NCBI GenBank assembly: GCA_030950965.1
Contig: JAUZQP010000123.1
Coordinates: 1-25,457, forward strand
DNA: 25,457 nt
Direction of reading: 5' to 3'
Source: Mariprofundaceae bacterium
GTDB taxonomy: Bacteria; Pseudomonadota; Zetaproteobacteria; Mariprofundales; Mariprofundaceae
Shown here: one piece after another, positions 1-25,457 of the stretch
Layout of the letters: every line of letters begins with the position of its first letter
How positions within the stretch are numbered: position 1 is the stretch's first letter
Notes under the pieces: generated by a model
What the model was told of the DNA's origin: nothing
Databases searched by the model: none
The model's input: only the letters and a program-made list of their open reading frames with translations
Program-made: the position numbers and the translations under genes

Positions 1-69
1 GGTATAGCGTCTTTGCTCTTTATGTTCTGATGAACCGCATTCTGGGCAGCGTAAGGTGATAAGAGACAT
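1..69 (-). CDS. 5' start of a Zn-ribbon protein running off the window (MSLITLRCPECGSSEHKEQRRYT...), possibly an IS1/IS1595-type transposase N-terminus
   Basis: Manual translation of the minus strand from CAT at 67-69 gives 23 open codons with a CxxC (CPEC) motif. GGAG lies about 11 nt upstream. Confidence 0.4.
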   Translation of the reverse strand, partial: MSLITLRCPECGSSEHKEQRRYT

Positions 70-141
70 AGCTGAAAACACTCCGAATAATCCTATTAAA
101 GGCGCAAGCCTAGCACATAAACATCAAGCGGACCCAGTCCC

Positions 142-169
142 GGTTGGGTAGAGCGAAGCGAACCCCAAC
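142..169 (+). repeat. REP-like short imperfect palindrome (GGTTGGGTAGAGCGAAGCGAACCCCAAC)
   Basis: GTTGGG...CCCAAC stem. Resembles, from memory, the widespread GGGTAGAGCGAAGCGAAACCC REP class, but lacks the usual 5' GTAG tetranucleotide. Confidence 0.45.
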
Positions 170-225
170 AAAGCCACGAAACCCCACAACACATACACCA
201 TTGATTTAAACGGCATTGCTCATGT

Positions 226-240
226 AATAATTCAGGCTAG
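226..240 (+). repeat. Isolated terminal fragment of MITE family B (AATAATTCAGGCTAG)
   Basis: 15/15 identical to the right end of the element at 11903-12071. No matching left end was found upstream. Confidence 0.5.
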
Positions 241-299
241 GGCTCTTTTATGCCTTGCAGCTTGCCTAAGTGCCACAAGTTTTTAGCATTGCCCCACCC

Positions 300-1667
300 A
301 TGAAAAGTCAAAATACCCCCACCTCAATTGATACCCTGTTTATCAAAACCTACGGTTGCCAGATGAATGAGTACGATTCATCCCGTATGGTTGATCTTAT
401 GCAACAAGCCTATGGGCTGCGTTTGGTTGCTACGCCGCAAGAAGCGGACGTTATTCTTATGAACACCTGCTCGGTGCGTGAGAAGGCTGAAGAAAAAGTC
501 TATTCCGAATTAGGGCGTTACCGCCTGTTGAAGCTCAAGAAACCAGCGCTTATTATCGGCGTAGGTGGTTGTGTGGCACAGCAAGAGGGTGAGCGCATTC
601 AACGCCGCGCACCGTATGTCGATGCCGTGTTCGGCCCGCAGTCCTACCATCATTTGCCCGCCATGATTAACAAAATCCGTCGTGAGCGCGTGCGCGTGAC
701 TGATACGGATATGCCCGAAATTGAGAAGTTCGATCACCTGCCCAAGGCAAAAGATGGACTGAAGCAAGGCATTTCCGCCTTTGTCACCATCATGGAAGGC
801 TGCGATAAGTTCTGCACTTTTTGCGTCGTTCCCTACACGCGAGGATCAGAACTTTCTCGTCCTGTCGCTGATGTGATGGCTGACTGTCAGCGCATTTTGG
901 ATTCAGGTTGTATCGAAATCAACCTTTTGGGGCAGAACGTGAACGGTTACCGCGCTGCTGGCCCTGATGGCGAAGAGTGGGATTTTACCATGCTGCTCTA
1001 TGCCTTGAGTGAGTTGCAAGGACTCAAACGCCTGCGCTTCACCACCAGTCACCCGATGGAGATGAACGAAGATTTGGCGCGTGCCTTTGCTGAAATCCCT
1101 GTATTGATGCCGTTTATTCATCTGCCTGTGCAAAGTGGCTCGGATCGTGTGCTTAAAGCGATGCACCGTGGTCATGATCGGGCAACCTATTTTCATACGA
1201 TTGCTGCCCTGCGTAAGCATTGCCCGCATATCGCGCTGTCATCCGACTTCATCATTGGTTACCCAGGCGAAACGGACGAAGACTTTGAGCAAACCTTGGA
1301 TCTGGTGCGGCAAGTGGGCTATGACTTTGCCTATTGCTTCAAATACTCGGCGCGCCCAGGTACACCAGCGGCAGACAGTGACGATAATATTCCCGAAGTA
1401 GTGAAAGATGAACGGCTGCAACGGCTGCTTACGTTGATGTCGGAACTATGTTCCGCCTCGCTGCAACGCCAGCTTGGTACAGTGCAATCGGTTCTGGTGG
1501 AAAAAACGAGTCGCAAGAACGAAGGTGATGTACAGGGGCGCACGGAAGATTTTAAAATCGTCCACTTTAGCGGCAAGCCGCGTTTGGTGGGGCAGTTGGT
1601 GGATGTTCGCATTACCACCGCCTACGGGCAATCATTACGCGGTGAATTGGTGATTAAAGATGACTGA
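300..1667 (+). CDS. miaB: tRNA-2-methylthio-N6-dimethylallyladenosine synthase MiaB
   Basis: UPF0004 N-terminus (TYGCQMN, NTCSVRE, GGCVAQ), radical SAM CxxxCxxC (EGCDKFCTFC) and C-terminal TRAM domain. ATG 300 is preferred over GTG 270. Confidence 0.97.
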   Translation: MKSQNTPTSIDTLFIKTYGCQMNEYDSSRMVDLMQQAYGLRLVATPQEADVILMNTCSVREKAEEKVYSELGRYRLLKLKKPALIIGVGGCVAQQEGERIQRRAPYVDAVFGPQSYHHLPAMINKIRRERVRVTDTDMPEIEKFDHLPKAKDGLKQGISAFVTIMEGCDKFCTFCVVPYTRGSELSRPVADVMADCQRILDSGCIEINLLGQNVNGYRAAGPDGEEWDFTMLLYALSELQGLKRLRFTTSHPMEMNEDLARAFAEIPVLMPFIHLPVQSGSDRVLKAMHRGHDRATYFHTIAALRKHCPHIALSSDFIIGYPGETDEDFEQTLDLVRQVGYDFAYCFKYSARPGTPAADSDDNIPEVVKDERLQRLLTLMSELCSASLQRQLGTVQSVLVEKTSRKNEGDVQGRTEDFKIVHFSGKPRLVGQLVDVRITTAYGQSLRGELVIKDD

Positions 1668-2628
1668 ATCAGAAAATAAATTGCATCTTAGCTTGGATGA
1701 TTGGTCTGCCGCTGCAATTCGCCACCTGTGTGGGCCTGAACAACACAATATCAACCGTATTGAAGATGCCTTGCAGGTACTGTTTTATGGTCATGCGGGT
1801 GATTGGTGGATCGAAGGTGCGCAAGCTACGGTAGCCATTCAAATGGTTCAGCAGTTCAAATCAGCCGCAGAACATGGTGTAATCAGTGAATCTGTGATGG
1901 AATCAGCCTTACGGTCATACCGCGCCGAAACCGTTGATACCACGCCTGATAGCTTGCCTGCTAAGATCAGCTTTCAAGCAGCGCGCCGCTTGATTAGTGG
2001 CAAAACCCCCAATCAAAATCGTTACCTGTGCGCGATGCAATCATCCGTGTTGACGCTTGCTGTTGGCCCAGCAGGGAGCGGGAAAACCTATCTTGCAGTA
2101 GCTGCTGCGGTAGCGGCCTTAAATAACGGTACGGTGGAGCGCATTATTCTTACGCGCCCAGCGGTGGAGGCAGGCGAGCGTTTAGGCTTTTTGCCTGGCG
2201 ATTTGCAACAAAAAGTTGACCCCTATTTAACGCCCTTGTTTGATGCCTTGTCCGATATGTTAGGCAATGAAAAAATGCTCGCTTTGATGGAGCAACGCCG
2301 CATCGAAATCGCCCCCTTGGCGTATATGCGCGGGCGCACCTTGAACGATGCCTTTGTGATTTTGGACGAAGCGCAAAATACTACCCGTTCGCAAATGAAG
2401 ATGTTCCTTACTCGCCTTGGTTTTTCCTCGCGCATGGTGGTGACGGGCGATATTACCCAAATTGATTTACCACACGATCATTTAAGTGGTTTGCAGCATG
2501 CCATTCATGTGTTGCGTAACGTCAAGGATGTACGCATCTGCTATTTAGAAGCGCATGATGTGGTGCGCCATCGTTTGGTGGAGCATATCGTCAGGGCTTA
2601 CGAACAAGATGGGAAAGATAAGGGATGA
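1660..2628 (+). CDS. phoH: PhoH family ATPase
   Basis: GPAGSGKT, RPAVEAGERLGFLPGD, YMRGRTL, ILDEAQN, GDITQIDL. Canonical position after miaB. Confidence 0.95.
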   Translation: MTESENKLHLSLDDWSAAAIRHLCGPEQHNINRIEDALQVLFYGHAGDWWIEGAQATVAIQMVQQFKSAAEHGVISESVMESALRSYRAETVDTTPDSLPAKISFQAARRLISGKTPNQNRYLCAMQSSVLTLAVGPAGSGKTYLAVAAAVAALNNGTVERIILTRPAVEAGERLGFLPGDLQQKVDPYLTPLFDALSDMLGNEKMLALMEQRRIEIAPLAYMRGRTLNDAFVILDEAQNTTRSQMKMFLTRLGFSSRMVVTGDITQIDLPHDHLSGLQHAIHVLRNVKDVRICYLEAHDVVRHRLVEHIVRAYEQDGKDKG

Positions 2629-3110
2629 CAGGGCTAGAAATCATCGTCGATGATGACGTCGAAGGCGACGAACCACGCTCTACGGAATGGGTGCAAGCCA
2701 TCGAACACACGGTGAAACAAGCCTTGCAAACTATCGCTATGCCGCAAATGATGGCTACGCCGCTATGCCTAAGCATCGCCAGTAACGCCACGGTGCAACA
2801 ACTCAATAACGAATGGCGGCACAAAGACGCGGTGACGGATGTGCTCTCCTTCCCCATGCAAGATGCGCCTGACTTCGACCCCCATATTCCGCTGGGCGAT
2901 ATTGTGGTGGCTTTGCCTTTTGTCGCCGATGAAGCGCAACGGCTGGGGCTTCCGCTGCTGGATCATCTGCTGCATTTGCTGGTTCATGGCGTGTTGCACT
3001 TGCTGGGCTACGACCATATTGATGACGACGATGCTCAGGAGATGCAAGCCTTAGAACGCCGCTGCATGGCTGCCTTGAGTCTGCATGATCCCTATCCCAC
3101 CGATGTTTAA
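2625..3110 (+). CDS. ybeY: rRNA maturation endoribonuclease YbeY
   Basis: TDVLSF, LGDI and HGVLHLLGYDH zinc motif. ATGA overlap with phoH. Confidence 0.95.
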   Translation: MTGLEIIVDDDVEGDEPRSTEWVQAIEHTVKQALQTIAMPQMMATPLCLSIASNATVQQLNNEWRHKDAVTDVLSFPMQDAPDFDPHIPLGDIVVALPFVADEAQRLGLPLLDHLLHLLVHGVLHLLGYDHIDDDDAQEMQALERRCMAALSLHDPYPTDV

Positions 3111-3921
3111 ACGATTCAAAAATATGCAGGAACGCTGGCGCGTACGTGAAATTAAACGGCTGCGCCCAGGTCGCGATGAACAAGAGCTGCTTACCATCAT
3201 CCGCCGCGCCGAAGCTATTAGCTCGGAAGAGGATCGCGAATCCTTAGAAAGTTTCATCAATTTTCATGAAATCCGCGTGCGTGAGATCATGACACCACGC
3301 CCCGATATTGTGTACATCGACCAACATGCTACTGTGCAAGCAACCTGCGAAAAAATGCTGCAAGCACATATCGTACGTATGCCTGTGGTAGATGGTTCGC
3401 TGGATCATATTGTTGGCATCATCCACATTCGCGAACTGTTTGCAGCCTTGGTGGAACAACGCACACCGCCATTGGCGGAGATGGTGCTAGAACCCATTTG
3501 GGTCTCCGAGCTAGAAAAAGTTAGTAGTTTGTTGTCACGCATGCGCTCGCAAAGCCATGCTGCCATTGTGCGCGATGAATTCGGTGGCACAGCAGGATTG
3601 GTTACGTTGTCTGATTTGCTGGGGGAGATTTTTGGACCACTCAGTGCTGAAGAAGAAGAGGACATGCAGCAAGACATTCGCCACACAGAGAACGGTATTT
3701 TGGTTTCTGCGCGTGTGCGCATCGAAGATTTAGAAGATACCATCACCCTGCCTAAACATTTGTTGGAGGGGGATTTTGATACATTGGGTGGGCTGGTCAT
3801 TACCCACACGGGTAGAATTCCACAGCAAGGCGAAGACATTCAACTGGATGGTTTAAGCCTGAGTATCGAACAAGCCAGTCCGCGCCGCATAGAAAAGATT
3901 CGCATTAAAATAACGGATTAG
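3103..3921 (+). CDS. corC: CBS-domain / CorC-HlyC Mg2+/Co2+ transport-associated protein (CorC/YbeX-like)
   Basis: VREIMTPR, RMPV, DEFGGTAGLVTLSDLL and FDTLGGL motifs. Follows ybeY. ATG 3103 is preferred over 3085. Confidence 0.85.
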   Translation: MFKRFKNMQERWRVREIKRLRPGRDEQELLTIIRRAEAISSEEDRESLESFINFHEIRVREIMTPRPDIVYIDQHATVQATCEKMLQAHIVRMPVVDGSLDHIVGIIHIRELFAALVEQRTPPLAEMVLEPIWVSELEKVSSLLSRMRSQSHAAIVRDEFGGTAGLVTLSDLLGEIFGPLSAEEEEDMQQDIRHTENGILVSARVRIEDLEDTITLPKHLLEGDFDTLGGLVITHTGRIPQQGEDIQLDGLSLSIEQASPRRIEKIRIKITD

Positions 3922-4049
3922 CATAATTTCATGCGTTATAAAAAAATAAAAGGTATCAATCATTTAGCCTGAAAGGAGTATTTAGTCACCCATGCGTATC
4001 AGCAACAGCATCCACCTGACATTCACACATATACCTTGGAAGTATCTCC

Positions 4050-5033
4050 ATGCACACTAAAGTCGCGGTACTGGGGGCTGGCTCGTGGGGTACGGCTTTG
4101 GCAATGGTGTTGGCGCGTAGTGGGCGTAATGTTTCGCTACTGACACGCACCGAGGAACATGCCCAAAGCATGTTGCGTGATGGTGAAAATCATCGTTACT
4201 TACCAGGTATTTCGTTACCACCACACCTTGTGCCATCGTCCGCGCTGCATGAGGTGCTGGATCATGCTGAAGTGATTGTCTTATCCGTACCTTGTGCAGC
4301 GGTAACGCCATTTTTAGCGCGTTTGCAGCATGATGAGCGTTTGTTGATTGCAACGTCTAAAGGCTTACTCCCCGGTACCACCGAACGCATGGATGAATGC
4401 CTGATTCGTCATGTCGGCAAAGCGCGTACCGCTTTGTTATCAGGGCCATCCTTTGCACTGGAAGTCGCACGCGGCATGCCCACCGCGATTACCATGGCAG
4501 CGCATGATTTAGCGACGGCTGATTTTGCCGCATCCTTTTTTGATGACAGTACCTTTCGCATTTATCACAGTACCGATTTAGCAGGCGTAGCATTGGGTGG
4601 CAGCCTAAAAAACGTCATTGCCATTGCTGCGGGAATCGCCGAAGGCATGAAGTTAGGGCATAATGCGATGTCTGCATTGGTCACACGCGGTATGGCAGAA
4701 ATTACTCGTTTATCACTGCGGTGTGGTGCGCAACCCGAAACGTTGGCCGGTCTTTCTGGGCTTGGTGACTTGGTATTGACCTGCACGGGTGGCTTGTCGC
4801 GCAATCGTCGTTTTGGCATGGCGTTGGCGAAAGGGCTAGGAGCCGCGACCGCAAGAGAACAAATAGGGCAGGTCGTCGAAGGTGAACGCACTACCATCGC
4901 CGTATGTCAATTGGCGACGAAGTTGCAGGTCGATATGCCCATTGCCTTTGCCGTTCAACAAGTATTAAACGATCAAACAACACCACAAGATGCCCTGAAA
5001 ATGCTGCTTGCTCGTCCTCAAGGTTGTGAATAA
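4050..5033 (+). CDS. gpsA: NAD(P)H-dependent glycerol-3-phosphate dehydrogenase
   Basis: GAGSWGTALA Rossmann motif, LSGPSFA, GSLKNVIAIAAG, GLGDLVLTC..SRN, EG. Confidence 0.96.
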   Translation: MHTKVAVLGAGSWGTALAMVLARSGRNVSLLTRTEEHAQSMLRDGENHRYLPGISLPPHLVPSSALHEVLDHAEVIVLSVPCAAVTPFLARLQHDERLLIATSKGLLPGTTERMDECLIRHVGKARTALLSGPSFALEVARGMPTAITMAAHDLATADFAASFFDDSTFRIYHSTDLAGVALGGSLKNVIAIAAGIAEGMKLGHNAMSALVTRGMAEITRLSLRCGAQPETLAGLSGLGDLVLTCTGGLSRNRRFGMALAKGLGAATAREQIGQVVEGERTTIAVCQLATKLQVDMPIAFAVQQVLNDQTTPQDALKMLLARPQGCE

Positions 5034-5569
5034 TGGCAATCGATGACGATGATCCTTTTGCTTCGGCTATGCGTGAAGTTGCCCCTATCAGCAGCAATAA
5101 ACACAGACAGAGCACGCAGCAACCACCTAAAGCGCGGGATGTGATTAAACAAAGACGAGAAGCAAGCCCACAAACTGCGCCTATCAATAATAGTGCGTCC
5201 CGACACGCACCTGCATCACAGCCCGAACCGTGGAGCTTACGCGCCAATGGCGTCTCCTCGGTGGTCGTGAGACGCTTGGCAGCAGGGCAACCACCGATTG
5301 CCACGACCTTAGATTTGCATGGCATGCACCGTGAACCATCCTTAGAGCAACTCCGCAAGGCTATTCACACCGCTAGTCAGCAAGGTCAGCGCGTTTTGCG
5401 GGTCATTCATGGGCGTGGCATGCACTCTTCGAATCGCCCTGTATTAAAGCAAGCGGTGTACCACGATTTACAACACGGCCCATGCGCCCACCATGTGTTA
5501 GCTGCCATTCTTGAACCCAATAGTGCCGGCGGTGCGTGCTTGGTATTACTACGCCGCGATCGTTCATGA
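5033..5569 (+). CDS. Smr/MutS2 domain protein (SmrA-like)
   Basis: DDDDPFASAMREV N-terminus, LDLHG, VIHGRG and GGACLVLL C-terminus. Confidence 0.88.
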   Translation: MAIDDDDPFASAMREVAPISSNKHRQSTQQPPKARDVIKQRREASPQTAPINNSASRHAPASQPEPWSLRANGVSSVVVRRLAAGQPPIATTLDLHGMHREPSLEQLRKAIHTASQQGQRVLRVIHGRGMHSSNRPVLKQAVYHDLQHGPCAHHVLAAILEPNSAGGACLVLLRRDRS

Positions 5570-5588
5570 CTTGTAACCATTCACTACC

Positions 5589-5684
5589 CACCGCTGGTTT
5601 TCCCGCCCTCTGCGTTGAAAGTGCTCATTTACCAAAACGTAAACTGCGCGCTTTCGCCTTGAGGGCGAAAAAACAGAGGCGGTG
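5589..5684. repeat. ERIC-like long intergenic hairpin (family D)
   Basis: Nested inverted repeats: CACCGC/GCGGTG, CGCCCTC/GAGGGCG, GAAAG/CTTTC, TTTAC/GTAAA. The minus strand carries CAAGGCG...CAACGCAG. Confidence 0.6.
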
Positions 5685-5687
5685 TAA

Positions 5688-6311
5688 ATGGTTACCGTGA
5701 CTTTGCGGGTTATTCGGCACGAACGTCAGGACTACCCCGAGTCAGTACAAGAGCAAGAAAGCATCGTCGCTGATCTGCTGGCAGGGCGCTGTGGCAATAC
5801 CCTGATTATTACCGAACATCCGCCCGTATTTACCCTTGGCACATCCGCTCAGCCCAGCGATGTATTACAACGCCACTTTGACGATGCCGACGTTGCCGTT
5901 CACGACACAGGTCGGGGCGGCGAAGTCACCTACCACGGGCCAGGTCAATTGGTGTGCTACATGATTGCCGACCTGCGCGAGGCGCGCGATTTACATCGTC
6001 ATGTACAACAACTTGAAGCGATGGTCATCAATACGTTAAGTGACCTCGGTTTACACGGAGAACGCTCACCTCGTGGAATCGGTGTATGGCTTGGTAACAA
6101 TAAAATAGCGGCTGTTGGCGTGCGTTGCCGTCGTTGGATCACCTTTCACGGTATCGCTCTGAATAACAACACCAACCTCAACCATTTCAGCGGTATCATA
6201 CCCTGCGGCATGCGCGATGCCCCCGTCACATCGTTACGTCACGAAGGTGTCATGATTGATCGTCCCACCCTAGAAGGGCATCTGATTCACCACGCGCGTT
6301 GTTTTTGGTAA
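5688..6311 (+). CDS. lipB: Lipoyl(octanoyl) transferase LipB
   Basis: EHPPVFTLG, RGGEVTYHGPGQLV, KIAAVG, HGIALN, IIPCG. Confidence 0.95.
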   Translation: MVTVTLRVIRHERQDYPESVQEQESIVADLLAGRCGNTLIITEHPPVFTLGTSAQPSDVLQRHFDDADVAVHDTGRGGEVTYHGPGQLVCYMIADLREARDLHRHVQQLEAMVINTLSDLGLHGERSPRGIGVWLGNNKIAAVGVRCRRWITFHGIALNNNTNLNHFSGIIPCGMRDAPVTSLRHEGVMIDRPTLEGHLIHHARCFW

Positions 6312-6350
6312 TTTATTTCTTCCGCGCCGCTTAATGCGGAAAGAAATAAA
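6312..6350. terminator. Stem-loop directly after lipB (possibly a bidirectional terminator)
   Basis: TTTATTTCTTCCGC...GCGGAAAGAAATAAA is a 14-bp inverted repeat with one bulge, starting right at the lipB stop. Confidence 0.55.
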
Positions 6351-6437
6351 CTGGATTGCAGCTTTTACTAGGTTGTTTATAGTATGGCTTCTGTGGTGTT
6401 AGCCAAGGCGTAACACTCGGCACTCAGGAGGCTGATG

Positions 6438-6851
6438 ATGAAAATAGTTTACGTGAGCATAATGGTTTATTTGGCATGTTTGCCATTTTCGCTCCATGCA
6501 GCACCATTAAATAAATTTGGCACCATACAACAGCAGATGACTGTGCCGCAAATGCAACAAACCGCGTTACCCCCTCCCATACAGCAACAACCCATTGCAG
6601 ACATCGCACCTCAAGCGGTTGAGCCTGTTCAAGCTGCACCTGTTGTGAAAAAAGAAAAACATACAGTCATACTCAATAAAGTGGAAAAATTACTCTCGAG
6701 TTTACCCTTGGAAAAATTAAAAGCGTGGCAGGGAAGATTTGAAGATAAGCGTCAAGCTGCGAAGCAAGCGGGAAAAACAAACGTGATGAAATACTATAAT
6801 AACCTCATTGTTTTATGTGAGAAACTCAAAAAAGATGGTGGACAACCATGA
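6438..6851 (+). CDS. Hypothetical exported protein (signal peptide, Q/P-rich linker, basic helical C-terminus)
   Basis: AGGAGG at 6426-6431 favours ATG 6438. Sec-like leader MKIVYVSIMVYLACLPFSLHA. ATGA overlap with the next gene. Confidence 0.75.
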   Translation: MKIVYVSIMVYLACLPFSLHAAPLNKFGTIQQQMTVPQMQQTALPPPIQQQPIADIAPQAVEPVQAAPVVKKEKHTVILNKVEKLLSSLPLEKLKAWQGRFEDKRQAAKQAGKTNVMKYYNNLIVLCEKLKKDGGQP

Positions 6852-7408
6852 AACATCTATTCATTCTACTATTATGCTGCACGATTACTAATGTAAGTTT
6901 AGCGAATGAAGCCATGGATGAGGCGGCGATTGACGCTGCATTGAATGCGGTGGTGGCTGTTGGTGAACAGATGACAGAAGATGCACCTGCTGCCTCTTCG
7001 CTTCCTCCTGTTGCCGCCCCCATTATTGCTACGCCTGTAAGTAAACTTTCAGCGCTGCCTGACATCGTGCAAGTTAACCGCAGTGAACTCAATACATGGA
7101 TGCAGCAGCAGCAAATACAAGCGAATGTCATCACCAATCAAGCGAATAATCAATTGTGGACGACCACATTATTGGCGGCGGTCTGGTTGATTACTTTTAT
7201 TATGCTTTTGCAGTTCATGCGCCGTGAAGGCTGCAAAGAGTATGTAAATATCATTGGTTTGAATCTAATTATTTTTGCCACGGTATTTATGGTATTGGTG
7301 GTAGAAACAGATCAGCAATTAACTGCCGGTGCTGGGATTCTTGGTGCCATTGCAGGCTATATATTCCGCGCTATGCAAAGTGAACAACCGGGGGAAAGTA
7401 AGTCATGA
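6848..7408 (+). CDS. Hypothetical membrane protein (signal peptide, A/P-rich linker, about 3 C-terminal hydrophobic segments)
   Basis: Leader MKHLFILLLCCTITNVSLA. Hydrophobic stretches LLAAVWLITFIMLL, IIGLNLIIFATVFMVLVV and GAGILGAIAGYIF. ATGA overlaps on both sides. Confidence 0.78.
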   Translation: MKHLFILLLCCTITNVSLANEAMDEAAIDAALNAVVAVGEQMTEDAPAASSLPPVAAPIIATPVSKLSALPDIVQVNRSELNTWMQQQQIQANVITNQANNQLWTTTLLAAVWLITFIMLLQFMRREGCKEYVNIIGLNLIIFATVFMVLVVETDQQLTAGAGILGAIAGYIFRAMQSEQPGESKS

Positions 7409-9353
7409 CCCTGCCTGTTGTGATTGATCACAACCATGCGGTGGAGCTTGCTCCACGCATTTGGTGGGTAGGGCATGTGCAAGAGGATGACCCTTTTCAA
7501 TGTCATGTGTATTTAATTGAACAGGGTGAACATTCGGTGTTGATTGACCCTGGTTCTAAACTCACCTTCGCGCACACCCTGAGAAAGATTGAAGAAGTCA
7601 TTTCTAAGTAGGTGCACAAAAGTCTTTTAACATTTCTAGCTTGCCTATTCGCGCGATATTCTTCGTTATGAAAAACGTTATATATTAACAATATGCGCCG
7701 TTTTCATGCCTTGACTTTCACGAAATATTCGGCGCAATAAATTGTCAAAAGACTTATGCACACCTACTTATCAGCCACATCCGCTATTTTATTTGCCAAC
7801 ATCAAGACCCTGATATTGCAGGAGCTATGCCGTTAGTTGATGCTTTAAACACCCATAAGGATGCTGTGCTGGTAACGCATTGGCGGGCTAAAATGTTGCT
7901 GCGTCACTATGACCTTGCTATGCCCTTTTGGTTGGTGGATGAACATGGTTGGAAGCTGGAGCTAGAAGACCGTACTTTGGAATTTGTGTTTACACCATAC
8001 GCTCATTTTCCTGGCGCTTTTGTCACCTATGACCATGCGAGTAAGGTCATGTTTTCCAGCGACCTTTTTGGTGGTTTGACGAAAGAGTTTTGTTTGTTCG
8101 CTAAAGACACTTCGTATTTGGAAGCGATGAAGCCATTTCATCAGCATTATATGCCGAGTAACGAAATTCTTCAGTTTGCTGTGACTGAAATGGAACGCTA
8201 TCCGATGAAAATGATTGCACCGCAGCATGGTTCAATCATCCCACAGCCGCTGATTCAAACATGTATAGACTACCTCAAAGGGTTGGACTGCGGCTTGTAT
8301 ATGCTGCTGGGGCGTGAAAGTGATATACAAAAGCTATCGCGTTTTAATGAAACACTAAAAAAAATCACCCGCACCATGATGGTATGCCGTGATTTTAAAG
8401 AAATTGCCCAAGGCTTGTTAGATATTATCAGCGGTGAAATTGAGGCGACTTCGTTGAGTTTTCATGTGCGTGATGCACAGAATCAAGTGCTTTATTTCCA
8501 TAGTCGAAATCGTTACAGAGGCGTTTCCTACGAAATGCCTGAAGTCATCAGTACATGGTTGGACAACCCACAATCAAACGATCAACCTTATGTGTTCGCA
8601 CACGACAAAACACATGACAAACACTACATTTTTGTTCCACTCAATGCCCAACATGGACTTCACGATGAAGAAAGTAGCATCAACACAGTGGTGCAAATTG
8701 AACTAGCGCAGAAGCAGCCGTCCGAACCACACTTGAAACGCCTATTGGAGCAAATGATGCTGCCATTGCAAGTGGCGATTGAACGCGAAATGATTTTTCG
8801 CGATATGGATAAAAAACGGGAGGAGATTTATGCCCGCGCTATTCGTGACCCTTTAACAGGTCTATTCACCCGTGTATATATGCAAGATATGATGCAAACG
8901 CTACTGGAGCAAGATGATCGCAACAAAAATAAAAACATCTCCGCTGTGATGATGGATATTGATCATTTCAAACGTGTTAATGACACCTATGGTCATCCAC
9001 AAGGTGATATTGTATTGAAGAAAATCGCCGCCTGCTTGTTGGAAAACTGCCGCTCTGGTGATATTCCCGTACGCTTTGGTGGTGAAGAGTTCATCACCTT
9101 TTGCACCGGTACAGCAGAGCATAACAGTAATCGTTTTGCTGAACGTCTGCGCGCCAGTATTGAATCACTATCATGGCCATACCCTATGACCGAGGAGGCC
9201 ATTACCGCCAGTTTTGGCGTTGCCCTACGCATTGATTATGAATCACTGGATGATTTAATTCAACGCACCGATGATGCACTTTACCAAGCTAAACGAGGCG
9301 GAAGAAACCGCGTGATTACCGCTGATGATCAGCAGGAACATCAACACCGTTAG
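7405..9353 (+). pseudogene. MBL-fold (ODP-type di-iron) + GAF-like + GGDEF diguanylate cyclase, interrupted by a MITE
   Basis: The 5' fragment 7405-7605 (VELAPRIWWVG...VYLI...VLIDPG) joins in frame to 7770-9353 (ISHIRYFICQHQDPDI...AHFPG...SSDLFG...IAPQHG...DPLTGL...DIDHFKRVNDTYGH...RSGD...RFGGEEF...ADDAL-like TDDALYQAKRGGRN) once 7606-7769 is removed, giving 594 aa. Confidence 0.88.
7607..7768. mobile_element. 162-bp MITE (family E) with a TA target duplication
   Basis: 26-bp terminal inverted repeats match 22/26 (AGTAGGTGCACAAAAGTCTTTTAACA vs AGTAGGTGTGCATAAGTCTTTTGACA). TA flanks both ends (7605-06, 7769-70). Non-coding and AT-rich, and excision restores the frame. Confidence 0.88.
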
Positions 9354-9372
9354 TATAGCAAAAAGCCATGAC

Positions 9373-9446
9373 TGGAGCGGGCAACGGGAGTCGAACCCGT
9401 GTAATCAGCTTGGGAAGCTGAGGTAATACCGTTATACCATGCCCGC
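9373..9446 (-). tRNA. tRNA-Gly (anticodon CCC)
   Basis: Reverse complement: GCGGGCA acceptor/TGCCCGC, anticodon arm TCAGC-TTCCCAA-GCTGA, T-arm ACGGG-TTCGACT-CCCGT, 3' TCCA. 74 nt. Confidence 0.96.
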
Positions 9447-9538
9447 TTAAAGTCAATGTGCAGCGTATGCTGTCATATTGCTGTTTGTGGTCAACTGTAT
9501 TCATCGCGCTGCCAAGCGAAACCACACTATAAGTATGG

Positions 9539-9564
9539 CAGGAGCAGACTTTGATCTGCTCCTG
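9539..9564. terminator. Perfect 10-bp hairpin downstream of recQ (CAGGAGCAGA-CTTTGA-TCTGCTCCTG)
   Basis: Perfect stem 20 nt past the recQ stop, but no clear U-tract. Confidence 0.4.
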
Positions 9565-9583
9565 CGTCAACGAACGATCAGGC

Positions 9584-11746
9584 TTAGTTTACGCCAATGG
9601 CTTCGCGCCAAGCTAGGACTAGGCGAAACATCTCGTTGCTGAGGTCAATGCTTAGCTCTTTTTTGAGTTCGGACAAAGAGGCGTAAGGATCAGCATCATC
9701 CAACTCTTCCATGACCGTCTCAAAATCTTCTACTAAGCTTGGTACATCAATATGGTAAGCGCCGCGAACCAATGCAATATAATGATTGAGTACGGTCTTT
9801 TCACTTACGCCTAATGCTGCTCCGATTGCCTCAAGGGTGTTACCTTTACGGTACAATGCCCATGTATGCCCCTGCGCATCGGTTGGGGATGACCCTTTTG
9901 CCATCAGCTTGAGCGCGTGCTGGCCCTTGCCAGTCTCTTTGGCTGCCTCATCGCGGGCATATTGTTCCAACACGGGACGGAAAAACGCCGCGTAAGCATC
10001 GAATTTGTGCTGTCCCATGCCGCTGAGGCGCAACAGTGCCTCATCAGTGACCTTATTGATTTGACTCATTTCGGTCAATGTGACATCGCTGAATAATGTA
10101 TGGGGTGCTACTTCTTCACGTTCCGCCAAAAAATCACGTACTTCAACGAGCTTTTTAAACAGCGCTTCGTTACGTCCTTGACTAAAACGTTTAAGCTTGC
10201 GCTTAATACCTGGTTGGTAACGAGCGAGGATAACAGGGGTATTATCACGCAATAAAGCGCGCCCTTTTTTGCTAATGGTTAGCGCACCACGGCGAGACAC
10301 ATCCTGTGTAAAATAACCTTGATGTACAAGTTGACGTAAAATCGCCATCCATTCATCGACATTAATGGTTTTATTAAAAGCATGCATTTTTAAACGTTCG
10401 TGCTTATTGGCTAAAATACGTGCGTTTTTTGAACCACGTAAAATATCGACAATATAGCCGATGGCAAAGTCACCCTTAGCATCACGAACACATTGCACCG
10501 CCGCCTGAGAGAAATCGGATGCATCATAAGTTTCAGGTGGGTCAAGACAGACGTCACAATTGCCGCAGTCTTCTTCGCGTTCTTCACTAAAATATCCCAG
10601 TAACACACGACGACGGCAGGTTAATGCCTCCGACAATGCCACCATACTGTTCAGTTTGTGGATTTCGACACGGCGTTGTTCGAGGTTTTCCACATTTTCA
10701 ATCAGACGGCGTACTAAGTTCACATCACCAGAACCGTACAGCAACAAAGCTTCAGACTCTAAACCATCACGTCCAGCACGACCTGTTTCTTGATAATAGG
10801 ACTCGATACTTTTTGGCAAATCATGATGAATAACGAAACGCACATTGGGCTTATCCACTCCCATACCGAAGGCAATGGTCGCTACAATCACGTTGATGCG
10901 GTCACGCAGAAAGTCATCTTGCACTTTTTCACGCGTCCGACCAGGCATACCTGCATGGTAGGCCGCAGCACGAATGCCGTGACGTTGCAGGTTTACTGCC
11001 ATATCTTCTACACGCTTACGCGACAAACAATAAATAATGCCTGACGCGCCTTTCCAATCCTCTAAGAACTGTAGTACTTGCGTCAACGGTTGGCGTTTTT
11101 CGGACACTAAGTAACGAATGTTGGGACGGTCAAAGCTGGAGACAAAGCATTTCGCCTTGGTCAAAGCCAGTCGCTCGGCAATATCTTCCCGCGTGTGTTC
11201 ATCCGCTGTTGCTGTGAGTGCAATCATCGGTACATCGGGCATCACGGTACGCAATTCGCCTAATCGTACATACTCAGGGCGGAAGTCATGCCCCCATTGC
11301 GACACACAGTGCGCTTCATCAATGGCGAACAATGCCACTTCTATTTTCTCTAAGCGGGCAAGGAAGGTCTTGGTTAAGAGCCGTTCTGGTGCAACATAGA
11401 GTAGGTCGAGTTCGCCAGCTTCAAATTTTGCCAAAATTTCTTTGGCCTCAGCAGATTTCAATGATGAGTTGTAGTATTCCGCTTTAACGCCACAGCGTGT
11501 TAAGGCATCTACCTGATCTTTCATCAGCGAGATCAAGGGTGATACCACAATCCCTGTGCCTGGGCGCATAATGGACGGAATTTGGTAACACAACGATTTA
11601 CCACCACCTGTCGGCATCAGCACGAAGGCATCTTTGCCATCAAGCAGTGAGCAGATAATCTCTTCCTGCATGGGGCGAAACATGTCATAGCCGAATGTGT
11701 CTTTTAGGACTTTTCGAGCGTGTTCTTTAACTTTTTTTGTAGCCAT
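9584..11746 (-). CDS. recQ: ATP-dependent DNA helicase RecQ
   Basis: MPTGGGKSLCYQ, IDEAHCVSQWGHDFRPEY, ATIAFGMGVDK, YYQETGRAGRDG, Zn cysteines (CRR...CGNCDVC), RQC and HRDC regions, plus a C-terminal extension. Confidence 0.96.
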   Translation of the reverse strand: MATKKVKEHARKVLKDTFGYDMFRPMQEEIICSLLDGKDAFVLMPTGGGKSLCYQIPSIMRPGTGIVVSPLISLMKDQVDALTRCGVKAEYYNSSLKSAEAKEILAKFEAGELDLLYVAPERLLTKTFLARLEKIEVALFAIDEAHCVSQWGHDFRPEYVRLGELRTVMPDVPMIALTATADEHTREDIAERLALTKAKCFVSSFDRPNIRYLVSEKRQPLTQVLQFLEDWKGASGIIYCLSRKRVEDMAVNLQRHGIRAAAYHAGMPGRTREKVQDDFLRDRINVIVATIAFGMGVDKPNVRFVIHHDLPKSIESYYQETGRAGRDGLESEALLLYGSGDVNLVRRLIENVENLEQRRVEIHKLNSMVALSEALTCRRRVLLGYFSEEREEDCGNCDVCLDPPETYDASDFSQAAVQCVRDAKGDFAIGYIVDILRGSKNARILANKHERLKMHAFNKTINVDEWMAILRQLVHQGYFTQDVSRRGALTISKKGRALLRDNTPVILARYQPGIKRKLKRFSQGRNEALFKKLVEVRDFLAEREEVAPHTLFSDVTLTEMSQINKVTDEALLRLSGMGQHKFDAYAAFFRPVLEQYARDEAAKETGKGQHALKLMAKGSSPTDAQGHTWALYRKGNTLEAIGAALGVSEKTVLNHYIALVRGAYHIDVPSLVEDFETVMEELDDADPYASLSELKKELSIDLSNEMFRLVLAWREAIGVN

Positions 11747-11902
11747 AACACTATTGAACCATAGCCAGACTAGTGTGGCAAGCTTTTTCTTCTAGGGGTA
11801 GCGAATAAAGACGGGGGATCCCATGAATATCGTGCAAATAAACACCTGCATGCACAAGAACTAATGCCGTTCATTGAATTTTCAACCAATGCATCTAGCC
11901 TC

Positions 11903-12071
11903 CTAGCCTGAATTATTCACAAATACTGTCGCGCCCTTGATTGCCCCTTTGTCTGCAACGAATACTCTGCTAGTCGAGCGTATCCATGGGTACGCTACTC
12001 CCAGCAAGGCATCCGTTGCAAACAAAGGTTCTACGCAATCATCACGACGATTTGTGAATAATTCAGGCTAG
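11903..12071. mobile_element. 169-bp MITE (family B) with CTAG termini
   Basis: Perfect 22-bp terminal inverted repeat CTAGCCTGAATTATTCACAAAT. Nested internal inverted repeats (GATTGC/GCAATC, TGCAACG/CGTTGCA, AGCGTA/TACGCT). Related sequences occur at 226-240 and 15565-15621. Confidence 0.8.
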
Positions 12072-12089
12072 ATGTCACAGGAGATTCAA

Positions 12090-12482
12090 ATGGAAACTGT
12101 AGCCGTTCTCACCATTGATGATGAAGAGACAGTGCAAAATATTTTAACTGCATTTGTTCATCGTTATATGAAGGGCAAAGAGAGGAATTGCAATGTCAAA
12201 GCAATCAGTGATCCTGTGCAAGGATTGTTCGAGTTAAGCACCAATGGTGATCATTATGCGGTCATTTTGCTGGATGTTCGTTTGCCTAAACTTACGGGCG
12301 ATGAGATTTACAACAGTTTGGTTCATGTGAACCCTGGCTTGCTCTCGCGGGTCATGTTCGTTACGGGCTACCCTGATGATATTGCTGAACGCTTTCCCGA
12401 CAAAGAGCTGAGGATTTTGCAGAAGCCATTCCGCTATGAGCAATTTTCTCAAAGTATGGATGCCATTTTACAAGCTGGCTAA
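12090..12482 (+). CDS. Single-domain response regulator (CheY-like receiver)
   Basis: TIDDE acidic pocket, LLDVRLPKLTG phosphoacceptor Asp, FVTG and QKPF. RBS AGGAG precedes ATG 12090 (alternative start 12072). Confidence 0.88.
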   Translation: METVAVLTIDDEETVQNILTAFVHRYMKGKERNCNVKAISDPVQGLFELSTNGDHYAVILLDVRLPKLTGDEIYNSLVHVNPGLLSRVMFVTGYPDDIAERFPDKELRILQKPFRYEQFSQSMDAILQAG

Positions 12483-12485
12483 GCT

Positions 12486-13682
12486 TTATGGAGCAAAAAT
12501 AATATGCTCTTTCAGCATGATCTTGCTGGCGATGGTGATCGTTGCGGCGATCAGTGCCAAGGAGGATAATAGCACGATTACCAACGGTAGGGCTGTTATC
12601 GTTCCTGCTGTCACTTCACGGCAGGCAATCAATACATTTAACACGGGAATCATGGCGGTGAATCCATTTAAATCAATGGAAAAAATCACTGGGATTAACA
12701 TCATCGACATGATAGATACTGTCAATAATGACATATAGGCACTGCCTTGTGCGATGGTTTTTGACCATAGCGAGATCAGTAGCATCAACAGGGCGAAGAA
12801 TGCCGCAATCGGCAGCATAAGCAGTACCATGATGATGATGACTTGTGGTCGTAACAGTGGTTCCGAAAACTGAATAATATGAGCGGGTATAAAATCAGGT
12901 GGGAACATAAATACCAGCACAATCGTAGCAAGGGTCGCGCACGGAGCCCACAGCGCCACCGAAAACAGTACAATAAATTTCGCCCCTAGCAGTTTGATGC
13001 GTTGAATCGGTAAAGATAAGAGCGTTTCTAAGGTTTTTTTCTCTTTCTCACCCACACCCATTTCTAGTGCAACAGCCATACAGATAAATAAACAGTTAAA
13101 AAATAGTAGCATCGGTAGGAACATGCCAGCCATTTTCCCACTGCGCTCCTCCTTGGATGCCAAATCTTGCTGCTCGATTTTCACGGCGGAAAGCTGCGCT
13201 TCTGTTAGCTGCAATGCACCCAAACGTTGGGTGTTTTGCATACCTTTAAATAGCGTGAGAAGCTGTTTGATGTGACGGATAGGAAGATCCCCAGTGCCAC
13301 CTTTGGTCTTAAAATAGAGCTGAATGGTTGATGTTTTCATCTGCTGGGTATCCGTTGTGAATGTTTCAGGGATGACCAGTGCGACTTGAATGCTCTTATC
13401 ATTAATTTGCCGTTGAATATCAGCTTCGTTGATGTCGGTGTGTAAAATTAATTGTGTGTCGCTGCGTAATAAATAATACAATGTTGGCGCGTGATTTAGA
13501 CCAACCACCCCGATGTGAATCTCTTTTTTTGCTTGATGTTGCACGAGGTGAACCATCAAATACTCGAACCCCAACCCTAAAGGCCCCATCATTAAGGGGA
13601 ATAAAATTAACGTGATCATGGTGCTGCGATCACGCGCTAGCATTTTGAAGTCTTTGTAACACAGCAGGCGAACAATATTCAT
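12486..13682 (-). CDS. ABC-2 type transporter permease (NatB-like)
   Basis: KDFKMLARDRSTM N-terminus, TM helix, large extracytoplasmic loop, GEKEKKTLETLLSLP motif and multiple C-terminal TM helices. Confidence 0.85.
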   Translation of the reverse strand: MNIVRLLCYKDFKMLARDRSTMITLILFPLMMGPLGLGFEYLMVHLVQHQAKKEIHIGVVGLNHAPTLYYLLRSDTQLILHTDINEADIQRQINDKSIQVALVIPETFTTDTQQMKTSTIQLYFKTKGGTGDLPIRHIKQLLTLFKGMQNTQRLGALQLTEAQLSAVKIEQQDLASKEERSGKMAGMFLPMLLFFNCLFICMAVALEMGVGEKEKKTLETLLSLPIQRIKLLGAKFIVLFSVALWAPCATLATIVLVFMFPPDFIPAHIIQFSEPLLRPQVIIIMVLLMLPIAAFFALLMLLISLWSKTIAQGSAYMSLLTVSIMSMMLIPVIFSIDLNGFTAMIPVLNVLIACREVTAGTITALPLVIVLLSSLALIAATITIASKIMLKEHIIFAP

Positions 13683-14437
13683 CCCTGTACCTCTAATTGA
13701 TGGATGAACTTCTCCTCTAGGGTTGCCCCTACAGTATTGCGCTCGAAATCGTTGAATCGACCATGGTATGATAAACGACCATGATTCATCACCACAATAT
13801 CATCGCACAATAACTTCACTTCGTTAAAACGGTGGGTAGAAAAGATCACCGTCCGCTGGTTAGCTTTGCTGTGTTGAATCAAATCAGTAATATGGCGTGA
13901 AGCTATCACATCCAGTCCTGTGGTGGGTTCATCCAGCAGCAATATTTTTGGGTCATGAATCAAGGTGCGTGCAATATTTACCTTTTGCTTCATGCCCGTG
14001 CTCAGTGTCGCAAGTCGCTTATCGGCAAAAGCATGAATGTCCAACAAGGAAAATAGTTCGTCCTTACGCTGTGCCAGTGTGCTCTCGTCCACTTGATTAA
14101 TGCGCCCATAAAAATTTACGGTTTCATCGGCGGTAAGGAATTCGTACAATTGGGTGTTGGTGGTCATAAACCCCATCTGTTGCCGAATAGACGCGCTGTG
14201 TGTGGCGCAGGATTTCCCTGCAACACTAATAGTCCCCGTTGTGGGTTGCATCATGGCAGCAATCATACGCAAAAGGGTTGTTTTACCCGCACCATTGGGA
14301 CCAATCAAGCCCAGCGTTGCTCCCTTGGGGCAATGGAAGCTGACATCTTGCACGGCATCATCAAACGCTGTGCCGTACTTTTTTCTGTCGGCACGACTGC
14401 GTTTGAACTGCTTGCTGACATGCTGCAACTGAATCAT
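13679..14437 (-). CDS. ABC transporter ATP-binding protein (NatA-like)
   Basis: Walker A GPNGAGKTT, signature LSTGMKQK, Walker B LLLDEPTTGLD and H-loop STH. Confidence 0.92.
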   Translation of the reverse strand: MIQLQHVSKQFKRSRADRKKYGTAFDDAVQDVSFHCPKGATLGLIGPNGAGKTTLLRMIAAMMQPTTGTISVAGKSCATHSASIRQQMGFMTTNTQLYEFLTADETVNFYGRINQVDESTLAQRKDELFSLLDIHAFADKRLATLSTGMKQKVNIARTLIHDPKILLLDEPTTGLDVIASRHITDLIQHSKANQRTVIFSTHRFNEVKLLCDDIVVMNHGRLSYHGRFNDFERNTVGATLEEKFIHQLEVQG

Positions 14438-14454
14438 GGTATCATTCCTTGGCG

Positions 14455-15426
14455 TTATGGCAATGGCACGTGGTTGATGATGCGTTGAATAACGGTGTTT
14501 ACACTCAAACCTTCCGCTTCGGCTTCGTAGTTAAGGATTAAACGGTGGCGCAAGACATCAAATGCCACTGCGTGAATATCTTCTGGCGACACGTAATCGC
14601 GCCCTGCCAACCAAGCATGTGCTCTGGCACAACGATCCAGTGCAATGGTAGCACGAGGGCTTGCACCATATTGTAAATGACATGCTGCATCGTGCGCTTG
14701 GTGTTGCCGTGTCGCCACCACCAAGCGAATCATGTAATCCTCCAAACTTTCAACCATCGGTAAAGCCAGCACTTCGGTACGCGCTGCCATTAAAGCTTGC
14801 AGCGATAATACAGGCACCTCCTTCTTTGTCGTGCCACTGTTCTGTTGTGCAGATTCATCGCGTGTTAAGCGTAAAATTTGAAGTTCTTCTTCTGCGGTTG
14901 GGTAATCGACAGTGACATGCAGTAAAAATCGATCCAATTGCGCTTCGGGTAAAGGGTAGGTGCCTTCCTGCTCAATGGGGTTTTGCGTTGCCATAACTAG
15001 GAACAAACGCTCTAGTGGGTAGGTGTGCCCTCCCACTGTAACTTGTCGTTCCGCCATGGCTTCCAACAATGCTGATTGTACCTTAGCAGGGGCGCGATTT
15101 ATTTCATCGGCTAACACCATATGATGAAACAGTGGCCCGCGCTGAAAGCGAAAGCTGCCATCATGCTGGTTGTAAATATCGGTCCCTGTGACATCGCTGG
15201 GTAATAAATCAGGGGTAAATTGAATGCGTTGGAAGTCGCCCGCAATCCCTTGACTGAGCGCTTGAATAGCGCGTGTTTTAGCGAGTCCTGGCGCGCCTTC
15301 GACCAGTAAATGACCATCTGCTAAGAGGGCGATCATTAAACGGTTAATCAGCGTTTTTTGACCAACAATCTGCTCTGCGACCTGCGCTTCCAGTTGTTGG
15401 AATATTCCACGCAATGATGTTGACAT
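14455..15426 (-). CDS. moxR: MoxR family AAA+ ATPase
   Basis: GHLLVEGAPGLAKT, RIQFTPDLLPSD, LADEINRAPAKVQSALLEAM, ATQNPIEQEGTYPLPEAQLDRF, GASPRA. Confidence 0.93.
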   Translation of the reverse strand: MSTSLRGIFQQLEAQVAEQIVGQKTLINRLMIALLADGHLLVEGAPGLAKTRAIQALSQGIAGDFQRIQFTPDLLPSDVTGTDIYNQHDGSFRFQRGPLFHHMVLADEINRAPAKVQSALLEAMAERQVTVGGHTYPLERLFLVMATQNPIEQEGTYPLPEAQLDRFLLHVTVDYPTAEEELQILRLTRDESAQQNSGTTKKEVPVLSLQALMAARTEVLALPMVESLEDYMIRLVVATRQHQAHDAACHLQYGASPRATIALDRCARAHAWLAGRDYVSPEDIHAVAFDVLRHRLILNYEAEAEGLSVNTVIQRIINHVPLP

Positions 15427-15534
15427 AAAAAAACAATCTCCCTCGTTTTAAAAAATAAGCAGTGTCGAAACCTGCTGGATGTTCAAATGCTAAGTGACCT
15501 CTTTTGAATTTCAACCCGAACTGATGTTGCGGAC

Positions 15535-15566
15535 AAAAAAAAAGGGCATCCACAAAGGATGCCCTT
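15535..15566 (-). terminator. Rho-independent terminator downstream of deaD
   Basis: Perfect 10-bp stem AAGGGCATCC/GGATGCCCTT with a 5-nt loop. The adjacent A-run gives a U-tract on the minus strand. Confidence 0.8.
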
Positions 15567-15621
15567 AGCCTGAATGATTCATGAATCATCATCACGACGA
15601 TGTATGAATAACTCAGGTTAG
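15565..15621. mobile_element. 57-bp internally deleted copy of MITE family B
   Basis: Both 22-nt ends match the 11903-12071 termini at 18/22. It also shares the subterminal ATCATCACGACG (15588-15599 = 12038-12049). Confidence 0.72.
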
Positions 15622-15778
15622 GTAACGCGCAATAAATAATCTACCAAAATCGCGCAGGTTTTTTATTCAGCATCAAGGCGCAAAAAGTAAAGCATAGCTC
15701 GCTATGTAAGCTTTTTTGCAACGCCGATGCTGGGCAAAAAGACAAGCGAGCTTGGTAGATTATTTATTGCGCGTTGCC
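15621..15778. mobile_element. 158-bp MITE (family C) with a TTA target duplication
   Basis: 26-bp terminal inverted repeats match 25/26 (GGTAACGCGCAATAAATAATCTACCA). TTA direct repeats lie at 15618-20 and 15779-81. Internal CAAGGCG...GCATAGC/GCTATG...CAACGCCG hairpin. Confidence 0.82.
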
Positions 15779-15792
15779 TTACATTCGATCAA

Positions 15793-17514
15793 TTATCTAC
15801 GGCGAGCGCCACCGCCACCTGCTGGGCGACGATTACTCTTAGCTGGAAAACGACCACCTTCATTTTTGCTGATGAGCAAAGGGTGACCAGCAACACGCAG
15901 ATTTTTCAAGGTATGCATGACATGGCTGGGCATGCCTTCTGGTAAATCAATGGTGCTGTAGTCTTCACGAATATCAATACGTCCAATGTTGCGGCTGTTC
16001 AAGTTTGCTTTGTTAGCAATAGCCCCAACAAGGTGCTCAGGGCGTAAGCCATGATTGCGCCCCACAGCAACACGGTAGCGTTCCATGCCATCTTCCTGTC
16101 TCAAGCCAGGTTTGCGACGACTGGCTGGTGATTCATCATCACGTTCGCGACGACGCGGGCGTTCTGCTTGTTCACGTAACAAGAAGGGTTCTTTGCCTTG
16201 GATTTGATAGGCTAAGGCTGCGGCAATATCCAATGTTGAAAGTTCCGTATCTTGCTGTAACTTTTCTAGCATTTGAGCAAAAAAGCTAATGTCTTCATTG
16301 GCAATGGTGGCACTAATTTTTTCCTTGAAGGAATCCACGCGCTTGTCGTTGATTTGATCGGTACTGGGCAGGGTTAAAGGCTCAATCTTTTGCTTAGTAG
16401 CACGCTCAATATTCGCCAGCATGCGGCGTTCACGCGGAGTGATAAACAAAATGGCATCGCCTGTTCTGCCTGCACGCCCCGTACGACCAATACGGTGAAC
16501 ATACGATTCGGTATCATGCGGAATGTCATAGTTAATGACATGGCTGATGCGTTCTACATCCAAACCACGAGCGGCAACATCAGTCGCAACTAAAACATCT
16601 AAACGACCTGACTTTAATTGCTCAATGGCTTGTTCACGCTGGTTTTGCGCCATTTCACCATTCAATGCACAACAAGCGTAGCCGCGAGCATCCAGCCGTT
16701 CAACTAAATCAGTTGTTGCATTACGGGTGCGAACAAAAACAATCGTGCCATCTACGGTTTCGTCAGCTTCCAAGATACGGGTTAAAGCATCCAGCTTATT
16801 CATACTGCCTGTCATCCAATAACGTTGGCGGATGGTTTCTGCTGTGGTGGTACGCAGTTTGATGCTTACTTCGGCAGGGTTCTTCAAATGGCGTTGTGCA
16901 ATGCGCCGAATATCGTTCGGCATGGTGGCAGAGAAGAGTGCTACTTGGCGATTTTCTGGCGTTTGTTGCAATACCCACTCTACGTCATCGACAAAGCCCA
17001 TGCGTAACATTTCATCGGCTTCATCGAGTACTAACGTTTCCACGCTGTCCAGTACCAAGGTGCCGCGCTTGATATGGTCGATGACACGACCAGGCGTGCC
17101 GACTACGACTTGTACGCCACGTTTGAGTTGATGTAATTGCGTGGTGTAGTTTTGCCCACCATAAATAGGGAGTACGTGAAGACCATTGATATTAGAAGCG
17201 TATGTGTGAATAGCTTCGGCTACTTGAATGGCCAATTCGCGCGTGGGAGCAAGAACCAGGGCTTGCACCTTTTTGCTTGCAGGGTCGATGCGTGACAGCA
17301 ATGGCAACGCGAAAGCAGCAGTTTTGCCTGTGCCTGTTTGAGCTTGCCCCAAGACATCACGACCGTCGAGTACAAAGGGAATGATTTGAGCTTGAATAGG
17401 TGTAGGGGTTTCATAGCCCAGTTTTGTAAGAGCCTGTAGCACAGGTTCAGCCAGCCCCAAAGTGGCAAAAGTAGGGGTAGAAGCTTCCTGTGTGGAATCA
17501 GGTGTAGAAGACAT
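15793..17514 (-). CDS. deaD: DEAD-box RNA helicase DeaD/CsdA
   Basis: AQTGTGKT, LAPTRELA, GTPGR, LDEADEM, SAT, ATDVAARGLD, HRIGRTGRAG and a DbpA-type C-terminal RNA-binding domain. RBS AAGGA precedes ATG at 17514. Confidence 0.95.
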   Translation of the reverse strand: MSSTPDSTQEASTPTFATLGLAEPVLQALTKLGYETPTPIQAQIIPFVLDGRDVLGQAQTGTGKTAAFALPLLSRIDPASKKVQALVLAPTRELAIQVAEAIHTYASNINGLHVLPIYGGQNYTTQLHQLKRGVQVVVGTPGRVIDHIKRGTLVLDSVETLVLDEADEMLRMGFVDDVEWVLQQTPENRQVALFSATMPNDIRRIAQRHLKNPAEVSIKLRTTTAETIRQRYWMTGSMNKLDALTRILEADETVDGTIVFVRTRNATTDLVERLDARGYACCALNGEMAQNQREQAIEQLKSGRLDVLVATDVAARGLDVERISHVINYDIPHDTESYVHRIGRTGRAGRTGDAILFITPRERRMLANIERATKQKIEPLTLPSTDQINDKRVDSFKEKISATIANEDISFFAQMLEKLQQDTELSTLDIAAALAYQIQGKEPFLLREQAERPRRRERDDESPASRRKPGLRQEDGMERYRVAVGRNHGLRPEHLVGAIANKANLNSRNIGRIDIREDYSTIDLPEGMPSHVMHTLKNLRVAGHPLLISKNEGGRFPAKSNRRPAGGGGARRR

Positions 17515-17699
17515 ATATTTCCTTGTGTGTGGATATAACCATAAAGATAAAGATGAGTAAGCTCTGTGGCAAGCAACAGTAGCAACATTCAAATAAGAGA
17601 CAGGCAAGCAGTATCGGCATGGCAGCCGTTAGCATTGCTGTACAGGGAAGCTTGCGATATGTTAGGGGTAATATTGCAAAATAAAAAAAACTTAAAGAA

Positions 17700-18605
17700 T
17701 CAAGCGGGTGAAAGTACTTCATCCCCCGCGATTTGACCATTTACATGGGTCGGAAGGCTAGCCTCTTCAATGCACCATGCCTCAGCATCGGCAAGCAAAG
17801 CACTGACCAATTGATGGTTGGTTTTATGCCCTGTCCGTTCGCCTTCAAACGCACCAGCAATAGGTAGTCCAGCCAGCGATAAGTCGCCCAGTGTATCAAG
17901 GATTTTATGACGTACGCATTCATCTTCGTAGCGCAAGCCGCCTTCATTGATGACACGGTATTTGTCCAACACGATTGCATTTTCTAAGGAGCCACCCAGA
18001 GCCAGCCCTGCTTTTTGCAATTGTTCAATTTCGTGCAAGAAGCCAAACGTGCGGGCACGGCTGATTTCACGGGTGTATGCTTGGCGAGAAAAATCAATAC
18101 TGACGCGCCGTTCTTTAAGTAAAGGGTGATTGTAATCTAAGAGATAAGAAATTTTGAAGCCTGCTGAAGGGTAGAGTGCGCAACGTTTGTCGCCATCGAC
18201 GATTTCAACGCGCTTTAAGACACGGAGAATTTTTTTTGCGCAATTCAATTCACGAATGCCCGCGCATTGAATGAGAAACACAAACGGTGCAGCAGAACCA
18301 TCCATAACGGGAACTTCAGGGCCATCCACTTCGATGCGTGCATTATCAATACCAAGACCAGCCAGTGCAGAGAGTAAATGTTCCACCGTAGATACAGTAA
18401 TACCATCTTTGCCCAGGGTGGTGCATAGACGAGTATCACAGACGTGTTTAGCATTAGCAGGAATCGTTACGCCAACATCAGATCGAACAAAGGTAATCCC
18501 TTCATTGGCTGCCGCAGGATGGAGAAATAGTTGAATTTTTTTACCTGAGTGTAGACCAATACCACTGCATTTAATGGAATGATCCAATGTTCTTTGTGGT
18601 ATCAT
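17700..18605 (-). CDS. lpxC: UDP-3-O-acyl-N-acetylglucosamine deacetylase
   Basis: QRTL, GIGLHSG, STVEHLLSAL, EVPVMDGS, ISRARTFGF, RHKILD. Confidence 0.97.
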   Translation of the reverse strand: MIPQRTLDHSIKCSGIGLHSGKKIQLFLHPAAANEGITFVRSDVGVTIPANAKHVCDTRLCTTLGKDGITVSTVEHLLSALAGLGIDNARIEVDGPEVPVMDGSAAPFVFLIQCAGIRELNCAKKILRVLKRVEIVDGDKRCALYPSAGFKISYLLDYNHPLLKERRVSIDFSRQAYTREISRARTFGFLHEIEQLQKAGLALGGSLENAIVLDKYRVINEGGLRYEDECVRHKILDTLGDLSLAGLPIAGAFEGERTGHKTNHQLVSALLADAEAWCIEEASLPTHVNGQIAGDEVLSPA

Positions 18606-19064
18606 TATTCAACCCCTGTGGCACGCTCTGACGTGATGCATCACGGTCAAACGCTAACTTGAAAATTTAATACTCCACCAGCGTAGGCTAGGTTGAATAT
18701 CATCATAAGCAGCTCTGATCCAGACACACAACAGCACATCTTCCCCTAAAAAACCACAGCTTCTGCGCCAAATACTAGCAGAACAATACGTTCAGGCAAA
18801 TCAATTGTACTTCCCAACAGTACATTTACTAAGTGTTTTTCCTATTTTTAAAAGTCTCTGGCACACGCCTATTCTCTATCGGTGGCAAAAATTCGAGTTG
18901 TCACTCCATCGCTTCATTATTGCAGTCCGAAGCTACAACGTTACACTGCCGCCCTTTATTGCATGAGTAACCGAATGCAGCGTATGGTTGTTTGATTACC
19001 ATGACAAGTAGGCGCTGTTTTTTGTTTGGTTACCGATATATCACTTCTCCACTGGGAGCATTTT

Positions 19065-20195
19065 ATGCGCATAGCGATTCCTCTTGAATCGAACACCCAT
19101 GAATTCCGAGTGTCTGCCACCGCCGATGGGGTAAAGCAGTACATTAAACGTGGTTTTGACGTTGTGGTTCAACAGCAAGCAGGTTTGGGTGCATTCATCA
19201 GTGATGATGACTATATCGCCGCAGGTGCACAGATCGCTGACGACTTTGCCAGTTGCTGTGGTCATGCGGATTTAGTACTCAAAGTAGCGGCTCCAAACGC
19301 CGAAGAATTGGCAGCCCTGCCAGCCTCTGCCACCGTCATTTGCATGGCTGCACCATTCACTAACCCCTTATTGAGCGATTATGCAGCACACGGTCTAGCT
19401 TGTTTTGCTATGGAGATGATTCCACGTATTTCGCGGGCGCAAAGTATGGATGCCTTATCTTCGCAAGCCAATATTGCAGGGTATAAATCAGTATTGGTTG
19501 CGCTTGAATATTATTCACATTTTATGCCTATGTTGATGACTGCCGCAGGTACGGTTAAACCAGCAAAAGTCTTAGTCATGGGTGCTGGTGTTGCTGGCTT
19601 GCAGGCGATTGCTACGGCTCGTCGACTGGGCGCTTTAGTGGAGGCATTTGATGTTCGTGCCGCCGCTCGCGAGCAGGTGGAGAGCTTGGGTGCAAGCTTC
19701 ATCGAAGTGCCAGTGGAAGAAAATGCCGAGGACGCGGGGGGCTACGCCCGTGAGATGTCCGATGACTACAAGCAAAAACAGGCTGAGTTGATTGCTCAAC
19801 ATGCTGCTAAGGCAGATATTGTGATTACCACTGCGCTCATTCCAGGGCGACCAGCGCCCATACTGGTGACGCAAGAAGTCGTGGAACAGATGCGCGCAGG
19901 CTCAGTGATTGTGGATATGGCAGTTGAAATGGGCGGTAACTGTCCGTTGTCGGTCAAAGACGAAGTGATTCAACACAGGGGTGTCACCGTCGTTGGTATT
20001 AGTAATATTCCCGCTTTGATGGCAAGCGATGCCAGCCAGTTGTATGGTCGCAATATTGCTAACTTTATTGATGTGTTATGGCAAAAAGACGAACAGATGT
20101 TGAACATCAATCTTGATGATGAAATCATTGCTAGTGCGTTATTATGTCAAAATGGCACATTCCTGAAACCTCAATTATTGGAGAGACGTTCATGA
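19065..20195 (+). CDS. pntAA: NAD(P) transhydrogenase subunit alpha part 1
   Basis: [54 protein letters not shown] 19065 follows GGGAG. Confidence 0.94.
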
Positions 20196-20524
20196 ATCCA
20201 CAACTTGCCGAACAGCTCCCCGTAGCTGTATCAGCGGTAGAAACCGTTGACCCTTTTGTGTCTGCCTTCACGGTGTTCGTGCTGGCTATTTTTATTGGCT
20301 ACCACGTAGTGTGGAACGTCACGCCTGCGCTGCATACACCGTTGATGAGTGTGACCAATGCTATTTCCAGCATCGTGATTGTCGGTGCATTGATTGCTTC
20401 AGGGCCTGTGGAAATGAACCTTGCCACGGTGCTTGGCTTGATCGCTGTTGGTCTTGCTTCGGTCAATATTTTTGGCGGCTTCATGGTCACTCAACGCATG
20501 TTGGCGATGTTTAAAAAACGCTGA
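20192..20524 (+). CDS. pntAB: NAD(P) transhydrogenase subunit alpha part 2
   Basis: [40 protein letters not shown] overlap with pntAA. Confidence 0.93.
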
Positions 20525-20614
20525 TTCCACGCAGGCTTCACCACCTGCTCTATTTTTCTATTATATAACACCGCGTTATGCGGTTGACATGAAACACATG
20601 CTTCGGAGCACATT

Positions 20615-22015
20615 ATGTTGTCTATCAATTGGGTCGCTTTACTGTATTTGCTGGCCTCGATTTTAATCGTTTTTTCTCTCAAAGGGTTATCCAGCCCTGC
20701 CTCAGCGCGGCGCGGTAATACCTATGGCATGCTCGGAATGGGTATTGCTGTGTTGGTTACACTGCAATTATCGAATGTTCAAAACTATATGTGGATTTTT
20801 GTCTGCATCGGCATTGGTGGCACGATTGGTGCTATTGCTGCACGTAAAGTACCGATGACCCATATGCCGCAAACCGTGGCATTTATGCACTCACTGGTCG
20901 GGCTGGCAGCGGTATTAATTGCCGTATCAGCGTTTGCCAATCCTACGGCTTATGGCATTGCTGATGCCTCGGGTGTTTTGCATACGGCGAGTCGCATTGA
21001 ATTATTCCTCGGTACGTTTATTGGTGCGATTACCTTCACTGCATCATTGATTGCTTTTGGTAAATTGCATGGTTTTATTTCTGGCAACCCTTTAGTATTT
21101 AAGGGTCAACATCATCTAAACTTAGTGTTGGGTATTGCCATGCTAAGCTTTGGTGCATGGTTTTGTGTGAACCCTACATGGCTGCCATTTTTATTGATGT
21201 TGAGCATTGCTTTGGTTTTGGGTGTGCTGCTGATCGTACCGATTGGTGGTGCGGATATGCCAGTGATTGTCTCCATGCTGAATTCCTATTCGGGTTGGGC
21301 TGCCGCTGGTATTGGTTTTACCTTGAATAATCACATGTTGATTGTTGCGGGTGCTTTGGTGGGCTCCAGTGGTGCGATTCTTTCTTACATCATGTGTAAA
21401 GCGATGAATCGTTCCTTGTTTAATGTTTTACTTGGTGGTTTTGGTGGTGATGCACCTGCCGCCGCTGCTGGTGGCGTGAAGAAAGATCGCCCCGTCACCT
21501 CAGGTGCAGCCGAAGATGCTGCGTTCATGCTGCAAAATGCGCGCAGTGTGGTGATTGTGCCTGGCTATGGTCTAGCCGTAGCACGCGCACAACATGCCCT
21601 AAAAGAGATGGTCGAAGCTTTGACCCATGCAGGTGTAAAAGTTCGTTTTGCTATCCACCCTGTGGCTGGCCGCATGCCAGGGCACATGAATGTATTGCTG
21701 GCGGAAGCTGATGTACCGTACGATATTGTACATGAAATGGATGAGATCAATCCTGAATTTGCCGATACGGATATTGCTTTGGTGATTGGTGCTAATGACG
21801 TGACCAACCCCGCTGCTAAAAATGACCCCAGCAGCCCTATTTATGGCATGCCGATTTTGGAAGTGGCTAAGGCGCGCAATATATTGATTATTAAACGTTC
21901 GCTCTCTGCCGGTTATGCAGGTTTGGACAATGATTTATTTTATATGGATAAAACCATGATGATTTTTGATGATGCAAAAAAAGCATGTGAGAAAATCGTA
22001 CAATCATTGGATTGA
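20615..22015 (+). CDS. pntB: NAD(P) transhydrogenase subunit beta
   Basis: MPQTVAFMHSLVGLAA, IGGADMPVIVSMLNSYSGWA, VPGYGLAVA, HPVAGRMPGHMNVLLAEA, GANDVTNP. Confidence 0.96.
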   Translation: MLSINWVALLYLLASILIVFSLKGLSSPASARRGNTYGMLGMGIAVLVTLQLSNVQNYMWIFVCIGIGGTIGAIAARKVPMTHMPQTVAFMHSLVGLAAVLIAVSAFANPTAYGIADASGVLHTASRIELFLGTFIGAITFTASLIAFGKLHGFISGNPLVFKGQHHLNLVLGIAMLSFGAWFCVNPTWLPFLLMLSIALVLGVLLIVPIGGADMPVIVSMLNSYSGWAAAGIGFTLNNHMLIVAGALVGSSGAILSYIMCKAMNRSLFNVLLGGFGGDAPAAAAGGVKKDRPVTSGAAEDAAFMLQNARSVVIVPGYGLAVARAQHALKEMVEALTHAGVKVRFAIHPVAGRMPGHMNVLLAEADVPYDIVHEMDEINPEFADTDIALVIGANDVTNPAAKNDPSSPIYGMPILEVAKARNILIIKRSLSAGYAGLDNDLFYMDKTMMIFDDAKKACEKIVQSLD

Positions 22016-22025
22016 GGAATTCCTC

Positions 22026-22193
22026 CTAGGAGGCTATCTGAGAATAGGGATCGTAGCGAGAGGATGCTGGTTTGAGGAAGGCTTTCTTATGATTTGAAGC
22101 GAATACTTGCTGTATTTAACGAAAATCATGGGGAGATCTGTCCAAATCTAGCGTTTCCGCAGTAGGTTCTTCGATTCTCAGACAACCTCCTAG
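22026..22193. mobile_element. 168-bp MITE (family A, copy 1) with CTAG termini
   Basis: Terminal inverted repeats match 18/20 (CTAGGAGGCTATCTGAGAAT). Colinear with 24827-24975. Confidence 0.8.
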
Positions 22194-22285
22194 CGCATTG
22201 GCATGGCTGTCAGTAGTGTACGCCCTGCGCTTGGGATCGATGACTGATACCATACGCCTCTATCTTTCGGAGTCACTGACTATCT

Positions 22286-23464
22286 ATGCTAGAATTTGAA
22301 AAAATCAAACGCTTACCTCCGTATGTTTTTGCAACGGTCAATCAGCTAAAAATGGAATTGCGCCATCAGGGTGCAGATATTATCGACTTTGGTATGGGCA
22401 ACCCCGACCAACCGACACCGCAACACATTGTTGATAAATTGTGCGAAGCATCGCAAGACGGGCGCAATCACCGTTATTCCGTATCTAAGGGTATTCTTGG
22501 CTTACGCAAGGCGATTTGTGGTTGGTATAAAACAAAATTTGATGTCGATCTTGACCCAGAGACAGAAGCGATTGTCACCATGGGTTCCAAAGAGGGCTTG
22601 GCACATTTAGCCGTTGCTATCACTTCGCCAGGGGATTTGATCTTGTCACCGAATCCTTCTTACCCGATTCACCCTTATGGTTTCATTATCGCAGGTTCGG
22701 ATATTCATCATATCCCTATTGGTCCTGGGGTAGACTTTCTTGCCGAAGTGGAACTCGCAGTGCGTAACTCTTGGCCGCGCCCTAAAGTGTTGGTGGTCAA
22801 CTTCCCATCTAATCCAACGGCGCAAGTGGTGGATTTGGAGTTTTACAGCAAAGTCATTGATTTTGCACGTGAACATAAAATGATTGTGATTTCTGATATC
22901 GCCTATGCAGAGATCACTTTTGATGGTTATGAATGCCCATCTATTTTACAGGTGCCCGGTGCAAAAGATGTGGCTGTAGAGTTCTACTCACTCTCTAAAA
23001 GTTACAATATGCCTGGTTGGCGTATCGGCTTTATGGTCGGAAACTCTGAGGTGGTTGCTGCATTAGCTAAAATTAAATCATATCTTGATTATGGGACGTT
23101 CCAACCCCTACAAATTGCAGCCTGTACAGCACTGAATGGACCACAAGATTGTGTGCAAGAGATTCGTCAGATGTACCAAGATCGCCGCGATGTACTGATT
23201 AAAGGCATGCATCAAATGGGCTGGATGGCAGAGAAACCCAAAGCTTCGATGTTTGTGTGGGCAGAAATCCCCGAGCCTTTTCAGGCGATGGGTTCGCTGG
23301 AGTTCTCCAAGCTGCTGCTCAAAGAGGCTGGTGTTGCCGTCTCACCAGGTGTGGGTTTTGGTTCCGAAGGTGATCGCTTTGTCCGCATTGCTTTGATTGA
23401 GAACGAGCATCGCATCCGTCAAGCCTTACGCGGCATGCGTCAATTTTTTAATGGTCATGAATAA
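22286..23464 (+). CDS. alaC: PLP-dependent class I/II aminotransferase, AlaC-like
   Basis: [43 protein letters not shown]. Typical position upstream of hom. Confidence 0.85.
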
Positions 23465-23500
23465 TCAGTGCTACACAGTGCTATATAGGGGATATAGAAT

Positions 23501-24808
23501 ATGAAAGACATTCGCGTAGGTTTGCTGGGGCTGGGAACCATTGGTTTAGGTGCAGCACGTATCTTGCTGGAGCAGCAGGAGCTGATGAGCCGCCGTCTGG
23601 GCTGTCGCTTGGTGCTGGTTGCTGCTGCCGACCGTAGTCTTGACCGTGATTTTGGCTTGGATCTGAGCAGTGTACGTCTATCTTCTGATGCACAAGATGT
23701 CGTGACTGCTGATGATGTCGATATTGTCATTGAACTGATTGGTGGTTATGAGCCAGCGCGTACATTCGTAGCAACGGCAATTGAACATGGCAAACATGTG
23801 GTGACTGCCAATAAAGCCTTGATTGCCAAACATGGTGACGAACTGTTCGCACAAGCGGAAAGTAACGGCGTGGTTTTGGCGTTTGAAGCGGCTGTGGGTG
23901 GCGGTATTCCTTGCCTCAAAGCATTGCGTGAAGGTCTAGCTGCGAATCAAATAGAATCCATTTATGGTATTTTGAATGGTACATGCAACTACATCCTAAC
24001 GCGCATGGAAAATGAAGGCGCGGCTTTTGCCGATGTCCTGCGCGATGCACAAGCCTTGGGTTATGCCGAAGCAGACCCTACGTTCGATGTCGAAGGTGTT
24101 GATACAGCACATAAATTATCCATTTTAGCAGCGATGGCATTTGGTTCAAAAATTCATTTTGATGAAGTGTTTACCGAAGGTATCAGCCGTATCACCCCCG
24201 ATGATATTCACTCTGCTCATGAACTCGGTTATCGCATCAAATTGCTCGGCGTAGCTAAACCGCATGGCGAGCAAGTGGAGATGCGTGTTCACCCCACCTT
24301 GATTCCGCTGAGCTCTCAGTTGGCGCAAGTGTCAGATTCCTATAATGCAGTGCAAGCCTCTGGCGATTTCGTCGAGCATACCATGTATTTCGGGCGCGGT
24401 GCGGGTGAACGTCCCACTGCCTCGGCTGTAATTGCAGATGTCATGGATATAGCACGGGTGTTGCCTGGTGGCGTGGCGTATTTGCCACCAGCGATGGGTT
24501 TCATTGCTGCTGAACGCCGCGATTTAGCCACCTTGCCGATTATTGATGCCGAATGTGAATACTATTTGCGTCTTATGGTTCAAGATGATTCTGGCGTATT
24601 GGCAACGATCACTTCGATTCTTGCCGACCATCACATCAGCTTGGAAGCAGTGATGCAAAAAGAACGTCACGCTACGCATTCCGTGCCTATCATTTTACTC
24701 ACGCACACCACCACCGAAGGGAATTTTCAAGCAGCGATAGCGCGTATTATTGCCCTTGATTGTGTGCAAGAAGATGTGCTTATTTTACGCAAAGAACAAA
24801 CGCATTAA
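23501..24808 (+). CDS. hom: Homoserine dehydrogenase with C-terminal ACT domain
   Basis: GLGTIG, VVTANKA, FEAAVGGGIP, GILNGTCNYIL, GYAEADPTFDVEG, GRGAG. Confidence 0.96.
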   Translation: MKDIRVGLLGLGTIGLGAARILLEQQELMSRRLGCRLVLVAAADRSLDRDFGLDLSSVRLSSDAQDVVTADDVDIVIELIGGYEPARTFVATAIEHGKHVVTANKALIAKHGDELFAQAESNGVVLAFEAAVGGGIPCLKALREGLAANQIESIYGILNGTCNYILTRMENEGAAFADVLRDAQALGYAEADPTFDVEGVDTAHKLSILAAMAFGSKIHFDEVFTEGISRITPDDIHSAHELGYRIKLLGVAKPHGEQVEMRVHPTLIPLSSQLAQVSDSYNAVQASGDFVEHTMYFGRGAGERPTASAVIADVMDIARVLPGGVAYLPPAMGFIAAERRDLATLPIIDAECEYYLRLMVQDDSGVLATITSILADHHISLEAVMQKERHATHSVPIILLTHTTTEGNFQAAIARIIALDCVQEDVLILRKEQTH

Positions 24809-24826
24809 GTTCGTTTTTTTGGTGCG

Positions 24827-24975
24827 CTAGGAGGCTGTTCGAGAGTAGGAATCGTAATGAGGGGATGCTGGTTTGAGACAGGTTCTCTTGAGGTTTTAGA
24901 CGAAAACCCATAAGGGAACTTGTCCAAGTCCAGCGTTTCCGCAGTAGGTTTTTCTATTCTCGGGCAGCCTCCTAG
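24827..24975. mobile_element. 149-bp MITE (family A, copy 2) with CTAG termini
   Basis: Terminal inverted repeats match 19/22 (CTAGGAGGCTGTTCGAGAGTAG). Shares GGATGCTGGTTTGAG and AGCGTTTCCGCAGTAGGTT with copy 1, and is 19 bp shorter in the centre. Confidence 0.8.
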
Positions 24976-25050
24976 TGCATCCTACCTTTTTCACCGTGCT
25001 TGTTGCCATTGCCTATTTGCCAATAGCCGACACGGTTTTATGGAGTTATT

Positions 25051-25457
25051 ATGTCTCATTATCAAGGAATTATTAATCGTTATCGCGCTTTCCTTCCCAT
25101 TGCCAAAGATGATTCGATTATCACCCTTTACGAAGGCAATACACCACTGCACGAATCCATGAATTTGCGCAATGCGATCAACCCTGAACTCAATATTTAT
25201 TTGAAGTTTGAAGGCTTGAATCCCACGGGGTCATTCAAAGACCGTGGCATGACGATGGCAGTGACGCAGGCGTACAACGCAGGCTCACGTAAAATTATTT
25301 GTGCTTCAACAGGCACCACCTCGGCTTCTGCTGCTGCCTATGCTGCTAACTGTGGCATGCAGGCGTATGTACTTATTCCTGATGGTAAAATCGCTTTAGG
25401 TAAAATGTCACAAGGCATTCGCTACGGTGCAAAAGTGATTCAAATTCGCGGTAACTT
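25051..25457 (+). CDS. thrC: Threonine synthase (5' partial)
   Basis: Manual translation: MSHYQGIINRYRAFLP...EGNTPL...KFEGLNPTGSFKDRGM...CASTGTTSASAAAYAA. RBS TGGAG. Follows hom. Confidence 0.93.
   Translation, partial: MSHYQGIINRYRAFLPIAKDDSIITLYEGNTPLHESMNLRNAINPELNIYLKFEGLNPTGSFKDRGMTMAVTQAYNAGSRKIICASTGTTSASAAAYAANCGMQAYVLIPDGKIALGKMSQGIRYGAKVIQIRGN

Follow-up and report, generated by a model that had tools for sequence, protein, structure and literature searches.

The window analysed here is a stretch of 25,457 nucleotides from a metagenome-assembled genome (MAG; 58% complete) of the Mariprofundaceae, a family of iron-oxidising Zetaproteobacteria, which bears out the supposition of an earlier sequence-only reading that the host might be a microaerophilic iron oxidiser. 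On the plus strand lie three genes, g1, g2 and g3, chained by ATGA overlaps behind a strong AGGAGG, an arrangement that the same reading had described correctly. The ATGA at 6848–6851 holds the stop of g1 and the start of g2, and that at 7405–7408 the stop of g2 and the start of g3. The Shine-Dalgarno sequence AGGAGG, read directly from the plus strand at 6426–6431, is 3 nt away from one possible start of g1 (ATG 6435) and 6 nt away from another (ATG 6438), the spacing of the latter being better. We infer that the three genes are co-transcribed as a single transcription unit. Scanning the region for promoters and terminators gave sites no commoner than in shuffled sequence, and a search against Rfam returned the neighbouring tRNA-Gly as the sole match, with no riboswitch and with no RNA family matching the transposable element (MITE) considered below.

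Both g1 and g2 are predicted to encode small proteins of the cell envelope. The product of g1 (6435–6851, plus strand; 138 aa, or 137 from ATG 6438), defined by its open reading frame and hydropathy, is probably secreted or periplasmic, with a predicted signal peptide of hydrophobic character at residues 1–20, a conserved APLNKF at the predicted mature end, and then a linker rich in Q and P and a helical C-terminal part. The gene g2 (6848–7408, plus strand; 186 aa), defined by its open reading frame, hydropathy and alignment, would encode a membrane protein with a signal peptide, an exposed region of roughly 85 residues that is acidic and Ala-rich, and two clear hydrophobic segments in the hydropathy profile (105–124 and 132–155). 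The motif DQQLTAGxGxLGAxAGY is invariant in g2 across an alignment of 19 homologues (A1), and orthologues of g1 lie directly upstream of g2 in the genomes G003–G006. Searches of g1 and g2 against Pfam and NCBIfam gave no significant match and no described family for either, and in the protein atlas g2 matches solely clusters annotated “hypothetical protein”. Peptidases of types C1, C14 and M48 and a T2SS-G-like pseudopilin recur as neighbours of g1–g2 pairs. A hypothetical gene upstream of the cyclase of Mariprofundus erugo was considered as a relative of g1, and is unrelated (E 2.7).

The third gene is split in two. Its N-terminal fragment (7405–7605, plus strand; 67 codons) corresponds, by Pfam and by alignment to chains of solved structures, to the first strands of an ODP/MBL fold, after which the frame enters a MITE and ends at a TAG (7609–7611). 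The C-terminal part (7770–9353, plus strand; 527 codons and a stop), delimited by Pfam and alignments, lies in a different frame from the N-terminal piece. Between them is an IS630-type MITE, recognised by its inverted repeats and its other copies and assigned to neither strand; the element itself measures 162 bp (7607–7768), or 166 bp (7605–7770) when the TA flanks at 7605–7606 and 7769–7770 are included. Because this element interrupts it, g3 as assembled is a pseudogene, cut at codon 67/68 and yielding a 68-residue stub, and no full-length sensor cyclase can come from the assembled allele. We analysed the two pieces separately, joining them only for the estimation of dN/dS.

The MITE has terminal inverted repeats of about 31 nt (inverted repeat I1 is 84% complementary) and is found at about 30 loci of its own genome (35 BLAST matches), 14 of which are full-length. 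Every full-length copy is flanked by TA, seven other copies show 94.6–97% identity, and many copies are located at contig ends. The genome also contains a 1170-bp IS630-type element with the same ends as the MITE and a DDE_3 transposase frame (G000:C194:312-1481). In the orthologues of G004, L064, L065 and L068 the insertion site is uninterrupted. Deletion of 164 nt, that is the 162-bp element and one TA, leaves a frame of 594 codons without a stop, in which the repaired junction (...EEVIS joined to ISHIRYF...) is equal in length to that of 44 homologues (...EEVIPFxxIKYF...). The junction is also seamless when compared to solved ODP chains, the N-terminal piece aligning to residues 22–63 (PDB ID: 6qrq) and the C-terminal piece from residue 66 onward. 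As the assembled gene is interrupted, however, this DNA does not encode the 594-residue protein from which the sequence-only reading had argued. Repaired g3 shares 84–85% amino acid identity with three orthologues at a dN/dS of about 0.045–0.065, and no second lesion is seen across the 594 codons. Since dN/dS against intact orthologues is low and there is no other lesion, the break is, by these comparisons, recent.

The N-terminal domain of g3 had been read as an MBL fold of the HQDPD type which, lacking a flavodoxin module, would correspond to the oxygen-binding di-iron proteins (ODPs), and profile searches agree with this. The N-terminal piece matches positions 1–36 of the Pfam ODP family (PF19583; cut-off 27.2 bits) at 30.5 bits and the C-terminal piece positions 39–194 at 162.2 bits, while the intact orthologue L064 matches positions 1–194 at 209.5 bits. 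In the C-terminal piece the domain runs to about 8300 and contains HQDPD (7800–7814), AHFPG, SSD (as SSDLFG), FHQHY and APQHG; with the GGEEF and RSGD (RxxD) discussed below, all of the motifs listed in the earlier reading are present. The ligand motifs align one-to-one with those of solved ODPs (HQDPD, H(F/S)xG, SxD, FHxxYM and APQHG) with no gap affecting the ligands, and the ligand residues of g3 are invariant in an alignment of 45 homologues (A4). The set consists of H-x-D-x-D without the third His in motif 2, the His of motif 3, the Asp of motif 4 and the Gln-His of motif 5, and the Gln-His of APQHG belongs to the unusual ligand set of ODPs (PMC7785958). No match to a flavodoxin module was found in g3, where a GAF fold comes after the MBL domain. 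These observations support the prediction of an ODP-type di-iron MBL domain at the N-terminus.

The region that follows (8325–8843, plus strand), identified from an AF2 model and Foldseek searches, comprises a GAF-fold domain and a signalling helix that leads into GGDEF. The model of residues 178–362 has a pLDDT of 84.5; the GAF fold, taken as a six-stranded antiparallel sheet with flanking helices, covers approximately residues 186–318 of the C-terminal piece, and a helix of about 40 residues (319–358) connects it to GGDEF. Nearly all of the top 26 Foldseek matches in the PDB (E≤1e-3) are GAF domains, among them those of Nlh1, KdpD, PDE5A, PDE2A and phytochromes (best E 7e-5, TM 0.5–0.65), the odd one being a radial spoke protein (PDB ID: 7jrj). 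The model thus supports a GAF fold for the middle domain, in line with its earlier description as GAF-like. Pfam GAF models, in contrast, gave nothing in g3 at E≤0.1; of the three profile searches that had been proposed for this protein, those for ODP and GGDEF give a match and that for GAF does not, the middle domain being GAF-like by fold alone.

The last domain (8838–9311, plus strand) is a GGDEF diguanylate cyclase domain by both Pfam (PF00990, profile positions 1–161 of 161, 140.4 bits) and NCBIfam (TIGR00254, 150.6 bits). The I-site RSGD (9051–9062) lies five residues upstream of the active-site GGEEF (9078–9092). In alignment A4 the residues R435, G437, G438, E440 and D431 are invariant among the 45 homologues and E439 and R428 nearly so, and the same invariance holds for the D, K, N, R and G residues that are conserved in the GGDEF domain. 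Both the A-site and the I-site are intact by sequence in this domain, which is predicted to make c-di-GMP.

We consider it very likely that the locus is a three-gene unit made up of a g1–g2 cassette and an ODP-GAF-GGDEF cyclase, the latter broken recently by the MITE in this genome. The unbroken g3 product would be a sensor diguanylate cyclase of the cytoplasm, about 594 residues long and composed in turn of an ODP domain, a GAF fold, a helix of coiled-coil type and a GGDEF domain. By homology, its di-iron site would bind Fe(II) and then O2, as the solved ODPs do, and this binding might cause a change of conformation or association that is relayed through the GAF domain and along the long helix. 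In this way the arrangement of the GGDEF dimer would be fixed, and with it the rate of c-di-GMP synthesis, while the RxxD I-site would provide product inhibition. We infer Fe(II)/O2 as the ligand, and likewise the direction of regulation, from sequence relationships.

The sequence-only reading had also proposed that g1, g2 and the cyclase form one envelope-linked signalling module, and in such a module g2 might anchor or modulate the cyclase, so that periplasmic conditions would feed into c-di-GMP. The trio with its 4-nt ATGA overlaps is found in five related lineages (the window, G004/L062/L063, L064, L065 and L068) between which synonymous divergence is saturated (dS 1.2–2.2), and the retention of the g2–g3 coupling despite a dS above 1 would be compatible with a genuine link in function within this clade. 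In the gammaproteobacterial MAG L043, moreover, a g2-like gene adjoins a convergent REC-HD-GYP gene. However, g1–g2 occurs without the cyclase at 22 other loci, three of them in the Mariprofundaceae genomes G003, G005 and G006, one on the contig L066 of the same family, and 18 in other taxa including Nitrospira, Sulfuricella, Geobacter and Desulfuromonadaceae. The ODP cyclase in turn stands alone in at least nine genomes or loci: four genomes of the family have it with no match to g2, and five distant ODP cyclases sit beside unrelated genes, behind gaps of 150–300 bp. Co-occurrence of the trio across independent lineages was not found; it is confined to one clade whose members are all close kin and therefore count as a single evolutionary event, and inherited synteny explains their shared arrangement as well as a functional link would. 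By these comparisons g1–g2 is an independent two-gene cassette, found by itself in many other bacteria as well, and the conserved trio hints at a functional three-part module that we nevertheless think unlikely.

Other explanations concern the state of g3 and the signal that it would sense. The gene might still function in the natural population, either because the MITE is polymorphic behind the MAG consensus or because it is a precisely excisable on/off switch; this would agree with an otherwise undamaged frame that was under strong purifying selection until recently and is restored exactly by removing the element and one TA, and with a MITE family that looks active, given copies at 95–97% identity and an autonomous IS630-type element in the genome. 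However, the sister lineage G004 has an independent and non-reversible frameshift in the cyclase, found in three assemblies, which brings the inactivations within the clade to at least two, and other congeners lack the gene. Gene loss therefore fits better than switching, and a g3 that is still functional seems to us possible but doubtful. Translation might instead begin after the MITE at ATG 7827, from where a frame of 508 codons, with AGGAG at 7820–7824, would give a truncated GAF-GGDEF protein of 508 aa acting as a cyclase deaf to its sensor. This AGGAG is separated from the ATG by just 2 nt and is plain coding sequence in the orthologues, no promoter-like site was found on the plus strand inside or after the MITE nor any promoter directed outward from the element, and the product, whose MBL fold would be short of its first 86 residues and with them HQDPD, would probably misfold, all of which makes such a protein highly improbable. 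With regard to the signal, the ODP domain might respond to NO, H2O2 or redox state, or be catalytic, rather than act as an O2/Fe(II) sensor, considering that flavodiiron NO/O2 reductases are its nearest relatives after ODPs and that the studied ODPs number two, both from chemotaxis systems. We regard this as quite unlikely, as every ODP-specific ligand position is kept (HxDxD lacking the third His, and Gln-His in motif 5), the flavodoxin module for electron input is absent and the domain shares its chain with a signalling output.

Our preferred reading thus remains a g1–g2 cassette next to a recently broken ODP-GAF-GGDEF cyclase, and g3 is a newly found, broken member of a widespread ODP-cyclase family. 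Proteins of this family would link Fe(II)/O2 status directly to c-di-GMP within one protein, which would be apt in obligate microaerophilic iron oxidisers, since the two substrates of these organisms are Fe(II) and O2. Intact orthologues have been identified, for instance a 592-aa protein (L064:2481-4259). One could speculate further that g2, as a partner or anchor in the membrane, holds an Fe(II)/O2-sensing source of c-di-GMP at the envelope of obligate iron oxidisers, and that this link is shed or toggled, possibly via reversible MITE excision, as lineages adapt to differing oxygen and iron regimes, though we give this idea very little credence. As g3 is recently broken and its partnership with g1–g2 is without comparative backing, the locus is of value as a pointer to the ODP-GGDEF family and as a clean case of MITE-driven gene loss, and represents no new system.

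The insertion itself closely resembles other bacterial MITEs derived from IS630/Tc1-mariner elements, with a TA duplication, terminal inverted repeats, a length of about 160 bp, many copies and a DDE_3 partner; nothing about it is unusual, and this copy merely happens to sit in coding sequence. For the sensor domain, the known relatives are the ODPs of Treponema denticola (PDB IDs: 6qnm; 6r9n) and Thermotoga maritima (PDB IDs: 6qrq; 6qwo), described by Muok et al. (2019, doi 10.1073/pnas.1904234116, as cited via PMC7319448, PMC7785958 and PMC6978683). Like g3 they belong to PF19583 and have no flavodoxin domain, and identity to the studied ODPs is moderate (25–30% to those of chemotaxis; phmmer E about 1e-15). 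However, each of the studied ODPs is a free-standing protein, about 250 aa long, whose targets are chemoreceptor/CheA complexes, whereas in g3 the ODP domain is fused to GAF and GGDEF in one chain, interrupted in this copy, and c-di-GMP would therefore be the output. Fusions of ODPs to signal-transduction domains have already been described (TREND, PMC7319448).

Proteobacteria commonly encode ODP-GGDEF proteins some 600 aa in length. At least 120 clusters share this architecture. The proteins of Mariprofundus erugo, Photobacterium spp., Competibacteraceae, Roseospira and Thiocystis, which bear no annotation beyond “diguanylate cyclase”, resemble g3 in length (590–610 aa), in combining PF19583 with PF00990, and in sequence (45–58% identity), but their genes are unbroken and each occurs singly, with neighbours that vary, whereas g3 is split by a MITE and translationally coupled to g1–g2. 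In the literature searched, including that on zetaproteobacterial cyclases, we found no biochemical study of any ODP-GGDEF cyclase. Among other diguanylate cyclases that sense a gas or a metal, a similar arrangement is seen in Bhr-DGC of Vibrio cholerae, which is a hemerythrin cyclase (reviewed in PMC9388753). Further examples are the globin-coupled sensor cyclases DosC/DgcO and BpeGReg (PMC7033309). All of these share with g3 an N-terminal O2-binding metal centre, then a domain or helix in the middle, and lastly GGDEF with its I-site, but their sensors, a haem globin or a four-helix hemerythrin, are not homologous to the di-iron MBL domain. For the GAF, helix and GGDEF part of the modelled structure the best matches, over 350–420 aligned columns, are two GAF- or PHY-linked cyclases, Dcsbis/PA2771 (PDB ID: 4zmu) and the Idiomarina phytochrome cyclase IsPadC (PDB ID: 5llw), which differ in having no ODP domain; the GAF domain of g3 has diverged too far to be recognised by the Pfam GAF model.

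The locus appears to be the gene of an ODP-GAF-GGDEF sensor cyclase (ODP, oxygen-binding di-iron protein) from an iron-oxidising Zetaproteobacterium, recently inactivated by a MITE and now lying broken behind an unrelated two-gene envelope cassette. The sequence-only reading is confirmed in what it observed and partly supported in how it interpreted it. The three-gene chain that it described is present in the window, contig C28 of a MAG of 1.3 Mb and 58% completeness. All features of the chain are on the forward strand: a Shine-Dalgarno AGGAGG (6426–6431), with ATG codons downstream at 6435 and 6438, precedes g1 (6435–6851, 138 aa), g2 (6848–7408, 186 aa) and the cyclase gene g3, with ATGA overlaps at both junctions (6848–6851 and 7405–7408). 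The first piece of g3 starts at 7405 and is closed by a TAG at 7609–7611, and the second (7770–9353) continues in another frame. A tRNA-Gly(CCC) (9373–9446, minus strand) and recQ (9584–11746, minus strand) are convergent to the cyclase gene, and miaB, phoH, ybeY, corC, gpsA, an Smr-domain gene and lipB lie upstream of the cassette, so the context is a housekeeping one.

The proposed domain order of the g3 product, an ODP-type MBL fold, a GAF-like middle and a GGDEF domain, holds throughout, and every motif named (HQDPD, AHFPG, SSDLFG, PQHG, GGEEF and the I-site RSGD) is found. The Pfam ODP profile PF19583 is itself divided by the break, with positions 1–36 on the first piece and 39–194 on the second. 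Among solved structures, the N-terminal domain best matches the ODPs of Treponema denticola and Thermotoga maritima (6qnm/6r9n and 6qrq/6qwo; E ~1e-15), followed by flavodiiron proteins, and the g3 product has no flavodoxin domain. The residues of HQDPD, the AHFPG His, the SSD Asp and the APQHG Gln-His align with identical residues of the two ODPs and are invariant across an alignment of 45 family members; the motif-5 Gln, in place of the third His of motif 2, is a peculiarity of ODPs (PMC7785958). The middle region has no Pfam match; nearly all PDB hits to its AF2 model (pLDDT 84.5) are GAF domains (E 7e-5 to 1e-3, TM 0.5–0.65). Pfam places a complete GGDEF domain at 8838–9311, NCBIfam concurs on a cyclase domain, and the domain retains GGEEF and the RxxD I-site as well as the remaining invariant catalytic positions. 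When the whole C-terminal piece is modelled (pLDDT 86.6), a 40-residue helix runs into the GGDEF domain; over 350–420 columns the model aligns with a phytochrome cyclase (5llw) and with Dcsbis (4zmu), a GAF-GGDEF protein.

The segment that splits g3 (7605–7770) is bounded by 31-nt terminal inverted repeats. The same 166-bp unit recurs at some 30 sites across the MAG, full length at 14 loci and often at contig ends, and seven other copies are 94.6–97% identical to the one in g3. All full-length copies start with TAAGTAGG and end with CCTACTTA, and their flanking sequence differs. A 1170-bp element on another contig (C194:312–1481) has the same terminal repeats and contains a 328-codon frame matching an IS630-type DDE_3 transposase domain; it is likely to be the autonomous partner that mobilises the family. 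Taken together, the shared ends, the repeats and the many copies identify 7605–7770 as a MITE derived from IS630, with duplication of its TA target. Without the MITE and one TA (164 nt), g3 becomes a 594-codon frame with no stop, whose junction (...EEVIS|ISHIRYF...) is equal in length to that of 44 homologues and seamless against the solved ODP chains; the site is uninterrupted in the orthologues of the related genome G004 and of loci L064, L065 and L068. Three MITE copies (C74:138–303, C12:7918–8083 and C138:9179–9342) have the same 12-nt right flank (ggtaactcgcaa), which suggests that they were inserted into, or co-amplified with, another repeat.

The orthologues of L064, L065 and L068, on JGI metagenome contigs, have 84–85% amino-acid identity; in L064 the gene is intact and encodes 592 aa (ODP 209.5 bits, plus GGDEF), and the other two are intact as far as the contig ends. 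Pairwise comparison of the joined g3 frame with three orthologues gives dN/dS of 0.045–0.065 (dS >1.4), pointing to strong purifying selection on g3 through essentially all its history, and since the MITE is the only lesion, its insertion is recent. In the sister lineage G004 the cyclase has a separate frameshift just past GGEEF (L022, G004:C27, ~2860). The resulting 526-aa and 53-aa split recurs in L062 and L063 (5492–7265), which are separate JGI assemblies, so it is real rather than an assembly slip, and constitutes a second independent inactivation. In this lineage dnd-like, PAPS-reductase and AAA genes lie ahead of the cassette, and tatD and recQ come after it.

The distribution of g1 and g2 bears on the proposal that they are partners of the cyclase. 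The g1 product carries a signal peptide, and APLNKF is conserved at its predicted mature N-terminus; the g2 product combines a signal peptide with an acidic exposed region and two strongly hydrophobic segments, after which comes an invariant DQQLTAGxGxLGAxAGY. Neither matches a described family in Pfam or NCBIfam, nor g2 in the protein atlas. The two are conserved as a pair, mostly with no cyclase. In the congeners G003 and G005, neither with a cyclase downstream, the next genes are crcB and mgsA/rarA, both convergent (G003), and tsaD (G005); in G006 an M48 peptidase gene follows, and in L066 (2670–4034) no cyclase lies within 1.1 kb of the pair. G002 (95% complete) gave no match to g1, g2 or g3. 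Further cassette or g2-like loci are L043–L060 and L067 (1587–3094). The cassette is also widespread outside the Zetaproteobacteria: at distant g2-like loci, from Nitrospira, Sulfuricella, Geobacter, Desulfuromonadaceae and a gammaproteobacterium, a small secreted gene still immediately precedes the g2 relative, and the remaining neighbours vary. Peptidase genes are often beside the pair (papain-type C1 at three loci, caspase-type C14 at one, besides the M48 of G006), two Mariprofundaceae contigs have it directly behind a T2SS-G-like pseudopilin gene, and a REC-HD-GYP gene converges on it in L043. The 22 g2-relative loci of GTDB species representatives include a single one with the cyclase, that of G004. 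Conversely, an ODP cyclase (44–48% identity) but no g2 match is present in four genomes of the family, and five more distant ODP cyclases (54–58% identity) stand behind 150–300-bp gaps among unrelated neighbours. The trio is therefore the mark of a single clade of close relatives, where the kept ATGA overlap speaks for co-transcription; a dedicated partnership is not supported by the comparative data.

In an intact cyclase, occupancy and oxygenation of the di-iron site would alter the conformation or association of the sensor, the GAF domain and coiled coil would pass this change to the GGDEF dimer, and c-di-GMP would feed back via the I-site; the identity of the ligand and the direction of the response are both what we infer. 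The suggested relevance to a microaerophilic iron oxidiser does apply, since the g2-bearing kin are deposited as Mariprofundaceae or Zetaproteobacteria MAGs. A second, intact ODP in the MAG is a stand-alone 255-aa protein (PF19583, 194 bits; HQDPD and PQHG), and its stop overlaps the start of a gene for a 692-aa hybrid histidine kinase (PF24820 sensor, PAS, HisKA, HATPase, REC). The two (C132, 2012–4851, minus strand) are likely an ODP plus two-component pair, so ODP-based iron/oxygen sensing may persist despite the broken cyclase.

ODP-GGDEF proteins of 590–610 aa are numerous, the architecture being common to all of at least 120 best matches; sources among the matches listed include Mariprofundus, Photobacterium, Competibacteraceae, Roseospira and Thiocystis, and those listed have 'diguanylate cyclase' as their sole annotation. 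The literature searched yielded no biochemical work on an ODP-signalling fusion. According to the TREND paper (PMC7319448), ODPs fused to signal-transduction domains were already described by Muok et al. (2019); the ODP-GGDEF family is known, and what is new here is a broken member of it.

Follow-up and report, generated by a model that had tools for sequence, protein, structure and literature searches.

Insertion of an IS630-type MITE into an ODP-GGDEF gene of a Mariprofundaceae genome, probably a recent null allele

An ODP-GGDEF gene interrupted by a 162-bp element

The window, which is the whole stretch of DNA analysed here (25,457 nucleotides), belongs to a Mariprofundaceae MAG of 1.30 Mb in 225 contigs with a completeness of 57.7%, denoted G000. 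The RecQ protein encoded in the window shares 87% identity with proteins labelled Mariprofundaceae and approximately 71% with those of named Mariprofundus species. The features of the locus are listed below in window coordinates, with the evidence for each in brackets; G004 is a relative of the same genus.

6435-6851, + strand: first gene of an operon, 138 aa, with a signal-peptide-like N-terminus (ORF and profile scans)
6848-7408, + strand: second gene of the operon, 186 aa, membrane-protein-like (ORF; 82% nucleotide identity to G004)
7405-7611, + strand: 5' ODP-GGDEF fragment, 67 native codons followed by AAG and TAG (68-aa ORF)
7605-7606, no strand: left TA of the target-site duplication (sequence read and flank comparison of copies)
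7607-7768, + strand: IS630-type MITE of 162 bp, a long hairpin as a single strand (repeats, copies, flanks and folding)
7769-7770, no strand: right TA of the target-site duplication (sequence read and flank comparison of copies)
7770-9353, + strand: 3' ODP-GGDEF fragment, 527 codons, which continues the frame of codon 67 after excision (Pfam, 6qrq and orthologues)
7800-7814, + strand: diiron-site motif HQDPD, at residues 78-82 once the protein is rejoined (alignment with 6qrq and 6qnm)
7827-7829, + strand: first canonical in-frame start after the MITE, residue 87 (ORF list and frame reading)
8220-8231: PQHG motif of the diiron site (alignment with 6qrq and 6qnm)
9051-9092, + strand: RSGD inhibitory-site and GGEEF active-site motifs (motif location)
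9373-9446, - strand: tRNA-Gly(CCC), convergent with the operon (RNA family scan)

The first gene of the operon has no Pfam or NCBIfam match, and the second overlaps both of its neighbours by ATGA. These two genes are common to G000 and G004 only, where they lie upstream of the ODP-GGDEF orthologue. The ORF that starts at ATG 7405 ends with ...EEVISK and a TAG codon at 7609-7611, and the ORF listing gives two separate entries, 7405-7611 (68 aa) and 7827-9353 (508 aa). An earlier reading, made from the letters of the window and referred to here as the sequence-only reading, had argued that such a track masks one gene as two unrelated ORFs, and this is what is found. When the MITE and one TA are removed (7405-7605 joined to 7770-9353), the rejoined gene comprises 594 codons with a terminal stop and zero internal stops. 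The junction reads ...EEVIS-ISHIRYFICQHQDPDIAGAM, or EEVIS followed directly by ISHIRYFICQHQDPD; the target TA straddles codons 67 and 68, and excision restores TCT-ATC.

The profile matches are divided at the same point. Positions 1-37 of the Pfam ODP profile (162 bits) are located in the 5' piece, and positions 39-194 are located in the 3' piece together with positions 1-161 of GGDEF (140 bits). In the solved structure of the Treponema denticola ODP (6qrq), the 5' piece matches residues 22-63 and the 3' piece matches residues 66-245; the split corresponds to residue 64/65, inside the sensor fold. The MITE lies 10 codons ahead of HQDPD, the first metal-ligand motif, and the remainder of the gene is intact, in agreement with the earlier claim that a MITE splits an ODP-GGDEF gene just before this motif and with a recent event. 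The RSGD sequence (RxxD inhibitory site) is located five residues upstream of GGEEF, and both are undamaged. The domain order of the encoded protein is ODP sensor, middle domain and GGDEF cyclase; as encoded, ODP and GGDEF are not carried by a single polypeptide, as they would be in the rejoined sequence. This architecture (approximately 590-610 aa) is common, with 1,729 proteins at E <=1e-30 among the candidates scored, and such proteins are routinely annotated as "diguanylate cyclase". The next feature downstream is the convergent tRNA-Gly gene, so a polar effect of the insertion on another gene is not expected.

The inserted element occupies 7607-7768 within this gene, as read in the sequence from 7300 to 7950. 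After the TA at 7605-7606, its left end begins with AGTAGGTG..., and the mirrored right end ...CACCTACT closes at 7768 and is followed by TA. A single inverted pair is present within 7500-7900, with arms at 7605-7635 and 7740-7770 that are 31 nt long including the TA and 84% complementary; counted by hand from the first base of the element (AGTAGGTG), the TIRs match at 22 of 26 positions. The length of 162 bp, the TIR count, the TA on both sides and the stop at 7611 had all been given in the sequence-only reading, and each was found again. A repeat-bounded insertion of 162 bp of this kind is far beyond chance. The G+C content of the MITE is 36%, compared with 48.5% for the genome, and its single strand adopts one long hairpin at -26.8 kcal/mol (z = -4.6), a stability that none of 200 shuffled sequences equals. 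The element is short and non-coding, and its 162 bp leave no room for a transposase-sized ORF. TAA and TAG are present in two frames within the TIR, of which TAG is in the frame of the gene; this TAG (7609-7611) lies wholly inside the MITE, 3 nt from its end. The net insert of 164 bp (the MITE and one TA) is not divisible by three and shifts the frame.

The MITE family and an IS630 partner

The sequence-only reading had suggested looking for other copies of the element, and a search of the 1.3-Mb assembly yields approximately 33 MITE copies or fragments, which are the copy in the window and approximately 32 more. A young subfamily comprises 14 copies at 90-100% identity, 12 of which are at 94% or above, and the remaining copies are at 70-81%; the window copy differs from the subfamily consensus at 4 of 162 positions. 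TA is present on both sides of 13 of the 14 full-length copies, and one is flanked by TA and TG. Only the window copy, one of 13 full-length copies, is located inside a long ORF. A second genic insertion was considered on contig C174 and rejected, because that copy lies approximately 58 bp upstream of a gene start and is intergenic. At least seven copies are found at contig ends in G000, which indicates that the family contributes to the fragmentation of this assembly.

Copies at 94% identity or above are confined to G000. In G004, 22 matches are observed at 68-84%, the best copy being at 84%. Elsewhere in the Mariprofundaceae, one full-length copy is present in one further genus, in G017 the match is limited to a 37-nt fragment (E 1.6e-4), and no MITE match is found in 37 other genomes sampled from the family. 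A contig of a public Mariprofundus sp. MAG (L115) carries a copy that is 98.8% identical to the copy on contig C208 of G000. The end motif TAAGTAG-N5-CAWAAGTCTTTT is also present in many genomes of Methylococcaceae and Beggiatoaceae, and this IS630 subgroup is thus widespread.

Pfam DDE_3 matches one place in G000, on contig C194 (approximately 315-1479). The transposase ORF at this place is intact and encodes 327 aa, scores 191 bits against the NCBIfam model transpos_IS630 (NF033545, cut-off 100), and contains HTH domains and DDE_3 (positions 2-146 of 146, 102 bits). The element is approximately 1.17 kb in length and begins with TA followed by AGTAGCTGACCATAAGTCTTTTAAC... and ends with ...GTTAAAAGACTTATGCTCGCCTACT followed by TA. 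With a DDE model above the cut-off, TIRs and the TA duplication, it is an insertion sequence of the IS630 family; an IS630-like element with ends of the AGTAGGTG type, which had been proposed as something to look for, is thus present in the genome. The left TIR of the C194 element is identical to the start of the older MITE subfamily (C208, C138 and C173) over the 14 nt compared. The right TIR of this element agrees with the end of the window MITE at 22 of 26 positions, its TIRs overall match at 21-22 of 26, and its ends differ from those of the young subfamily at 4-5 of 26 positions. The C194 transposase probably mobilised the MITE in trans, although a transposase copy with ends identical to those of the young subfamily may lie in the 42% of the genome that was not recovered and be the actual mobiliser.

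The classification of the element as a MITE of the IS630/Tc1-mariner type, as originally proposed, is supported by the TIRs, the TA duplication, the multiple copies and the presence of a cognate IS630 transposase. A literature search returned no paper connecting MITEs with Zetaproteobacteria, and the elements represent a previously undescribed IS630-derived MITE family, with an autonomous partner, in the Mariprofundaceae.

Orthologues and timing

Full-length orthologues of the rejoined protein are present in five genomes, as obtained from a six-frame search of 30 relatives. Residues 1-520 align to G004 without gaps at 84% identity, and the four other orthologues align over the full length at 41-46%. 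The DNA of G004 is uninterrupted at the site (...GAAGTCGTTCCCATCACC...), with no element and no TA, a presence/absence difference between orthologous sites that speaks for transposition. Non-contiguous alignment of orthologues across the junction had been named beforehand as the observation that would count against a split gene, and the orthologues in all five genomes are contiguous there, which leaves that objection without force.

The orthologue in G004 carries a frameshift of its own, immediately downstream of GGEEF. Set against P0041/L161, an independent fragment of a third lineage, this orthologue is short of one unit of a tandem CACAA (a 5-nt deletion), and the G004 copy thus appears to have been broken independently by slippage. 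Five other members of the genus were searched, and four of them (67-95% complete) give only domain-level matches and no ODP-GGDEF orthologue. Taken together, the frameshift in G004 and the four congeners with no orthologue found are consistent with ongoing loss of this gene in the genus. In the recovered part of G000 (58% complete), strong GGDEF genes number only two and there is a single further ODP gene, which suggests that the loss is not trivially redundant.

Intact alleles were sought in several collections. An exact-protein look-up of the 508-aa ORF returns no record, and no near-identical intact protein is found, the best full-length match being 58% identical. P0041 (81% match) was considered as a near-identical intact allele and rejected, because it is a C-terminal fragment that stops short of the site. 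The recQ contig of a relative (L157, 85% nucleotide identity) was likewise set aside as uninformative on the site, because synteny ends at the recQ stop codon and the neighbours beyond are different. Searches of metagenome contigs with exact left-flank and degenerate right-flank patterns give zero matches, and queries for sequencing runs with 6900-8500 and 7830-8800 likewise yield none.

For the G000 and G004 genes, dN/dS is 0.04 with dS saturated, and the amino-acid changes in the N-terminal half, polarised by two outgroups, are symmetric (6 versus 6). These values suggest that the gene was under purifying selection until recently, and selection of this kind appears to have acted for essentially all of the time of divergence between G000 and G004. 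The insertion is probably recent relative to the species split, a resolution that the data do not refine: four differences in 162 positions do not suffice to date it from divergence. Additionally, by a rough estimate, a neutral gene of 1.8 kb would have approximately a one-in-four chance of remaining free of stops at that divergence, and the intact frame does not therefore prove extreme recency.

Interpretation and comparison with known systems

We consider it highly probable that a lineage-specific, recent insertion of an IS630-type MITE has produced a null allele of the ODP-GGDEF gene. In this mechanism, an IS630 transposase acting in trans, such as the one at approximately 315-1479 of C194, would have moved a non-autonomous MITE of the IS630 family by cut and paste into the TA at codons 67/68 of the gene that closes the three-gene operon. 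The TAG inside the element and the 164-bp frame shift would end translation at residue 68 and leave the other 527 codons without a promoter or a proper start. The outcome would be the loss of a sensor-coupled c-di-GMP synthase in this Mariprofundaceae (Zetaproteobacteria) MAG, and the insertion would be part of a young lineage-specific burst of MITEs that followed the split from the nearest sequenced congener. Removal at the RNA level (intron or ribozyme) was considered and rejected, as an Rfam scan of the region returns no family at the gathering threshold. Translational bypass was rejected, since the gap of 164 nt contains the TIR stops and, to our knowledge, far exceeds known translational hops.

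The 3' fragment could conceivably have acquired a function of its own, as a sensor-free cyclase expressed from ATG 7827 or from a rare start in the MITE. An open frame of 508 codons follows ATG 7827, AGGAG lies just upstream, and both GGEEF and the inhibitory RxxD site are undamaged. However, a consensus scan of 7200-8000 detects no sigma-70-like site on either strand (shuffle mean 1.9), and an outward promoter within the MITE was rejected on the same scan; the AGGAG is only 2 nt from the ATG, in coding sequence that is conserved in G004, and the long MITE hairpin lies upstream. No ATG, GTG or TTG occurs in the downstream frame between the preceding stop and 7827, where only the rare starts ATA, ATC and ATT are found. 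A product initiated at residue 87 would lose 86 of the approximately 245 residues of the metallo-beta-lactamase fold, including the first strands and HQDPD, and would probably misfold. Low-level restart at ATG 7827 or at ATA, ATC or ATT may occur, and a new function for the fragment is very improbable. The sequence-only reading had described the Met7827 product as lacking HQDPD, which is correct (residues 78-82 precede the start at 87), and as a sensor-uncoupled cyclase, which is speculative and, in view of the promoter scan, the AGGAG spacing and the curtailed fold, unlikely. Least credible of all the alternatives is an assembly artefact in which the assembler placed the repeat in the gene by mistake. 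The MITE does break the assembly elsewhere, as the copies at contig ends show, but at this site the element is complete, with both TIRs, an exact TA duplication and unique flanks collinear with the orthologues, and a mis-join would not create a target duplication.

The alternative with the best, if still small, chance concerns the population rather than the gene. Since a MAG is a population consensus, the filled allele may be one of two, with intact cells coexisting and no programmed switching, and the assembler may have given the commoner path. The fragmented state of the assembly, the otherwise undamaged and strongly constrained gene, and the young, apparently active MITE family would all accord with such a standing polymorphism, and the zero metagenome contigs with either flank and the lack of an identical protein on record bear neither way. 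A reversible on/off switch, in which precise excision of the MITE at a useful frequency would make c-di-GMP output phase-variable, had been raised in the sequence-only reading; it is unsupported and deserves very little credence, if slightly more than the functional fragment. The frame is exactly restored once the MITE and one TA are removed, the genome encodes an IS630 transposase that is potentially active, and scarless excision that restores a gene is known for an IS of another family, ISAba13 (PMC9038732). On the other side, slippage-based precise excision would find a poor substrate in a repeat of only 2 bp, and a literature search returned no record of precise excision for IS630-type elements. 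Excision of the IS630 type (ISY100/Tc1-mariner) leaves the site broken on both strands, with staggered ends, and does not seal it, which also argues against a switch. Furthermore, the G004 gene carries a frameshift and searches of four further congeners did not find the gene, a pattern that looks like loss, and 12 of 13 full copies lie outside long ORFs, as expected from selection against genic insertions. A broader version, to which we give a slim chance, is that an O2/Fe(II)-sensing cyclase has been repeatedly, and possibly reversibly, switched off in the genus by two high-rate devices, the MITE at TA here and the loss of a CACAA unit in the sister species, to give mixed ON/OFF populations. 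If this were true, cells ON and cells OFF for attachment or stalk behaviour under c-di-GMP control would live side by side along gradients of oxygen and iron.

An ordinary recent knockout in a lineage that is losing the gene is the most likely explanation. For annotation, the gain is one disrupted ODP-GGDEF gene in place of two unrelated ORFs. Additionally, the host, an uncultured marine iron oxidiser that is obligately microaerophilic, seems to have been deprived only lately of one of the two strong GGDEF genes recovered from its 58%-complete genome, one with a sensor of the O2/Fe(II) type, and its nearest relative broke the same gene in a different manner, which is a small but concrete hint that this O2/Fe(II) sensing route is dispensable.

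The sensor can be compared with the ODP of T. denticola (PDB 6qrq and 6qnm), which Muok et al. are said to have described in 2019 as an oxygen-binding diiron protein that serves as a chemotaxis sensor. The sensor of the broken gene matches residues 22-245 of that protein and retains HQDPD and PQHG, whereas the spirochaete protein is stand-alone and the one described here is fused to a GGDEF cyclase. Among mobile elements, a close counterpart is RUP of Streptococcus pneumoniae, reportedly presented by Oggioni and Claverys in 1999 as an IS630-derived bacterial MITE. The two are alike in a non-coding length of approximately 100-200 bp, TIRs like those of a resident IS630, the TA duplication and many, mostly intergenic copies. 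They differ in that the sequences are unrelated, the host here belongs to the Zetaproteobacteria, the copy lies inside a coding gene, and mobilisation is deduced in the present case.

The Correia elements (NEMIS) of Neisseria are high-copy elements of 100-160 bp with a TA duplication, TIRs of approximately 26 nt and hairpin transcripts, and they carry outward promoters; we know of no cognate transposase for them. The present family resembles them in the TA duplication, the TIRs of approximately 26 nt, the size, the hairpin and the many copies. In contrast to them, it has a cognate IS630 in G000, and no promoter-like site is detected in 7200-8000. Correia elements are also discussed in a study of Candidatus Thiomargarita nelsonii (PMC4853749).

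The switch at the capsule locus of Acinetobacter baumannii rests on observed revertants that arise by scarless excision of ISAba13 (PMC9038732). As there, a mobile element sits in a gene and its exact removal restores function (here, the frame); the element family and the length of the duplication differ, and the present case is known from the filled allele alone. The nearest parallel among environmental bacteria is Candidatus Thiomargarita nelsonii, in which a MITE interrupts hupL and a single filled allele is demonstrated by PCR (PMC4853749). That MITE has 10-bp direct repeats and no IS630 partner, and the gene is a different one. Insertional knockout is an ordinary kind of mutation, and gene-disrupting MITEs are already known from environmental bacteria (PMC4853749); the two cases share an environmental host, a burst of MITEs, a hit in an important gene, and an analysis in which the flanks are rejoined and compared with orthologues.

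The ODP-GGDEF gene and its surroundings

In the sister species G004, of the same genus, the orthologous ODP-GGDEF gene has no MITE at the site but carries a frameshift shortly 3' of the GGEEF motif (L032:2838-2860, G004:C27). Sequence comparison reveals that a tandem CACAA repeat has one unit fewer in G004 than in L161, an independent fragment from a third lineage, and the missing unit is typical of slipped-strand loss. Conservation persists in the G004 segment past the frameshift, with a dN/dS of 0.15.

In the recovered part of the window's own assembly, G000, which is 58% complete, the sole other ODP-domain gene is located at G000:C132:4177-4749 (L158) and the sole other strong GGDEF gene at G000:C166:4559-5017; the c-di-GMP repertoire of this incomplete genome appears to be small. 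A comparison of the window (9353-9584) with the recQ contig of a close relative (L157:3131-3235) reveals that collinearity breaks exactly at the recQ stop, with the two recQ genes sharing 85% nucleotide and 95% amino acid identity. Beyond this point the relative's contig carries, in place of the tRNA-Gly and the sensor operon of three genes, a set of genes whose G000 counterparts lie on other contigs.

MITE copies and neighboring repeats

Truncated copies of the MITE family are located at the ends of G000 contigs C103, C189, C87, C35, C123, C66 and C168, which indicates that the family contributes to the fragmentation of the assembly and that the real copy number exceeds the count. Three copies from two subfamilies share an identical 3' flank, TAGGTAACTC (G000:C74:302-311, C12:7910-7919 and C138:9341-9350), which suggests that they are nested in, or have a preferred target within, another repeat. 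Additionally, a distinct short repeat is present at window 5536-5700 and at L002:529-666, where it directly adjoins a MITE copy on C174; the spurious ORF translations of the two are near-identical (...ALCVESAHLPKRKLRAFAL...), and this repeat is probably another MITE family.

The IS630 element and distribution beyond the genome

The element taken as the autonomous partner of the MITE is as follows.

IS630-family element on contig C194 of G000
L041:315-1479, minus-strand transposase of 327 aa: intact element of ~1.17 kb, TA on both sides

This element follows immediately on 20 codons of an ORF starting MARKSRIHLPGGFYHVMMRG, whose frame is not resumed beyond the element. The start of this ORF resembles that of REP-associated/IS200-like tyrosine transposases at their N-terminus.

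In a Mariprofundus sp. MAG, contig JAUZRH010000293.1 (L115) carries a MITE at 129-292 with 98.8% identity to G000:C208:346-509, next to an 80-nt repeat with 91% identity to sites on G000 C128 and C1; these matches therefore indicate a mobile repertoire common to Mariprofundaceae MAGs. The genome contigs of loci L046-L125 show that many hits to the end motif TAAGTAG-N5-CAWAAGTCTTTT come from Methylococcaceae (Methylobacter, Methylovulum, Crenothrix and Methylocucumis) and Beggiatoaceae (Parabeggiatoa and Thiomargarita), with sporadic hits in other phyla. These ends mark an IS630 subgroup with conserved termini and a wide host range.
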